Translations under genes and position numbers: made by a program | Assembly: GCA_044226485.1 (NCBI GenBank) | Contig: JBGAGY010000002.1 | Span: forward strand, 336,176-400,175 | From: Anaerolineales bacterium | Lineage (GTDB): Bacteria > Chloroflexota > Anaerolineae > Anaerolineales > UBA6663 | DNA length: 64,000 nucleotides | Direction: 5' to 3' | Notes under the pieces: model-generated | Databases searched by the model: none | What the model saw: only the letters and a program-made list of their open reading frames with translations | What the model was told of the DNA's origin: nothing | In this document: one piece after another, positions 1 to 64,000 of the stretch | Numbering within the stretch: position 1 is the stretch's first letter | Layout of the letters: every line of letters begins with the position of its first letter

Positions 1-157
1 CGATGCGTTGAAGACGCCGGCCCGTCCGCCGTTGCCGCAAATCAACCCGAACGCGGGCAAGTCGACGACGGTTGGCGAAGAGCAAGCGGTCGAGGCTGAG
101 GCCGAAGCGAGTTCCGAAGACAAGAGCGGTGGACGCCGTCGACGTCGCCGCCGCTGA
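1..157 (+). CDS. 3' end of an unidentified gene (acidic/Pro-rich tail ending in poly-Arg)
   Basis: Open frame from base 2 (DALKTPARPP...KSGGRRRRRRR) to TGA at 155-157, followed by a terminator-like hairpin. Confidence 0.55.
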   Translation, partial: DALKTPARPPLPQINPNAGKSTTVGEEQAVEAEAEASSEDKSGGRRRRRRR

Positions 158-189
158 GAGTCGCTTGACGACGTAATCGAACATGATCA

Positions 190-222
190 GACAAAGGCCG
201 AGCGATGAGCTCGGCCTTTGTC
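190..222 (+). terminator. Rho-independent terminator-like hairpin
   Basis: GACAAAGGCCGAGC / GCTCGGCCTTTGTC perfect 14-bp stem, 5-nt loop. Confidence 0.7.
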
Positions 223-321
223 GTTATGCAAGGCCGACGCCAACCGTTACCATCGTAAACCCCGCCTAAATACCACGGAAAAACGGTTGCCCGGCGCTCG
301 CGATGCTTGTACAGTAAGCCT

Positions 322-1341
322 ATGACTTTGGCGAATCGGACCGCTCTCGAGCGGCTCCCGAAAATCGATCTTCATCGCCACCTCGAAGGCTCACTGCGTC
401 TGACCACGCTGGCCGAGATCGCGGCGCGCTATCGACTCGACCTCCCGCGTGAGGCGCAGACCCTGCGGCCGCTCGTGCAGATGACGCCATCGGATCCGCA
501 CACTCCGCGCGCCTTCCTTGACAAGTTCAACGTGCTGCGACGGTTTTATCTGTCGCCGGGCATCATCCGTCGACTGGCTTTCGAGGCCGTCGAAGATGCG
601 GCGCGCGACGGCGTACGCTACCTCGAACTTCGCTTCACACCCGCCGCCCTGGCGCGCACTCAGGGCTTCTCATTGCGCGATGTCATGAGTTGGGTGTCGG
701 CTGGCGCTGAAGATGCTCGACGACAGTATCCAGAGATCGAGCTGACGCTGATCGCCAGCGTCAATCGGCATGAACCTGTCGAACTGGCCGAGCAGGTGGT
801 CGCGCTCGCGACGGATCGTCAGCGCGACATCGCGGCCATCGACCTGGCCGGTGACGAAGCCAACTATCCGGCCGAGCCCTTCGCGGGCCTTTTCGCCGAA
901 GCGCGTCGCTCGGGTCTTGGAGTAACCTCCCACGCGGGTGAATGGTCCGGCGCGTCGTCGGTCCGACATGCGATCGAACGCCTGGGCGTGCGACGCATCG
1001 GCCATGGCGTACGCGTGATCGAGGATCCGGCCGTGGTGGCGCTGGCGCGCGAGCGCGATGTCGTGTTCGAGGTCAGCCTGACTTCGAACCTCGACACCGG
1101 CGTGGCGACGGGGCTCTCGCTGCATCCGCTGCCGCACATGCTGGCAGCCGGCCTGCGCGTGACGCTCAACACCGACGATCCGGGCATTTCGAATTGCACC
1201 CTGACCAGTGAACTCAGTCAGGCGCTTTTACTCCCCGGCATCACCGAGGACTCTCTTCACGGCATGGCCCTTGAGGCGGTGCAGGCGGCCTTCCAGCCCG
1301 AAGTGGCGCGACACGCCATGGGCCTGCTCGAGCCGGCCTAA
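322..1341 (+). CDS. add: Adenosine deaminase
   Basis: DLHRHLEGS, HAGE, RIGHG, NTDDP motifs; ATG 322 lies 6 nt after a -10-like TACAGT. Confidence 0.9.
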   Translation: MTLANRTALERLPKIDLHRHLEGSLRLTTLAEIAARYRLDLPREAQTLRPLVQMTPSDPHTPRAFLDKFNVLRRFYLSPGIIRRLAFEAVEDAARDGVRYLELRFTPAALARTQGFSLRDVMSWVSAGAEDARRQYPEIELTLIASVNRHEPVELAEQVVALATDRQRDIAAIDLAGDEANYPAEPFAGLFAEARRSGLGVTSHAGEWSGASSVRHAIERLGVRRIGHGVRVIEDPAVVALARERDVVFEVSLTSNLDTGVATGLSLHPLPHMLAAGLRVTLNTDDPGISNCTLTSELSQALLLPGITEDSLHGMALEAVQAAFQPEVARHAMGLLEPA

Positions 1342-2288
1342 ACAACCGAAGATCCGAAAAGCAAAGAGCGTGGAGCGACGGATGAATGGACATTCATCCG
1401 TCGCTGTTTGACGGCCGCGCGCAGCAGGTCGCGGGCGCCGGCATCGGGCACCGAGTCGATATCGCTGTAGCTCGCACCGTCGAGCTCGAACGACACCAAT
1501 CCTTCAGGTGAGCCAGCGACGCGCAGGCCGCGCCCGGCCAGCGGGCTGACCGCCGTCAGATCCTGCAACAGGTTGTCGATCTGCTGCGCGATGGTCAGCT
1601 CCGGAGCCTCGGGCACTGCGTTCAGCTGCTTGACGACCTTGTACTGCTGGAACGGGTTCATCGAGGGAAGCCGCATGGCCCCGGTCGCCGCGGGCGCCGG
1701 CGCCGGTCGCACGACCGAGATGGGCTGAGCCGGGACAGGGCCGGGCTCTCCGCTCACGGTTGGGGCGGGGCCGGCCGGCAGGGCGGCAGCGGCGCGGGTC
1801 TGGCCAAGAAAGATCAACAGGTCACGCGTCGAGCCCAACAGGAGTCGTTGGTGTTCGGGCCGCCGGACGTCGCGAGCCGAGGCGTAAACATCCGATCCGA
1901 TTCCCACCCTCAGCTGTCCGGTGGCCGGGTCGCGCAGCAGCTGCAGCGCATCGAGTGAGTAGGCCGATGATGCCGGCGCGGCGTCGGGTGTCTCCACGAC
2001 GGTGTGGGAGGCCTCGGGCAGCGATGGGGCGGCCGGGATGTCCTCAGCGGGCTGCGCCGCGGTCATCGGCGCGGCAACGTCGGGTGTCGGCAGTGTCGCG
2101 ACCGACAGTGCGAGGGCGTCGGCCATGGGCGGCGCCTCGGACGTAGTGGGGCTCAGGGCGGCCAGCTTGCGGTCCGTTTCCCTGCGCCACATCGACCAGC
2201 CAATGACGATCAGGGCAAGGCAGAGCACAAAGGCCACGCCCAGGCCGATCAGGATCGGCATCGCATTGTTGACCATCAGATCCGCCAT
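1338..2288 (-). CDS. Membrane-anchored hypothetical protein with Pro/Ala-rich linkers
   Basis: 316-aa ORF, single N-terminal hydrophobic helix, directly downstream of mutM. Confidence 0.7.
   Translation of the reverse strand: MADLMVNNAMPILIGLGVAFVLCLALIVIGWSMWRRETDRKLAALSPTTSEAPPMADALALSVATLPTPDVAAPMTAAQPAEDIPAAPSLPEASHTVVETPDAAPASSAYSLDALQLLRDPATGQLRVGIGSDVYASARDVRRPEHQRLLLGSTRDLLIFLGQTRAAAALPAGPAPTVSGEPGPVPAQPISVVRPAPAPAATGAMRLPSMNPFQQYKVVKQLNAVPEAPELTIAQQIDNLLQDLTAVSPLAGRGLRVAGSPEGLVSFELDGASYSDIDSVPDAGARDLLRAAVKQRRMNVHSSVAPRSLLFGSSVV
1374..1405. repeat. REP-like perfect hairpin inside the 3' end of the 1338-2288 ORF
   Basis: AGCGACGGATGAATG-ga-CATTCATCCGTCGCT, 15-bp stem. Confidence 0.7.
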
Positions 2289-2300
2289 GGTTCGTGCTCC

Positions 2301-3194
2301 TCATCCTCGCTGCAGCACGCGTCGAGTGCGACGCGCCGCTGCAGCCACCCAATCGACGCCGGGGCCTTTCAGCGGCTGACAGACCGGGCAGAAATGCGTG
2401 CTCCGCTGCCCGACGACGATGCGCCGGATCGTGCCTGTGCAGCCGGGGCGCTGGCAGGGCCGATCAGCGCGACCATAGGCCCGCAGAACTTCCTGATACT
2501 GGCCGCCGCGATACTGCCAGTCGATGCTGGCGCCGTTGCGGGCCAGGCCGTCCATCAACGCCTGACGCAGGCTCTTCCAGAGACCTCGCACCTCGCGCGG
2601 CGTAAGCGTGTCGCTGCGCCGCAGCGGATGCAGACCGGCCAGGTGCAGGGCCTCATCCGCATAGATGTTGCCAACGCCTGCCAGGAACGTCTGATCGAGC
2701 AGCAGCGGCTTCAGCGCTCGCTGCCTCGCCTTCAGGCGCTCAGCCAACACGGCCGGCGTGAACGACTCATCGAGCGGCTCCGGACCCAGGTCACCGAGCA
2801 CCTCGTCTGTCTCGAGCACGACCCAGATCTTGCCGAACTTGCGCGTGTCGCTGAAGCGCAGCTCGGAACCGTCTGCGAAATGGAAGACGGTGTGAGCGTG
2901 TTTGTCAGGCGGTGCATCACCGGGCACCACCATCAGGTCGCCGCTCATCCGCAGGTGCACGAGCAGCCGATCCCGCGTCAGGCCGATCACGATGACCTTG
3001 CCGCGCCGGCCGACGGACTGAACCTGCTGCCCCCGCAGCCGGTCTTCGATCTCATGCGCCGCCGGCCTCGCGATCTGGCGCGGCCAGCGAACGGTCACGC
3101 GCTCGATCACGCGCCCCAAGATCGATGGCCCGCGTCCTGCCGAACCATCCCTCAACTCCCGTGCGACAGTGTCGACTTCAGGCAATTCAGGCAT
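2301..3194 (-). CDS. mutM: Formamidopyrimidine-DNA glycosylase (Fpg)
   Basis: N-terminal MPELPEV, RRGK, HLRMSG, GVGNIYADE (H2TH), C-terminal zinc finger ending CPVCQ. Confidence 0.95.
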   Translation of the reverse strand: MPELPEVDTVARELRDGSAGRGPSILGRVIERVTVRWPRQIARPAAHEIEDRLRGQQVQSVGRRGKVIVIGLTRDRLLVHLRMSGDLMVVPGDAPPDKHAHTVFHFADGSELRFSDTRKFGKIWVVLETDEVLGDLGPEPLDESFTPAVLAERLKARQRALKPLLLDQTFLAGVGNIYADEALHLAGLHPLRRSDTLTPREVRGLWKSLRQALMDGLARNGASIDWQYRGGQYQEVLRAYGRADRPCQRPGCTGTIRRIVVGQRSTHFCPVCQPLKGPGVDWVAAAARRTRRVLQRG

Positions 3195-3303
3195 GGCGAG
3201 ATTATAGGCGCGGGCCTCGCCGATGACTGTTTTATGTCCTCAGTCTATCGGCGCCGGCCGCCAGACGGCCGAAAATCCGCATAAAGGGTTGCAAAAAAAG
3301 TGC

Positions 3304-3435
3304 CGGGGCGAAGGGCGAAGGGCGAAGGGCTATACAAACATCTCTCCCCGCTCCCGGCTCCCCACTAACCGCTCCTCGCTCCTCACTCCTCGCGCTTCGC
3401 GCTTCGCTCCTCGCCCCTCGCGCTTCGCCCCTCGA
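3304..3435. repeat. Heptamer tandem/inverted repeat cluster
   Basis: (GGGCGAA)x3 followed by a run of complementary-type units (CTCCTCG, CGCTTCG, CCCCTCG). Confidence 0.8.
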
Positions 3436-3472
3436 TTTTCGCTCTCCCGGGGGTATGCTTGCCTGAACTCCT

Positions 3473-4687
3473 ATGACACGCGACATCACTCTCCTCTTCA
3501 CCACCCGCATCGTACGGTTGTTCGCTTACGGCTTCCTGTCGGTCGTGTTGGTGTTGTATCTGACGGAAGCTGGCCTGAGTGAGTCGCAGGCCGGGCTGCT
3601 CCTGACCTTCACGCTCGCCGGGGATGCGGCTGTCACGCTCTGGTTGACGACCTCGGCCGATCGCTTCGGGCGGCGCCGCACGCTGATCGTCGGCGCGCTG
3701 CTGATGGTGTTGGCCGGCGTCGTGTTCCTGCTCACCCGCGACCCGATCGTGCTGGCAGTGGCCGCCATCGTGGGCGTGATCAGCCCGAGCGGCAATGAGA
3801 TCGGGCCCTTCCTGTCGGTCGAACAGGCCGGCCTGACGCAACTGGTGACCGACAAGGCGCGCACGCAGACCTTCGCCTGGTACAACCTGGTCGGTTCTTT
3901 CGCGACGGCGCTCGGCGCGTTGGCCGGCGGCTGGCTTGCCCAGATCCTTCAGTCGCGGGGCTTCTCGGCGCTCGAGTCGTACCGCGCTGTGCTGATCGGC
4001 TATGCGGTGGCGGGTGGCGTGATCGGCGCCTGCTTCCTGGCGCTGTCGCCGGCGGTCGAAGCGCCGGCCGCTCAGGCCCCGGCGCGCCGGACGCTCGGCC
4101 TACACAAGTCGCGTCAGGTCGTGCTCAAGCTGTCGGCCTTCTTTGCGCTCGACGCGTTTGCCGGCGGCTTCATCGTGCAGAGCTTCATGGCGCTCTGGTT
4201 CCACACGCGCTTTGGCGTGGACACGGGCGTGATCGGCAGCATCTTCTTCGGCGCTAACGTGCTGGCCGGGATCTCGGCCCTGCTCGCCGCCGGCATCGCC
4301 CGTCGGATCGGCCTGATCAACACCATGGTCTTCACGCACATCCCGTCGAACGTGCTGTTGATGCTTGTGCCGTTGATGCCGAACCTGCCGCTCGCGATCA
4401 TCGTCCTTCTGGCTCGCTTCAGCATCTCGCAGATGGACGTGCCCACGCGTCAGTCGTACACCATGGCCGTGGTCGATCCCGACGAACGCTCCGCCGCCGC
4501 GGGCGTCACCGCCATCGCGCGGTCGGTCGGAGCCTCGCTCTCGCCGTCGCTGGCCGGTTTGATGCTCGGCGTGCCTGCCCTGTTCAGCCTCCCGATATTC
4601 CTGTGCGGCGGCCTCAAGATCGTCTACGACCTGGCGCTCTGGCGCGAGTTCCGGCGAGTTAAACCACCTGAGGAACGAGGAGCGTAG
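3473..4687 (+). CDS. MFS transporter
   Basis: About 12 hydrophobic segments; motif A (ADRFGRRR). Confidence 0.9.
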   Translation: MTRDITLLFTTRIVRLFAYGFLSVVLVLYLTEAGLSESQAGLLLTFTLAGDAAVTLWLTTSADRFGRRRTLIVGALLMVLAGVVFLLTRDPIVLAVAAIVGVISPSGNEIGPFLSVEQAGLTQLVTDKARTQTFAWYNLVGSFATALGALAGGWLAQILQSRGFSALESYRAVLIGYAVAGGVIGACFLALSPAVEAPAAQAPARRTLGLHKSRQVVLKLSAFFALDAFAGGFIVQSFMALWFHTRFGVDTGVIGSIFFGANVLAGISALLAAGIARRIGLINTMVFTHIPSNVLLMLVPLMPNLPLAIIVLLARFSISQMDVPTRQSYTMAVVDPDERSAAAGVTAIARSVGASLSPSLAGLMLGVPALFSLPIFLCGGLKIVYDLALWREFRRVKPPEERGA

Positions 4688-4727
4688 GGCGAATAGCGCG
4701 GTAGCGTTCGCCCCTCGCCCCTCGTTC
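4670..4727. repeat. Heptamer inverted-repeat element between convergent genes
   Basis: 4697-4724 is the exact reverse complement of 8009-8036 (28 nt). Confidence 0.8.
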
Positions 4728-6196
4728 TATGCCCTCGTTGTGACCCGCAACGTTCGAAGTAAGGGGTCTTCCGGCCCGACGAGGCGGACGCCGTGGGCGA
4801 TCTGGGCGCGCAGGAAGGCGACGTGCTCGGCGGCGATGAGTTCGCCGGGCAGCAGCAGCGGGATGCCAGGGGGATACGGCATCACCTGCTCGCCGCAGAT
4901 GCGACCGATGGCTTCGGCCAACGGCACAGCGGTTGTCGGGGCGCCGAAGGCCTGGCGCGGGGTCAGGGCCATGGTCGGGATGGGCGGCACGTCGATGGTG
5001 TCGAGTTCGCGCGTGGCGGAGGCTTCGCGCGGCCTCGCCGCCTGCGCCAACGCGACCAGCAAGGCATCGATCGACTCGTCATCGTCAGCCACCGTGATCG
5101 AACACACCACGTGAGCGGGATCCGCGAACTCGACGTCGAGGCGGCTCTGCGCCCGCAAACGGGCCTGGAGCTGGGTGCCGGTCAGGCCGCTGCCGCGTGT
5201 GTCGATCACGAGCTTCGAGGGATCGTGGGCCGCGATGCCGTGCTCGGCGTCGATCAACTCAGGGCCGTAGCAGTCGAGGCCGGGGATCGATCGAATCGAC
5301 TCTCTCGCGCGAGCCGCCAGCGCAATGACGCGGCCCAACAGTCGTCGGCCATCCAGCGCCATCTGGCGGCGGACCACGTCGAGCGAGCCGGTCAGCAGCA
5401 CGCTCGGCGACGATGATTGCAGCAACGCCAGCGCCTGCGTCAACACGGTTGGGGCAACTCGAACGCCGGTCACGTGCAGCCAGGCCGCCTGGGTGAACGC
5501 GCCGAGCGTCTTGTGCGGGCTCTGAACGACGACGTCAGCACCATGTTGAACCGCCGAACGCGGCAGCAGCGGATGGAAGCCGAGGTGCGCGCCGTGCGCC
5601 TCGTCGACCAGCAGCGGCAGACTTCGTTCATGCGCGAGGGCGACGAGTCCTGGCACATCGGGCAGGTAGCCGTAGTAGTTGATACCCGTGATGTGTATCG
5701 CTGCCGCATCGGGGTGTGCTGACAGGGCCTCGGCCGCGGCGCCCGTGGTCACGGCCAGCGGCAGCCCGGTGCGCGGATGCACGCTGGCCGGCACATAGAT
5801 CGGGTGAGCACCCGAGAGGATAAGGCCCGCGTACACCGATCGATGCGAGGCGCGTGACACGATCACCTTATCGCCTTCACGCGCCGCAGCGAGCAGCATC
5901 GCCTGATTGCCGACTGTGGCCCCGTTGACGAGGAAATGGGTCGTGTCAGCGCCGACAAGTTCGGCCGCCAAAGCCATGGCTTCGGTCAGGGCCGGCCCGG
6001 GCGAGTGCAGGTAATCGACCGTCGGGCTGCATTCGTTCAGGTCCGCGCGTGCCCACTCAGGTCCGAGGTATTCGACGAGATCCGGCAGCAGATCCGCCCG
6101 AAACTTGTGTCCGGGCATGTGAAACGATAGTGCGGCGAAGGCCTTCTCGGCCAGCAAAGCTTCGAAGAACGGCGCGCGGGTCTGGTCCAGGGTCAT
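4727..6196 (-). CDS. Orn/Lys/Arg decarboxylase family PLP enzyme
   Basis: FHMPGHK, FLVNGAT, VDEAHGAH, QSPHKTL (PLP lysine), PYPPGIP; ATG 6196 lies 6 nt after TATCAT. Confidence 0.9.
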   Translation of the reverse strand: MTLDQTRAPFFEALLAEKAFAALSFHMPGHKFRADLLPDLVEYLGPEWARADLNECSPTVDYLHSPGPALTEAMALAAELVGADTTHFLVNGATVGNQAMLLAAAREGDKVIVSRASHRSVYAGLILSGAHPIYVPASVHPRTGLPLAVTTGAAAEALSAHPDAAAIHITGINYYGYLPDVPGLVALAHERSLPLLVDEAHGAHLGFHPLLPRSAVQHGADVVVQSPHKTLGAFTQAAWLHVTGVRVAPTVLTQALALLQSSSPSVLLTGSLDVVRRQMALDGRRLLGRVIALAARARESIRSIPGLDCYGPELIDAEHGIAAHDPSKLVIDTRGSGLTGTQLQARLRAQSRLDVEFADPAHVVCSITVADDDESIDALLVALAQAARPREASATRELDTIDVPPIPTMALTPRQAFGAPTTAVPLAEAIGRICGEQVMPYPPGIPLLLPGELIAAEHVAFLRAQIAHGVRLVGPEDPLLRTLRVTTRA

Positions 6197-6224
6197 GCCT
6201 GCATGATAAAGCAGACCGGATGGA

Positions 6225-6322
6225 AGCCACGAATTTCGCAAGTTGCGCGAAGCCAGCATCGAACACAACCCGCCTTGTCCACGCTTCGGGCTCATTCGGT
6301 TCGATTCGCGAGAGTCGTGGCT
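6225..6322. repeat. Degenerate nonamer-type inverted-repeat element
   Basis: AGCCACGAATTTCGC ... GCGAGAGTCGTGGCT imperfect arms resembling the 9303-9399 element. Confidence 0.55.
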
Positions 6323-6328
6323 CAGAAC

Positions 6329-7903
6329 TCAGTCCCGGCTCAATGCGCTCAGCGCCTCCTGACGCGCCCAGGACCAGGACCAGAAGCCATCGGCTTTCCA
6401 GGTGGCTTCGAGCGCGACGCGGCGGTCGGCGAGGGTCTGCTGCGCCTCGGCGCGCACGTCCGGATCGGCATGACTGAGCAACGGGATCAGTTCAGGCACG
6501 GCGTCGTCCGAGAGCGAGAGCACATAGAGGTAATCGAAGCTGTCGCCGTAGCGACTGTCGGGTTCGTCGGGCGTGACCGTCTTGAGCAGATCGCGCTTGA
6601 TGTTTTCGCGTGCGATGAGCCCATCGAGGTTGATGACGTCGAGCGTGACGATGAATCCCATCACCGCCACAAGCCCGCCGAGCGCGATCAGGCGTGGTCG
6701 ATCGAGCAGCACCGTGACGGCATAGGCGACCAGCACGACCGCGAGCCAGATCATGAACACCTGCGTCAGCACGCGCAGTTCCGTGAAGCCGTAAGCCTCT
6801 TCATAGAGGCGCATGCGTGTGAACGCCGAGGCCAACAGCACGCCGGTCTGCAGGACGAGCAGGATGGCGAGCAGCTTGAAACCGAGCGACGCGTAAGTGG
6901 ACTTCAAGGACGTCAATCGTTGCAGGATCAGGCCGAGGGCGAGCACGATCAGGGCGACCGCCACGAGTTCGCCGAAGCCACGGCGTGCGTAGTCGGCGTA
7001 GGTGAAGCCGGCTTCCGTGATGTTGGCCTCGCCGCCGAACAGGTAGCGGGCCTGAAAGATTCCGAACGCCAGAAACAACCCGTTGACCGAGAAGAGGATG
7101 ACGGCCGCCTCGGTGAACCCGAGCACAGACCATGTGTGTGCCTTCCCCGTATCGGCCGGCGCGGCCCGCTGCCGCAACGCCAGTGTGAGAAACCCGAGCG
7201 CCGCCCACGCCGCGAGCGCGGCGAAGACGAGGCGGGCAGTCACCAGCCCGAGGTCATCGAGCCCGAGCGCCTTGAGCACGTCGCGGACCGATTGGCCGAA
7301 CGCCAGGTCTGCCACCGCCAGCAACGCCGTCAACACGAGCACGACCGGGATTGCCAGCAAGAGGCCTCGCGCCAGTGACCAGAGCCATGGGCTGCGGCTC
7401 GTGTTTCGCGATTGCCGCGACGCAGCGAGCATGGCCTCGCCTGGTTGTAGCAGGCCGCCCTCCACCAATCCGCCCAACGCCAACGCGAGGTATCCCCCGA
7501 CGCCTTGCGTGAACAGATCCGGGCGGGTGAAGACCTTCGCCAACAGAACGGTCAGGCCGATCACGGCTGAGACATTGAGGAATTGGATGAAGGGATTAGC
7601 GCGCCAGGCGACTGACGCTCCAAAGAAGAGCAGCGGCACCACCAGCCAGATACTGCGCCAGGCCGGCCTGACCCGTTCCGCGGCCGCCAGAGCGAGCAAG
7701 GCAACGATGCCCACCGCTGACAGCACGGTCACATTGAGGCCAACGGCACGCCAGATCAAGGCGAAGGAAGCCAGCAGGCCGAGCCCGGTTGCCACAGTGG
7801 CCAGCCGCAGCGCGTCGAGCGTGAACGGCGCTGGCGGAACGACGGGACGGGGCGTTGCCTGGCTTTGGGCCGCCTCAGGAGCAGCATCGGTGGAAAGGGT
7901 CAT
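6329..7903 (-). CDS. DUF4153/DUF4173-like polytopic membrane protein
   Basis: Many TM helices; TYADYARRGFGEL, RMRLYEEAYGFTELR, YLYVLSLSDDAVP motifs. Confidence 0.8.
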   Translation of the reverse strand: MTLSTDAAPEAAQSQATPRPVVPPAPFTLDALRLATVATGLGLLASFALIWRAVGLNVTVLSAVGIVALLALAAAERVRPAWRSIWLVVPLLFFGASVAWRANPFIQFLNVSAVIGLTVLLAKVFTRPDLFTQGVGGYLALALGGLVEGGLLQPGEAMLAASRQSRNTSRSPWLWSLARGLLLAIPVVLVLTALLAVADLAFGQSVRDVLKALGLDDLGLVTARLVFAALAAWAALGFLTLALRQRAAPADTGKAHTWSVLGFTEAAVILFSVNGLFLAFGIFQARYLFGGEANITEAGFTYADYARRGFGELVAVALIVLALGLILQRLTSLKSTYASLGFKLLAILLVLQTGVLLASAFTRMRLYEEAYGFTELRVLTQVFMIWLAVVLVAYAVTVLLDRPRLIALGGLVAVMGFIVTLDVINLDGLIARENIKRDLLKTVTPDEPDSRYGDSFDYLYVLSLSDDAVPELIPLLSHADPDVRAEAQQTLADRRVALEATWKADGFWSWSWARQEALSALSRD

Positions 7904-7996
7904 GGCGATCGGTCTCCAGGAGAATGACCCATGTTGCCTCACGCCCCACCACGGCGGCAAGCACGCGCGGATGTGGGCTCAGGCACTTGAGTGCGT

Positions 7997-8065
7997 GGGG
8001 GCGAGGAGCGAGGGGCGAGGGGCGAACGCTACCGCGACCCTCGCCCTTCGCCCTTCGCTCCTCGA
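7997..8065. repeat. Heptamer inverted-repeat element
   Basis: About four GGCGAGG-type units, spacer AACGCTACCGCG, about four CCTTCGC-type units. Confidence 0.85.
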
Positions 8066-8097
8066 CTAAAATACGCCCCGAGGAAGGGGACCCCACC

Positions 8098-8754
8098 ATG
8101 CCCGTGCGCCGAACCGATCCGCTCGCCCATTTCGTTGCCGCCCTGACGCCTTCGGAGCGCAGGCTCTGGCGATCGCTCACCACGCCGACCAAGATCCAGA
8201 CGTTCCTGGACTCGATCCCTTACACGGGCGAAGAGCGCTATCGCTGCCCGCTGACGTTCCTGCGAGACCGAACGGGACATTGCTTCGACGGGGCGTTGTT
8301 CGCGGCGGCGGCGTTGCGCGCGATAGGCTATCCGCCCCTGTGGATCGACCTGATCCCGGGCGACGACGACGATCACATCCTGGCTCTTTTCAAACGCAAC
8401 GGCTGCTGGGGCGCCGTAGCGAAGTCGAACTTCAGCGGGCTGCGCTATCGCGAGCCCGTGTATCGATCGCTGCGCGAACTGGTGATGAGCTACTTTGAGG
8501 ATTACTTCAATTTGAAGGGCAAGCGCGCGTTGCGCGGCTACACCCGGCCGCTGAACCTGGCGACGTTCGACTCGATCGACTGGCTATGCTCGGACGAGCG
8601 CCTTGACGATATCGGCGTGGCGCTCGGCGAGATCAAGTCTTACAAGCTGCTGACGCAGGCGCAGGTGCGCGCGTTGACGCCCGTCGACGAGCGCTCGTTC
8701 AACGCCGCCGCCCTGGGCGCGAACCTGGCCGAGTCGTACATGCCCGCCGATTGA
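8098..8754 (+). CDS. Conserved hypothetical protein, possible transglutaminase/papain-like fold
   Basis: RBS-like GGAAGGGG then ATG 8098; HCFDGALFAAAAL ... DDDHILALF ... WGAVAKSN. Confidence 0.7.
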   Translation: MPVRRTDPLAHFVAALTPSERRLWRSLTTPTKIQTFLDSIPYTGEERYRCPLTFLRDRTGHCFDGALFAAAALRAIGYPPLWIDLIPGDDDDHILALFKRNGCWGAVAKSNFSGLRYREPVYRSLRELVMSYFEDYFNLKGKRALRGYTRPLNLATFDSIDWLCSDERLDDIGVALGEIKSYKLLTQAQVRALTPVDERSFNAAALGANLAESYMPAD

Positions 8755-8782
8755 TCGCGGGCGCGCTCACGATCCGAGTGGC

Positions 8783-9238
8783 TCAGTCGCGCACTTCAAC
8801 GATCAACTCGACCTCGACTGCGTAGTTGTAGGGGATGGTCATGCCGACGGCGCTGCGCGCATGCCGGCCGGCTTCACCAAAGACTTCGAGCAGCAGATCG
8901 CTGCAGCCATGGATCACGTCAGGCGTCGCGTCGAAGTCGGGCGCCACGTTGACCATGCCGAGGACCTTGACGACGCGCACCATGTTGTCGAGCGAGCCGG
9001 TCAGGCTCTTGACGGCACGCAGGGCCGCGACCGTCGCCAAACGGGCAGCTTTGTAACCGTCCTCGATGGAGAGATCGCGCCCGACCTTGCCTTTGATCTC
9101 TTCACCCGCCCAAGAGCTGACGGCCCCGGCTGTGTAGACCAGGTTGCCCGTGCGCACTGCGCGCATAAAACGCCCGCTGTTGAGATCCCCGACGTCGACG
9201 CTGTAGCCCAGTTCGGTGAGTTTGGCTTCGTAGGTCAT
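8783..9238 (-). CDS. RidA/YjgF family protein
   Basis: RVVKVLGMVN, GCSDLL, GRHARSAVG, VEVELIVEV; ATG 9238 lies 6 nt after TAGAAT. Confidence 0.9.
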   Translation of the reverse strand: MTYEAKLTELGYSVDVGDLNSGRFMRAVRTGNLVYTAGAVSSWAGEEIKGKVGRDLSIEDGYKAARLATVAALRAVKSLTGSLDNMVRVVKVLGMVNVAPDFDATPDVIHGCSDLLLEVFGEAGRHARSAVGMTIPYNYAVEVELIVEVRD

Positions 9239-9302
9239 GGCCACATTCTATCGGCAAATCACCGAACATGACCGCGATTGAGGAAGGATCAGAATAAGGT
9301 CA

Positions 9303-9399
9303 GCCGCGGATTTCGCGGATTTCGCAAAACGTTGTGATGATCAACCCTATTGACGTTGACTCAACAATCATCATCTGCGAAATCCGCGAAATCCGCGGC
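9303..9399. repeat. Nonamer-type inverted-repeat element
   Basis: GCCGCGGATTTCGCGGATTTCGCA (9303-9326) and its perfect reverse complement (9376-9399) around a 49-nt AT-richer spacer. Confidence 0.9.
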
Positions 9400-9417
9400 C
9401 AAGAAAAGCCGCCGGTG

Positions 9418-11064
9418 CTACCGCAGCGACAGGCCCATGTGATCCGAGGCCTCAGCGCTGTCGCTGACGTTGAGCGACTCCTGATGCCAGAAGGCGGCGC
9501 CGGTCGCGGTCAGGCCGAGGCTGGTTCCATAGATCACGTTTGCGCCTCCGGCATTGTCCGCGGCGTTGATCTGTTCACCCGGCACGCCCACGACGAGATC
9601 GGCGAAGCCATTGCCATCGTAGTCGCCGCCGGTGAGCGCGATCCCGAAGTCGTCGGCGACTTCGGCGGTGCTGCCGATGTTGTCCTGGAACCAGCGGTTG
9701 TCGTTAGCGCTGCTCAGGCTGCCCGGCCCGCCATAGAGCACGTTCACCTCGCCGACGTTGCTGAGGGCCGTGTCCTCGCCAGGCACGCCGACGGCAAGAT
9801 CGTCGTAGCCGTCAGCGTTGAAGTCGGAGCTGTGCAGGCTGTAGCCGAAGAGGTCGTTGGCCTCGGCCACGCCGTCGAGATTGTCCTGGCCTTGCAGCCA
9901 GAGCTGGTTCTGGGAGGCGGTCAGCCCGGCCGCCGAACCGCGAATCACATGAACGGCCCCAACCGACGCGGTGGCTCCGCTGGCTTCGTTGGGCACGCCG
10001 ACGGCCAGGTCGTTGCGGCCGTCATGTTCGAAGTCGCCGATGGCAAGCGCGTAACCGAAGTGGTCGCTCGCCTCAGGGACTCCCTGCACGCCCGGCGTGT
10101 CCTGCGACCAGAGCTGGTTGTTGGTTGAAGAGAGCCCACTGGCTGAGCCGTACAACACGTTCACGGCCCCCGCGTCCGTCGCGGCCGCCGTGTCGTCTTG
10201 TGGGACGCCGATGGCCAGATCGTCGTAGCCGTTGCCATCGAGGTCGCCCGCCGCCAGGACGTAGCCGAAGCGGTCGTCTTCGACGGGTTCGCCCAGGACC
10301 TGGTCGGAATCCTGCGTCCAGATCTGGCTGCCGGCCGACGTCAGGCCTTGTGCCGAGCCGTAAAGCACATTGACGGCGCCGGCCGACGCGGCGCTGCCCA
10401 CCGCCTCGAACGGCGCGCCGATGGCGAGATCGGCGAAGCCGTCGCCGTTGAAGTCCCCGACGATCAAGGTGTAGCCGAAGCCGTCTCCGGCTTCTTCGAC
10501 TCCGGGCACGTCGGGAGACGCCTGGGTCCAGATGTCGTGGTTGGTCGCGACGAGGCCCGACGGCGACCCGTCGAAGACCCACACGCCGCCGGCTCCGGCG
10601 AACGTGCCGACGGTCTTCCCGGGCGCGCCGACGGCGAGGTCGGTGTAGCCGTCGCCGTTGAAGTCGCCGGCGCCGAGGCCGAGCCCGAATTCATCACCGG
10701 CATCCGGTACACCCAGGACGTTTGTTGTATCGAGGCTCCAGGCGTCGTTCGCATCGGGATAGAGCCCCGAAGGCGTGCCGTGCATGAGGTGCACCATGCC
10801 GGCATTGGTCTGCCCGGCAAGGTCTTCATCGGGCACACCGATGGCGAGATCTTCGTAGCCGTCGCCGTTGAAGTCGACGTTGATCGTTGTCGCGCAACCC
10901 GGCGCGATCCCGGCCGCACCCCCAACGCCGCTGACCGCGTTCTGCAGCGAAGGAAAGTACAGGTGGTAAGCGCAGTTGCCGGTCTGAGCCTCTGCCCGCA
11001 ATGGGGACAAGGCCACCAGCATCACCACAGCCAGACGGGTCAAGCGTGAAAGTCTTCCTGACAT
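9418..11064 (-). CDS. Secreted FG-GAP repeat (integrin alpha-like beta-propeller) protein
   Basis: Signal peptide ending AEA|Q; seven DFNGDGYxDLAIGxP...AGxV..xYG repeats; GGAGGA RBS. Confidence 0.9.
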   Translation of the reverse strand: MSGRLSRLTRLAVVMLVALSPLRAEAQTGNCAYHLYFPSLQNAVSGVGGAAGIAPGCATTINVDFNGDGYEDLAIGVPDEDLAGQTNAGMVHLMHGTPSGLYPDANDAWSLDTTNVLGVPDAGDEFGLGLGAGDFNGDGYTDLAVGAPGKTVGTFAGAGGVWVFDGSPSGLVATNHDIWTQASPDVPGVEEAGDGFGYTLIVGDFNGDGFADLAIGAPFEAVGSAASAGAVNVLYGSAQGLTSAGSQIWTQDSDQVLGEPVEDDRFGYVLAAGDLDGNGYDDLAIGVPQDDTAAATDAGAVNVLYGSASGLSSTNNQLWSQDTPGVQGVPEASDHFGYALAIGDFEHDGRNDLAVGVPNEASGATASVGAVHVIRGSAAGLTASQNQLWLQGQDNLDGVAEANDLFGYSLHSSDFNADGYDDLAVGVPGEDTALSNVGEVNVLYGGPGSLSSANDNRWFQDNIGSTAEVADDFGIALTGGDYDGNGFADLVVGVPGEQINAADNAGGANVIYGTSLGLTATGAAFWHQESLNVSDSAEASDHMGLSLR

Positions 11065-11128
11065 GATTCATCCTCCATCGCGGACAGGGCATGCCCTGCC
11101 CGCCTCATGACGCTGCGACCACCGCACA

Positions 11129-11583
11129 TCACCGGATGACCTCGCCCATGTAGTCGCTGTACTCGGCCTGGTCTCCCACGCCGGGCGAGTCTTGAGTCCA
11201 CAGGCTGACCCCGGTCGCGATGAGGCCACCCGGTGATCCCGGGACCACGACAAATCCTCCGGCAGCGATCTGCTCAGCGACGGTGATCCCCGGTATGCCG
11301 ATCGCAAGCTCGGCCATGCCATCGCCGTCATAGTCGCGGTCAGTGCCGCGCCGAAGCCCAGATCCTGATAACCATCGCCGTTGAAGTCGACGTCGCCCGG
11401 TGCCGCACAGCCCGGCGACATGCCGGGCGGGGTGTTGCCGGAGACCGGGCCGTTGAGCACGGTCGGCAGCCGCAGGCGAAAGGCGCAGCGGCCGGCCGCC
11501 GGCGACGCAGGCGCGAACGACAGCGGCAGACCCATCGTCGCGTGGAGGGAGGAGCGTGGGAGAGATGGAAATGCGCATGTCAT
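11129..11583 (-). pseudogene. Internally deleted, frameshifted paralog of the FG-GAP protein
   Basis: Frame from 11583 gives CAFRLRLPTVLN...PGCAAPGDVDFNGDGYQDL (matches the N-terminus of the neighbour); a second frame gives DYDGDGMAELAIGIPG...DYMGEVIR-stop (matches its C-terminus); shift near 11336. Confidence 0.85.
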
Positions 11584-11798
11584 GTCGTGTCGTCGATCGG
11601 CAGGTCTGGCGCGTCGTCGCCGCCCGTCTCCGCCCTGAGGAACGCCACAAGGCGATCAAGGCTGGCGAAGTGGAACTCGGCTCCGGTCAGCACAAGACGC
11701 ACCGTCGCGCGCCATGACGCCGACGGATCGGCGCGCCAGAGCCGCAGGACATAGAGGCGCACGACACCCGGATGGGCCAGCTTGCCGCTTTCACTCAT
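11580..11798 (-). CDS. Small (72 aa) hypothetical protein, LYVLRLW...WRA...TG...F.SL..L..FL type
   Basis: ATG 11798; TGA overlaps the next ATG (ATGA 11583-11580); compact beta-beta-beta-alpha-like pattern. Confidence 0.75.
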   Translation of the reverse strand: MSESGKLAHPGVVRLYVLRLWRADPSASWRATVRLVLTGAEFHFASLDRLVAFLRAETGGDDAPDLPIDDTT

Positions 11799-11838
11799 GT
11801 TGGATACGCTTGAACGATGACGGAGCTTGGCAGACGCG

Positions 11839-11856
11839 CGTCCCCAAATCGTCCCC
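11839..11856 (-). promoter_or_regulatory. Candidate SARP-type binding site (heptamer direct repeat, 11-bp period)
   Basis: CGTCCCC-aaat-CGTCCCC in the 78-bp divergent spacer; on the minus strand a -10-like CAAGCT begins 9 nt downstream. Confidence 0.6.
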
Positions 11857-11876
11857 GACGGCGCGTTCACTAATCG

Positions 11877-14800
11877 ATGAGCGACATCGAGCTTCTGCTC
11901 CTTGGCCCGTTTCAGGCCACTGTGGACGGCGAACCCGCCCGGTTTCGCTCCGACAAAGTGCGGGCCCTGCTCGCCTATCTCGCGCTGTCACCCGATCAAC
12001 CTCATCGACGCGAGACGCTGGCGGCGCTGCTCTGGCCCGACATGCCCGACAGCGTCGCGCACAACAACCTGCGCAAGTCCCTCCACCGACTCAAAGAAAG
12101 CCTGGGCGATGGCGGCGCCGAGTCGCTGTTGACGATCGATCGTCAATCCGTGCAGTTCAACGACGGCGTCGCGCGTGTCGACGCCACGCTGTTATCGAGG
12201 CGCGTCGCGGCCTGCGAGTCGCATGCGCATCGGCATCTGCACACCTGTCAGGAGTGCCTCGATCGCTTGATGGAGGCGCAGGCGCTCTATCGGGGCGAAT
12301 TGCTGGCCGGCTTCGCGGTTTCCGATTCGATCGGCTTCGAAGAATGGCTGGCCCTTCAACGCGAGAGGCTGCAGCAGCGGGTCTTGTTGGCGCTGTACAA
12401 CCTTGCCGAGGCGTACTCAGAGCGCGGCGAGTCGGCGTCGGCCGCCCGATTTGCGGCGCGTCAGATCGAGATCGAACCCTGGCGCGAAGAGGCGCATCGA
12501 CAGTTGATGCGCGCGCTCGCCGCAGACGGTCGACGAAGCGAGGCGCTCGCGCAATTCGATCTCTGTCGGCGCGCGCTGGCCGACGCGTTCGGCGTCGAGC
12601 CGGCACCTGAGACGACCTCGCTCTACGAAGCTCTGCAGCGCGAAGCCGGCGCTCAGCCCGAGCCGTCGAGTTCGATGCGCGGCTTCCCGATGACGTTGAC
12701 GCCACTGATCGGGCGCGCGACGGAGTCGGCCCACATCGTCGAGCGGTTGCTCGATCCAGACTGTCGGTTGCTGACCCTCACCGGGCCCGGCGGCATCGGC
12801 AAAACACGCCTGGCGTTGCACACGGCGCAGACACTGGCAAGCCGGTCGCGTTTCGCTGACGGCATCGTCTTCGTGTCGGTCGAATCGATGTCCGCGCTGG
12901 CGGAGTTGCAGGCCGCGCTCGCCCAGACGTTCCAGCTTCGATTTCACGAAGACGCGGCGCTCAGTTCCCAACTCGCGGAGCACCTGCGCGACAAACAGGT
13001 GCTGCTCGTGCTCGACGGCTTCGAATCGCTTGCCTCTGAAGCGGGGGCGTTAGCGGAGTGGTTGTCGATCGCCTCAAGGCTGAAGCTGCTTGTCACCTCG
13101 CGCGAGCGGCTCAACCTGCGCGCGGAATGGCTGCTGTCGATCGAGGGTCTCAGCGTGCCCGCCGCCGATGAGCAGCCCCGGCCGGCGGATCATGGCGCCG
13201 TCAGGCTCTTCCTCGAGCTTGCCGGGCGGATCCGGCCGGATTTCGCGCCAGGGCAAGCCGACCTCGACGCCATCCGCCGCGTCTGTCGGGCCGTTGAAGG
13301 GCTGCCGCTCGGGATCGAGCTCGCGGCGGCGTGGCTGAGACACACCACTCCGGCCGCCATCGCCGACCTCATCGAGCGCAGCCCCGGTGATCTCGAGACG
13401 CCCTTGCGTGACATGCCGGCGCGCCATCTCAGCCTGCGCGCCGTCTTCGAACACTCATGGGAACGGCTCGCCGAGCCAGAACGGCAACGGCTGGCGCGCC
13501 TCGCAGTGGTGCGCGGCGCGTTCGACGTCGAAGTCGCTCAGGCCGTCGGCGACGCCAACCGCGCCTGTCTGAGCGCCCTGATCGACAAGTCGCTGCTGCA
13601 ACACACGCCGGATGGCCGCGTGCGCATGCACGAACAACTGCGTCAGTTCGCGCTTGAGAAGCCCGAGGCCGTTGCGGGTTTCGCCAGTCATGGCGGGTAT
13701 TTCCTCGCGCGTGTCGCGCAGGTAGGCCCGGCCTTCTTTGGCCCCGATCCGCGGCAGGCAGCGGCCACGCTGGCGGGCGATCTCGACAACGTGCGCCAGG
13801 CCTGGCGTTGGGCGTTGGCTCACGATCGGACCGAGATCGTGCGCGAAGCTGTCGAGGGCCTGGCTGCGTATTACCTCTTCGCCGGGCTACTCGGCGAAGG
13901 CGAAAGCGCGTTTGAGTTCGACGAAGATCTGGCAGACCGTCATCCGCAGCTTGCCGCCGAGCTTCTGGCCCGCCGCGCCGACTTCGCCAGCCGGGTGGGG
14001 CGATTGCCCGAGGCTCAAGCGCACGTCAGACGTGCCGTGGCGCTCGATCCTGCCAACGTGTTTGCCTGCATCATGCGCGGCCGCGTGCTCGAACTGCAGG
14101 GTCGTCATGCTGAGGCGCTGGTCACGCTCGAGGAGGCCTGCGCGCTGGCGCTGACCTCGGGAGCCAGTCGACTGACGGCCCTGGCTTTGAATCGCCTGGC
14201 CAACGTGCACTGGCGCATGGGGGCCTATCCGGCTGCGATCAAGCGATTCCAGCAGGCTTTGCAGCTCGATCGCGACCTGGGGCACAAGGTCGGCCAGGCC
14301 ATGCACCTGGGCAATCTCGGGATCGTGCTGCGCGAGCAAAGCGAATACGCGCGCGCCGAGACGTGTCTGCAACAGGCGCTCGACATCGACCAGGCGCTCG
14401 GCAACGACCTGGGCACCGCCCGGCACCTCAACAACCTCGGCCTCGTGCGCTGGCAGACGGGTCGGCGCGCCGAAGCACTCGACTGCTATCGACAGGCCCT
14501 GGCGATCGCCGAGCGCCTGGGGCATGCCCGCGGCATCGCATCCTGCATCAGCAACATCGGCATCCTCCACCGCGAGCGTGGCGAATATGTTCAGGCGATC
14601 CAGGCCTATGAACGCGCTCTGCAGCTGGCGCGTAACGCGGGCGCGCGGGCGAACATCAGCAACAACCTCAAGAACCTGGGCAACACCTATCGCGAGATTG
14701 GCGACTACGCTCAGGCGCGGCGCTACTACGATGAAGCCCAGGTGATGGATGTCGAGGACGGCAATACTGAAGGGCTGGCTCGCCTCTGGGGCTATGTCGC

Positions 14801-15275
14801 GACGCTCAGCGCTGAGACCAGCGACCTGGCTTCCGCGCGCACACTCTTCGAGCGCGGTGTGGGAGCACTGCGTGAACTCGGCGCCCGCTACTATCTGGCC
14901 TGGCAGCTCGTCGACCTGGCGGATGTGTGTCTGAGCCTGGGCGACACCCCGGCCGCGCTCTCGTTCGCGCGCGAGGGCGAAGAGGTGGCGCGAGCGGCGG
15001 GTCGCGACGATTACGCCGTGCGCGCTCGCGCGATCACGGCCCGAGCCCTGCATGCCGATGGACGGACTGAGGAGGCCTGCGCGCTGCTGGTGCCCCGTCT
15101 GTCAGACGCCAGCGAGTTGGAGCGGGCCGTGCTTCATGAAGCGTTGTGGCAGATCAACGGAAAAGAGACACACGCCTCAGCGGCGCTCGAAGCCTACGAA
15201 GCGCTGACGACGCAGACACCGAGCGCTCACAATCGCGCGCGTGTCGACGTGCTGCGTCGCGCGCTGGGCCGTTAG
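11877..15275 (+). CDS. SARP/AfsR-like regulator: wHTH + BTAD + STAND (NB-ARC-like) ATPase + TPR
   Basis: [34 protein letters not shown] (BTAD), Walker [34 protein letters not shown], several C-terminal TPRs. Confidence 0.93.
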
Positions 15276-16654
15276 GCGGCGGCCGCCATCGCGGCCCACG
15301 CGCGCTCCACGTCGGCCGTTGTCGTGCGCCAGTTCGAGAAAGCGGCCCGAACGGCCGGACGGCCGGCGTAAGTGGTGGGCGTCAGGAAGACCTCGCCTCC
15401 CGCTCGCACACGAGCCAGGAAGTCCGCCACGCGCTCCGCAGGCGCGTCTCCGGCAAGCGTGAAGCAAACGACGTTCAACCGCACTGGAGCGAGCAACTCA
15501 AAGCCCGAAGACTTCTCGAAATGCGCGCCGAGGTCGCGCGCCAGGTCGCAGCAGCGCTCGACGATGTCGCGATAGCCGTCTGCGCCGTAGGCCCGCAGCG
15601 TGAACCAGGCCGGCAGGGCGCGCCAGCGCCGTGAGTTTTCGGGCGTGAGGTGCAGGGCGTCGGGGTCGTCGCCGAGCGCGCCGAGATAGGCCGCGCTGTT
15701 CTGAAAGACCTGGGCCTGAAGATCGCGATGGCGCGTGAACTGCATGGCGCTGTCATAGGGGACGTTGAGCCACTTGTGGGCGTCGACGCAGAGCGAATCG
15801 GCAGCGTCGATCCCGGCCACCAGGTGAGCGTGCTCGGGCGAGCAGGCCGCGAAACCGCCGAAGGCCGCGTCGACGTGCAGCCAGAAGCCGTAGCGTTCAC
15901 GCAGTGAGACGATGGCCTGCAGGTCATCGAAGTCGCCGGTGTTGACCGTGCCGGCGTTGGCCACGACGATCGCGGGCTGGCCGTCGAGCGCCGCCAGGCG
16001 TTGTTCGAGCGCGTTCACGTCGATGCTTTCGCGGCCGGGCAGGGCCGGCACCGGGCGCAGGGCGTCGCGGCCCAGGCCCAGGATGCTCAGGGCCTTGTAG
16101 ACGGACGAATGCGCGACGGCGCTCAACACCGGCGTGGGCGGCAAGGCGCCGACGCCCCGTGCGGCCACGTCGATGCCGAGTCGAGCGCCGACCCACTGGC
16201 GCGCGATCGCGAGGCCGACGAGGTTGCTTTGCGTGGCGCCGGAGACGAAGAGACCGTTATGCGCGTCTGAGAGACCGAACAGGGTCCGCAGCATTGCGAT
16301 GGCCTCGCGCTCGACCCGGACGGTGGCGGGCTCGGTCTTGCCGGTGGCGTTCTGATCGTAGGCTGCGGCGAGCCAGTCGCCGAGCAAGGCGGCGGGCGTG
16401 CTCCCGCCGGTGACGAACCCCCAGTAGCGCGGGCCGGCGCTGCCGGTCAGCCCGGCGGCGAAGCGCTCTCGAAATTCGAGCAGCGCGGCGCGTGCGCCGA
16501 CGCCGACAGTGTCGATTCCCTGTGGATCATCGAGCTGTGTGGCGCGACCCGCTGGATGCTGCGCCAGGCCAGTCAGGTGGCTGGCCGCCGCGTCGCGGGC
16601 GATGGAGAGCAGGTCATCCATGGTGGATAGATCGATCGCCAGTTGTGGATGCAT
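15272..16654 (-). CDS. Group II PLP-dependent (aromatic amino acid/glutamate) decarboxylase family
   Basis: [32 protein letters not shown]; start 16654 or 16621. Confidence 0.9.
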
Positions 16655-16710
16655 CGATGGTTTCACTCTTGTATCGCAACAGGGCCGATCGATCGGCCGC
16701 GCTGGCAGCC

Positions 16711-17091
16711 TCAGCCCACGCCGTCGAACGCGGTAGCCAGGAAGTCGAGGATGCTGACGATCAGGGCGACAACCGCCACTGTCAGACCCGACACCTGCAG
16801 CAGGATGGGCCACAATTGTGTCTTCGCGCGGGTCGCCCAGCGCCACAAGGCCCACGCCGCGCCCACAACGGCCGCCAGGCCGCCGACCGCCATGGCCGCC
16901 GACGTCACCGTGGGCACGTCAAGCCCGGCATGGATCCCGAGCGTGTCCACCAGGATGCGCGGCACGTGCACGGCCGGCACCGAGGCAAAGAGGTCGTAGA
17001 CGCCCTCATAGAACAATCCGCCTGCGATCACCAGGACGCTGACGTAAGCCAGCGGGAGCAGCCAGCGCCGCGCCATATCGAATAGTCGCAT
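16711..17091 (-). CDS. Small membrane protein (3 TM)
   Basis: Three hydrophobic segments; GGAG upstream. Confidence 0.55.
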
Positions 17092-17286
17092 ACTCGCTCC
17101 GAGATGCCCGACACTTTATCATGTGCGTTGGACTTTCGTATGGGGCCCAACGGCCTCGAACAGGCTATAATCAATCTCTGCCTCTGTGGCGCAACCGCTG
17201 CACTTGCTTTTCAAGCCGACTGACTAGAATCATTTGGTGTCCGCCGGAGCCATGGCGAGCTTCGGACCACGACGCCTGAGCCAGGT

Positions 17287-20200
17287 ATGTCTTTCGTTCA
17301 TCTTCACTGTCACTCGGAGTACTCGCTCCTCGACGGCTTCTCGAACATCAAGAAGCTGGTCAAACGCGCCAAGGAGATGGAGATGCCGGCGGTCGCGCTG
17401 ACCGACCACGGCACCATGCACGGCACGATCGAGTTCTTCAGCGCCGCCACCGAAGCCGGCGTCAAACCGATCATCGGCCTCGAGGCCTACCTCGCGCCGC
17501 GGCGCATGCAGGACCGCGACTCCAAGATCGACCTCAAGCCCTTCCACCTGCTGCTGCTCGCCGAGAACCAGACCGGCTACAAGAACCTGCTGAAGATCGC
17601 CAGCGCCGCTCAGCTCGAAGGCTTTTACGGCAAGCCGCGCGTCGACCGCGACTACCTTGCCGCGCACAACGAAGGCATCATCGCCACAAGCGGCTGTCTG
17701 GCCGCCGACGTGCCGCGCGCGCTTGTCGAGGGCAACGTCGACGAAGCCCGACGCCGCCTCGATTACTACTACGAGGTCTTCGGCCCCGATCGATTCTTCA
17801 TCGAGCTGCAGGCCCACGACATCCCCGAGCTGACGACGCTCAACCGCCAGTTGCTCGACCTCGCCCCGCGTTACCAGGCGCGCTACGTGGCGACCAACGA
17901 CGTGCACTACGTCGACGCCAAGGACGCCCGCCTGCAGGACGTGCTCCTGGCGGTGCAGACCGGCTGCACGCTGGCCGACCCGAAGCGCATGCGCATGTCG
18001 GACGCGTCGTACTACCTGCGCTCGCCTGACGAGATGCGCCGCCTCTTCGGCGACATCCCCGGCGCGATCGACAACACGCTCCTCATCGCCGAGCGCACGG
18101 CGCTTGACCTGAAGACCAAGGGCTACCACCTGCCGAAGTTCCCGGTGCCCGACGGCCATACCGCCGAGAGCTACCTGCGCGAGCTGTGCGAGGCCGGTCT
18201 GCGCATGCGCTATGGCTCGCGCGCCGATGCCGAAGAGGTGCGCACGCGCCTGAACTACGAGCTCGACGTGATCGAGAAGATGGGCTTCTCAGCCTACTTC
18301 CTGATCGTGTGGGATCTGTGCCGCTACGCCACGCGCGAAGGCATCTGGTACAACGCCCGCGGATCGGCCGCCGGCTCGATGGTGGCCTATGTGCTCGAGA
18401 TCACGCTGGTCGAGCCCCTGAGCCACGGCCTGATCTTCGAGCGCTTCCTCAACCCGGGCCGCATCTCGATGCCCGATATCGACCTGGACTTCCAGGACGA
18501 CCTGCGCGGGCGCATGCTCGACTACTGCGTGCGCAAGTACGGCGACGACAAGGTCGCGCAGATCATCACCTACGGCACACTCGGCGCCCGCGCCGCGATC
18601 CGCGACGTCGGCCGCGTGATGGACATCCCGCTGCCTGAGGTCGACCGCGTCGCCAAGACCATCCCGAACATCCCCGGCAAGCCTGTGACGCTGGCCCAGG
18701 CGCTCGAGGAGATCACGGAGTTCAAGCAGATCTACCAGGAGGCCCGCGGCGAGCAGGCCTACCTACGCGAGTTGATCGACACGGCCAAGGAGATGGAGGG
18801 CGTCGTCCGCAACGTCGGCACTCACGCCGCCGGCGTCGTCATCGGCGACAAAGCCCTGATCGAGTACCTGCCGCTGCACAGGCCGACCGGCAACGTCGAA
18901 GAGACGCCGATCAAGTCTGTGACGCAGTTCGAGATGGGCGTGCTCGAGAAGCTCGGCATGCTCAAGGTCGACTTCCTCGGCCTGGCGACGCTGACGATCA
19001 TGCAGCGCGCCTGCGCCCTGATCGCCGAGCGGCACGGCAAAGACTACTCGCTCGCCAACATCCCGACCGATCATCCCGCCACCTACGAGTTGATGGGCAA
19101 GGGCCAGACGGCGGGAGTGTTCCAGGTGGAAGGCACCGGCATGAAGCGCTACCTCATGCAGATGAAGCCGCAGAACCTGGACAACATCATCGCCATGATC
19201 TCGCTGTATCGGCCGGGGCCGCTCGAATTCATCCCCAGCTATATCAAGCGTATGCATGGCGAGGAGCAGGTCGAGTACCAGCACCCGTCGCTCGAGCCGA
19301 TCTTCAAAGAGACCTACGGCATCCCGGTCTACCAAGAGCAGATCATGCGTGCGGCCGTCGATCTGGCCGGGTACTCGATGTCCGAGTCGGACGATCTGCG
19401 CAAGGCGATCGCCAAGAAGAACAAAGAGCAGCTGCAGAAGCACTCGCAGAAGTTCATCGCCGGCGCCGTCGAGCGCGGCATGCCCAAAGACGCGGCCGAG
19501 AAGATCTTCGCCGACTGGGAAGAGTTCGCGCGCTACGGCTTCAACAAGAGCCACGCCGCCGACTACGGCGTGATCGCGGCCCAGACCGCCTACCTCAAGG
19601 CCGTCTACCCGGCCGAATACATGACGGCCCTGCTCTCGGTGTCGAAGGGCGAAACCGACAAGGTCGCCCAGTACATCGACGACTGCAAGTCGCTCGGCAT
19701 CCGCGTCCTCCCGCCGGATCTAAACAAAAGCGGTTTGGACTTTACGATCGAAGACGGGGAAAGCGAAGGTGCGAAGAGCGAGGAGCGCGGAGCGAAGCGT
19801 TCCAATGGCCGCACTTCGTCCCTGGCTCCGCGATCCTCGTCTTCCGCCATCCGCTTCGGCCTGGCCGCGATCAAGAACGTCGGCGAAGGCGCTGTCGAAA
19901 TCCTGGTCAAGGCGCGCAAGGCCGGCGGGCCGTTCGCGACGCTCGATGACTTGTGCCAGCGCGTCGATCTGCGCCAGGTCGGCAAGCGCGCGCTCGAGTG
20001 CCTGATCAAGGTCGGCGCGCTCGACAGCTTCGGCGACCGCGGCCAGCTGGTCGAGGGGCTCGATCAAATCGTCAACGCCAGCGCCGCGCACTTCAAGGCG
20101 GCCGAGTCGGGCCAGATGATGCTCTTCGGCGGAGCAGCCTCGGCTGAGACCGCGGCCTTCGCCCACGTCCAGCTCCCTAAGGCCAAGGTCACGGTGACCA

Positions 20201-21225
20201 AGCGCGAGACCCTGACCTGGGAGAAAGAGCTGATCGGCCTGTACGTCAGCGATCACCCGCTGCAGACCGTCATCGAGCAGATCGGCCAGATCATCACGCA
20301 CAGCAGCGTTCAACTCGGCGAAGAGGAGCATGGCAAGCCCGTCGTGATGGTCGGCGTGATCTCGACCCTGCGCGCCCATACCACCAAGAAGGGCGACCCG
20401 ATGGGGTTCGTCTCGGCCGAGGATCTGACCGGACAGATCGAGCTCGTGATCTTCCCCAAGGTCTGGAAAGAGGTCAGCAAGTGGCTGGCGCTCGAGCAGA
20501 TCGTGGTCATCTACGGCAAGGCCGACACACAGGGCGGCGGCAATCCCAAGATCCTGGTCGACAATCTCCGGCAGGATTTCAAGATCGCAGCCGGCAGCAA
20601 ACCGGCAAGCGCGAGCAACGCTCCGAGCCCGGCTCAGGGCATCATGTGGGAGCCCGGCGCGTTCGCGCGGCCGACGCGCGACGAGGAACCGCCCGAGGAC
20701 TGGGCTCCGCCCACGCCCGATGACGACTGGATGACCGGGGGTGAAGAACCAGCCGCGCCCGTCGTGGCCACGGCACCCGCCCCGGTCGAGCGCGCTGTCG
20801 CTTCGCCGCCTCGGCCCGTGGCGACGAACGGCAACGGCCATCGCAACGGAAACGGGCATGGCAACGGACATGGCGCCGCGACGCCTGCTGCTCCATCCGA
20901 GCCCATTGTCGAGCCCGCGATCGAGCGGCCCGAGCCGGCGCCGCGCCCCTCGGTCGCCTCGATCCCGGCGCCCGATGTGGCCGGGCGCCGCGTGGTGATC
21001 ACGCTCACGAACTCGGGCGACAAAGATCGCGACCTGCGTCTGCTCAAACGCGTGCATGGCCTGTTGACGTCGTCGCCGGGACCTGACCGCTTCGAGTTCC
21101 AGATCCGCGAGGGCGCCAGACACTATCAACTGCGCTTCCCGAACCACACCACCGGCCTCAGTTCCGAACTGGCCGGCCAGTTGACGAACCTGCTCGGACC
21201 CGGCAGCGTCGACATTCAACGATAA
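17287..21225 (+). CDS. dnaE: DNA polymerase III alpha subunit
   Basis: FVHLHCHSEYSLLDG (PHP), RGSAAGS, FERFLNPGRISMPDIDLDF, YGFNKSHA, OB fold. Confidence 0.98.
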   Translation: MSFVHLHCHSEYSLLDGFSNIKKLVKRAKEMEMPAVALTDHGTMHGTIEFFSAATEAGVKPIIGLEAYLAPRRMQDRDSKIDLKPFHLLLLAENQTGYKNLLKIASAAQLEGFYGKPRVDRDYLAAHNEGIIATSGCLAADVPRALVEGNVDEARRRLDYYYEVFGPDRFFIELQAHDIPELTTLNRQLLDLAPRYQARYVATNDVHYVDAKDARLQDVLLAVQTGCTLADPKRMRMSDASYYLRSPDEMRRLFGDIPGAIDNTLLIAERTALDLKTKGYHLPKFPVPDGHTAESYLRELCEAGLRMRYGSRADAEEVRTRLNYELDVIEKMGFSAYFLIVWDLCRYATREGIWYNARGSAAGSMVAYVLEITLVEPLSHGLIFERFLNPGRISMPDIDLDFQDDLRGRMLDYCVRKYGDDKVAQIITYGTLGARAAIRDVGRVMDIPLPEVDRVAKTIPNIPGKPVTLAQALEEITEFKQIYQEARGEQAYLRELIDTAKEMEGVVRNVGTHAAGVVIGDKALIEYLPLHRPTGNVEETPIKSVTQFEMGVLEKLGMLKVDFLGLATLTIMQRACALIAERHGKDYSLANIPTDHPATYELMGKGQTAGVFQVEGTGMKRYLMQMKPQNLDNIIAMISLYRPGPLEFIPSYIKRMHGEEQVEYQHPSLEPIFKETYGIPVYQEQIMRAAVDLAGYSMSESDDLRKAIAKKNKEQLQKHSQKFIAGAVERGMPKDAAEKIFADWEEFARYGFNKSHAADYGVIAAQTAYLKAVYPAEYMTALLSVSKGETDKVAQYIDDCKSLGIRVLPPDLNKSGLDFTIEDGESEGAKSEERGAKRSNGRTSSLAPRSSSSAIRFGLAAIKNVGEGAVEILVKARKAGGPFATLDDLCQRVDLRQVGKRALECLIKVGALDSFGDRGQLVEGLDQIVNASAAHFKAAESGQMMLFGGAASAETAAFAHVQLPKAKVTVTKRETLTWEKELIGLYVSDHPLQTVIEQIGQIITHSSVQLGEEEHGKPVVMVGVISTLRAHTTKKGDPMGFVSAEDLTGQIELVIFPKVWKEVSKWLALEQIVVIYGKADTQGGGNPKILVDNLRQDFKIAAGSKPASASNAPSPAQGIMWEPGAFARPTRDEEPPEDWAPPTPDDDWMTGGEEPAAPVVATAPAPVERAVASPPRPVATNGNGHRNGNGHGNGHGAATPAAPSEPIVEPAIERPEPAPRPSVASIPAPDVAGRRVVITLTNSGDKDRDLRLLKRVHGLLTSSPGPDRFEFQIREGARHYQLRFPNHTTGLSSELAGQLTNLLGPGSVDIQR

Positions 21226-21233
21226 AGCAAGAT

Positions 21234-21307
21234 CGAACCGCGAAGACGCAAAGGGCGCGAGGTCTCTTGTGTACGAGACCTCGCGCCCTTCGCGTCTTCG
21301 CGGTTCG
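21234..21307. repeat. 33-bp-arm hairpin (nonamer-like periodicity) between convergent dnaE and intI; probable terminator function
   Basis: CGAACCGCGAAGACGCAAAGGGCGCGAGGTCTC-8 nt-reverse complement with one mismatch. Confidence 0.85.
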
Positions 21308-21320
21308 CGCCCTTCCCTCG

Positions 21321-22376
21321 CTACTCGTCAAGCGGGCTGCGAACGCCGCGTGGCCCACGATTGAGGACGTGCGTGTAGATCATGGTCGTCTTCACGTCTT
21401 TGTGGCCGAGCAGCTCCTGCACGGTGCGGATGTCGTAGCCGTTCTCGAGCAAGTGCGTGGCAAAGGAATGCCGCAGCGTGTGACAGCCGACGCGCTTCTC
21501 GATGCCGGCCTTCTGCGCCGCGGACTTGACCGCTCGCTGCAGCAGCGTTTCGTCGTAGTGGTGCCTGCGAAGTTTGCCTGTGCGCGGATCGGGCGCGATG
21601 CGCTTGGCCGGGAACAGGTATTGCCAGATCCACTCGCGACCCGCGTTCGGGTGCTTGCGCTCCAGGGCGAAGGGCAGATAGACGTCGCCCAGCCCCAAGG
21701 CCAGATCCTGCGCGTGCAAGACCTTGACGTCGCTGAGATGCTCGCGCAGCGGCTCGATCAGACCCGTTGGCAGCATCGTAAGCCGATCCTTCATGCCCTT
21801 GCCGTCGCGCACGATGATCTGCCGCTGGGCGAAGTCGATGTCCTTCACGCGTAGCCGCAGGCATTCGAGCAGGCGCAAGCCGCTGCCATACAGGATCTGG
21901 GCCATCAGGTGCTGCACACCGTGCAGTTGCTCCATCAGGGCCCGCACCTCTGCTCGCGTCAGCACTGTCGGCAGGCGTTCCGGCGCCTTAGCGCGGATCG
22001 GCTGGATCTCGCCTTCAAGATCCTGATACAAGACATGTCGATAGAGAAAGACCAGGGCGTTGAGCGCCTGGTTCTGAGTCGAGGCTGCGACGTTCCCGCT
22101 CACGGCGAGGTGTGACAGAAACGCATTGATCTCTGGGACGCCAAGTTCGCTCGGATGACGTTTTCCATTGAACAGGATGAAGCGTCGGGTCCAGTCGCAG
22201 TATGAGTCTTCGGTGCGGATCGAATAGTGGCGCGTGCGGGTCGCAGCGCGGACCCGATCGAGCAGGCGGATCGGGGGCGAACTTTCGGCCCCGGGGCCAG
22301 GTTCCTCACGTAGAGGCCGCCAGGCGCGATGGGCATTGGCATCAGGCCAGGATAACCCTGTTGAGACGCCCTCCAT
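21321..22376 (-). CDS. intI: Integron integrase (tyrosine recombinase)
   Basis: [38 protein letters not shown], integron-specific insertion [46 protein letters not shown]; GGGAGGA RBS. Confidence 0.97.
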
Positions 22377-22429
22377 ATTGTCCTCCCGTCAAAAATAACA
22401 GAAGTGCGTTTGTGATGGGGGTCTATCTG

Positions 22430-22460
22430 AGTATAGCACATATGTTCTTTGCGTTGAAAA
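22430..22460 (-). promoter_or_regulatory. Candidate intI promoter with LexA-like box
   Basis: Minus strand TTCAAC-17 nt-TATACT; AGCACATATGTTCT (22435-22448) is one mismatch from AGAAC-N4-GTTCT. Confidence 0.65.
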
Positions 22461-22464
22461 GCTG

Positions 22465-22491
22465 TGAGTTTGTTGTCGATCTGAGTTATGC
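22465..22491 (+). mobile_element. Candidate attI site
   Basis: GTTATGC core at 22485-22491 at the end of the AT-richer region upstream of intI; TGAGTT repeated at 22465 and 22482. Confidence 0.5.
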
Positions 22492-22569
22492 TGGCTCCAG
22501 AGTCCTCCATTCGAAGCATATCCGGCCGATCACAGAAGGGGCGTAATCCCTGGTGAGTTTGGAGACGCT

Positions 22570-24366
22570 GTGAACGTGTTGAACGACGAGTGGGTGCCGG
22601 ATAAATCTCCTGGAAACGGCGCGAGTGATCGGGCCAGATCTGTCGATGCCGCATGGAGCACGACGGACCCGATGTCGCCCGAACTTGACGCCGTCCTGCG
22701 TGAGATCACCGACCCGGGCGCTAGGGTGGATCACCTCAACGACCTTGCCTGGGAGGGCCGCCTCGACGACAGCCAACGTTCGGCGCGCCTGGCCAGGGTG
22801 GCGTACGAATGGTCGATGTCAGGCGACTTTGAAGCGACGCCGTATAACCTGGGCATCGCGTCAAGCCTGCGCACTCAGGCCTTTCTTCATAACGACGTCG
22901 GCAACTACACAGAAGCGCTGACCGCTTCGCTGAGGAGCCTCGACCTCCTTGGAGACACGGCCAACATCCAGCCAGAGAACGGGCCGATCGTCATCGATGT
23001 CCTCGGCAACATCAGCTGGACCCATCGTTGCTACGGCGACTATGCGGTGGCCGCTGAATATGGCATGAAGGCCCTGGGCCTGGCCGAAGAGCGCGGTGAT
23101 CGATTGCGCCAGGCCAGGTTGTTGAACATCCTCGGCAACATCTATGCCGATTCGAATGACCTCGAGGCCGCGTTGCAGATGGGTGAACGTGCCCTCCGGC
23201 TGTACCGAGACCTCGACCTGCGAGATGGCGAGAGCGTCGCGTTGAACAACCTGGCCCTGACGTATCTCGAGTTGGGCCACAGCGAAAAAGCTCTCGACGC
23301 CTGTCGCGAGAGCCTGCGCATCGCGCAGGAAGGCGGTTTCGCGTCTGTCCATCTGACCGCCTTGAGCACGCTGGGTGAGCTCTATCTGGGCATCAAGGAC
23401 TTCGGGCAGGCAGAGGCCTGCCTGAACCTGGCCCTCTCGTTGTCGCGCGAACGCGGGGCTCGCTACGATGAGTTCCTGAACCTTTTGAATCTGGGCAAGG
23501 TCGCGCTTGGCCGGCAAGACGCCGCTCGTGCCACCCTCCAATTCGAGGAGGCCCTGGCGCTGGCTCAGAGCTTGAACCATCGTGTCGGGCAATTCCAATG
23601 CCACGAATTCCTCGCCGATCTGCACGAGCATGACGGCAGACTCGCAGACGCCCTGAATAGCTACAAGGCCTTTCATACGCTCAAGGAGACCGTCTTCAAT
23701 GAGAACGCCAACAAGCGTCTCGCCGGTCTGCGCGTCATTCATCAAGTGGAAACGGCGCGACGTGACAGTGAGATCAGCTATCTGCGCACGATCGAATTGA
23801 AGAAAGAGATCGAAGAGCGCAAGGCCGCGCAGACAGCCCTTGAGAAACTGGCGAGCCTCGATCCGCTCACCGGGCTGTTGAATCGGCGCCAGATCCATCA
23901 TCTCGGCGAACTCGAAGTGCAACGATCCGGCTCGAACAGACAGTCGCTCACCGTGATCCTGTTCGATATCGATTTCTTCAAGACCGTCAACGACACCTAC
24001 GGCCACGCGGTTGGCGATGCCGCGCTCGTGCACATCGCCCAGGTCGTTCGACAGAGTCTGCGCGAGGGCGAGTTGATCGGCCGATACGGCGGCGACGAGT
24101 TCGTGATCCTCCTGCCGGGCAGCAACTGCGATAAGGGGCGCCAGATCGCCGAGCGCCTGCGCGCCAACCTCGCCCGTCAGCCGCTCAATCACCCGAAGGG
24201 GAAAGTCGCGTTGACGCTGAGCCTGGGTATCGCCGAGTTCGTCGATGGAGCTGTGGCGAGCCTTGACGACCTCCTGGTCCACGCCGATCAGGCGTTGTAT
24301 GCCGCCAAACTAGCCGGGCGCGATCGGCTTGTGGCGCATTCGGAGCTGGCGCCCAGGCGGCCATGA
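22570..24366 (+). CDS. TPR-repeat diguanylate cyclase
   Basis: TPRs, coiled coil, DPLTGLLNRR, DIDFFKTVNDTYGHAVGD, intact GGDEF; exact start uncertain. Confidence 0.92.
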   Translation: MNVLNDEWVPDKSPGNGASDRARSVDAAWSTTDPMSPELDAVLREITDPGARVDHLNDLAWEGRLDDSQRSARLARVAYEWSMSGDFEATPYNLGIASSLRTQAFLHNDVGNYTEALTASLRSLDLLGDTANIQPENGPIVIDVLGNISWTHRCYGDYAVAAEYGMKALGLAEERGDRLRQARLLNILGNIYADSNDLEAALQMGERALRLYRDLDLRDGESVALNNLALTYLELGHSEKALDACRESLRIAQEGGFASVHLTALSTLGELYLGIKDFGQAEACLNLALSLSRERGARYDEFLNLLNLGKVALGRQDAARATLQFEEALALAQSLNHRVGQFQCHEFLADLHEHDGRLADALNSYKAFHTLKETVFNENANKRLAGLRVIHQVETARRDSEISYLRTIELKKEIEERKAAQTALEKLASLDPLTGLLNRRQIHHLGELEVQRSGSNRQSLTVILFDIDFFKTVNDTYGHAVGDAALVHIAQVVRQSLREGELIGRYGGDEFVILLPGSNCDKGRQIAERLRANLARQPLNHPKGKVALTLSLGIAEFVDGAVASLDDLLVHADQALYAAKLAGRDRLVAHSELAPRRP

Positions 24367-24631
24367 TCGCACCGAGCGAGCCATCGATTCGCCGGGCTTG
24401 TTTCGCTCCTGGCCCATCTGTTAACATTGGATCCAGGCCTTGACGCCTATCCTCAAAGGTTTCCACCCAACACGAGCCTGGCGGAAGCGGATCAGTGCCC
24501 GCGCGGTCGTTGCCTCGCAGGGCAGCCCAACTGCGCCGGTGGCGTGTCAGACGAGCTGGGGCCCACTGGGGGTGCTTGTTGCCGAGGTTTCAGATCGGCG
24601 GGCTTTCACAAGCGAGTGGCTTGCAGAGCAC

Positions 24632-24736
24632 GCGCGAAGATAAGCGCATCGCGCGGCCGACCAGACGGCGGGCATCGCCCGCGACGTAGTGTTCAAGAAG
24701 GTGCGCCCGGCGTGGCCGGCTCCGCACTGTTCGGGC
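24632..24736 (+). mobile_element. Possible degenerate attC site
   Basis: Imperfect hairpin, left part AAGCGCATC..GCCGAC, ends GTTCGGGC (24729-24736) 25 nt before an RBS-led ATG; no intact RYYYAAC. Confidence 0.3.
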
Positions 24737-24761
24737 CAGATCCGAGAAGATCAAGGAGCCC

Positions 24762-25733
24762 ATGCCTGATGCTGCGTTTTCCTTGCTGGATTACCTCGAT
24801 ACGGCCGTGCCAGACCAGGTCTGCAACTGGCGCGGCTGGCGAATCGCGCCGGTGGCCGGGGGCGCCAACAACCGCGTCTACCGCGTCACGCGGGGCGCCA
24901 GCGACTACGCAGTCAAGTACTCGATCCACGATGAACGCAATCGATCGGGCCGAGAGTACGCGGCCCTGACCGCGCTTCAGGAAGCCGGCCTGCACATCGC
25001 GCCGCAGCCGATCTGGCTCGATCGCGAAAATCACCGCCTGCCCGTCGTCGTGCAGACCTGGATGGATGGCGAACCGCTCGCCGGGCCGCCCGCCACCGAT
25101 GCCGATTGGGAAGCGCTCCTCGATCATTACCGCGCCATCCACAGTGTCACGCCTGAAGCGGTGCTCGCCTCTGTGCCTGACGCCGTGTTGAACGCCTCGT
25201 GCGCCGAGTCCGGCAAGGCCATCGTCCATCAACACCTCGCTCGCCTGCCCGAAGACGTGCGACCCGACACGTTGCGCTCGGTGCTGGCCCGTTTCGACGC
25301 CTGGCAGCCGCCGACCTGGGATCCGCCGGCCCGCACGCTATGCCGCGTGGATCCGAACTGGCGCAACTTCATCCGGCGCCCGGGCGCGTGGGGCTCCGTC
25401 GATTGGGAGAACAGCGGTTGGGGTGACCCGGCTTTCGAGATCGCCGATCTGATGACGCACCCCGCCTACGACAGCGTGCCGGTCGCGCGCTGGCGCGAGG
25501 TGATCGAAGCCTACGATCGGCGGCGCGCGGACCCGACGTTCGGCCTGCGTGTGCAGACCTACGTCACCATCCTGCGAGTGTGGTGGGTCGTGCGCAGCGC
25601 CCGTTATCTATACGAGGTGCCGCGCGGTCTCGACCCGCGCCTGGTGACGCGCTCGTACCAATGGCGCCCGGAGACCGAACGCCACTACGCCCGGCATGTG
25701 GCGTTGGCCGAGACGCGTCTGTCGGCGCTGTAG
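24762..25733 (+). CDS. Aminoglycoside phosphotransferase/choline kinase-like fold protein
   Basis: GGANNRVYRV, AVK, REY, CRVDPNWRNF (Brenner-like), VDWENSGWGDPAFEIA; AAGGAG RBS. Confidence 0.85.
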   Translation: MPDAAFSLLDYLDTAVPDQVCNWRGWRIAPVAGGANNRVYRVTRGASDYAVKYSIHDERNRSGREYAALTALQEAGLHIAPQPIWLDRENHRLPVVVQTWMDGEPLAGPPATDADWEALLDHYRAIHSVTPEAVLASVPDAVLNASCAESGKAIVHQHLARLPEDVRPDTLRSVLARFDAWQPPTWDPPARTLCRVDPNWRNFIRRPGAWGSVDWENSGWGDPAFEIADLMTHPAYDSVPVARWREVIEAYDRRRADPTFGLRVQTYVTILRVWWVVRSARYLYEVPRGLDPRLVTRSYQWRPETERHYARHVALAETRLSAL

Positions 25734-25744
25734 CCGGGCGATCG

Positions 25745-26614
25745 TCAGTTGCGTTCAGCGTAGACCGAACGTTCGAGCCCCGATACGCGGAGCGCGCGGC
25801 CGAGGGGCGAGATGTAACGCTGGGTGAACGCCTCGGGGCCCATCTGCTCCACTTCATTCCAGCCGAACTCCGCCAGGAAGGGCGCCACCTGCTCGGGGCC
25901 GAGACCGAACCGCCAGAGACGCTGTTTCACTCTAAAGCCCTGATACAGGTTTTCGGCGCCGTAGCGGTTCGTGCCATCCATGAAATCCTGTCGCACGAAC
26001 GTGAACACCAACCCGCTCCCGGGTGCGGCCTTCTGCATGAAGCCCAGCGTGGCGCGAACCGCCTCGATCTCGAGATACTGAGTGACGGCCTCCCATACGA
26101 AGAAGACACGGCGCTCGGGCTGAAACCCAGCGGCCCGCAGCTCGGCCTCCACAGACTGGCGCTCGAAGTCCACCCTGACCAGGTGCAACGAGTCGGGCAC
26201 ACGGCCCAAAGCCGCTCGCAGGCGAGCCTCCTTCGCCGCGATGTTCTCCGGCAGATCGACCTCGAACACGGGCACGGCGCTGTGCTCGGCCACCCGGGCG
26301 CCCATCGTGTCGAGGCCGGCGCCGAGGATCACGACGGCGTCTGTGGCGGGCAGCGCCTGGGCCAGCCGGTCGGCGATGTAGCGCTTGCGACACAGGACGC
26401 TGCCGGTGATGCCGGGCGCCGACATCTCGGAGAGCCCGATCAACGACTCGCGGACCGGGCGCCAGCGCGCCAGATTGACGAAGGCGCGCCCGCTCCCGGT
26501 CAACATCTGCGCGGCCAGCGGGTCGTCAAGGAGACGCTTCTCCGCGGGCAGATACTGTTCGGTCGCGACGATCACCATGGGGCCAAGAGCGGTTCCGGCA
26601 GCCGGGTTTGTCAT
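25745..26614 (-). CDS. SAM-dependent methyltransferase (leucine carboxyl methyltransferase-like family)
   Basis: DDPLA, VVILGAGLDT, FEVDLP, WEAVTQYL. Confidence 0.88.
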   Translation of the reverse strand: MTNPAAGTALGPMVIVATEQYLPAEKRLLDDPLAAQMLTGSGRAFVNLARWRPVRESLIGLSEMSAPGITGSVLCRKRYIADRLAQALPATDAVVILGAGLDTMGARVAEHSAVPVFEVDLPENIAAKEARLRAALGRVPDSLHLVRVDFERQSVEAELRAAGFQPERRVFFVWEAVTQYLEIEAVRATLGFMQKAAPGSGLVFTFVRQDFMDGTNRYGAENLYQGFRVKQRLWRFGLGPEQVAPFLAEFGWNEVEQMGPEAFTQRYISPLGRALRVSGLERSVYAERN

Positions 26615-27087
26615 GAGCTTTTCTTTCGGTTGTTGGGCGGTGATGCCTTAGCGAACACTTCCGCCATCCACGCGAACGTCTGATCGGCTTCGCGGATGCG
26701 CTGCGCACGCTCGCGATCGGAGCCAACCAGCGCCAGGCCGGTGCGCGTGATGTCGCGAAAGGCCGCCAGGGACGCGATCTGGCGCTGCACAAGCGTGTCC
26801 CAGGCGCCTTCGACGATTCGGTAGTAAGCCGTCCGCCCGCCAGGGCGGCTGAGGCGGCTGACCAGGCCCATGGTCGTCAGCATCTGCAGGTTCGTCGTCA
26901 GCGAGGCGCGGCTGGCCCGAATGGCGTTGGCGATCTCCTCGGCCGATTGCTCAGCCGGATCGCAGATCATGAGCCAGCCGACGATCCGCCCGGCAATCGG
27001 GGAAACCCCGTCGCGTGCGAGATACATCGAGATGCGTTCGACCCATTCGAGGAGTTGGGTGTTCGTTGGCGATTGACGTGGAGGCAT
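26611..27087 (-). CDS. GbsR/MarR family transcriptional regulator
   Basis: GRIVGWLMICDPAEQSAEEIA...SRASLTTNL winged-helix pattern. Confidence 0.85.
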   Translation of the reverse strand: MPPRQSPTNTQLLEWVERISMYLARDGVSPIAGRIVGWLMICDPAEQSAEEIANAIRASRASLTTNLQMLTTMGLVSRLSRPGGRTAYYRIVEGAWDTLVQRQIASLAAFRDITRTGLALVGSDRERAQRIREADQTFAWMAEVFAKASPPNNRKKSS

Positions 27088-27099
27088 GATGTCTTCTCG

Positions 27100-27117
27100 T
27101 TTCAGTATACACTGAAA
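27100..27117. promoter_or_regulatory. Candidate operator of the GbsR/MarR regulator
   Basis: TTTCAGT-atac-ACTGAAA palindrome 12 nt upstream of the regulator start, with an extra ACTGAA half-site at 27120-27125. Confidence 0.6.
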
Positions 27118-27179
27118 TGACTGAATTGGAGTCTTTCAGCACAGCTGCAGGGCGCGAGCGGGACGGGTATGATGGTGAG

Positions 27180-28448
27180 GTGTCTGCTCAAAGCGGGCCG
27201 AAGGTCCGCAACTCCGACATCAAGATCCTGTTGCCCGAAGGCTCGAGCCTGTCGGCGCGTGAGGCCGTGGCGGCTCTCGGCCCGCTTGGCTACGTCATCG
27301 ACGTGTGCGACCCCGATCCGCTGTGTGTGGCGCGCCTGTCGCGGTATGTGCGTCGCTTTCATCGCTGCCCGCCGCTTGGGCGCGATCCGGACGCCTATCT
27401 GACGCGGCTGCTGCAGGTGCTCGACGGCAATCGCTACGACGTGTTGCTGCCGGTTCACGAGCAGGCCTATCTCCTGGCGCGAGCGGCAGAAACGCTCCGG
27501 CTGCGAACGCGCCTGGCCGTCGCAGCTTTCGAGTCGATCGAACGCCTGCAGAGCAAGCTGGCCTTTCACGAACTCCTGCTCGAACTCGATCTGCCGCAGC
27601 CGCCGACCGTCGTCGTGCCGGGTGTCGAGGAATTGGCCGGGTGGTCGGCCTTTCCGCGTTTCATCAAAACCGCTTACGGCACCGCCGGGTCGGGAACCTG
27701 GCGAATCGCGAACGCCGCTGACCGCGACCGATTGGTCGCCGTGTTGTCGGGGCGTGCGCCTGAGCCGCTGCTCGTGCAGACGCCGGCGCCCGGTCATCTC
27801 GAGGTCGCGCAGGCGGTCTTCGATCGCGGGCGACTGATGGCCCAGCATGTCTATCGACAGACGATCGTCGGAGTGGGAGGTAGCGCGAGCGGGCGGGTCG
27901 GCGTAGACCGCCCGGTGGTGCGCGCTCACCTCGAACGGCTCGGCCGATGCCTCAATTGGCATGGGCCACTCATGATCGACTACCTGTTCGATCCCGAGAC
28001 GGGTCGGTTGGCCTACATCGACCCGAATCCGCGGATGGGCGAGACGATGAACGCCACCTACAGCGGAACGAATCTCGCCCAGTCTCTTGTGCAGGTGTCG
28101 CTGGGCCAGACGGTGGTTGAGGCTCCCCAGCCGCGCGCGGGGGTTCGCAGCCACATCCTGCTCGCCACCCTCCTTGGCGTGGCGGAGCGCGGCGGCGGCC
28201 GGCGCACGTTGGCCCGGACGGTGGCTGACGCGCTCGCGAACCGCGACGTGTTCGCGTCAAGTCGCGAGGAATGCGCGCTTTGGGGCGCTGACCCGCTCAG
28301 TTGCCTGCCGCTGCTGGTCGTGCTGGCTCGATTGTTCGGATCCCCGGCGCGTGCCAGAGACATCGCGGCGAAGGCTGTCGAAGGCTATGCGTTGAGCGCC
28401 AGTGCGGCGGAACGGATTCGCGATCCACGATTTGGCCAGGCCGGCTAG
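27180..28448 (+). CDS. ATP-grasp domain protein
   Basis: SRYVRRFH, DVLLPVHE, FPRFIKTAYGTAGSG, IDPNPR; GTG 27180 lies 6 nt after TATGAT. Confidence 0.8.
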   Translation: MSAQSGPKVRNSDIKILLPEGSSLSAREAVAALGPLGYVIDVCDPDPLCVARLSRYVRRFHRCPPLGRDPDAYLTRLLQVLDGNRYDVLLPVHEQAYLLARAAETLRLRTRLAVAAFESIERLQSKLAFHELLLELDLPQPPTVVVPGVEELAGWSAFPRFIKTAYGTAGSGTWRIANAADRDRLVAVLSGRAPEPLLVQTPAPGHLEVAQAVFDRGRLMAQHVYRQTIVGVGGSASGRVGVDRPVVRAHLERLGRCLNWHGPLMIDYLFDPETGRLAYIDPNPRMGETMNATYSGTNLAQSLVQVSLGQTVVEAPQPRAGVRSHILLATLLGVAERGGGRRTLARTVADALANRDVFASSREECALWGADPLSCLPLLVVLARLFGSPARARDIAAKAVEGYALSASAAERIRDPRFGQAG

Positions 28449-28519
28449 GCTCGAGCGCCGAAACGCCGTTGGGCTAAAATCCAGCCACCAATCCACAACC
28501 CCCTGGGGAGGCACACAAT

Positions 28520-29359
28520 ATGGCGCAGAACACGACAGGCACCCAAAGGCTCAAAGGCGTGGCGCGCGGCCTATTGGTCGGTGGGATCGCTTTGCTCGCG
28601 ATGCTGGCCTGGCTGGCCCCGACGCCGATCGTCAGCGACACACTGGCTCAGATCTTCGGCACGCCTCAGTATCTGCCGGTCATCATGCTCGAGGCCACGC
28701 ACACGCCGACCGTGACGCCGACGCCTACCGCCACGTCGACCCCGACGCGCACGCCGACCGTCACGCCGACGCCTTTTCCCAGCGGCATGGCGCGCAACGG
28801 CGGCTTTGAGATCGCCGACAACAACACGGGTTCAGGCGTCGCCTTCTGGCAGCCCTGGTGGGCCGAGATCCCAAAGTCCGGCAACAACTTCAACTACGCC
28901 TACAAACCGAACAGCTTCAATCGCGAGTGCCTGTCGACGGGCGCCGCCAGCGCGTTCATCTATTCAGGCGACTGCTCGCTCCGCATCCTCAACAACTGGG
29001 ATCCGTGGTGGGCGGGCGTGAAGGACCAGGTCAGCGTGACGGCTGGCCAGCGTTATCGCCTGACGGGCTTCGGCAGGGTGTGGATATCCAATGACTTCTA
29101 CCCGGCCCCGTCTGACCCGATCTGGCCGGTGTCGATGAAGATCGGCATCGACCCGAACGGCAACTGCGATCAATACGCGGCCAGCGTGATCTGGTCGGGC
29201 AGCATGGCGCCGCACAACACCTGGCAACAGGCGAGCGTCGAGGCCGTGGCCGGATCGAGCGGCAAGCTGTGTCTGTTCTTGAGCACCGATTATCGCGGGA
29301 GCAGTCGTCAGTTCATGGCCAGCTTCTGGGATTCGGTAGTCATGTCGGCCGTGCCGTAA
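28520..29359 (+). CDS. Exported protein with YLP motif, Pro/Thr linker and carbohydrate-binding-like beta domain
   Basis: Signal/TM segment, QYLPVIM, (TP)n repeat, NGGFE start of a beta-sandwich-like domain; GGAGG RBS. Confidence 0.8.
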   Translation: MAQNTTGTQRLKGVARGLLVGGIALLAMLAWLAPTPIVSDTLAQIFGTPQYLPVIMLEATHTPTVTPTPTATSTPTRTPTVTPTPFPSGMARNGGFEIADNNTGSGVAFWQPWWAEIPKSGNNFNYAYKPNSFNRECLSTGAASAFIYSGDCSLRILNNWDPWWAGVKDQVSVTAGQRYRLTGFGRVWISNDFYPAPSDPIWPVSMKIGIDPNGNCDQYAASVIWSGSMAPHNTWQQASVEAVAGSSGKLCLFLSTDYRGSSRQFMASFWDSVVMSAVP

Positions 29360-29407
29360 GCTGCGGCAGCGGTCTGACCGCCGTTCCAGCGATCTCGACC
29401 CGTCAGA

Positions 29408-29492
29408 CGGCCCCGTGCTCGCCGATCAGATGTTGGATGCTTCGCCCTGAAAGCGATCATCCACATGTCTGTGGTCGGCGGGCACGGGGCCG
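29408..29492. repeat. 85-nt imperfect hairpin between convergent genes
   Basis: CGGCCCCGTGCTCGCCGATC / GGTCGGCGGGCACGGGGCCG outer stem plus inner TGGATG/CATCCA and TCGC/GCGA stems. Confidence 0.7.
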
Positions 29493-29533
29493 CGCTATTC
29501 GGCCTGATCCTCCAAGAGACCCCGCAACCGGGA

Positions 29534-30118
29534 TCACTCTTTGGTGACCCCCAGGTGCCGCTCGATCCGCCGATCGGGCACGAGCCAGATGATCGCCACG
29601 ACCACATAGAGGGCATGGGCCAGCGTGGCGTTGACGAACGCCAGCGGCATGGCGATCCCGTAGAGCACAAGCGACGTCCATTCCTTACGCGGATTCCCGA
29701 CAGCGGTCGCCAGGAGCGAGCCTTTGCCCTGAGCCGCGACCAGGGCTCGATACAGCAGGTAATACGCGCCCCCCGCGCAGAACAGCACGAACCCATACAG
29801 GGCGGTCGGCCACGCCGCCCCGCTGTTCTTGTCGATCCAGGTGGTGACGAACGGCGTCAGCGACAGCCAGAAGAGCAGGTGCAGGTTCGCCCAGAGGACG
29901 CGCCCGTCGATCCGCTCCACGGCCTGGAGCAGATGATGGTGATTGTTCCAGTAGATGCCGACGAACACGAAGCTCAAGACGTAGCTCAGGAAAGTCGGGA
30001 TCAGCGGCACGAGGTCCTCCAGTGCGGCTCCGTGCGGCGCCCCGAGTTCGAGGACCATGATGGTGATGATGATGGCGATCACGCCGTCGCTGAACGCCTC
30101 AAGTCGTCCTTTGCTCAT
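29534..30118 (-). CDS. TMEM175 (DUF1211) family potassium channel
   Basis: RLEAFSDGVIAIIITIMVLE, YWNNHHH signature. Confidence 0.92.
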   Translation of the reverse strand: MSKGRLEAFSDGVIAIIITIMVLELGAPHGAALEDLVPLIPTFLSYVLSFVFVGIYWNNHHHLLQAVERIDGRVLWANLHLLFWLSLTPFVTTWIDKNSGAAWPTALYGFVLFCAGGAYYLLYRALVAAQGKGSLLATAVGNPRKEWTSLVLYGIAMPLAFVNATLAHALYVVVAIIWLVPDRRIERHLGVTKE

Positions 30119-30228
30119 GCCGGCTCCTCGATGATGATCTTGATCACGAAACGAGATGCAGAGCATATCGGGACGCGGTGGGCTCGTCAACGTGGAAGCA
30201 GCTACAATCACGGGCGGGGGACAGCGGC

Positions 30229-30852
30229 ATGCCATTCGCTTTGCTCGGCGCAACCGGGACCACGGGGCGGACCACGCTCGAGCACGGCCACACGGTGCAT
30301 GTGGTCGCTCGCAACCCGGCCAGCCTCGAGGGCCTGGGTGGCGGTGTGCGTGTTTGGAAGGGCGACGTACGCTCAGTCGCCGCCATGGCCGAAGCGTTCA
30401 CGGGCTGCGCCGCAGTCGTCTCGTGTGTGGGCGTGTCGAGCCCGATAAAAGCTCGCCAGGGCACCGATGTGTACTCGGCGGGCACCCGCTGCATCGTCGA
30501 TGCGATGCGCGCGGCAAGTGTGTCGCGTCTGATCGTGGTGTCATCGGCCGGCGTGGCTCCGCGCAAGGGAGCGCCGCTGATCTACAAACTCGTGGTCAAG
30601 CCGTTCTTCCTCGAGCCGGCTTATCGCGACATGCGCGAGATGGAGGCTTTCCTGCAGACGACCGACTTGGATTGGACGAGCGTGCGACCGCCGCTGCTGA
30701 CCGGCGGCCCGCTCAGGACAGACTACCGGCTGCAGGCCGATCGGAACTTCGACGACGATCGGCCGCTGCCCAGGGCCAGCCTGGCCCACTTTCTGGTGAC
30801 TGAGCTCGAATCGCCGCGCTTCAACCGGCGTGTGGTGGCGATTTCGGCTTGA
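30229..30852 (+). CDS. NAD(P)-binding oxidoreductase (flavin reductase/atypical SDR-like)
   Basis: LLGATGTTG, RLIVVSSAG, LDWTSVRP. Confidence 0.85.
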   Translation: MPFALLGATGTTGRTTLEHGHTVHVVARNPASLEGLGGGVRVWKGDVRSVAAMAEAFTGCAAVVSCVGVSSPIKARQGTDVYSAGTRCIVDAMRAASVSRLIVVSSAGVAPRKGAPLIYKLVVKPFFLEPAYRDMREMEAFLQTTDLDWTSVRPPLLTGGPLRTDYRLQADRNFDDDRPLPRASLAHFLVTELESPRFNRRVVAISA

Positions 30853-30882
30853 AACATTGGTGCCTGATCACGTTGGAGAACC

Positions 30883-31263
30883 ATGACCATCCTGCGACTC
30901 TCTCCCATCACGGCCTTCGTGGCCACTTCTGACCCAGCCAAGGCTCGCGCGTTCTACCGCGACGTCCTCGGCTTCACGTTGATCCGCGAAGAACCCTCGG
31001 TGCTGCTGTTCAGCCTGTACGGCGCCATGCTGCGCGTGAACAAGGTCGACGTCGTCACGCCGCAGCCTTTCACGGTGCTGGGCTGGACGGTTGACGACGT
31101 TGTGACCGAGATCGTGCCGCTCGTTGAACGCGGCCTCACGTTCGAGCGCTATCCCGACCTTCCTCAGGATGAGAACGGCGTGGCGCGCTTCCCGAACGGC
31201 GATAAGGTCGTATGGTTCAAGGATCCTGACGGCAATCTGCTCTCGGTGACACAGCTCGGCTGA
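30883..31263 (+). CDS. VOC/glyoxalase family protein
   Basis: ARAFYRDVLGF ... WFKDPDGNLLSV. Confidence 0.9.
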   Translation: MTILRLSPITAFVATSDPAKARAFYRDVLGFTLIREEPSVLLFSLYGAMLRVNKVDVVTPQPFTVLGWTVDDVVTEIVPLVERGLTFERYPDLPQDENGVARFPNGDKVVWFKDPDGNLLSVTQLG

Positions 31264-31269
31264 GCGATC

Positions 31270-31815
31270 ATGTCGGATCCCGTCATCGTGGAGCCCTACG
31301 ACCCGGTCTGGCCGGGTCGTTTTCGCGCGATGGCCGAACGGCTGCGCGCCGAACTCGGCGATCTGGCGTTGCGCATCGACCACATCGGCTCGACGTCGGT
31401 GCCGGGCCTGGCCGCCAAGCCCGTGATCGACGTCCTCATCTCGGTCGCGCATCTGGATCCGGTGAGTGCGTACGCACCGGGGCTCGAGCGCGCGGGATTC
31501 CACTGGCGCGCCAACAACGCCGACCGGCTCCACCGGTACTTCCGTGAGATCCCGGGAATGGCGCGCACGCACGTCCATGTGTATGAAGCCGGGAGCTGGT
31601 CGGAGCAGCTCAACCTGCTCTTTCGGGATTTCCTGCGCGCCGATGCTGACGCTCGTCGGCTGTACGCCGAAACGAAGGCCGCGCTGGCGATACGCTTTCG
31701 AGACGACCGGCCCGGCTATGTCGACGCCAAGGCCCCGACGGTCTGGGCGCTCTTGCGGCGCGCCCACGAGTGGGCTCAGACCGTCGGCTGGTCGCCCGGT
31801 CCATCCGATGCCTGA
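31270..31815 (+). CDS. GrpB family protein
   Basis: YDPVWP, IDHIGSTSVPGLAAKPVIDV, LFRDFLR, YAETK. Confidence 0.92.
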   Translation: MSDPVIVEPYDPVWPGRFRAMAERLRAELGDLALRIDHIGSTSVPGLAAKPVIDVLISVAHLDPVSAYAPGLERAGFHWRANNADRLHRYFREIPGMARTHVHVYEAGSWSEQLNLLFRDFLRADADARRLYAETKAALAIRFRDDRPGYVDAKAPTVWALLRRAHEWAQTVGWSPGPSDA

Positions 31816-31839
31816 CCTGCCATACAGGAGACCTGCCTC

Positions 31840-32511
31840 ATGACTTCAGCTCAATGGACGGCTGTCGATAGCTACTTTGAGGAGTTGTTCAACGCTCCTG
31901 ATCCCATACTCGATGCAGCGCTGGCGGACAGCGAACGAGCCGGTCTGCCGCAAATGGCAGTGACATCCAACCAGGGGAAGTTGTTGAACGTGCTGGCGAT
32001 GGCGACGGGCGCGCGGCGCATGCTCGAGATCGGCACGCTGGGCGGATACAGCACGATCTGGCTGGCCCGCGCCCTTCCGGCGGTCGGTCGGCTGATCACA
32101 CTTGAACTCGAGCCGCGCCACGCCGAGGTCGCTCGCGGCAATCTCGCCCGCGCCGGTTTGAGCGACGTCGTCGAGGTGCGTGTCGGCCGAGCGCTCGACT
32201 CGCTCGAGCGCCTGATCACCGAGAGGGCCGAGCCGTTCGACTTCATCTTCATCGACGCCGACAAGGCCAGCCTCACCGAGTACTTCGACGCAGCGCTCAA
32301 GCTCTCACGCCCGGGCACCTTGATCGTGATCGACAATGTGGTCCGCAATGGAGCCGTGGTCGACGCCGAGAGCACCGACGCGAGCGTGCAGGGCGTGCGT
32401 CGTTTCGCCGCGCACGCGGCGACCGATCCTCGGGTGATCCTCTCGGCCACGCAGACGGTGGGCGTCAAGGGCTACGACGGTTTCGCGTTGGCGCTCGTCG
32501 TGGCGGCGTGA
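31840..32511 (+). CDS. O-methyltransferase (caffeoyl-CoA OMT-like)
   Basis: LEIGTLGGYSTIWLA, FDFIFIDADK, DNVVRNG, KGYDGF. Confidence 0.93.
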   Translation: MTSAQWTAVDSYFEELFNAPDPILDAALADSERAGLPQMAVTSNQGKLLNVLAMATGARRMLEIGTLGGYSTIWLARALPAVGRLITLELEPRHAEVARGNLARAGLSDVVEVRVGRALDSLERLITERAEPFDFIFIDADKASLTEYFDAALKLSRPGTLIVIDNVVRNGAVVDAESTDASVQGVRRFAAHAATDPRVILSATQTVGVKGYDGFALALVVAA

Positions 32512-32584
32512 GCGGCATCGTTTGACACACTGGCCCGCCGGGGCGATACTGCCGCTCCTCGGCCACGTTGATAGGGGGATCGTC

Positions 32585-33097
32585 ATGTTCGACCTCGAAG
32601 CGCCACCCACGGCAAGTTGGGCTGTTCAGATTCTGACCGTCGACTACCTCATCGAAGGCACCGTCGACGCGTCGCGCGAACGCCTGGCTTTCAATCTCGT
32701 CTCCGGCGATGCGCGAGCGATACGGGTCGACCAACCCCAGGTGACCTCGACCGGCAGGCTCGACGTGCCGGCCCGGCCGACTGTGCCGTGGGCGCTTGTG
32801 TACGGCAACGAGTTGGTGGCCATCATTCCGCGTGATCAGGCGTCGTTGAATTACGCGCTCAGGGCCAACGACAACTTCAAGATCCCGATCCAGGGCGAAG
32901 TCTACGCGGGGCCTTACGTGTTTTCGGGCACGATCATGAGCCCTGATCGCAAGCTCAGGGTTCTGGAGGGCTTCGCGGGTGTCGTGCTGCAAAACGTGAC
33001 GATCGATTGCCTGGCGTCTGGCACGAGCATGTCGCGGCTGCAGGCGCCGTACGTCATGGTCCTCGGCAACCACAAGCACTTCCTCGTGTCTCACTGA
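32585..33097 (+). CDS. Hypothetical protein
   Basis: GGGGGA RBS before ATG 32585; beta-rich ~170-aa ORF filling the gap. Confidence 0.6.
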   Translation: MFDLEAPPTASWAVQILTVDYLIEGTVDASRERLAFNLVSGDARAIRVDQPQVTSTGRLDVPARPTVPWALVYGNELVAIIPRDQASLNYALRANDNFKIPIQGEVYAGPYVFSGTIMSPDRKLRVLEGFAGVVLQNVTIDCLASGTSMSRLQAPYVMVLGNHKHFLVSH

Positions 33098-33125
33098 GGC
33101 CGGGAGCCGGCCGCCGCGTATGGCC

Positions 33126-34298
33126 TCAGACGATGTCGGCCGGTTTGGCGTCGATCGTCTGGGCGTCGCGCCGCGGGGCGAGCCACCAGGCCAGCGCAAG
33201 AGCCGCCACGCAGGCCACGAGGCTGACCTGGAAGGGCAGCGCCGGGGAATTGGCGTATAGAAAACCGGCGAGCAGGGGCGCGATCGTGAGGACGGTGGCG
33301 GGCACCGTCTCGGCGATACCGTAGGCGAGGCCGAGTTCGGAAGGCGCGACCATGCGCCCCAGCTGAGCGGAGCCCATGTTGCGCGCGAGGTTGGCGCCCG
33401 CCCGCAGCATGTACGCCGCCGCCAGGATGGCGAAGTCACCCGACCCCAGAAACAGCGTTCCCCACAACACCATGAAGGCCAGCGAGAGCACAAAGCCGCG
33501 GCGCGGCACGGTGTGCCCCAATGCCAGGTTGAGGATCAACGCCCCGAGTGAGTTGAACGACCCGAGCAGGCCGACGGCATCGGTGTTCAGGCCGTGCACA
33601 TCGACGATGAAGTTCGACGCGAACGGCAGGCTGAGGTGGATCGCCACGAGCGCGGCGAAGTAGAGCAGCAGGAATTGCAGGAACGGCTTGTTGCGAAGCA
33701 GCGGACCATACCGCGTCCCGCCGACGGTGGGCCTGACCACAGGCTGCGGCGAGAGCGGCACCAGCGCGAGACACGAGATGACGAACAGGCCGCACGCGAT
33801 GCCGTACACGGAGCGCAGCCCAAAGGCGCTGGCCAGCATGCCGCCGAGCGTCGGTGACACGATGGCGCCGGCCATGAACCCCGCCGAGACCAGCGTCAGG
33901 GCGCGCTGCACGCTCTGCTTGCCACGCGCCTCGGAGATGTAGGCATTGAGCGGAGCGATGACGAAACCCGTGCCCATGTAGATCATCAGCCCGATCGTGA
34001 ACACGGTCAGGTCGGTCGCGAGATACATCAGCCCGGCCCCGACGGCGCCCAGCGCCCAACCGACGATCACGACCGGCCGTCTGCCGAAGTAGTCGGCGAT
34101 GGTGCCGGCCGGGATCAGCGACAACGCGGCTACCAACGCCGCGATCGACAGGACGGTGCCCGTGGCGACCGGGTCAGCGCCGAGTTGCTTGAGGTACAGA
34201 GGCTGGATGTAATAGAAAAGGCCGTCGCCAAGCCCCCAGAAAAACAGGGAGAACGCGATCAGGCGGTTGTCTCGGGTCAGTTGCAGGATGTCACGCAT
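33126..34298 (-). CDS. MFS transporter
   Basis: About 12 TM; GTIADYFGRR motif A; start uncertain (34298-34352). Confidence 0.9.
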   Translation of the reverse strand: MRDILQLTRDNRLIAFSLFFWGLGDGLFYYIQPLYLKQLGADPVATGTVLSIAALVAALSLIPAGTIADYFGRRPVVIVGWALGAVGAGLMYLATDLTVFTIGLMIYMGTGFVIAPLNAYISEARGKQSVQRALTLVSAGFMAGAIVSPTLGGMLASAFGLRSVYGIACGLFVISCLALVPLSPQPVVRPTVGGTRYGPLLRNKPFLQFLLLYFAALVAIHLSLPFASNFIVDVHGLNTDAVGLLGSFNSLGALILNLALGHTVPRRGFVLSLAFMVLWGTLFLGSGDFAILAAAYMLRAGANLARNMGSAQLGRMVAPSELGLAYGIAETVPATVLTIAPLLAGFLYANSPALPFQVSLVACVAALALAWWLAPRRDAQTIDAKPADIV

Positions 34299-34790
34299 GG
34301 AGTCGGTCACGTTCAGCCGACCGTCGAGGAGCTCGTCCGCGCTGGCCGGCATGCAAGTATAGCGGATGAGACTCTTCGTCGGCCCGACAAACAGCGTGCC
34401 GAACCTCGCTTACGACAACCGATAGGCCCACCTATCCCTCATGGCCGCTGGTTCACGGCGGCAGCCGGGCCAGGCGCTCGACCGACTTTGTGTCTGCCCT
34501 CCTGTCGTGTCGAGGGTTGGCCGTGCCGCATCCCAGCCCGGTGTGCCTTCCGCGCGTAGATGCCCTCGGTCGTCGTGTGATCGCTGCTCACGCAACCATG
34601 GCGTGACCCATCGGCTCGTCTCTCGAAGCTGATCGTTTGACACTTCACGCCCCTGTCTGCGTAGAGAACATTCGACAACTCTACGCGCCGATGAAACACG
34701 CAAATCGCCTCAGCACAGTCCAGTTTGTGGAAGGAACCGACGGAGGAAACCGGGGCATGCGTTAGACTCATCGGGCTACTTCAATAGGGA

Positions 34791-35264
34791 ATGAACATGA
34801 GCACAGCAGCCGAACTTGCAAGCGAGTTTTTGAGTCAGAAGCGCATCGCCGTCGCCGGTGTGTCGCGCTCAACGGATAGCACGGCAAAGGGCATCTGCGA
34901 GAAACTGGAGGCCACGGGGCACACCGTGTTTGCCATCAACCCGAACGCGGCCGAGATCGATGGCAGGGTCTGCTATCCCGACGTCGGCTCGATCCCGGGC
35001 GGCGTCGACGGAGTCGTCATCGTCACCACGCCGGCCGTCACCGAGCAGATCGTGCAGCAGTGCATCGCGGCGGGCGTCAGGCGCGTATGGATGCATCGCT
35101 CGATGGGCAACAGCGTTTCGGAGGCGGCCGTCGCGGCGGGCCGGGCCGCGGGCCTGCAGGTCATCGCCGGCGGTTGCCCGATGATGTACCAGGAGCCTGT
35201 CGACTTCGGCCACGCCTGCATCCGCTGGTGGTGCGGCCTGACCGGCAAGATCCAGGTAGCCTGA
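34791..35264 (+). CDS. CoA-binding protein (YccU-like)
   Basis: IAVAGVSR, INPN, CYPDV, VDGVVIV, VWM, GCPMM. Confidence 0.88.
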   Translation: MNMSTAAELASEFLSQKRIAVAGVSRSTDSTAKGICEKLEATGHTVFAINPNAAEIDGRVCYPDVGSIPGGVDGVVIVTTPAVTEQIVQQCIAAGVRRVWMHRSMGNSVSEAAVAAGRAAGLQVIAGGCPMMYQEPVDFGHACIRWWCGLTGKIQVA

Positions 35265-35271
35265 CTGGTCC

Positions 35272-36117
35272 ATGAGCCGCCACAGGCTGATCCTGATCGA
35301 AGGCGTGCCCGGTTCGGGCAAGACCACGCTGGCCGGCGACGTCCAACGCCTCCTCGCCACGCGCGGCGTGCCTGTTCGTCTTGTGATCGAGGGCGACCTC
35401 AACCATCCGGCCGATTACGAGATGGTCGCCCACTACACGGCCCAAGACTTCGAGGGATTGCTGACTCGCTATCCCGAAGAGCGCGCCGTGCTCGAGACAG
35501 GCGTCGAAGTTATCGGAGACGACCGCTTCATCCCGTTTCGGCTGCTCGAACAGCGCGCGTCGCCGCCGCTCTCAGTGGGGCTGCTCGATGAACTGGCCCG
35601 ACACGACGTTTACGAGACGCCGTTGCCCGCGACCTATTGCAGGCTGGCCATCGATCGCTGGGCGCGCTTCGTCGCGAAGGCACAAGCGGCGCCAGAAGTC
35701 GTCATCCTCGAGAGTTGTTTCCTGCAGAACCCGTTGACGGTTCTGCTGGCCAAACACAACGTCGCGCCCGAGGAGGCGGCCGAGCATCTGCGCCGCCTGG
35801 CCGAAACCGTCGCGCCTCTCGATCCGTTGCTCATCTACCTCTGGCAGCCCGACACGCGCGCCACGCTCGAGCACGCCGCTCGCGAGCGCCCTGCCGACTG
35901 GCTCAACTTCGTCGTCGGCTACGTCACACGTCAGGCCTGGGGTCAGGCGAACGGCGTGCGCGGCTTCGACGGCATGGTCGCGTTCTATGAGATGCGCAAG
36001 GCCCTGGAGTTGTACGTCCTGCCGGACCTGGGCATCGACACGCTGGACGTCAACAACACCGACAAGGCCGCCGCGCTCCCGATCGTTGCGGCCCGGCTCA
36101 AGGGAGCGAAGCCCTGA
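35272..36117 (+). CDS. P-loop NTPase/kinase-like protein
   Basis: LILIEGVPGSGKTT Walker A; function unclear. Confidence 0.75.
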   Translation: MSRHRLILIEGVPGSGKTTLAGDVQRLLATRGVPVRLVIEGDLNHPADYEMVAHYTAQDFEGLLTRYPEERAVLETGVEVIGDDRFIPFRLLEQRASPPLSVGLLDELARHDVYETPLPATYCRLAIDRWARFVAKAQAAPEVVILESCFLQNPLTVLLAKHNVAPEEAAEHLRRLAETVAPLDPLLIYLWQPDTRATLEHAARERPADWLNFVVGYVTRQAWGQANGVRGFDGMVAFYEMRKALELYVLPDLGIDTLDVNNTDKAAALPIVAARLKGAKP

Positions 36118-37079
36118 TGGAAATCCTGCCCGCTAACGTCGAGGACGCCGCCGAGATCCTGTCCTTGCAGAAACTGGCGTACTCAAGCGAGGCCGCGCTC
36201 TATGGCGATGAGACCCTGCCGCCGCTGACGCAGACGCTCGAACAGATGCAGGCCGAGTTCGAGCGCCAGATCGTGCTCAAGGCCGTGGTCGACAACGTGA
36301 TTGCCGGCTCGGTGCGCGCCCATCAGCGCGAGGGCACCTGCTACATCGGCCGCCTGATCGTCCATCCTTCAGCCCAGGGCCGCGGCCTCGGCACGCGTCT
36401 CATGACGGCGATCGAAGCGCGCTTCGCTGGAGCGGCCCGCTACGAGTTGTTCACCGGCGACCGCAGCATGCGCAACCTGCGCCTGTACGAGAAACTCGGC
36501 TACGTCCGTCAGCGGATCGAGTCGCTCAACGCCACGACCACGCTCGTGTATCTCGAGAAGCAGGGCCAGCCCGGCCCAACTCTCGAGACTGGGCGCCTGA
36601 TCCTTCGGCCGATGCGCGCCGACGACTTCGCGGCGCTCTGGCGCATCTTCAGCGACCCGCAGGTGATGGCGGCCTTCGCGGCCGAGCCGTTCGACCACGC
36701 TCAGATGTCCGATTGGCTCGGGCGCAACCTCGAGCATCAGGCCGAGCACGGCTGGGGTCTGTTCTCTCTCATCGACAAGACGCGGGGCGAGCTGGTCGGA
36801 GACTGTGGCCTCGAGGTGATGACTCTGCCTGACGGCGTTGTCGTCGCGGAACTGGGCTACGACCTGCGCAGCGACGTCTGGGGCCGGGGCCTGGCTACCG
36901 AGGCCGCCTGCGCCGTGCGCGACTTCGCTTTCGGGCAAGCCGGACAGACCCGTCTCGTCAGCCTCATCCGCGCGGGCAACGACCGCTCGCGCCGCGTGGC
37001 CGAGAAGGTCGGCATGACACTTGAGGCCACTGTCGAGCGCTGGGGCGTTCCCTACTGGCGTTATGGGCTTGCACGCTGA
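36117..37079 (+). CDS. Tandem GNAT acetyltransferase (GNAT + RimJ/RimL-type domain)
   Basis: VHPSAQGRGLGTRL, NLRLYEKLGY; then LETGRLILRP, ELGY, WGRGLATEAA, NDRSRRVAEKVG. Confidence 0.88.
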   Translation: MEILPANVEDAAEILSLQKLAYSSEAALYGDETLPPLTQTLEQMQAEFERQIVLKAVVDNVIAGSVRAHQREGTCYIGRLIVHPSAQGRGLGTRLMTAIEARFAGAARYELFTGDRSMRNLRLYEKLGYVRQRIESLNATTTLVYLEKQGQPGPTLETGRLILRPMRADDFAALWRIFSDPQVMAAFAAEPFDHAQMSDWLGRNLEHQAEHGWGLFSLIDKTRGELVGDCGLEVMTLPDGVVVAELGYDLRSDVWGRGLATEAACAVRDFAFGQAGQTRLVSLIRAGNDRSRRVAEKVGMTLEATVERWGVPYWRYGLAR

Positions 37080-37647
37080 ACCCGGCCGCATCCGCCTCGC
37101 CACGACCAGCGATCTCGGCTTCCTGGTGGCCTCCGACCTGGCGACCGGCAATGCCGAGGACGCGCTCCTTGGCGTTTCGCCGTGGCAGCCGAGTTCAGCC
37201 GAGGCCGAAACCCATGCGGCGAAGATCGCGCGCTACCTCAACGACCCTGACAAGGTCGCCTGGGTCGGCATGAGTGGGAAAGAGTCGCCCGCGTCCATGC
37301 TCCTGGCACGCTATCGGGACCTCGAGACCGAGCCGCGCGAGCGCCTGGCCGAAAGCTCCATCTTCCTCGAGCTCGACCGAAGCCTGTTCCCGGCCGATGG
37401 CCGGTTCTGTGAAGTCTTTCAGTTGTGGGTGGAGCCTGCCTGTCGCCGGCGTGGCTGGGCCATGGCCCTCAAGCGCCATCTCGAAGTCGATGCGCGTCGT
37501 CGAGGCGTCGGCGCGATCTACACGCACACCCTCGAGTCGAACGCCGCCGTCGTTGAACTCAACCTCAAACTCGGCTACCATGTGGTCCGCCGCGGCCCGA
37601 TCTGGGACGCAGCGACGCGGGTCAGCTTCATCAAAACGCTGGCCTGA
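37063..37647 (+). CDS. GNAT family acetyltransferase
   Basis: LWVEPACRRRGWA, NAAVVELNLKLGY; start uncertain. Confidence 0.75.
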   Translation: MGLHAEPGRIRLATTSDLGFLVASDLATGNAEDALLGVSPWQPSSAEAETHAAKIARYLNDPDKVAWVGMSGKESPASMLLARYRDLETEPRERLAESSIFLELDRSLFPADGRFCEVFQLWVEPACRRRGWAMALKRHLEVDARRRGVGAIYTHTLESNAAVVELNLKLGYHVVRRGPIWDAATRVSFIKTLA

Positions 37648-37669
37648 CTCCCGGCAGGAGAGCGACACA

Positions 37670-38317
37670 GTGGACCTCAAGCGCAAGGCCTTCGTGGCCA
37701 TGGCGGGCAACATCGGCGCCGGCAAGACGACGGCGGCCAAATTGATCAGCCAGGAATTCGGCTTCGAGCTCTTCGACGAGCCCGTGATCGACAACCGTTT
37801 CCTCAAAGACTACTATGCCGACATGCGGCGCTGGTCGTTCACGCTGCAGCTCGAATTCCTGATGCGTCGCGCCGAGCATCATGAGTTGATCCGCACGGTG
37901 CCCAAGAGCTGCGTGCAGGATCGGTCGCTCTATGAAGACCCCGAGATCTTCGCCAAGTACCTGCACGGCCTCGGCCACATGGACGACCGCGAGCTCGACC
38001 TGTACTTCGAGTACTTCAATCGGCTCAACCGCGACTTGCCGCGGCCCGACCTGATCTTCATGCTCGAGGTGTCCGACGTCTCAATCCTGCTCAATCGCAT
38101 CAAGGCGCGCGGCCGCAAAGAGGAGTCGGGCATCAGCCTCCAGTTCCTGGCCGGGCTCAACGCCTACTACTCGACGTTCCCGCAGGTCTGTCGCCTGAAG
38201 CACGAGATCCCGATCTACCAGATCTCGGTCGCCGACACCGACATCCGCACGCCTGAAGGCAAACACGACTTCCTCAAGCAGGTCGAGGTCGCGTTCAAGG
38301 ACTGCGGCATTTCGTAG
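37670..38317 (+). CDS. Deoxynucleoside kinase (dCK/dGK family)
   Basis: AGNIGAGKTT, DRSLYED, PDL, RIKARGRKEE; GGAG then GTG 37670. Confidence 0.92.
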   Translation: MDLKRKAFVAMAGNIGAGKTTAAKLISQEFGFELFDEPVIDNRFLKDYYADMRRWSFTLQLEFLMRRAEHHELIRTVPKSCVQDRSLYEDPEIFAKYLHGLGHMDDRELDLYFEYFNRLNRDLPRPDLIFMLEVSDVSILLNRIKARGRKEESGISLQFLAGLNAYYSTFPQVCRLKHEIPIYQISVADTDIRTPEGKHDFLKQVEVAFKDCGIS

Positions 38318-38408
38318 GGCGGGGCGCGAGGCGCGTTTTGTTCTGCGCGCGGCTGCCGCGCCAGATCGCTTCGGTTTCGCTCTTCGCGCCCCGCCCCTCG
38401 CTCCTCGA
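38316..38408. repeat. Degenerate heptamer inverted-repeat element
   Basis: GGGCGGGGCGCGA / TCGCGCCCCGCCC arms followed by CTCGCTCCTCG. Confidence 0.6.
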
Positions 38409-38849
38409 ATGCACCTCCGCCCCATCACACACACCGACATCCCCGCGCTGTTCGAAGTGCGCGTGGCGACGCACGAGAACGCCATGACGCTCGAGGAACT
38501 TGAGCGGCTGGGCATCACGCCTGAGTCTGTCGCAGGCATGCTTGGGGCGAGCCATGCGGGTTGGCTGTGGGAAGACAAGGGCCGGGTCGTCGGGTTCGCG
38601 ATGGGCAATCGCACGACCGGTGAGATGTGGGTGATCGCGCTGCTGCCCGAGTACGTCGGCCGCGGGCTCGGGTCGCGCTTGCTGCGTGAGGTCGAGGGCT
38701 GGCTGGCGGCGCAGGGCTGGGGCCGCATCTGGCTGACCACCGACCTCGACCCGTCGCTGAAGGCCTACGCCTTCTATCGGCAACACGGCTGGAAAGACGA
38801 TCGTGTCGAAAACGGGGATCGCTATATGATCAAGGATGTCACGGCCTGA
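38409..38849 (+). CDS. GNAT family acetyltransferase
   Basis: LPEYVGRGLGSRLL, AYAFYRQHGW. Confidence 0.88.
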   Translation: MHLRPITHTDIPALFEVRVATHENAMTLEELERLGITPESVAGMLGASHAGWLWEDKGRVVGFAMGNRTTGEMWVIALLPEYVGRGLGSRLLREVEGWLAAQGWGRIWLTTDLDPSLKAYAFYRQHGWKDDRVENGDRYMIKDVTA

Positions 38850-38889
38850 TCGTTGACCGCTCGTCCCTGCACCCCGAAAGGAACGACCC

Positions 38890-39390
38890 ATGCCCATCGA
38901 CGTGGTTATTCAGTCTCGCTCGACGTTCACGGTGTTGGGCCGCTCGACCTGGATCTCGGGGCAGGACACCGCTCAATTTGGGGCCTTCTGGCAAAGCTCG
39001 TCGGCTGGCGGGCTGCTGATCGACCTCGAGCGGCTGCGTGAGGGCCAGCTGGGACGTGAGACCCAGAGCGTCATCCTTGGCGTGTCGCGGGTCGAAGCCG
39101 ACCCCGCCAATCGCGCCTTCCCCTACATGATCGCCATCGAGTCGGATCGCCTGGGCGTTCGCGGCGATCTCGAGAGCTACCAGGTTTCGGCCGCCACCTG
39201 GGCGGTCTTTCGCAACCCGGGCCCGATGCCCGATGCCCTCGTCGCTGCCGAGAAGTATGCGTTCACCGAATGGCTTCCCGCTTCGGGCTATCGCCACGCC
39301 CTCACACCCGAGCTCGAGGTCTACCTGCCGGAAAACGTCGTCCGCGCCTCCGGCGTGGTCTGTGAGTTCTGGCTGCCTGTCGAAAAGTGA
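38890..39390 (+). CDS. GyrI-like small-molecule-binding domain protein
   Basis: FTVLG, TWAVF, EWLPASGY, PELEVY, EFWLPV. Confidence 0.85.
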   Translation: MPIDVVIQSRSTFTVLGRSTWISGQDTAQFGAFWQSSSAGGLLIDLERLREGQLGRETQSVILGVSRVEADPANRAFPYMIAIESDRLGVRGDLESYQVSAATWAVFRNPGPMPDALVAAEKYAFTEWLPASGYRHALTPELEVYLPENVVRASGVVCEFWLPVEK

Positions 39391-39520
39391 CGCGAGCGCG
39401 AGACGGGGCGATCGAGGAGCGCGGGATCGAGAGGCGCGAGATCGAGAGAGCGCGCGAACGCGAAATCGCGAGGGATGGCCAGTGGTGCCTGTTGGCCGCG
39501 CCAAACCCCTTTGCCCCCAC

Positions 39521-39700
39521 TGTCATCCAGAGCGCCGCACCTCCTTCGCCCTGAGGCGCGCCGAATGAGCGCGAAGGATCGCCCATCCGACTCGTGAGCC
39601 ATGGAGGCTGTGGGTCCCCCGGCCGATGAGTCCGATGGGCGATCCTTCGCGCTCATTTCAGTTGGTTGTGCTTCGGGAAGGTCAGGCGCTCTGGATGACA
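39521..39700. repeat. 180-bp nested inverted-repeat element (TGTCATCC...GGATGACA type), MITE/REP-like
   Basis: Perfect 16-bp terminal IR (39521-39536/39685-39700) and perfect 24-bp inner IR (39564-39587/39634-39657). Confidence 0.85.
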
Positions 39701-39721
39701 TGGACGGAGAGGCGAGGCGCA

Positions 39722-39780
39722 GCCATCGCCCGTCAACGCGGCCATCGCCCGTCAACCCGGCCATCGCCCGCCAACGCGGC
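39722..39780. repeat. 19-bp tandem repeat x3
   Basis: GCCATCGCCCGTCAACGCG, GCCATCGCCCGTCAACCCG, GCCATCGCCCGCCAACGCG. Confidence 0.9.
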
Positions 39781-39816
39781 TGTCCTTCTGAGCCCATCCA
39801 CGCTGCCCCGCAAATC

Positions 39817-39858
39817 ACAAAACGCCGAAGGTTGAACGGCCCTCCAACCTTCGGCGTT
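39817..39858 (-). terminator. Terminator of the oxidoreductase operon
   Basis: AACGCCGAAGGTTG / CAACCTTCGGCGTT stem; T run on the minus strand. Confidence 0.7.
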
Positions 39859-39892
39859 CGTTCTTCGTCATGGGTCAACGCCGCAGACGCCC

Positions 39893-40450
39893 TCAGATCT
39901 CCGGTTCCGCCACCAACTCCGCCCCGGCCCAGAGCGCCGCGATGTTAACCGGCAGCAGATCGCGGTGCTTGGCGGGCAGGTGCTTGTCGAGCGCCAGCTC
40001 GATGTCGCCGAGCTCGAGGACGCCCGTGGCGGCGACGGCAGCGCCGAGCAGGACGATGCCGGCCACCCTGGCGCTGCCGGCCCGCTCAGCCATCTCGGTC
40101 GCGTGCGGCGCGATGATGCGGATGTCGGTCCGCGCAGGCGGGCGGTTGGTCAGTGAGGCGTTCACGGCCAGCACCCCGCCAACGCGCACGATCGGCTCGT
40201 ACTTGTCGAACGACGGCTGGTTGAGCGCGATCACGACAGTGGGGTTGCGCACCAACGGCGCGCCGATGGGCTCGGTGGAGATCACGACAGTGCAGTTGGC
40301 CGTGCCGCCGCGCATCTCGGGCCCGTACGACGGGATCCAGGTGACGTGCTTGCCGGCCTCGAGCGCGGCGTAGGCCAAGACCTGGCCGGTCAGGAGCACG
40401 CCCTGGCCGCCGAAGCCCGCGATGAGGAATTCGGTGGTGGTGTGCATCAT
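39893..40450 (-). CDS. 2-oxoacid:ferredoxin oxidoreductase gamma subunit
   Basis: [24 protein letters not shown]; true start near 40450, not the 41122 of the ORF track. Confidence 0.92.
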
Positions 40451-41208
40451 CCGATCACCTTGTAGTCGCCGAGCGGATAGAAGGGCACAAGCCGCTCCTC
40501 GACCCAGCTCATGGCCTCGCTCGGGCTCAGGCCCCAATTGGTCGGGCAGGTCGAGAGCAGTTCGACGAAGCTGAAGCCACGCTCCTCGAGCTGGATCTCG
40601 AAGGCGCGTTTGATCGCCTTCTTGGCCTGGAGGATGTTCTTCGGATTGTGCAGGCTGCGGCGCACCGAATAGGCCACGCCCGGCAGCGTCGCCAGCAGTT
40701 CGGCCATGCGCAGGGGCATGCCCATCGTCTCGACGTCTCGGCCGCACGGTGATGACGACGTGCGCTGGCCGGGCAGGCTGGTCGGCGCCATTTGTCCGCC
40801 GGTCATGCCATAGATCGCGTTGTTGATGAAGATCGTCGTCAGGTGCTCGCCCCGCGCCGCGGCATGAAGCGCTTCGGCGATGCCGATCGAGGCCAGGTCG
40901 CCGTCGCCCTGGTAGGTGAAGACCACGGCCTCGGGGTGCACGCGCTTGAGGCCGGTGGCCATCGCCGGCGCGCGCCCGTGCGCGGCCTCGGCGAAATCGA
41001 CGTTGAAGTAGTTGTACGCGAACACAGCGCAGCCGACCGGCGCCACGCCGATCGTGCGCTCCCGAATGCCGAGCTCGTCGATCACCTCGGCGACCAACCG
41101 ATGCGCGACGCCGTGGGTACATCCCGGGCAGTAGTGGGTATCGGTCTCCGTCAACGCCCCGGGCCGTTCGAAGACCACCTGTAGTTCGGGCGCGTCAGCC
41201 GTCAACAT
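40447..41208 (-). CDS. 2-oxoacid:ferredoxin oxidoreductase beta (TPP-binding) subunit
   Basis: [15 protein letters not shown]...[17 protein letters not shown]; GGAGG RBS before ATG 41208. Confidence 0.93.
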
Positions 41209-42275
41209 ACAACCTCCTTTGACGTCTCGACCAGCGTGTGAACCGCCTCCAATACCTCTTCGGGCACCGGCACCACGCCGCCGCAGCGGCCGAAGAACGA
41301 AACCGGCACTCGGCCGTCGAAGGCCAGGCGCACGTCCTCGATCATCTGGCCGGTGTTCATCTCCACCACCAGGCATCCCCGCAATTGCGGAGCCAGGGAC
41401 TTGAGTTCAGCCGTCGGGAAGGGCGCGAGGCTGACCGGCCGCCACACGCCGACCCTGTGTCCCTCGGCCCGCGCCGCGCGCATCGCGCTCTGTGCCACAC
41501 GCCCGGCTGTGCCGAAGCCGACCAGCAACCACTCGGCGTCTTCGACGCGATCCGCGACCCAGCGGCGTTCGTTGGCCGTGATCTCGTCCCACTTGCGCGC
41601 GCTCTGATGCACGAAGGCTTCGCCCTCCTCGGGCGACATGTGCACGCTGGTGAAGACACGGCGTTCGCGGCCTTTGGCGCCCGAGAGGGACCAGGCCTTA
41701 CTGACCGGCGAGCCGCGCTCGCGCATCGGCGGCAGCTCGGCCGGCTCCATCATCTGGGCCAGGGTGCCGTCGGTCAGGATGACGACGATGGTGCGGTAGC
41801 GCTCGGCGAGCTCGAAGGCCGCGTAGGTCAGGTCGATCGCCTCTTGTACCGTGGCCGGCGCCAGCACGATCGGCCGGTAGCCGCCGTGCCCGCCGCCCTT
41901 GACCATCTGAAAGTAGTCCTGCTGCGCCGGGGCGATGTTGCCCAGGCCCGGGCCGCCGCGCATGACATCGACCAGCACCATCGGCACGTCGCTGGCGGCG
42001 ATGTACGACAGGCCCTCGGCCATCAGGCTCACGCCCGGGCTCGACGACGAGGTCATCGCCCGCGCGCCGGCGCAGGCCGCGCCATAGACCATGTGGATCG
42101 CGCCGATCTCGCTCTCAGCCTGCAGAAAGACGCGCCCGAGTTCGGGCATGCGTCGGGCCAGATGCTCGAGCAGCTCGGTCTGCGGCGTGATCGGATACCC
42201 GAAGTAGGCGTCGAGGCCGGCGCGCAACGCGGCCTCCGCGATCGCGGTGTTGCCCTTGATGAGTTCGACTGGCAT
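41202..42275 (-). CDS. vorB: 2-oxoacid:ferredoxin oxidoreductase alpha subunit (VorB-like)
   Basis: [42 protein letters not shown]. Confidence 0.88.
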
Positions 42276-42279
42276 GGGG

Positions 42280-42528
42280 TCAGGCTCCGACCGGCGTCCG
42301 GGCGGTGGGGGCATACCGCACCACCGTGATAGCGACGTCGGGACAAATGACGGCGCAGAGCGCGCAGGCCGTGCACCGTCCGAGGGGATCGTTCAACTGG
42401 GCAGGGTGGAAGCCCTTGAGGTTCAGGGTCTCGCGGTTGATCCCGAGCAGGTGGTGTTGGCAGGCTGTCGTGCAGAGCTGGCAGCCCTTGCAGCGCTCAG
42501 GGTCGATGCGTACCGTTCCATGGCTCAT
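42280..42528 (-). CDS. 2[4Fe-4S] ferredoxin (delta subunit)
   Basis: [11 protein letters not shown] and [12 protein letters not shown]. Confidence 0.92.
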
Positions 42529-42661
42529 AGGCTTTGTTCCTCCAACCCTGAGCCTAGGTCCGGCCCATATCACCCACAAGTATCATTGTTCACCCATACG
42601 GGTGATGAAGGTCAACCTGGTCCAATTTATGGCAATCGTGGCGCTGAGGCCATGACGAAGG

Positions 42662-42770
42662 GTTTGGCCACGGATTTCGCGGATTTCACGGATCAAATGG
42701 GGTGTCCTGAGGGTTATCAAGTCGCTGTCGCCAACAGGACCCGTGACATCCGCGTCATCCGCGGCCAAAC
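42662..42770. repeat. Nonamer-type inverted-repeat element
   Basis: GTTTGGCCACGGATTTCGCGGATTTCACGG ... CCGTGACATCCGCGTCATCCGCGGCCAAAC. Confidence 0.85.
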
Positions 42771-42781
42771 GTCCGGGTGGC

Positions 42782-43570
42782 TCAGGCGCGCGGAGCGACG
42801 GCCTCGTACTGCGCGCGGTCGGGGCCCTTCCAGCTGCGGAGCAGATAGAGGCCGTAGAGCATGAGCAACGTCACCTGAACCACATCCAGCGGGATGATGG
42901 GGAAGTTCGAGTACTGCAAGAACAGGTCATGCAGGGCATGCAGCACGACCACGAACCAGATCGTGTTCGTGCGCAAGCGGATCGACGCCAGGCCGACCCC
43001 GTGCACGAAGGCGCCGACCATCTGCGCCAACACAATAAGGGGATTGCGGTACAACAGGTTGCCGACGTGCATCAAGCCGAACAGCAACGACGAGATCACC
43101 ACGCTGCGGTTGACGCCGAGCGGCTTGAGCATCCGCAGGACGATGCCGCGCATGAGGCCTTCTTCCATGAAGCCGGTCAACGCGTAGCCGACGACGAGAT
43201 AGAAGAACGTGCCCCAATCGGTTGTTTTGATCCCCATTATGAACGGAAGGATCAAGACCACGGCGAACGGGAACCAAAGCAGACCGATCGCGCGCCACTC
43301 AGCCGGCAGGGTGAAGCCAGCGGCACGCCACCAGCCCAGAACCGTGAGCGCCAGCGCCACCAATACCGAAAGAGCGAGCAGCGCCACGAACTCCGGCTGG
43401 AACTGCGGGAACCAGGCGATGGCCGCGAGCCCCAGGGCTGTCGAGACGGTGAGGTAGATCACGAAGGCCGCGCAGGCGGACCATAGCGGTTGCCGCTCGA
43501 TCAGCGCGCGCCAGGCCGGTTGTGTCGGACGGACGGCAGACGAAGAGTTTTCGATGGATCGAGGATTCAT
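42782..43570 (-). CDS. CPBP (Abi/CAAX-like) intramembrane protease
   Basis: EEGLMRG, FGLMH, HALHD motifs; multiple TM. Confidence 0.9.
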   Translation of the reverse strand: MNPRSIENSSSAVRPTQPAWRALIERQPLWSACAAFVIYLTVSTALGLAAIAWFPQFQPEFVALLALSVLVALALTVLGWWRAAGFTLPAEWRAIGLLWFPFAVVLILPFIMGIKTTDWGTFFYLVVGYALTGFMEEGLMRGIVLRMLKPLGVNRSVVISSLLFGLMHVGNLLYRNPLIVLAQMVGAFVHGVGLASIRLRTNTIWFVVVLHALHDLFLQYSNFPIIPLDVVQVTLLMLYGLYLLRSWKGPDRAQYEAVAPRA

Positions 43571-43724
43571 AGTCGGGGTCCCAGGTGGTGCGTGGCATCC
43601 ATGCGGATGGCAGTTGGTAGAAAAGAGGCGGTTGAACGAGCACTCGACAACTGTGCGACCGAAAGATATCGTATCGATTGTTTGACGAACATATGAATTT
43701 CCGATACCGACCCGGGAGGAAGGG

Positions 43725-44318
43725 ATGGCTCAACCGAACCACAAAGAAAAAATCGCTCTGGATCGGCTGGTCTTCTTCAGCGACGCCGTCTTCGCGATCG
43801 CGATCACGCTGCTGGCCCTGGAGATCCGCCTGCCGGTGGAGGCCGGATCGCTCTCCAATGACGAGCTGTTCCAGGCTCTGCTCGAGGTCGCTCCGAAGAT
43901 CCTGGGCTTCATCATCAGCTTCCTGGTCATCGGCAGTTACTGGCTCGTTCACCATCGACGCTTCAGCCATCTGACGAGCTTTGACCGGCGCTTTTTGTAT
44001 TTGAATCTCCTGCTCCTGATGGCCATCGCCTTCGTGCCGTTCCCGACGGCGGTGCTGAGCGAGAGCGGCAACCGCACGGCCACGATCTTCTATGCGCTGG
44101 TGATGACGCTCACGGGCCTGCTCTCGGGCGCTCAGTGGTGGTATGCGTCGTCCCACCGGCTGATCGAGGAGCCACCCAGCTCACGTCGGCACACTTTCAT
44201 GGGCGTCCTGACCACCCCCGCGATCTTTTTGTTGTCGATCGGCATCGCTTACATCGACCCGGGGTTGGCCCGACTGACGTGGATCTTGATCGTGCCGGCG
44301 CTGTCTCTGGTTCGTTGA
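43725..44318 (+). CDS. TMEM175 (DUF1211) family potassium channel
   Basis: RLVFFSDAVFAIAITLLALEI, YWLVHHR. Confidence 0.9.
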   Translation: MAQPNHKEKIALDRLVFFSDAVFAIAITLLALEIRLPVEAGSLSNDELFQALLEVAPKILGFIISFLVIGSYWLVHHRRFSHLTSFDRRFLYLNLLLLMAIAFVPFPTAVLSESGNRTATIFYALVMTLTGLLSGAQWWYASSHRLIEEPPSSRRHTFMGVLTTPAIFLLSIGIAYIDPGLARLTWILIVPALSLVR

Positions 44319-44327
44319 GGGAGTGAC

Positions 44328-44350
44328 AAAAAACGGGCCCGCGGGCCCGT
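44328..44350 (-). terminator. Terminator between convergent genes
   Basis: ACGGGCCC-gc-GGGCCCGT with an A6 run on the left (T6 on minus). Confidence 0.7.
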
Positions 44351-44360
44351 CTCTTCTTCG

Positions 44361-45668
44361 CTAGAGATAGTTCAACTCTCGCGCCTGGGCGGTGAGCACG
44401 TCGCGGAACTCGGGGTCCGCGATCCTGATGAGGGCGCGGGCTCGCTCGGAGATCGACTTGCCGTACAGGTCCGCCGCGCCGTGCTCGGTGACGACGTAGT
44501 GCACGTGGTTGCGCGAGGTCGTCACGCCGGCGCCGAGGTTGAGCGTCGGCACGATCTTGCTGACTGACGGTTTGTCGGGCCGGCGCAGCGCGCTGGGCAG
44601 AGCGATGATCGGGATCCCGTCGACCGAGCGCGCGGCGCCGTAGATGAAGTCCATCTGGCCGCCGACGCCGCTGTAGAGGCGCGTGCCGATGCTGTCGGCG
44701 CAGACCTGACCGGTCAGGTCGACCTCGATGGCCGAGTTGACCGCCACCATGCGCCGGTTCTGCGAAACGATGAAGGGATCGTTGACGTAGTCGGTCGGGT
44801 GCAGCTCGATGATGGGGTTGTCGTTGACGAAGTCGTAAAGGCGCTGTGAGCCCATCAAGAAACCCGCCACGATCTTGCCGGGGTGCAGCGACTTGCGCTC
44901 GCCAGTGATCACGCCGCGCTCGACGAGATCGATCACGCCGTCCGAGAACAACTCGGTGTGGATGCCCAGATGACGGCGATCGCCCAGGCGGCAGAGCACG
45001 GCATCCGGGATCGCGCCGATGCCCAGCTGCAGCGTGGCGCCATCGGGGATCAAGGCGGCCACGTGGTCGGCGATCCGATCGCCTATCGGATCGCCCACGC
45101 TGGCCATGCGCACCTCGGGCAGCGGGTAATCGACCGGCACCATCGCGCTCAACTTGCTGACGTGAATGAAGGCGTCGCCGTGCGTGCGCGGCATGCGCGG
45201 GTTGATCTCGGCGATGATGTGTCGTGCCGACTCGGCCGCCGGCTTGGTCACCCCGACCTCGGTGCCGAACGAGCAGAAGCCGTGTTCGTCGGGCGGCGAG
45301 ACCATGATCAGCACAGCATCGAGCGGCAGGCGATCGCAGCGGAAGAGGTTCGGAACCTCAGAGAGCAGGCACGGTGTGAAGTCGGCACGGCCGGCGTTCA
45401 CAGCGGGTCGCACGTTGTCGCTGATGAAGAGCGTGTTGACCCGCAGGTGCCCGTTCATCTCCGGCGCCGCGTAGTCGGCCTTGCCGATGGTCAGCACCTG
45501 CACGATCTCGACGTTCTTCAGGCCTGGCGCGCGCTCGACCAGCGCGGCCAACAGCTTGTGCGGCACCGAGACGTTGCCGCTCAGGAAGACTCGCTCGTGT
45601 GAGCCGATCAGGCCCATGGCTTGCTTGGCCGACAGTACCCGATCTCTAGCAAACGCCGGAAAATCCAT
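44361..45668 (-). CDS. Acetyl-CoA hydrolase/transferase family (4-hydroxybutyrate CoA-transferase-like)
   Basis: DGATLQLGIGAIPDAV, LGIHTELFSDG, EVDLTGQV, SGVGGQMDF, VVTEHG. Confidence 0.92.
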   Translation of the reverse strand: MDFPAFARDRVLSAKQAMGLIGSHERVFLSGNVSVPHKLLAALVERAPGLKNVEIVQVLTIGKADYAAPEMNGHLRVNTLFISDNVRPAVNAGRADFTPCLLSEVPNLFRCDRLPLDAVLIMVSPPDEHGFCSFGTEVGVTKPAAESARHIIAEINPRMPRTHGDAFIHVSKLSAMVPVDYPLPEVRMASVGDPIGDRIADHVAALIPDGATLQLGIGAIPDAVLCRLGDRRHLGIHTELFSDGVIDLVERGVITGERKSLHPGKIVAGFLMGSQRLYDFVNDNPIIELHPTDYVNDPFIVSQNRRMVAVNSAIEVDLTGQVCADSIGTRLYSGVGGQMDFIYGAARSVDGIPIIALPSALRRPDKPSVSKIVPTLNLGAGVTTSRNHVHYVVTEHGAADLYGKSISERARALIRIADPEFRDVLTAQARELNYL

Positions 45669-45732
45669 GGCCTGAGCGTAGGCGCACGGGCGCCTCAGCG
45701 TCTAGTGATGAAGATCACGGTGGGGTACCGGA

Positions 45733-45960
45733 AGACGAATGACGAACGACGAATGACGAAGGTTGCCCGAGACGTTTCAGTGGCTTGTCTGACAGGGATA
45801 TAGGGGCGTTTGGCCGCGAATCTCGCGAATGGTTGTTCGGAGCCGATTTCAAAATGACTTCAACTCTTCAATTCGCGTCATTCGCGAAATCCGCGGCCAA
45901 GAAATCTTCTCATCCAGAAAAGCTCTCGGCCATCGTCCTTCGTCGTTCGTCATTCGTCTT
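45733..45960. repeat. Heptamer inverted repeat enclosing a nonamer inverted repeat
   Basis: (GACGAAY)x4 at the left and complementary TTCGTC-type units at ~45933-45960; nonamer element at 45810-45900 between them. Confidence 0.8.
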
Positions 45961-46785
45961 CCCACCCGTGCGGGCGCGCCAGAGCGCGAGGCCGACGGCG
46001 CCCATCAGCAGGCTGTACAGCACGCCCTCGGTGCCGGGGGCGAGGATGATGCCGAAGCCCGTGGCGCTTGAGACGAAGCCGCCGGCGACAAGCGGCAGGC
46101 TCAATGCATTGGCGACGCCATGCATCAGCCATGTTGGCCAGACCGAGCCGCTCCACAGCCGAATCTCGGCGTAAACGATCGCCTGCAGCGGAAGGAGCAC
46201 AAGCGCGAGCAGGATCAGGCCCACGGGGCTCAGCGACGTGTGTTGCGCCAGCGCCTGCTGATCGAAGAAGTACAGGTAGTAAGGGATGTGCCAACCGGCC
46301 CAGATCACGCCCGTGATCAACCAGGCGAGCGGCGCCGCCACGCGCAGGGCCTCCAGCCTGGGAGTGAGGTAACCGCGCCAGGCGAACTCTTCGAAGACGT
46401 TCTTGACGGCCGACCCCGCGAAGGCCGTTCCGACAGCGGCCACCACAACGCCCCCATCCATCGCCGCCGCGTTGAACGTGACGACGCCTGCCGCCAGGGC
46501 AGCAGCCAGAGCGACTCCGGCGACGAGAACCGGTACCACTAGCGCCGCCAGGTAGGCGGGCCAGGCGCGTCGATCGCCCAGGCCGAAGCCGGCGTCGCGC
46601 CAGCCATCGCCGCCGAGCCAACGCAAAAGCAGGTTGGCCACCAACGGGCTGACGAGCCAGATCAACGTGCCCAGGCCTTCCATCGGGTTCGCGGCGCCCG
46701 TCGCGCGGTTGACGACCACGCCGAGAAAGCCGCCGCCGAAGACGACAAGGCTGAAGATGACGATGTTCCGCCACGAGGATGTCAT
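45910..46785 (-). CDS. CPBP (Abi/CAAX-like) intramembrane protease
   Basis: EEFAWRGYL, WAGWH, HGVAN; GGAGG RBS before ATG 46785. Confidence 0.9.
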   Translation of the reverse strand: MTSSWRNIVIFSLVVFGGGFLGVVVNRATGAANPMEGLGTLIWLVSPLVANLLLRWLGGDGWRDAGFGLGDRRAWPAYLAALVVPVLVAGVALAAALAAGVVTFNAAAMDGGVVVAAVGTAFAGSAVKNVFEEFAWRGYLTPRLEALRVAAPLAWLITGVIWAGWHIPYYLYFFDQQALAQHTSLSPVGLILLALVLLPLQAIVYAEIRLWSGSVWPTWLMHGVANALSLPLVAGGFVSSATGFGIILAPGTEGVLYSLLMGAVGLALWRARTGGKTNDERRRTMAESFSG

Positions 46786-46804
46786 GATGATGCCTCCGCT
46801 TGAA

Positions 46805-47392
46805 CTAGGCCCGTGGCGCGACGAGCGTGGATACGTCGGCTGGCGTGTAGTCGCCCGCCTTGAGGCGCCCGATCGCGGACCGCAGCCAGTCCCGCGCCTG
46901 GGCAAAGGTTCCCAACGCATACTCGAGCGTCAGCAGGCTCAAAAATGACGCCCGCGACGGCGCATCGGCTGGGACCTGGGCGAGCGACGCGCGATACAAC
47001 TCGCCGAAGAACGCCACCTGGGCTTCGATGTCGCGCAGATGGTGCTCGAGCACGGGCAGCAACTCAGAGTCCGCGAGCATGCCAGCGAAGAAGACCTGGA
47101 TCAAAAGCGGCTCGCGGGTCTCCTGAGTGGGCAGGGGCGTGGACAGCCACTGACGGAGCGCCTGGCGACCCTGTTCGGTGATCGAGTAGCGCTTCATATC
47201 GAGCCGCTCTTCGCGCGCGATAACTTCCTTCTCGACGAGTCCGTCGGCGTCGAGCTCGGCCAGGGTGCGATAAATCTGGCTCTGGTTGGCGGGCCAGAAA
47301 TGGCTGACCGATTGATCGAAGGCCTTCTTCAGGTCGTAACCGGTCAGAGGCTTCAGCGAGAGGAAGCCCAGGATGGCGTGTTTCAGAGACAA
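46805..47392 (-). CDS. PadR family regulator (AphA-like, with C-terminal helical domain)
   Basis: LKHAILGFL, TGYDLKK, SQIYRTL, YSITEQGR; AGGAGG RBS, TTG start. Confidence 0.92.
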   Translation of the reverse strand: MSLKHAILGFLSLKPLTGYDLKKAFDQSVSHFWPANQSQIYRTLAELDADGLVEKEVIAREERLDMKRYSITEQGRQALRQWLSTPLPTQETREPLLIQVFFAGMLADSELLPVLEHHLRDIEAQVAFFGELYRASLAQVPADAPSRASFLSLLTLEYALGTFAQARDWLRSAIGRLKAGDYTPADVSTLVAPRA

Positions 47393-47444
47393 CGTTTCCT
47401 CCTAACCCTTACACGGTCAGTATACCACAGAACCTATAGCACTT

Positions 47445-47472
47445 ATACTATATCGTTAGTACCATATAGTAT
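47445..47472. promoter_or_regulatory. Candidate PadR operator
   Basis: ATACTATAT-N10-ATATAGTAT perfect inverted repeat in the AT-rich region upstream of padR. Confidence 0.6.
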
Positions 47473-47561
47473 TATGGTGAGGTGAGTGTGGGCGTAGAAA
47501 GCCGACCACACCTATACTGCGCGCATGAAATCACCAGTTTTGCCGCCTTTGAGCCACGCCG

Positions 47562-48029
47562 ATGACGACGCCTGACCCACGCCGGCCCTTATCGGTGTCG
47601 CCCTGGACGCTCTGGTACAGCGACACTTTTGACCGCGACTCTGAGCCCAGCATCGAGGAAACCGGCGAACGCTTCGTCGACGGCCTGGTCGCGCTGTGGC
47701 GTCATGCCCTCGTGGAGGGCATCGATGACGCCGGCAATGCCACCTTCTCGTCCTTCTGGCTGAGCTGGGGCAGCTCCAGTGCCGAACGCGCCGATGCCGC
47801 CGTCCAGCCGTTTGGCAACGCCACGCATGCCCGCTTGCGCGAATGGTTGCTGTGCGAGGGCGAGACCCGTGAAGCGGTCTTGCGGCGCCTGGCGCTTTGG
47901 CATTACGATCTGCTCAGACATAGCCCACGCTGGCAGGCGAGCGCCGTCGCCGTCGGCGAGGAAGCGCGCCAGCTGCTGGCAGCTGTCGTCGAGATGTCGG
48001 ACCTCGATACGTTTTTGCTTGAGCCTTAA
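47562..48029 (+). CDS. Hypothetical protein (Trp-rich)
   Basis: 155-aa ORF, co-oriented and closely spaced with the next two genes. Confidence 0.6.
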   Translation: MTTPDPRRPLSVSPWTLWYSDTFDRDSEPSIEETGERFVDGLVALWRHALVEGIDDAGNATFSSFWLSWGSSSAERADAAVQPFGNATHARLREWLLCEGETREAVLRRLALWHYDLLRHSPRWQASAVAVGEEARQLLAAVVEMSDLDTFLLEP

Positions 48030-48053
48030 GTCCGGCGGAGCGAGGAGGAGACG

Positions 48054-48599
48054 ATGTCGGCCTGGTCACAGGATCGCTACATTGAGGCCTATCGTTTCGC
48101 CGCCCAGGCCCACCAGGGCCAGATCATGACGGGCAGCCACTTTCCCTACCTCTGGCACATCAGCGTGGTGAGCATGGAGATCATGGCCGCCGTCGCGCGC
48201 GAGCCCGAATGCGACGCGGACCTCGCGGTCGTCTGCGCGGTGCTTCACGACGTCGTCGAGGACACGGCCGTCACGATCGACGCGATCCAGGATGGCTTCG
48301 GACCTCGCGTTGCTGATGGCGTTCAGGCGCTGACGAAGGACCAGGATCTGCCGCACTCGCTCCGGTTGCGCGACAGCATCGACCGCATCCGCTTGCAGCC
48401 GCGCGAGATCTGGATGGTGAAGCTCGCCGACCGGATCACGAACCTCCAGCCGCCGCCGCCTCAATGGAGCCCCGACAAAGTCGCCGCCTATCGCGCCGAC
48501 GCCGTGTTAATCCACGACGAGCTTGGCGCGGCCAGCCACTTCCTGGCTGAGCGCCTCTTCGCCAAGATCACGGCCTATGCCATGCCGGATCCCGTCTAG
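48054..48599 (+). CDS. HD-domain protein, RelA/SpoT hydrolase-only (SAH/Mesh1-like)
   Basis: FAAQAHQGQ, PYLWH, LHDVVEDT, ALTK, VKLADRITNL. Confidence 0.88.
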   Translation: MSAWSQDRYIEAYRFAAQAHQGQIMTGSHFPYLWHISVVSMEIMAAVAREPECDADLAVVCAVLHDVVEDTAVTIDAIQDGFGPRVADGVQALTKDQDLPHSLRLRDSIDRIRLQPREIWMVKLADRITNLQPPPPQWSPDKVAAYRADAVLIHDELGAASHFLAERLFAKITAYAMPDPV

Positions 48600-48617
48600 C
48601 CCGGAAGCCAGACTCAC

Positions 48618-49466
48618 ATGAAGATCCCGCGTTATTGGGCGCGCCGTTCGCAGGTGGCGCAAGCACCGAACGGCCAAACGAGGAACATCGCCTGCTGGGG
48701 CTGGTCCGACCAGCTGCTCTCCGAGGCGCAGGCGCGGGCTGAGGCCCGGGTCGCGTCGATCGTGCAGAAGGTCCGCGCTGGCCAGCCGCTCGATCGCTAT
48801 GGCTACGGCGATCAGCGCCCGTTGCGTGAAGAGATCCTTGACGGCATCCGCGATCGGGCGGGCGGCGATGCCGCCCTGATCACGCGCAATCAGTACGGCG
48901 CGCAAGTGCTGAACGCGGCGCGGACGCTGTTCTTTGACGTCGATATCCCTGAGAAGGAACTGGGCGGCGGTTTGATCGGCAAGCTCTTCGGCGGCAAACC
49001 AAAAGACCCGGCGACTCCCTACCTCGAGCGCATCGAGCAGTGGGCGCGGCGCAATCCGTTTCTGGGCGTGCGCGTCTACCGGACGGCGGCGGGCCTGCGC
49101 GGCCTGATTGCCAACGAGCTCTTCGACCCGACGCGCAGCGACACCCTCGAGTTGTTGCAGGCCGTCGGGAGCGATCCGCTCTATGTGCGGCTGTGCCAGG
49201 CGCAGGGCTGCTTTCGCGCCCGTCTGACGCCGAAGCCCTGGCGCTGCGACATGGATAATCCGCCTGGCGTCTTCCCGTGGGAAGATGACGCCGCCGAGAT
49301 GCGCTATCGCAGATGGGTGGCGCTCTACGAACGCACCAGCTCTGCTTATGCCGTCTGCAAGCCAGTCGCGGCGTACGGCCCGCGCGATATCCATCCCGAA
49401 GTCGCCGACGTGCTGGCCTACCATGACCGGCTGACCGTGCCGTCGTTCGAGCGACCCTTGGCCTGA
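48618..49466 (+). CDS. Conserved hypothetical protein, possible AEP primase-polymerase-like fold
   Basis: 282-aa ORF; LFFDVD, VYRTAAGLR, SDPLY, FRARLTPKPWR. Confidence 0.7.
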   Translation: MKIPRYWARRSQVAQAPNGQTRNIACWGWSDQLLSEAQARAEARVASIVQKVRAGQPLDRYGYGDQRPLREEILDGIRDRAGGDAALITRNQYGAQVLNAARTLFFDVDIPEKELGGGLIGKLFGGKPKDPATPYLERIEQWARRNPFLGVRVYRTAAGLRGLIANELFDPTRSDTLELLQAVGSDPLYVRLCQAQGCFRARLTPKPWRCDMDNPPGVFPWEDDAAEMRYRRWVALYERTSSAYAVCKPVAAYGPRDIHPEVADVLAYHDRLTVPSFERPLA

Positions 49467-49528
49467 CCATTCCTATCGTTCGCGAAGCCGCTAGAATATG
49501 CGTCTTCAAAGGATACGAGCAGTTCATC

Positions 49529-50077
49529 ATGCAATGCCCAAACTGCGACACACCGCTCAGCGCTCCTGCCATCGCGCCTGAGGAGCCGCCCATCTTTGGC
49601 TGCTCCACCTGCCATGGCGTGTGGATCGACTCGAACGCCTATCTGACCTGGGTGACGGGGCGAGAGGTGAAGCCGGCCCCCGAGCTGACGATCGACGAGA
49701 CACCGGTAGCCGATACGCAAAACCTGAAACTCTGCCCGACCTGCAGGCGTTTCCTGACGCGCTATCACATCCTTCCGGGGGCCCGTTTCTTCGTCGAGCG
49801 GTGCGCGCACTGCAACGGCGTCTGGTTCGACGAGGGCGAGTGGGCCAGCGTGCGCTGTCACGGCTTGCAGGATCGGGTCAATCAGTTGTTCACTCAACCC
49901 TGGCAGGACAAGATCCGCGCCGTCGAGTCGCGTCACTCGCTCGAGCAGATCTATCGCGAGCGCTTTGGCGAAGAAGACTATCAACGCGTGCGCGAGATCC
50001 GCGCCTGGCTTGACAGCCGCCCGCAGAAGGCGATGCTCCTGGCCTTCCTGCAGTCGCGCGATCCATATCAGCAGTAG
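49529..50077 (+). CDS. zf-TFIIB-type zinc-ribbon protein (two repeats)
   Basis: CPNC..CSTCHGVW and CPTC..CAHCNGVWFDEGE. Confidence 0.85.
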   Translation: MQCPNCDTPLSAPAIAPEEPPIFGCSTCHGVWIDSNAYLTWVTGREVKPAPELTIDETPVADTQNLKLCPTCRRFLTRYHILPGARFFVERCAHCNGVWFDEGEWASVRCHGLQDRVNQLFTQPWQDKIRAVESRHSLEQIYRERFGEEDYQRVREIRAWLDSRPQKAMLLAFLQSRDPYQQ

Positions 50078-50107
50078 GCGCTCATCACAAGAAGGAACCG
50101 ACCGCCG

Positions 50108-50707
50108 ATGGACCCGTTTCAGTTGGCGACGATCCCGGGTGACCTCAACTGGCTGCGAACGCCGGTCGACTACAAGACCGACGCGCACGGGCTGCTGATC
50201 CAGGCCGGCGCGTTGACCGACTGGTTCATCGACCCGGCCGGCAAGGTCACGGCCTCGAACGCGCCGGTCGCCCTGTTCACGCCGCCCGCCGGGGACTTCG
50301 TGTTGCAAGCCCGCGTCGCCGTCGAGTTCGGCGCGACCTATGACGCCGGCGTGCTCTTCATTTACGGCGACGATGCCCACTGGGCCAAGCTGTGCTTCGA
50401 ATACTCGCCGCAGAACGAGCCCATGGTCGTGTCGGTGGTCACGCGTGATAGCTCCGACGACTGCAACTCCGTCATGATCGACGGGCGCGAGGTCTATCTA
50501 CGCGTCAGCCGCAACGGTTCGAGTTGGGCCTTCCACTACTCGCGCGACGGCCAGTTCTGGCGCATGGTGCGCTATTTCAGGGCGCAACCCGCCGAGACGC
50601 GCCTCGGTTTCTCGGCCCAGTCACCAACCGGCCAGGCCTGCCAGGCGCGCTTCACCGAGATCGCCTGGCGACAGGGCGGCGTCTCCGATATCCGCAGCGG
50701 CGCGTAA
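50108..50707 (+). CDS. DUF1349 (concanavalin A-like) protein
   Basis: TDWFIDP, YDAGVL, WAKLCFE, VVSVVTR..SDD, YSRDG..W. Confidence 0.85.
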   Translation: MDPFQLATIPGDLNWLRTPVDYKTDAHGLLIQAGALTDWFIDPAGKVTASNAPVALFTPPAGDFVLQARVAVEFGATYDAGVLFIYGDDAHWAKLCFEYSPQNEPMVVSVVTRDSSDDCNSVMIDGREVYLRVSRNGSSWAFHYSRDGQFWRMVRYFRAQPAETRLGFSAQSPTGQACQARFTEIAWRQGGVSDIRSGA

Positions 50708-50738
50708 AACGGATACTTCGCCGCAGATGGCACGGATT

Positions 50739-50792
50739 CCGCAACTGGGCTGAAGCCGTTGCTGGCCAGCAACGGCTTCAGCCCAGCTGCGG
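50739..50792. repeat. REP-like palindrome (GGCTGAAGCC type)
   Basis: 50745-50786 is a perfect 42-bp loopless palindrome; extends with one mismatch. Confidence 0.85.
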
Positions 50793-50856
50793 CTCATGTC
50801 TTTCATTTGCTCCGTCTCAGCCTGGACTCAGCCGGGCTCGGTAAAGTGGCGTCGCT

Positions 50857-51726
50857 GTGGCCCCGACTCTCGCTCCTGCCTCCAACCAACACCGTGATGC
50901 CGTCAGGCGGTACTATGACGTCAACACGGCATTCTTTCGCCTGTTCGGTGGAGATCGAGGCACGCAGACCGTCCATCGTTCGGTTTGGGCGGAGGGCATC
51001 ACGAGCCTCGACGCCGCCCTGAACTACACGAACTCGCTCGTGCTCGATCAGGTGCGCTGCATCGATCGGGCGTCGCCGGCGCTCGGCGACCTCGGGTGCG
51101 GCACGGGGGGCACGTTGATGTATCTGGCGCCGCGCCTGACATCCGCTTACAGCGCGGTGGGCATCACGCTCAGCCCGGTGCAGGCGAACCAGGCGCGCCG
51201 CAACCTGACCGCCGCGCCAGATGCCATCCTGATCGGCGACTACCACCATCTTCCTCTGGTCGACGCCAGCCTCGACTTCGCGTTCGCGATCGAGTCGTTC
51301 ATCCACTCCGCGCACCCCGAGCGTTTCTTGGCCGAGGTGAGCCGCGTGCTGCGGCCGGGCGGGCGCCTGTTTGTCTGCGACGACTTCCTCGTCGAGAAAC
51401 GTCGCCTCGGCGTGCGCGAGGCCGAAGTGCTGGCCGAGTACCGCGAAGGCTGGCTGGCTTCGTCGTTGCTGCCCGCTGGCGAAATGGCAGACCTGGCCTG
51501 CCGGGCCGGTCTCCGCCTGATCGAGCGTCGCGACCTCACTCCCTACCTCAAATTGCGCACCCTGCCGGAACGCCTGACGCACTGGCTCCTGGGTTGGCGC
51601 CGCAAGCTCGGGCTGCGCGCGTCGATTGTCACGAGCTCGGCGGGCAGCCTGGCCCTGCAACAGTGTCTGGCCACCGGCGCGATCCTCTATCAGACCCTGT
51701 TGTTCGAGAAAATCGCCGGCGTCTAG
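50857..51726 (+). CDS. Class I SAM-dependent methyltransferase
   Basis: VRRYYD, DLGCGTGG, GITLSPVQ, RVLRPGGRL. Confidence 0.88.
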   Translation: MAPTLAPASNQHRDAVRRYYDVNTAFFRLFGGDRGTQTVHRSVWAEGITSLDAALNYTNSLVLDQVRCIDRASPALGDLGCGTGGTLMYLAPRLTSAYSAVGITLSPVQANQARRNLTAAPDAILIGDYHHLPLVDASLDFAFAIESFIHSAHPERFLAEVSRVLRPGGRLFVCDDFLVEKRRLGVREAEVLAEYREGWLASSLLPAGEMADLACRAGLRLIERRDLTPYLKLRTLPERLTHWLLGWRRKLGLRASIVTSSAGSLALQQCLATGAILYQTLLFEKIAGV

Positions 51727-51845
51727 GCGCGACGATCCGGGGCGTTCCGCGATTCGCGCAGGTTCGGCGGGGATGCTCGCCGTGATCGTCATATGCCATC
51801 CCTCACTGCCCGACGTTCGAGGCTCCCTGCTATCATCGGCGCATC

Positions 51846-54311
51846 ATGCAAAAACAATCCCTCACTTCAGGCTGGCAAATGCGGCAGGTCGGCACCGAGG
51901 ACTGGCTTCCCGCCACGGTGCCGGGCGGCGTGCACACCGATCTGCTCGCAGCCGGCCGCATCGCCGACCCCTTCGTCGGCGACAACGAACGCCGCGTGCA
52001 GTGGGTGGCCGAAGCCGACTGGCAGTACCTGTGCACGTTCGACGTCACGGCTGAGACGCTCGCGCAGGATTGCGTCGAGCTGGTCGCCGACGGCCTCGAC
52101 ACGCTGGCCGGTGTGACCCTCAACGGCCACGTCGTTGGCACGGCCGAGAACCTCTTCCGACAGTACCGCTGGGATGTGAAAGGCCTGTTGAAGCCCGGCC
52201 CAAACACCCTGCAGGTCGACTTCGCTTCGTCGGTGCAGTGCTGCGCCACCAAGCATGCCGAACGCCAGATGCCCGGCGTGCCTCAGGCGCTGCCCGGCGG
52301 CCCTTACGTGCGCAAGGCGCCGTGCCACTTCGGCTGGGACTGGGGCCCTCAGTTGCCGCCGATCGGCATCTGGAAGGATATCCGCCTCGAGGCCTACAGC
52401 ATCCGACTCGACGACGTTCACGTGCGCCAGATCTGGAACGGCCAGGCTGTGACGGTGCAGGTCACTGCGACGGCGGCCGGCAAGCTCGCCAGGCCACTGC
52501 AGATCCAACTTGACGTGATCGCGCCCGATGGCGTGGCCGTCATCCATCAAACCGAGTTCCCTGTCGAGGGCAGCGCGCGGGCCGCCGTGCTGATCGCGGC
52601 GCCGCAGCGCTGGTGGCCGAACGGCTACGGCGCACAGCCGCTCTACACGGCGCGCGTGACGTTGATGGACGGCACCACGGTGCTCGACGTGCGCGAGATG
52701 CGTCTGGGCCTGCGCACGCTCGAGTTGCGCCAGCAGCCCGACCAGTGGGGCAAGTCGTTCGAGTTCGTCGTCAACGGCGTGCGCATCTTCGCCAAGGGCG
52801 CCAACTGGATCCCGACCGACTCGTTCCCGACGCGCATCACGGTCGAGCACTACGAGACGCTGCTCAAGGCAGCCGCCGACGTGCACATGAACATGTTGCG
52901 GGTCTGGGGCGGCGGTCTGTATGAGGACGATCGCTTCTACGAGCTTTGCGACAGGTTCGGCCTGTTGGTCTGGCAGGACTTCACCTTTGCGTGCAGCATC
53001 TATCCGCTGCACGACCCGCTCTTCGTCGAGAACGTGCATCAGGAAGTGATGCAGAACATGCGTCGGCTGCGCCACCATGCCAGCCTGGCGCTGTGGTGCG
53101 GCAACAACGAGATGGAGCAGGGCTGGGCCGATTGGGGCTGGGCGGGAAGACGCGACCTCGATGACATGAAGGCCGCTTACGATGAGTTCTTCCATCGCAC
53201 GCTGAAGGCCTGGGTCGCCGCCGAAGATCCCGATCGCAGCTACTGGCCGAGCTCGCCGTCCTCCGATACGCCCTTCGAGCTCCCGAACGGCCAGTTGCAG
53301 GGCGACGCTCACTACTGGGACGTCTGGCACGGGCGCAAGCCGTTCACGGCGTATCGCGATCAGTACCCGCGCTTCATGAGTGAGTTCGGGTTCCAGGCGC
53401 TTCCGCCGCTGGCCACGATCAAGACCTACGCCGAGCCCGCCGACTGGAACATGACCTCGTACGTCATGGACCTGCACCAGAAGAACGCCAGCGGCAACAG
53501 CCTGATGGTCGGGCAGATGCTCGACACCTTCCAGCTGCCGAAGGATTTCGAGAACCTCGTCTATCTCAGCCTGGCCCTGCAGGCCGAGGGCATCCGCTAC
53601 GGCGTCGAGCACTGGCGAAGGCACCCGAACCGAGTGGCCGGCATCATTTACTGGCAGCTCAACGACTGCTGGCCCGTGGCGTCGTGGTCGAGCATCGACT
53701 ACTTCGGGCGCTGGAAGGCCCTGCACTACGCGGCCAAACGATTCTTCGCGCCGCTGATGATGTCGATCGTCGATCAGCCGCCGCTTCAAGGCCTGGCCGT
53801 CACCAACGATAGCCTGTACGCCGCCGACGTCGTGCTGCGCTGGCAGCTCGAGACGGTGGCCGGGGACGTGCTGGCGAGCGGTGAAGAAGCCGCGCATGTG
53901 CCGGCGCAGTCAGCCGTGTCCGTGAAGACGCTCGACTTCAGCGCCAAGGTCGGCGAAGACAACCGCCGCGACGTCGTCTTCGTGGCCGAGCTCTGGCGCG
54001 AGGGCGAGCGCGAGGCCCTGCAGACCGCGACGTTCGTGCCCACCAAACACGTCAGGCTGACCGACCCAGGCCTGAGCGCCGATGTCGAGGTCATCGACGA
54101 CGAGGTCGAGATCACGATCACGGCCAAGGCCTACGCGCGTCTGGTGGAGATCACGCTCGACGGCGTCGACGTCGTCTTCAGCGACAACTACTTCGACGTG
54201 CCAGCGGGCCGCTCGATCAGCGTCATCTGCCCGCTGCCGACGGGCTGGACGACGGCCCAGGTGCTGCAGGCCCTTCGTCTGCGTTCGGTGATCGACACGT
54301 ACACGCGCTGA
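51846..54311 (+). CDS. Glycoside hydrolase family 2, beta-mannosidase-like
   Basis: ATVPGGVHTDL, FGWDWGP, KGANWIP, RVWGGG, WCGNNE, FMSEFG, YWQLNDCWP. Confidence 0.93.
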   Translation: MQKQSLTSGWQMRQVGTEDWLPATVPGGVHTDLLAAGRIADPFVGDNERRVQWVAEADWQYLCTFDVTAETLAQDCVELVADGLDTLAGVTLNGHVVGTAENLFRQYRWDVKGLLKPGPNTLQVDFASSVQCCATKHAERQMPGVPQALPGGPYVRKAPCHFGWDWGPQLPPIGIWKDIRLEAYSIRLDDVHVRQIWNGQAVTVQVTATAAGKLARPLQIQLDVIAPDGVAVIHQTEFPVEGSARAAVLIAAPQRWWPNGYGAQPLYTARVTLMDGTTVLDVREMRLGLRTLELRQQPDQWGKSFEFVVNGVRIFAKGANWIPTDSFPTRITVEHYETLLKAAADVHMNMLRVWGGGLYEDDRFYELCDRFGLLVWQDFTFACSIYPLHDPLFVENVHQEVMQNMRRLRHHASLALWCGNNEMEQGWADWGWAGRRDLDDMKAAYDEFFHRTLKAWVAAEDPDRSYWPSSPSSDTPFELPNGQLQGDAHYWDVWHGRKPFTAYRDQYPRFMSEFGFQALPPLATIKTYAEPADWNMTSYVMDLHQKNASGNSLMVGQMLDTFQLPKDFENLVYLSLALQAEGIRYGVEHWRRHPNRVAGIIYWQLNDCWPVASWSSIDYFGRWKALHYAAKRFFAPLMMSIVDQPPLQGLAVTNDSLYAADVVLRWQLETVAGDVLASGEEAAHVPAQSAVSVKTLDFSAKVGEDNRRDVVFVAELWREGEREALQTATFVPTKHVRLTDPGLSADVEVIDDEVEITITAKAYARLVEITLDGVDVVFSDNYFDVPAGRSISVICPLPTGWTTAQVLQALRLRSVIDTYTR

Positions 54312-54338
54312 AAATCGAGGACGGTTCGACGGTTCAAT

Positions 54339-54375
54339 GAAGACGGGCCGGGAAGAATCCCGCCCGTCTTCGTTT
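54339..54375 (+). terminator. Terminator-like hairpin after the GH2 gene
   Basis: GAAGACGGGC / GCCCGTCTTC stem followed by GTTT. Confidence 0.6.
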
Positions 54376-54592
54376 AACGGCGGATCAAGCGTGTTGTCGC
54401 TCAACCTTCCGCGCGGCGTTGCGGTGGGCTTGATCGACAACGGTCCAGGCGTGGCACTCACTTCGTCAAAGGAGCGTGTCAGATGGCTTCGATGACCTCA
54501 TGAAACGCCGGGATCGCCGCGCCACGGGCCGACCGCGCGGGTCCAGCCAGACCTGGGATCACGTCCGAAGCAGGCTCGGTATTGCGGAAGGT

Positions 54593-54922
54593 TTATTCCG
54601 GATCCTGCTTCCAGGACCGGGCGTTTCGGCGCAAACTGTCGAGTTTCTTCCAATGCCCATCAATCGCGGCACGTCCACGTGTCGTGATCGCGACCTGAGT
54701 GTTGGGGCGACGATTGACGAAGCTCTTGTCGAGCGTGATCAGTTCGGCTTCTTCGAGTTTGGTGAGGTGACTTGACAGGTTGCCGGCGGTCAGGCTCGTC
54801 AATCGTTGCAGGGCAACGAAGTCGGCGCTCTCGACGGCGGCAAGGGCCGTCAGGATCGAGAGTCTGGCCGGTTCGTGGATGAGGCGATCGAGGGCCTCGA
54901 GGTCCTCACGCAGCGTGGCCAT
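54593..54922 (-). CDS. Winged-helix transcriptional regulator (HTH_34/ArsR-like)
   Basis: LDRLIHEPARLSIL, LTAGNLSSHLTKLEEA, TTRGR. Confidence 0.9.
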   Translation of the reverse strand: MATLREDLEALDRLIHEPARLSILTALAAVESADFVALQRLTSLTAGNLSSHLTKLEEAELITLDKSFVNRRPNTQVAITTRGRAAIDGHWKKLDSLRRNARSWKQDPE

Positions 54923-55544
54923 GCCGGCTCCCTGCTTCAGGCGATAACTGCTCGGTCAGGTACATATGGCTCCAGATGCCTTGCAGGATCGCTAACAAAC
55001 CGATCAACCAGACGGTGGCGTAGAGCGCATTCGTCAACCCGAAGGGGCGCCACCACTCGATCCCCAGGATCCAACCCTTGCTGAACAAGCTGCTCAAGAC
55101 CAGCACGCCGATCGTGAGCAGGGGTGAAGGGTAGGCGCGCCAGTTGCCGGCGTTCAACCATCCCATGCGTACATAGTCGGCGCTGAAGGCCGCTGCCACA
55201 CACAATCCGAGCATGCTGATCGGCCATTTGAAGGTCACGTCGGCCCAGAAGCCCGTCATGGCCACCAGACCGGCGGCCGTCCAGATCAGGTTCTCGCGAA
55301 GACGCGTACTCCGACTCGGGCGTACGTGGCCGAAGAGACGGCGGTAGTAGCGCTCGATGACAATGTACAGGATCAGCGTCAGAAGCAGGCCCAGCAGCGG
55401 CATGGTGAAATCCGTGGCCGGGCCCTGCCAGGTGCCTGCCCATTGGACTACCAGGATGGCCAGCAGACCCAAGGGGATTTGTTTGAGGCCCTGCAACGTG
55501 CCGTAGTTCGTGGTCAGGAAGCGCAAGCGGGCCGGGTTCAACAT
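54906..55544 (-). CDS. Membrane hypothetical protein (~6 TM)
   Basis: Hydrophobic ORF overlapping the regulator start; GGAGG RBS before ATG 55544. Confidence 0.75.
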   Translation of the reverse strand: MLNPARLRFLTTNYGTLQGLKQIPLGLLAILVVQWAGTWQGPATDFTMPLLGLLLTLILYIVIERYYRRLFGHVRPSRSTRLRENLIWTAAGLVAMTGFWADVTFKWPISMLGLCVAAAFSADYVRMGWLNAGNWRAYPSPLLTIGVLVLSSLFSKGWILGIEWWRPFGLTNALYATVWLIGLLAILQGIWSHMYLTEQLSPEAGSRHGHAA

Positions 55545-55572
55545 CGACACCTCCGGTTGTGATCCTCTTCTG

Positions 55573-55624
55573 GTTTGCACCGCAAACTACTCTGTGATCC
55601 TACGACAACCGGGCGATTTGTCAA
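55573..55624 (-). promoter_or_regulatory. Sigma70-type promoter and candidate operator for the 55544-54593 operon
   Basis: Minus strand TTGACA-16 nt-TAGGAT, then GTTTGC-N3-GCAAAC palindrome (55573-55587). Confidence 0.6.
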
Positions 55625-55704
55625 GAACCTGAGCTTCAAACCAAAACGCGCGCCCGGGTGCATCCAGGGCGCGCGCTCATCGATGGGCTGAACAATCGTC
55701 GGGG

Positions 55705-56121
55705 TCAGCCGCGGTTATCTCGGTCGCGGTCGCGGCGTTCGCGATCGTCTGGGATGAAGACGCTCAGCACAATGCTGACGACGCTGACGACCAGGGCGCC
55801 CAGGAAGGCGGGCCAGAAGCCGTCGACGGTGAAGCCCACGCCGAACGTCTGGCCGATCACGCCCGACAGCCAGAACAGCAACGTGTTGATCAGCAGGGTG
55901 CCGAGGCCGAGCGTCAGGATCAGCAGCGGGCAGGTGAGCAGCGTGAGCAAGGGCCTGAGCAACGCGTTCACCAGGCCGAAGATGAACGCCAGGGCCACGA
56001 TCGACGTGATGTCGCGCGGGCCGGCGATGCCGGGGACGCCGCCGAAGACACCGGGAATACCATTGACGGCCACCCAAAGGGCGACGGCGTTGACGGCCAG
56101 TCGCAGCAAGAGCTTGAACAT
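55705..56121 (-). CDS. YvlD/DUF360-like 4-TM protein (annotated as phage holin family)
   Basis: FGLVNALLRPLL..LTCPL..LTLGL..LLIN, GFTVDGFWPAFLGALVVS. Confidence 0.88.
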   Translation of the reverse strand: MFKLLLRLAVNAVALWVAVNGIPGVFGGVPGIAGPRDITSIVALAFIFGLVNALLRPLLTLLTCPLLILTLGLGTLLINTLLFWLSGVIGQTFGVGFTVDGFWPAFLGALVVSVVSIVLSVFIPDDRERRDRDRDNRG

Positions 56122-56235
56122 TCTGCCTCCTCGAAGAATTGGTGCGCGATCTGCGGCGGCGACGAATCAGGCCCGTAGGGGTCGCCGCGGCGTGTGTTCC
56201 ACGTTCATTACGCAGCAGGGGCCGGCTGGTTGCGG

Positions 56236-57228
56236 TCAGCGGGTCAGCGAATGGCGCATCCAGCGCAGCACGCGCGTTCGCGTGAAGCCGTGCTCGACCA
56301 GGAGGCCGCCCATGAAAGCGTCGTCGGCAGGGTGTTCGAGGTGGATGGCCCAGGGGCGCGGCCCCAGGCGCCGCAGCCCACGGGTGAGCAGGGCGCGCTC
56401 GACCTGGCCGCGCATCGCGGGGTGCACGGCGATGGTCAGTCGATCGCCTTCCGGGAGCCCGGTGTCGATGCGCAGGCTGCCCACGAGTTCGTCGCTGGCG
56501 GTGGAAGCCACCCAGCGCTCGCGGTTCTCGCCGTTGATAGCCAGCGCCAGGTTGCGCCAGGCGCCTGAGCGGAAACCGGCAGGCGTCATGGCCTGATCCC
56601 ACACCAGGCCTTCGGGCCGCGCCAATCGAACCAGATCATAATCGGCCGCCCACTCGCGCGGATCGCGCAGGCGCACGTCGAAACGAGAGACCTCGAACGG
56701 CGGCGTCTGCGACAGGCCGGCGCGATACCAGTGGGTGTGCGTGCCGACATGCTGGAAGCCGAGCTTGGCGTACAGGCCCTGCGCCGGCGTGTTGTCGTCG
56801 TCGACCTGAAGCAGCGCGAACCGGCCGCCTCGTCTTCTGATGTAGTCGAGCGTGGCCACGGTCAGCGCCTCGGCGATGCCACGGCGACGATACTCAGGGA
56901 GCACGGCCACGTTGGCGATGAGCCACGCGCCGGGGTGCTGGCGGGCGGGCTGGGTCTGGACGGTGCCGACCACGCGCCCGTCTTCGATCCACACGCAACC
57001 CTGGGTGGGCAGATAGTCGTCGAGTCCGAACCAGAGGAGCAGACGCAGTTGCCAGCCCAGCCGGCTGTGGCGGCGCATCTCGCGGGTGGCCTGGCGCGCG
57101 TTCTCATCGCCCATCTCGCGCGCGAAGCTGACCTCGAGCACGTCCGCGATCTGCCCCAGATGGCGGAGTGGGTCGAGTTGTTGAAGGCCCCGTGGCGAGG
57201 CAGTGTCGGCGGTGGCTTGGGCGGTCAT
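56236..57228 (-). CDS. GNAT family acetyltransferase (two-domain)
   Basis: IANVAVLPEYRRRGIA, NTPAQGLYAKLGF; start uncertain. Confidence 0.85.
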   Translation of the reverse strand: MTAQATADTASPRGLQQLDPLRHLGQIADVLEVSFAREMGDENARQATREMRRHSRLGWQLRLLLWFGLDDYLPTQGCVWIEDGRVVGTVQTQPARQHPGAWLIANVAVLPEYRRRGIAEALTVATLDYIRRRGGRFALLQVDDDNTPAQGLYAKLGFQHVGTHTHWYRAGLSQTPPFEVSRFDVRLRDPREWAADYDLVRLARPEGLVWDQAMTPAGFRSGAWRNLALAINGENRERWVASTASDELVGSLRIDTGLPEGDRLTIAVHPAMRGQVERALLTRGLRRLGPRPWAIHLEHPADDAFMGGLLVEHGFTRTRVLRWMRHSLTR

Positions 57229-57300
57229 GGAGCGAGCAACCTGAGCCCCCATTGTACGTAGACTCACCGGACTCCGCGAAACGGGGTTTGGTAAGATAAG

Positions 57301-57394
57301 AGGCGTCAGGCGTCGGATTTCAAGCGTCGGCTTACGCGACGCGCGAAGGCCAAAGGCGCTTGTGCTGAAGCCTGACACCCGACGCCTGACGCCT
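57301..57394. repeat. Heptamer inverted-repeat element (AGGCGTC type)
   Basis: AGGCGTCAGGCGTCGG ... CCGACGCCTGACGCCT. Confidence 0.75.
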
Positions 57395-57413
57395 TTATTT
57401 TCAAGGAGGACTT

Positions 57414-58430
57414 ATGGCCCTAGTTTTTTCCGCCATCGCGGCCGGCGGTCTGGTCGGCGCGGCAAATCAGTACGCGTGTTTGCTGGTCGTGGCCATCGCG
57501 GCGCGAGCCGGGCTTGTGACCCTATCGGAGCCGATGGCCTTCATGGGCGATTGGTGGTTCATCGCAGTCGTCGCGGTGCTCTGGCTGATCTCGGTGGCGC
57601 CGTCGTTCTCGCAGCATCTGGCGCCCGGCGTCATGCACGCCGTCAACTGGCTGACCCACTTCGTCAACGGTTTCGTCGTGCCGGTGTCGTCGGCCTTGAT
57701 CGGCCTGGCGGCGGCCGGCGTCATCCTCAACCTCGATCCCAACTTCAAGCACCTGTACGAGACTCTTCAGATCTTTTCGACCAATGGCGGGCTCACCGGT
57801 GAGGGCGTGGCGGTCGCAGGCGGCAGCGCCGCTGCGGCTGTGACTCTGACCGCCGTGAAGGGCCTGGCCAAGCCCATGATCAGCACGAGCTCGGGCACGG
57901 CCGGAACCCTGTCGGCGCCAGCTTTCACGATTGCCGAGAACATCGCAGCGATCGTGCTGATGGGCCTGGTGTACGGGCTGTCGCAAATCGATCCGCGGCT
58001 CTTGATCGGGCTGGCTGTCGTTGTCGGCCTCTTCACGCTGGCGCTCCTGGCTTACGGCCTGTATCAGCTCTACCGCTTGAAGAAGGGCATCGGGCGTCTG
58101 ATGGCGCTCGCGCAGCGCGATCCGCGAGCCGGCCTGGCTGTGGCGGCTGAGTTTGGCGTGTGGGGCATCGGCTGGATGGCTTACGGCCACTACGGCCGCG
58201 CCGTCATCTCACTGTGCGCCTGGGCGCTGTGGCTGGCCGTGTTCGTGGCCGCGCAGACCGGTGTGACGGCCCTGCTGGCCGTGGCGCCGCCGCTGATCCC
58301 GCTCGGGATCGTGGTGGCCAACGTCGCGTTGCTGGGCGTGTTCTTCTTCATCGGCACTGCGTCGGCGCGGTCGTTGATGCGCGAAGTCGAGCGCGCCACC
58401 ATGCTGCCCGCGATGGCGGCGTCGGCCTGA
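57414..58430 (+). CDS. DUF4126-like membrane protein
   Basis: GAANQYACLL N-terminal pattern, multiple TM; AAGGAGG RBS. Confidence 0.7.
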   Translation: MALVFSAIAAGGLVGAANQYACLLVVAIAARAGLVTLSEPMAFMGDWWFIAVVAVLWLISVAPSFSQHLAPGVMHAVNWLTHFVNGFVVPVSSALIGLAAAGVILNLDPNFKHLYETLQIFSTNGGLTGEGVAVAGGSAAAAVTLTAVKGLAKPMISTSSGTAGTLSAPAFTIAENIAAIVLMGLVYGLSQIDPRLLIGLAVVVGLFTLALLAYGLYQLYRLKKGIGRLMALAQRDPRAGLAVAAEFGVWGIGWMAYGHYGRAVISLCAWALWLAVFVAAQTGVTALLAVAPPLIPLGIVVANVALLGVFFFIGTASARSLMREVERATMLPAMAASA

Positions 58431-58453
58431 GCCGCGCTTCGTCAAACACCTCG

Positions 58454-58891
58454 ATGGCAGAACGACTGACGTCCGGACAGTTCATGGCCGCGCTACCGGA
58501 AACGGTGCGCGGCCATGTCGTTCCAGCCTGGCGCGGCTTCCGCAGCCAGCATCGCGCCTGGCTGTGCCAGCTGTACTTCGCCGACCCGGCGCTTCACTAC
58601 GAAGTGTGGAACATGGGCGAGCGTCGCGGCAAGCTCGAGCTCGGCCTGCACTTCGAGAGCCGCGACAAAGACCGCAACCACCGGCTGATGCAACAGATGT
58701 CGATGGCCATGGTCGCTGTCAAGGCCACCCTCGGCGAGGCGTGGGAATGCGAGACCTGGGATCGGGGCTGGACCAAGGTGTACACCACAGTTCCGTACGA
58801 ACCTTTTTCGCGCACCTATCTCGACAGCGTCGCGCGCGACCTCGCCCGAGCCATCGAGGTGCTGCAGCCTCTGCTCGAGCGCGCCCGCTAG
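58454..58891 (+). CDS. Hypothetical protein
   Basis: LHYEVW..ELGLHFES..WDRGWTK; followed by a terminator. Confidence 0.7.
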   Translation: MAERLTSGQFMAALPETVRGHVVPAWRGFRSQHRAWLCQLYFADPALHYEVWNMGERRGKLELGLHFESRDKDRNHRLMQQMSMAMVAVKATLGEAWECETWDRGWTKVYTTVPYEPFSRTYLDSVARDLARAIEVLQPLLERAR

Positions 58892-58926
58892 TCACCAGAT
58901 CCAGAGCAGACAGACTCCACGAATAT

Positions 58927-58962
58927 GGAGCGAGCCGATGAGCGGTTCGCTCCTTTTCTTTT
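58927..58962 (+). terminator. Rho-independent terminator
   Basis: GGAGCGAGCCG-atgag-CGGTTCGCTCC then TTTTCTTTT. Confidence 0.8.
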
Positions 58963-59159
58963 CGAACGCGTCGTTTGGTTAGGGAGCGACTCAGACAAAG
59001 ATTTTTTAAGGAATGCGCCTGTTGACTCTCGGATGAACGGGCGTAGAGTCCGGGCATACCGAAAAGCCTCACGAGGCATTCGGCTGATCCAACCAAACGT
59101 TGCAGCCGAAACAGGCTGGCGACGCAGACCGGCGGAACCGCCCGACGCGTTCTTCGAAA
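58960..59159. ncRNA. Candidate structured ncRNA or MITE, family unassigned
   Basis: End-to-end pairing plus at least five internal stems (see findings). Confidence 0.4.
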
Positions 59160-59348
59160 CGCTTGCATCGGGAATTGATGCCCTCACAACCTGCCGGCAC
59201 CGCTTCGTCGTTCTGTATCGGTTGTCTCGTTGCGCGGCCAGTGCGGGTCAGCAAGTACGTCGTCTCGTGGGGCTTTTCTTCGTCTATCGCTGAGAGCGGC
59301 ACGGTGCCGCTCTCGTTTTGTGTCGGGCACCCGTGGTAGAGTGCCGGC

Positions 59349-59849
59349 ATGTCGACCTCCCCTGAACCCAATCAGAGCCGAACGACCGATCTGCTCGTCG
59401 CGATCGGTTACATCCTCGGCGTGTCGTATCCCCTGCTGGCGCTGTCGACCGGCGTGCGCGCGATCTATCAGGCCTTTGTGCGATCTGACCTCTCAGCGCT
59501 TTCGATCGCGCTGTCGGGTCTGGCCTCGCTGATTTATCTGGCGGCCGCCGTTGCGTTCTTCACCAAACGGCGGTGGGCCTGGCGCGTGGGCGTCGCGGCG
59601 CTGGCATTCGAAACAATCATGGTCCTGGCGGTCGGCACCTGGAGCTACGTGTCGCCGAACATCATCGCGCACACGGTCTGGGCCCACTTCGGAGCCGACT
59701 ATGGCTACTTTCCGCTCATTCAGCCGCTGCTCGGCCTGACCTGGCTGATCTGGCCTGAGACGTTGCGTCGATTCGGCTTTTCGGTGGAAGCGAGTGCGGG
59801 CCTGGGCGGAGCGCTGCGCGCTGCCGCTCGGGCGCTGTGGGCGGGCTAG
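59349..59849 (+). CDS. Membrane hypothetical protein (4 TM)
   Basis: Hydrophobic ORF, WAHFGADYGYFPL; ATG 6 nt after TAGAGT. Confidence 0.75.
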   Translation: MSTSPEPNQSRTTDLLVAIGYILGVSYPLLALSTGVRAIYQAFVRSDLSALSIALSGLASLIYLAAAVAFFTKRRWAWRVGVAALAFETIMVLAVGTWSYVSPNIIAHTVWAHFGADYGYFPLIQPLLGLTWLIWPETLRRFGFSVEASAGLGGALRAAARALWAG

Positions 59850-61219
59850 GGCGCGATGGTCGCCGCCGGCTCGGGAAGCTCCATCACGTTGAAGAAGATC
59901 TCGGCGGCCTGAGGGTCGAAGTGCGTGCCGACGTTGGCGCGGATGTGGCTGGTTACTTCCGGCAAGGGCATCGCCGCGCGGTATGGGCGGTCCGAGGTGA
60001 GCGCGTCCCACACGTCCGCGAGGGCGAAGAGCCGGGCCGGTAGCGGGATCTCGTCTCCGCGCAGGCCGCGAGGATACCCACCGCCGTCCCAGCGTTCGTG
60101 GTGGCAATAAGGGATGTCGAGCGCGGGGCGCAGGAACTCGATCGGCATCAGCATCTGGTAAGCGTGGATCGGATGCTGCTCCATGATCAGGCGTTCTTCA
60201 GGCGTCAGGCGACCGGGCTTCAGCAAGATCGCGTCAGGCACGCCCATCTTGCCGATGTCGTGCAAGAGCGCGCCGCGGCGGACGTTGTCGAGGGCTTCGC
60301 CTTCGAAGTTGACGGCGCGGGCAAGACGCACCGTGATGTCCGTGACGCGCTGGCTGTGGCCCTGCGTCTCCTGATCGCGGAGTTCCAGCGCGCGCGCCCA
60401 ACCGGCGAGGGTGGCGTCATAGGCGTCAAGCAGGTCGCGGTGCAGCATGCGGATCTGCATCTCGGCCAGCCGGCGCTCCGAGATGTCGCGCGCGATCACC
60501 TGCACCAACTGGCGCCCATCGATGACCAGTTCGCCGCTCACCAGCTCGGCCGCTGTGTTCAGACCGTCGCTTCTGACGAGCTGGACTTCGATGCGGGCGT
60601 TACGGCTCGGGCGCTGGAAGATCTGGGCGATGTGAGCTGAGACGCGCGGGCTGTCTTTGGGGTTCACGAGCAGCGTGAAGGGCCGACCGATGAGGTCGGC
60701 GGCGCCCGGAAGCCCGAGCATGCGCGCCAGCGTGTCGTTGGCGTGCTGGATGATCGCGGCGCCATCGAGCACTGCGATGCCGTCGGGCGAGAGCTCGGCC
60801 AGTCGGCTGAAGCGCGCGCGCTCGGCCTGCATGGTGCGGTAGCGGTTGAGGCGCGTGATCGTGCGCAGCCGCGCGCGAAGCTCTTCGGGGTCGGGTGGCT
60901 TCGTGATGAAGTCGTCGGCGCCGGCCTCGAGCCCGCGCAGGCGATGCTCGCGCTCGCTCAGGCCCGTCATCATCAGGATCGGCACCTCGGCCAGGTCTGG
61001 GTCGGCGCGCAGGCGCGCGCATACCGTGAAGCCGTCGAGATCCGGCAGGAGCACATCGAGCAGAATAACGTCGGGGCGAAGTTGAGCGGCGAGGGCGAGG
61101 CCTTCCTGCCCATCGGCAGCGAACGCCAGCTGATAGCCCTGTCGGCCCAGGATGCCCTGGACCATCTTGCGGGCGCTCAGCGAGTCGTCGACGATCAGGA
61201 TCGTGCTGTTGACGGCCAT
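59846..61219 (-). CDS. Response regulator - PAS - HD-GYP cyclic di-GMP phosphodiesterase
   Basis: ILIVDD, DVILLD, GADDFITKP; PAS; HSQRV, LHDIGK, HHERWDGGGYP. Confidence 0.93.
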   Translation of the reverse strand: MAVNSTILIVDDSLSARKMVQGILGRQGYQLAFAADGQEGLALAAQLRPDVILLDVLLPDLDGFTVCARLRADPDLAEVPILMMTGLSEREHRLRGLEAGADDFITKPPDPEELRARLRTITRLNRYRTMQAERARFSRLAELSPDGIAVLDGAAIIQHANDTLARMLGLPGAADLIGRPFTLLVNPKDSPRVSAHIAQIFQRPSRNARIEVQLVRSDGLNTAAELVSGELVIDGRQLVQVIARDISERRLAEMQIRMLHRDLLDAYDATLAGWARALELRDQETQGHSQRVTDITVRLARAVNFEGEALDNVRRGALLHDIGKMGVPDAILLKPGRLTPEERLIMEQHPIHAYQMLMPIEFLRPALDIPYCHHERWDGGGYPRGLRGDEIPLPARLFALADVWDALTSDRPYRAAMPLPEVTSHIRANVGTHFDPQAAEIFFNVMELPEPAATIAP

Positions 61220-61304
61220 GACGGCCTCATTGTAGAAGTGTTGGCCGACCGGGGTCTGCTTTTTTACAATCACTTAATCGGGTTTGTGGCGAGGCCTGCA
61301 TAAC

Positions 61305-61336
61305 AAAAAGGAGCGGCCCGAACGGCCGCTCCTTTT
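61305..61336. terminator. Bidirectional terminator
   Basis: AAAAGGAGCGGCC-cgaac-GGCCGCTCCTTTT. Confidence 0.85.
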
Positions 61337-61354
61337 ACGTCGATTGAAGGCGGG

Positions 61355-62155
61355 TCAGACGACCCGGCGGGCGGCGATGGGGTCATCGACGATCAGGCCG
61401 TCGACACCGAAGGCAGTAAGGAAGCGGTACGTGAGAGGGCTCTCGACGGCGTTCATCCACACGAACACGCCGCGGCCCTCGTTGTGCGCCTGGCGCACCA
61501 GACCCGGATTGAGCAAGACCATCTCGGCCGGCGGGCACACGTACTCGGCATCCGCGGGCGGCCAACTCACGTCGAGGGCTCCGACGTCGTACAGAGCACC
61601 CAGGCGCGCCATCGGGCTGAGTTGTCGAACCCGGCGCAGGCTGTCCCAGTCGAACGACTGCAACACGGTCCGATCGAGATAGCCGGCGCTCTCGAGCAAG
61701 GCGAGCACACGCTCCTCGAGGCCCGGGTACTTCGCTGGCGACTTGAGCTCGACGAGCAACTCGACGTCGGCCTCGCGGGCCAGGTCGATCAGTTCCTGCA
61801 GGGTGGGGATGCGCTCGCCGTTGCCGGCGTCGAGCTCGCGTAGCTCGGCCAGCGTGCGGGCGCCGATGTCGCCGTAGCCGTTGGTGGTGCGCTCGAGCGT
61901 GTCGTCATGGAAGACGACGACCTGCCCATCGGCAGTGAGTTGCACATCGCATTCGAGCATATCAGCGCCGGCTGCCGCCCCATGGGCGAAGGCCGCCAAC
62001 GTGTTTTCGGGCGCATAGCGCGCGCCGCCGCGATGGGCGATCACGCGCCGCCGCTCGAGCGTTGGCGTGCGCATGGCATATTGAGTCAGGTAATACGCGG
62101 CCGTGCCGGCGGCCGCCAGGCCGAGGAAGGCGGGAAGGCGATTACGTCGCGACAT
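61355..62155 (-). CDS. Glycerophosphodiester phosphodiesterase
   Basis: IAHRGG..APENTLAAF, ECDVQLTADG, HDDTLERTT, IPTLQE, ELK. Confidence 0.92.
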   Translation of the reverse strand: MSRRNRLPAFLGLAAAGTAAYYLTQYAMRTPTLERRRVIAHRGGARYAPENTLAAFAHGAAAGADMLECDVQLTADGQVVVFHDDTLERTTNGYGDIGARTLAELRELDAGNGERIPTLQELIDLAREADVELLVELKSPAKYPGLEERVLALLESAGYLDRTVLQSFDWDSLRRVRQLSPMARLGALYDVGALDVSWPPADAEYVCPPAEMVLLNPGLVRQAHNEGRGVFVWMNAVESPLTYRFLTAFGVDGLIVDDPIAARRVV

Positions 62156-62247
62156 GCGAGGATCATACCGCATTCGCGCCGCGGCGCAGGGAGCCGGGAA
62201 GCGAGGATCGACGGCGGCACCGCCCAGCGACGTGTTTTGTCGTCATC

Positions 62248-62273
62248 GCAGGGGCCACGCTTGCGTGGCCCCT
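62248..62273. repeat. REP-like palindrome downstream of purA
   Basis: AGGGGCCACGC-tt-GCGTGGCCCCT. Confidence 0.65.
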
Positions 62274-62279
62274 CGTCGA

Positions 62280-63584
62280 TCACAACCGGATCATCTGGCT
62301 GCGTTCAGGCCCGACCGACACCAGTGAGACCGGCACGCCGGTAAGCGTGCTGATGCGTTCGATGTAGGCCCTGGCCGCGGCGGGCAGGTCGTCGGGCCGG
62401 CGCGCGGCGCTGACGTCTTCGGCCCAGCCGCCGAGGTCTTCGTATTCGGCGGTGAAGGGCGCAAGATCCGCCGGCCCGAACGGCAGTTCGGTATGCCGCC
62501 GGCCGTCGACGTCGCGGTAGGCCGTGCACAGGCGGATGCGCTCGAGGCCGCTGAGGACGTCGAGCTTGGTGAGCACCAGTTCGCTCAGGCCGTTGATGCG
62601 GATGGCGTAACGCAGCAGCACCAGGTCGAGCCAGCCGCAGCGGCGCGGCCGGCCGGTGGTCGTGCCGTACTCGTCCCACGGGTTGGCGCCCGTTCCGCGC
62701 AGCCGTTCGGCTTCGACGCCGAAAGCCTCGGTCGGAAAGGGGCCCTCGCCGACGCGGGTCTGGAAGACCTTTGTGACGCCGATGATGCGATCGATGTAGC
62801 CTGGGCCGACACCGAGCCCGGTGAGCACGCCGCCGGTCGTCGGCGACGAGCTCGTGACGAACGGATAGGTGCCATGGTCGATGTCGAGGAGCGAGCCCTG
62901 CGCGCCCTCGGCGATGACCCGCGCGCCGGCCTTGAGGCGGCCATCGAGATACAGCGACGTCTCGGTGATGAACGGCGCCAGTGCCCTGGCATGATCGGCG
63001 TACTCGGCCGCGACGGCAGCGGCATCCAGCGGGGCGGCGCCGTACAGGCCGGTCAGGGTCTTGTTGACCTGCGCCACGTGCGCCTCGATTTTGTCGGCCA
63101 GCGCCTCGGGCTCGGTGAAGAGCTCGGCGCGCAGGCCGCCGCGCGAGATCTTGGCGGTGTAGGCCGGGCCGATGCCGCGGCCGGTCGTGCCGATCTTGTC
63201 GGCGCCGCGCGCAGCCTCCTCGGCCTGATCGAGCGCGACGTGCGCTGGCGTGATCAGGTGAGCGGCGTGCGAGATCTTGAGACGCTCGGGCGTGAGCGTG
63301 ACGCCGGTCTGTGCCAGCGTCGCGAGTTCCGCGCGCAGGCGGGCCGGGTTGATCACCATGCCGTTGCCGAGCACGTTGACGGTGCGCGGCTGGATCACGC
63401 CCGAGGGCAGCAGATGCAGCTTGAACGTCCGCGCGGCAGCGCCTTCGCCCACGGTGACGGTGTGTCCGGCGTTGTCGCCGCCCGAGAACCGCGCCGTGAT
63501 GTCCGCCTCTTCAGAGAGCAGATCCGTGACGCGGCCCTTGCCCTCATCACCCCATTGAGCGCCGAGGAGAATGGTGAGACCCAT
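62280..63584 (-). CDS. purA: Adenylosuccinate synthase
   Basis: GAQWGDEGKG, NAGHT, IGTTGRGIGPAY, EGAQG, EYGTTTGRPRRCGW, TKLDVL. Confidence 0.97.
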   Translation of the reverse strand: MGLTILLGAQWGDEGKGRVTDLLSEEADITARFSGGDNAGHTVTVGEGAAARTFKLHLLPSGVIQPRTVNVLGNGMVINPARLRAELATLAQTGVTLTPERLKISHAAHLITPAHVALDQAEEAARGADKIGTTGRGIGPAYTAKISRGGLRAELFTEPEALADKIEAHVAQVNKTLTGLYGAAPLDAAAVAAEYADHARALAPFITETSLYLDGRLKAGARVIAEGAQGSLLDIDHGTYPFVTSSSPTTGGVLTGLGVGPGYIDRIIGVTKVFQTRVGEGPFPTEAFGVEAERLRGTGANPWDEYGTTTGRPRRCGWLDLVLLRYAIRINGLSELVLTKLDVLSGLERIRLCTAYRDVDGRRHTELPFGPADLAPFTAEYEDLGGWAEDVSAARRPDDLPAAARAYIERISTLTGVPVSLVSVGPERSQMIRL

Positions 63585-63599
63585 GGCAAATTCCTGTTG

Positions 63600-63666
63600 G
63601 TCATGGGCTGAGGGTGATGGGCGATTGAAGACTCAATCGCCAAACACCCACAGCCCATGACCCATG
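63600..63666. repeat. Heptamer inverted-repeat element (CATGGG type)
   Basis: GTCATGGGCTG ... CAGCCCATGAC arms with inner GGCGATTGA/TCAATCGCC stem. Confidence 0.7.
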
Positions 63667-64000
63667 CTAGTACGCTCCGCTGCCGAACAGCACGCGCGGG
63701 ATCGTGCGGAGCATGATTTGAATATCGAGCGCGAGCGACCAGTTCTCGATGTAGTAGATGTCGAGCAGACACATCTCGTCGAACGTGAGATCGCTGCGGC
63801 CTGAAACCTGCCAGAGGCCGGTGATGCCCGGCTTGACCTCGAGACGCTGGCGGTGCCAGGGCTGATAGCGAGCGACTTCGCTGGGCAGACCCGGACGCGG
63901 GCCGACCACGCTCATCTCGCCCTTGAGCACGTTGAGAAACTGAGGGATCTCGTCGACGCTGGTCCGGCGCAGCAGCCGACCGAAGCGCGTCTGGCGCGGG
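63667..64000 (-). CDS. Priming glycosyltransferase (bacterial sugar transferase), 3' part
   Basis: [49 protein letters not shown]; runs off the window. Confidence 0.93.

Follow-up and report, generated by a model that had tools for sequence, protein, structure and literature searches.

Gene content and layout

The window, by which we mean the whole stretch of 64,000 nucleotides that was analysed, contains a gene for a SARP-type regulator that is divergent from a run of three genes, namely a small ORF, a degraded FG-GAP copy and an intact FG-GAP protein (Table 1). An earlier sequence-only reading had described this arrangement, together with a 78-bp spacer holding CGTCCCC-N4-CGTCCCC; the ORF list, the translations and Pfam bear out the gene order in every detail, and the repeat is found at 11839-11856. 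The three genes are tightly packed, with the ATG of the 171-aa ORF overlapping the stop of the 72-aa ORF (ATGA) and the 548-aa ORF starting 3 nt past the 171-aa stop. No biosynthetic genes were found flanking the cassette.

Table 1. Features of the regulator-small gene locus (positions in the window)
Feature	Coordinates	Strand	Basis
SARP-type regulator, 1132 aa	11877..15275	+	ORF list, translation, Pfam
Divergent spacer, 78 bp, regulator ATG to small-ORF ATG	11799..11876	.	sequence
Distal heptamer GGGGACG of the SARP-type box (operon strand)	11850..11856	-	sequence; comparative
Proximal heptamer GGGGACG, 11 bp downstream of distal	11839..11845	-	sequence; comparative
Candidate -10 hexamer CAAGCT, 9 nt after proximal heptamer	11824..11829	-	sequence; comparative
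72-aa small protein, operon gene 1 (ATG 11798)	11580..11798	-	ORF list, translation
Degraded FG-GAP copy (pseudogene), 171-aa ORF	11068..11583	-	translation, Pfam, self-comparison
Intact secreted 548-aa FG-GAP (integrin-alpha-like) beta-propeller	9418..11064	-	translation, Pfam

The regulator

The regulator has the domain order of a large SARP, with intact Walker motifs: an OmpR-type winged helix (residues ~26-83), a BTAD (102-253), an NB-ARC/NACHT-type STAND ATPase (~285-410) and a TPR sensor region (~695-1040+). Walker A reads G303-x4-G308-K309-T310 and Walker B ends in D380, and these residues are invariant in an alignment of the regulators of 26 neighbours. Pfam matches were obtained for BTAD (1.1e-26), NB-ARC (1.2e-8), NACHT (9.4e-9) and many TPR families (TPR_12, 8.3e-41), with a weak match to Trans_reg_C (E 1.1e-4, 22.7 bits, under the 26.2 cut-off). 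The NCBIfam AfsR model scores 123.8 bits, its cut-off being 1430 bits. Among models of anti-phage STAND proteins, none matched except a generic TPR model.

The box and candidate promoter

The sequence CGTCCCCAAATCGTCCCC (11839-11856, + strand) is the sole match in the window. On the operon strand it reads GGGGACG-ATTT-GGGGACG, followed by 9 nt and then CAAGCT (11829-11824). There is a single exact copy of the box in the 6.58-Mb genome, which would count toward a dedicated target. When the window was shuffled, 6 of 100 shuffles contained at least one match at ≤1 mismatch (mean 0.07); by itself, therefore, the repeat is modestly unusual and weakly significant, and its significance comes from the comparative data rather than from the window alone.

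A sigma-70 consensus promoter was sought in 9200-12000 and none was found, which fits an activator-dependent promoter. As a -10, CAAGCT is poor, and it lies 9 bp from the box instead of 8. Transcription would probably start near 11817, giving a leader of ~19 nt. The RNA-library contig X19 (423 nt, 0 differences) spans 11454-11876, that is, the whole spacer, and so counts against such a start; the contig may derive from carried-over DNA or from a longer transcript, and neither ends nor strand can be read from contigs.

A large family of small proteins

No Pfam or NCBIfam family model matches the 72-aa ORF, which belongs to a family of 3605 cluster representatives. The protein consists of a beta-beta-beta-alpha core (residues ~12-58) and an acidic low-complexity tail, and its predicted structure has a mean pLDDT of 81.8 (89-97 over residues 11-60). 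R19, W21 and W29 are invariant across 73 family members, dN/dS is 0.09-0.50 in 13 small-ORF pairs, and DNA from another study shows one difference in the ORF, at position 11658, which is synonymous. Because of this selection, the confident fold, the invariant residues and the synonymous difference, the small ORF is regarded as a real gene. The family is large and has no name, and it supplies the new conserved first gene of the cassette described here.

A hydrophobic window is present in just 10 of 135 small proteins. Genomes carry up to 16 copies with near-identical cores, the core being nearly the same among paralogs within one genome. One paralog in the genome of the window faces an HTH_31-NB-ARC-TPR gene, not a SARP gene, and in 32 longer proteins the domain is fused ahead of cargo-type domains.

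Linkage of the small gene to SARP regulators

Linkage was assessed in two samples, 41 related genomes (68 ORFs) and a broader scan (83 ORFs, 80 named loci). The profile search returned 69 family copies in 26 of the 41 related genomes, and a second profile confirmed the copies of this first sample (68 ORFs). Over both samples, 76 of 151 copies lie head-to-head with, and ≤400 nt from, a SARP (wHTH-BTAD)-STAND-TPR gene, and a further 13/151 lie directly downstream of a SARP gene. The first sample contributes 30/68 head-to-head copies within 400 nt and all of the directly downstream ones (13/68), and 12/68 have no SARP gene within ±6 kb. In the broader scan, 46 of the 83 ORFs face a SARP gene head-to-head at ≤400 nt, and another 10 do so at ≤1500 nt; 15/83 are without a SARP gene in the flanks examined, and some loci of this kind are cut by contig ends. 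The start-to-start distance is 54-184 nt in 27 pairs. The background is low, with 254 BTAD matches in ~190 Mb (41 genomes). Just 43 of these 254 have a small ORF within 400 nt, so that most SARPs work without one.

The sequence-only reading had suggested an association in Chloroflexota between BTAD regulators and microproteins of the pattern LRLW..WR..F.SL..L..FL; the association is real and strong. The homologs are present and non-randomly placed and, as set out below, the repeat is conserved, the opposite of those computable outcomes that the same reading had named as speaking against it.

Phasing of the repeat across loci

Perfect direct repeats (≥6 nt) with a period of 11 were found in 37 of 62 divergent spacers (≤220 nt). 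In the same spacers, period 22 occurs in 13 and each other period from 5 to 30 in 0-6, and mononucleotide shuffles gave 1.38 ± 1.19 (maximum 5). Counted within 150 nt upstream of the small ORF, the period-11 repeat precedes 45/76 head-to-head copies, 6/12 copies directly downstream of a SARP gene and 12/22 copies without a nearby SARP gene, compared with 34 of 363 other genes, a control set that still includes regulators sharing those spacers. A TAnnnT hexamer follows the repeat by 6-10 nt in 40 of 70 loci. Under the published SARP rule, as given in PMC10936776, the spacing between repeats is 11 or 22 bp, and 8 bp separate the 3' repeat from the -10; judged by sequence, the family spacers match this geometry. 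An 11-bp-phased repeat just upstream of a -10-like hexamer, proposed earlier for the window, is thus conserved in the family spacers.

In several loci (e.g., L036, L037, L044, L141, L146, L150 and L164) the proximal repeat ends 21-24 nt before the ATG, which implies leaderless or near-leaderless mRNAs. One might therefore regard the small ORF as a cis-acting leader that loads ribosomes on a short-leader or leaderless mRNA, its peptide being functionless, and close coupling to the next gene is indeed common. We consider this very improbable: purifying selection on the protein (the dN/dS values above), residues invariant across 73 diverse members, a family of thousands of clusters and a confidently predicted fold would be unexpected for a mere ribosome-loading ORF.

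Downstream cargo

The 548-aa protein matches FG-GAP in 7 stretches (Pfam, 1.8e-63) and has a hydrophobic, signal-like N-terminus. The 171-aa ORF is a true remnant of such a gene that keeps the N-terminal part and the last blade, has lost an internal part and changes frame near 11345-11350: the segment 11350-11547 aligns at 41% identity with residues 11-76 of the 548-aa protein and, after the frame change, 11132-11344 matches the last blade, residues 478-548 (46%). DNA contigs from another study carry the 171-aa ORF with no indel and 7 differences in 516 nt.

A related FG-GAP gene turned up at 2 of the 68 other loci in the first set and at 0 of 80 in the second, and the propeller is local cargo only. 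Cargo families across the loci include FG-GAP, PD40 and DUF5122 propellers, Chlam_PMP/beta-helix, Calx-beta, cytochromes c, solute-binding proteins and cupredoxin; cytoplasmic proteins (methyltransferases, globin, SnoaL, WHD-AAA ATPases) are found as well. A hydrophobic segment at the N-terminus is encoded by the first downstream gene in 38/51 and 51/58 cases (two sets), compared with 112/379 and 117/326 of other genes in the same loci. The expectation that the targets would be exported proteins rather than biosynthetic clusters therefore holds for most loci.

With this enrichment in mind, the small protein could assist the cargo from the cytoplasm, helping with its folding, targeting or assembly, in stoichiometric amounts set by translational coupling. 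The stop of the small ORF overlaps or almost touches the next start in many loci (≤60 nt in 34 of 57 gaps), and the domain is also found fused at the N-terminus of cargo-type domains. The cargo families are, however, mutually unrelated, and some are cytoplasmic (methyltransferases, globin and AAA ATPases), a poor fit to the export chaperone suggested earlier; moreover, the immediate neighbour of the small gene in the window is a dead gene, it may be the regulators, and not the small protein, that account for the excess of exported cargo, and a swap of cargo leaves the small gene beside regulator and box. A helper role is accordingly judged improbable, though better placed than the leader-ORF explanation.

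Conserved unit and exchanged cargo

The behaviour of the closest loci is instructive. L041 and L043 have the small proteins (56% identity) and SARP domains (57%) nearest to those of the window. Together with L040 they keep the box in the form GGGGACG-N4-(G/T)GGAACG, followed by 9 nt and a hexamer; the distal heptamer is GGGGACG, the proximal one GGGAACG or TGGAACG, and the hexamer GATCAT (L040 and L043) or CATCAT (L041). The box is thus kept where regulators and small proteins are most similar to those of the window. The cargo of these loci consists of secreted proteins other than FG-GAP, and the propeller, which had been proposed as part of the module, no longer has a place in it.

More generally, pairs of loci with at least 60% winged-helix identity agree at 9.15 of 13 box positions and pairs below that level at 6.0-6.8 of 13, and winged-helix and box similarity are correlated (Mantel r 0.21, p 0.0055). 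The box appears to follow the adjacent regulator, though correlations among small protein, regulator and box would also arise from plain co-inheritance of adjacent DNA. On these comparisons the 72-aa protein is part of the regulatory unit and not of the cargo: it is passed on as a set with regulator and box, and it is the genes downstream that are swapped.

Proposed mechanism

The computed results cover the anatomy of the genes, the family to which the small protein belongs, its linkage to regulators, and the phasing and conservation of the repeat box; on these results the locus is probably a self-contained SARP-box regulatory cassette outside Actinobacteria, with a conserved small first gene. 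In the model that we infer, which extends to DNA binding, to where transcription starts and to whatever the small protein does, the sensor/ATPase switch of the 1132-aa activator would release the SARP domain (winged helix and BTAD), which would bind the two GGGGACG heptamers, one helical turn apart, as a side-by-side dimer. The box would stand in for a -35 element, 9 bp upstream of the weak -10 CAAGCT, so that the bound activator would recruit RNA polymerase. The transcript, from ~11817, would carry the 72-aa protein, then the dead FG-GAP remnant and then the secreted seven-bladed propeller.

What the small protein does is a more tentative matter. The likeliest single role, to which we would still give less than even chances, is that it acts back on transcription from SARP-box promoters as a feedback or relay component, using its invariant Arg/Trp beta-sheet face on a conserved partner, either the cognate STAND regulator or polymerase. 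The closest precedent, by analogy, is AfsS, made under AfsR control. Against a partnership with the regulator stand the small share of BTAD matches that have a small ORF close by (43 of 254), the 12/68 and 15/83 copies without a nearby SARP gene, and the paralog that faces an HTH_31-NB-ARC-TPR gene. With near-identical paralog cores, a paralog-specific partner would have to read the variable tail, and the 32 fusions ahead of cargo-type domains point to the cargo, not the regulator.

Those fusions also bear on the idea that the small protein is a second-tier trans-acting regulator, e.g., a new beta3-alpha nucleic-acid-binding domain for other loci. The domain heads fusions with the small-molecule-binding CBS, SnoaL/NTF2 and ABM domains, much as a DNA-binding head does in a one-component regulator, and occupies the N-terminal, effector-type position of STAND NTPase-WD40 proteins (P0186, P0180 and P0182); the three-stranded sheet with one helix, the invariant Arg/Trp residues (R19, W21, W29 and R30) and the lack of a hydrophobic export signal would suit such a role. 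AfsS itself is described in PMC10972967 as a small protein that is produced under the control of AfsR and acts in an unknown way. The fusion partners are, however, the same families as the separate downstream cargo, so that the fusions may be plain read-through of neighbouring genes, and up to 16 near-identical cores per genome are hard to square with distinct DNA targets. Nor does the domain show detectable kinship to beta3-alpha DNA-binding domains already described: no copy is matched by the Pfam AP2 model, hhalign against three bacterial AP2-like proteins gives a probability of 0.24%, and the best PDB fold matches reach Z ≤3.5 (Foldseek E ≥0.38). We regard a second-tier role, in which the protein would act as AfsS relays AfsR and would not feed back on its own regulator, as unlikely, though it stands somewhat above the cargo helper.

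Comparison with known systems

The cassette, with a feedback or relay component as the preferred reading of its small gene, is analogous to AfsR-afsS of Streptomyces coelicolor. As described in PMC10936776 and PMC10972967, that system has the same order of SARP domain, NOD/NB-ARC and TPR, two direct repeats one helical turn apart at the -35 with a weak -10, and as its immediate target an adjacent small-protein gene of unknown mechanism; 13/68 of our copies are in afsR-afsS order, with the small gene directly downstream. The window regulator is nevertheless not an AfsR equivalog (123.8 against a 1430-bit cut-off), head-to-head is the usual arrangement for the small-gene family, the small gene opens an operon with cargo instead of standing alone, a genome can have several cassettes (up to 16 copies), and the named relatives are Chloroflexota, not Actinobacteria. 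A review describes SARPs as exclusive to actinobacteria (PMC10972967).

Cluster-situated SARPs (ActII-ORF4, DnrI and RedD; among large ones, PolY and RslR3) are likewise reported to use heptameric repeats in 11-bp phase beside the -10 and to lie next to their targets (PMC10972967, PMC10936776). They control antibiotic biosynthetic clusters, whereas the targets here are single, mostly exported proteins of many families.

STAND ATPases with TPR-like sensors (MalT, NLR-like) share the series of effector domain, NB-ARC/NACHT-type ATPase and TPR sensor, although the output of the window regulator is transcription, not cell death. In AfsR, the NOD and TPR domains are reported to inhibit the SARP domain until ATP binds (PMC10936776). 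RRNPP quorum-sensing pairs, as presented in PMC10075063, also set a TPR-bearing transcription factor beside a small gene that could encode specificity in its variable C-terminal part; here, in contrast, the conserved core of the small proteins is folded and they lack an export signal, and the receptor bears a SARP head and a STAND ATPase. Finally, the 548-aa cargo resembles bacterial FG-GAP (integrin-alpha-like) beta-propellers in its seven repeats and signal-like N-terminus, but in this family of loci it appears as local cargo alone (2/68 and 0/80 other loci).

Organization of the locus

The layout described in the sequence-only reading, a long regulator gene divergent from a minus-strand operon of three genes, agrees exactly with the ORF list and the translations (see the table). 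At the N-terminus of the regulator one finds a BTAD domain (Pfam E 1.1e-26, residues 102-253) together with a weak OmpR-type winged helix (Trans_reg_C, E 1.1e-4; 22.7 bits, under the cut-off of 26.2), and the centre and C-terminus hold NB-ARC (1.2e-8), NACHT (9.4e-9), and a long TPR region with TPR_12 (8.3e-41). In the translation both Walker motifs are intact, A as G303-x4-G308-K309-T310 and B with D380, and among 26 related regulators in an alignment G303, G306, G308, T310, and D380 are invariant, with K309 nearly so. By this predicted domain order, the protein is a "large SARP," where SARP domain denotes the winged helix plus BTAD. The NCBIfam AfsR model covers residues 6-594 with 123.8 bits against a cut-off of 1430, and by that score the regulator is not an AfsR equivalog.

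Coordinates of the features discussed. Positions refer to the window unless a contig of the same genome is named.
Feature	Position	Strand	Length	Remarks
Large regulator	11877-15275	+	1132 aa	ORF list, translation, Pfam
Small ORF	11798-11580	-	72 aa	ORF list, translation
Remnant ORF	11583-11068	-	171 aa	ATG overlaps the stop of the 72-aa ORF as ATGA
FG-GAP propeller ORF	11064-9418	-	548 aa	ORF list, Pfam
Spacer between regulator and small ORF	11799-11876		78 bp	
Box GGGGACG-ATTT-GGGGACG	11856-11839	- (operon strand)		direct repeat, period 11
-10-like hexamer CAAGCT	11829-11824	- (operon strand)		9 nt past the box; 25 nt before the ATG
Box at related locus L040				GGGGACG-ATTT-GGGAACG, 9 nt, GATCAT
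Box at related locus L041				GGGGACG-ATTT-TGGAACG, 9 nt, CATCAT
Box at related locus L043				GGGGACG-TTAT-GGGAACG, 9 nt, GATCAT
PLP-dependent decarboxylase gene	15272-16855	-		convergent; its end overlaps the regulator stop-codon region by 4 nt (15272-15275)
Tyrosine recombinase gene	21321-22376	-		Phage_integrase and SAM-like N-terminal domain
Lowest-GC stretch of the window	22001-24000			GC 0.59
TPR-GGDEF protein	22570-24366	+		
Second complete cassette (L036)	contig 12, 114956-115189		75 aa	small-family member
Third family member (L038)	contig 8, 220038-220223			opposite an HTH_31 gene
Fourth arrangement (L092)	contig 8, 150023-160			co-directional

The genes flanking the locus are ordinary (RidA-like, PLP decarboxylase, and DnaE). 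Further along the window, a tyrosine recombinase gene adjoins the lowest-GC stretch and a TPR-GGDEF protein is encoded; no tRNA genes were found within the window. An integrated element may have its edge at 21321-24366.

The 548-aa protein carries seven FG-GAP stretches (PF01839, 1.8e-63) and a signal-like N-terminus, and the 171-aa ORF carries one sub-threshold FG-GAP stretch. Within the latter, 11350-11547 aligns to propeller residues 11-76 and, after a change of frame, 11132-11344 aligns to residues 478-548, the last blade; since only the N-terminal part and the last blade are matched, most of its blades are deleted. Judged by sequence, the 171-aa ORF is a dead, broken copy of the propeller gene. 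DNA contigs from another study differ from the remnant at 7 positions in 516 nt with no indel, from the propeller gene at 5 in 1647, and from the small ORF by one synonymous change.

Linkage of the small gene to SARP regulators

The sequence-only reading had placed similar microproteins beside BTAD regulators in Chloroflexota, and this link proved sound in two samples. A profile search of the window's genome and 40 relatives gave 69 copies in 26 genomes, or 68 loci (±6 kb taken) because two matches in one genome share a locus; a second profile (135 representatives) confirmed all of these copies as 68 ORFs. When neighbours are classed with a SARP-domain profile, 30/68 small ORFs stand head-to-head with a SARP gene at most 400 nt away and 13/68 lie directly downstream of one, which is the afsR-afsS order; a further 13/68 have a SARP gene that is more distant or otherwise oriented, and 12/68 have none in ±6 kb. 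In 27 head-to-head pairs the two start codons are 54-184 nt apart, mostly 70-97. The same 41 genomes hold 254 BTAD matches, so chance adjacency is negligible, yet most SARP genes have no small-gene neighbour. The second sample, 80 named loci with 83 ORFs, has 46 head-to-head within 400 nt, 10 more within 1500 nt, and 15/83 with no SARP gene nearby.

Co-directional regulators are either BTAD-AAA_16-TPR proteins or short SARPs of 309-315 aa. The partner need not be a SARP: in the window's own genome, a third family member (L038) lies opposite an 879-aa HTH_31 (XRE-type)-NB-ARC-TPR gene, so the small gene is linked to STAND-TPR regulators with more than one type of DNA-binding head.

Two other arrangements should be recorded from this genome. 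A second complete cassette (L036) has its small gene opposite a 1018-aa SARP-STAND-TPR gene, with a 77-bp spacer containing CTCTCGCA-N3-CTCTCGCA and a secreted Chlam_PMP-repeat protein downstream; 21 nt separate the end of the repeat from the ATG, suggesting that the mRNA has no leader, and the cassette is also present in a same-genus genome (L037). The fourth arrangement, found in four genomes (L092, L094, L097, and L099), is co-directional and consists of the small ORF, a di-haem-type cytochrome c (298-324 aa), a protein of ~520-540 aa, and a SARP-STAND-TPR gene.

The promoter box and its phasing

Taken alone, the box in the window is weak evidence, as 6/100 window shuffles yield a match at no more than one mismatch. 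Its exact form occurs once in the 6.58-Mb genome. Further targets of the regulator were sought, but only 3 genome sites at no more than one mismatch were found versus about 20 expected from composition, and a wider regulon was not seen. The predicted site fits the geometry of SARP targets, with period-11 repeats, then 9 nt, then a -10-like hexamer, and the operon transcript would be expected to begin near 11817 on the minus strand. Consensus scans of 9200-12000 detected neither a sigma-70 consensus promoter nor an intrinsic terminator; absence of the former is as expected for an activator-dependent promoter.

The phasing is much clearer across the family, where the predicted 11-bp-phased repeat upstream of a -10 is conserved. 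We counted exact direct repeats of at least 6 nt at periods 5-30 in 62 head-to-head spacers of up to 220 nt: period 11 is present in 37/62, period 22 in 13, and every other period in 0-6, and mononucleotide shuffles give 1.38 ± 1.19 at period 11 (maximum 5). The motifs vary by clade (GGGGACG, CTCTCGCA, TGAACG, TAAATG, TATCACG, CCCCACGTT, TTCACGC in four consecutive copies, and others), and the majority terminate in ACG on the small-gene strand. A repeat lies within 150 nt upstream of the small ORF in 45/76 head-to-head copies, 6/12 co-directional copies, 12/22 copies with no nearby SARP gene, and 7/33 others, as against 34/363 other genes in those loci, a control that still takes in regulators sharing the spacers. 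A TAnnnT hexamer follows 6-10 nt past the repeat in 40/70 loci, and this hexamer is often a good -10 (TATAAT, TAGAAT, and TATGAT).

In published SARP sites the direct repeats are spaced by 11 or 22 bp and the 3' repeat lies 8 bp from the -10 (PMC10936776). The AfsR box is 22 bp long, is made up of two 11-bp repeats, and overlaps the -35 in the promoter of afsS (PMC10936776, PMC10972967). As read from sequence, the family's promoter repeats have this published geometry. Box similarity also tracks the identity of the adjacent winged helix (Mantel r 0.21, p 0.0055, 37 loci): regulators whose winged helices are at least 60% identical share 9.15/13 box positions, compared with 6.0-6.8 for the rest.

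On the opposite strand, many spacers (for example L036, L042, L044, L045, L046, L061, and L068) have TATAAT or a near match about 20-35 nt before the regulator ATG. The regulator probably has its own promoter here, back-to-back with the SARP box.

Comparative evidence thus gives good support to the regulatory half of the sequence-only idea, and the reading of the locus as a SARP-box cassette, with AfsR-afsS as the closest known case, is well supported. The regulator very probably activates the operon through the two heptamers.

Metatranscriptome data should be set beside this model with care. A 423-nt contig with zero differences covers 11454-11876, taking in the small ORF, the entire spacer, and some of the remnant, and in a second run of the same study short contigs match the remnant, propeller gene, and regulator; such evidence consists of contigs, from which a transcription start is not readable and in which DNA carry-over is possible. 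The contig over the entire spacer is not a clean fit to the SARP-box model, and its source may be DNA carry-over or a longer RNA.

A constant core with exchanged cargo

The window's nearest small proteins (56% identity) and SARP domains (57%) are those of L041 and L043, and L040 is of the same type. All three loci preserve the box and the 9 nt between it and the -10-like hexamer, and the remaining spacer is unalignable. Their downstream genes encode other signal-bearing proteins, so the regulator, box, and small gene move as one unit while the genes behind the small ORF (the cargo) are exchanged. The FG-GAP propeller, which the sequence-only reading had made part of the module, is absent from these relatives and does not belong to its constant portion.

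The small ORF and the next gene are closely spaced, with gaps of at most 60 nt in 34/57 cases and at most 150 nt in 50/57, and several 4-nt overlaps (a hand count from the listed gaps). A Pfam scan of 56 first-downstream genes, from loci with a co-directional gene within 700 nt, returned propellers (FG-GAP, PD40, and DUF5122), Chlam_PMP and beta-helix repeats, Calx-beta, PKD, DUF11, and transglutaminase domains, along with many cytochromes c, solute-binding proteins, and cupredoxin. By a crude hydropathy test, in loci where a gene was called between -120 and +300 nt, 38/51 and 51/58 cargo proteins have a hydrophobic segment at the N-terminus, versus 112/379 and 117/326 other genes in the same loci. 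The exported downstream protein that had been expected is therefore the usual case, with cytoplasmic exceptions (methyltransferases, globin, SnoaL, BphX-like proteins, and WHD-AAA ATPases).

Thirty-two longer proteins join an N-terminal small-family domain, through a low-complexity linker, to cargo-type domains, and 3/32 have as partner a STAND NTPase, either with WD40 repeats or lacking them. We consider it quite unlikely that the small protein serves as a helper of the cargo.

The small-protein family

Searched with a profile, 1.84 billion representatives yielded 3605 proteins at E ≤1e-3, nearly all of 60-110 aa, with a few tandem duplicates. Their consensus is Y-x-x-Y-L-L-R-L-W-R, 4-9 residues, W-R-A-S-L-E-x-x-x-T-G-E-x-x-x-F-A-S-L-x-x-L-x-x-F-L, and then a tail. 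The family is patchy in the phylum, with matches at E ≤1e-5 in 42/301 sampled genomes (a tally that takes in the window's own genome and the unpublished genome G169), and frequent in the window's own family of genomes (19/22). Copy number reaches 16 matches in one genome (G054) and 8 in another of the same phylum (G205), which suggests large cassette expansion in some lineages. Named records, scanned with the pattern [ST][LV]E[DS][PAV][HR]TGER, are almost all Chloroflexota (Anaerolineae, Thermoflexales, Caldilineae, Ardenticatenaceae, and Chloroflexia), with single MAGs labelled Ignavibacteria, delta proteobacterium, Latescibacterota, and Armatimonadota; because the peptide pattern is narrow, this sample is biased towards consensus-like members.

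Comparison of 73 diverse members with Pfam and NCBIfam identified no family, only scattered weak matches in at most 4/73 members for any one model. The ESM Atlas returned "hypothetical protein" clusters, with Chloroflexota as the commonest phylum, and its named-cluster search gave no usable match. AlphaFold2, run with 73 sequences, predicts strands at 16-21, 30-35, and 41-44 and a helix at 47-57, with a mean pLDDT of 81.8 and values of 89-97 across residues 11-60. Known folds were sought with Foldseek against the PDB (best E 0.38), VIA-align wide (best Z 3.5), and a PDB sequence profile (one chance-level row, E 0.093), and none of the three gave a convincing likeness to a solved structure.

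The tails are of low complexity, with a median of 21 residues, and 81% of members have one with a net negative charge. Just 10/135 members contain a hydrophobic stretch (13-residue window, KD ≥1.9), so these proteins are cytoplasmic. Among 13 pairs of related ORFs dN/dS is 0.09-0.50. On sequence and structure prediction together, the small ORF is a real, folded protein, and the idea that it is purely a cis-acting leader ORF is highly improbable.

An Arg/Trp face (R19, W21, and W29) is invariant, and the core is alike among paralogs of one genome. The motif pattern may resemble that of AP2/ERF-type beta3-alpha DNA-binding domains. Zero small-family copies matched PF00847 (AP2) in 101 genomes, and hhalign of the small-family alignment against three bacterial AP2-like proteins gave a probability of 0.24%; AP2/ERF-like homology was dropped as a claim and kept as a remark on fold class. 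Fold searches gave Z no higher than 3.5. That the small protein is itself a trans-acting regulator we rate as unlikely.

A homotypic relation between small protein and regulator, in the style of HET-s/NWD2, was also rejected (hhalign of the two family alignments, probability 0.1%). Co-folding of regulator residues 263-1132 with the small protein scored 0.00, a value obtained without control runs and neutral on binding. A natural tandem-domain protein, used as a proxy for a dimer, gave pLDDT 72.3 and pTM 0.46, with no confident relative orientation of the domains.

A possible role for the small protein

Three features argue for placing the small protein in a regulatory unit with a common conserved partner, namely its co-inheritance with the regulator and box, the invariant R19, W21, and W29, and the core shared by paralogs of the same genome. 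The role that we favour, if tentatively, is feedback or relay on SARP-dependent transcription.

One version, which we regard as somewhat doubtful, would make the small beta3-alpha protein a new partner of STAND regulators that closes a feedback loop on its own NLR-like regulator or on RNA polymerase. Made first from the SARP-box promoter, it would bind back through the invariant Arg/Trp face of its sheet, with specificity coming from the variable acidic tail, and each cassette would switch a surface or periplasmic protein autonomously, possibly in a bistable manner. If this were true, Chloroflexota would possess a modular "plug-in promoter" system, reused for varied exported proteins.

Comparison with known systems

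Textbooks present SARP activators as regulators of antibiotic clusters. In Chloroflexota their DNA-recognition logic recurs in a portable cassette, present many times over and predicted to switch on mostly exported proteins, among them adhesin-like propellers, beta-helices, cytochromes c, and solute-binding proteins. The cassette gives an unannotated family its first functional context, each locus having a single regulator, box, and small gene, and the conserved boxes provide many natural regulator/operator pairs, apparently differing in specificity, that are possible genetic tools for a phylum abundant in the environment. How AfsS-like small proteins work has long been a gap, one that a second and much larger example may help to close.

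Several known systems should be compared with the locus. RRNPP propeptides are short and exported, whereas this family has a folded beta3-alpha core and rarely a hydrophobic window. As for anti-phage STAND proteins (Avs and bNACHT), a defence-system identity was considered and rejected: the regulator's only PADLOC match is PDLC01169, a generic TPR model (1e-17), and the small protein and propeller have none. The 548-aa protein qualifies, with its seven repeats, as a member of the FG-GAP beta-propeller class.

A literature search found no description of the small-protein family or of Chloroflexota SARP cassettes, its few terms making this weak evidence that they are unpublished. A 2024 review calls SARPs exclusive to actinobacteria (PMC10972967). 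Large SARPs of the AfsR type share with the regulator the SARP domain, an NB-ARC/NOD with Walker A/B, and TPRs, but they are actinobacterial and target secondary-metabolite clusters, whereas the hosts here are Chloroflexota almost throughout and the cargo is mostly exported. AfsR-AfsS itself has the gene order of the 13/68 directly downstream copies. The DNA-recognition logic and the theme of a large SARP plus an adjacent small gene are thus already known; what is new is the small-protein family, the systematic occurrence of its members as the first gene after a SARP box, a cassette portable enough to stand ahead of unrelated, mostly exported proteins, and the Chloroflexota setting.
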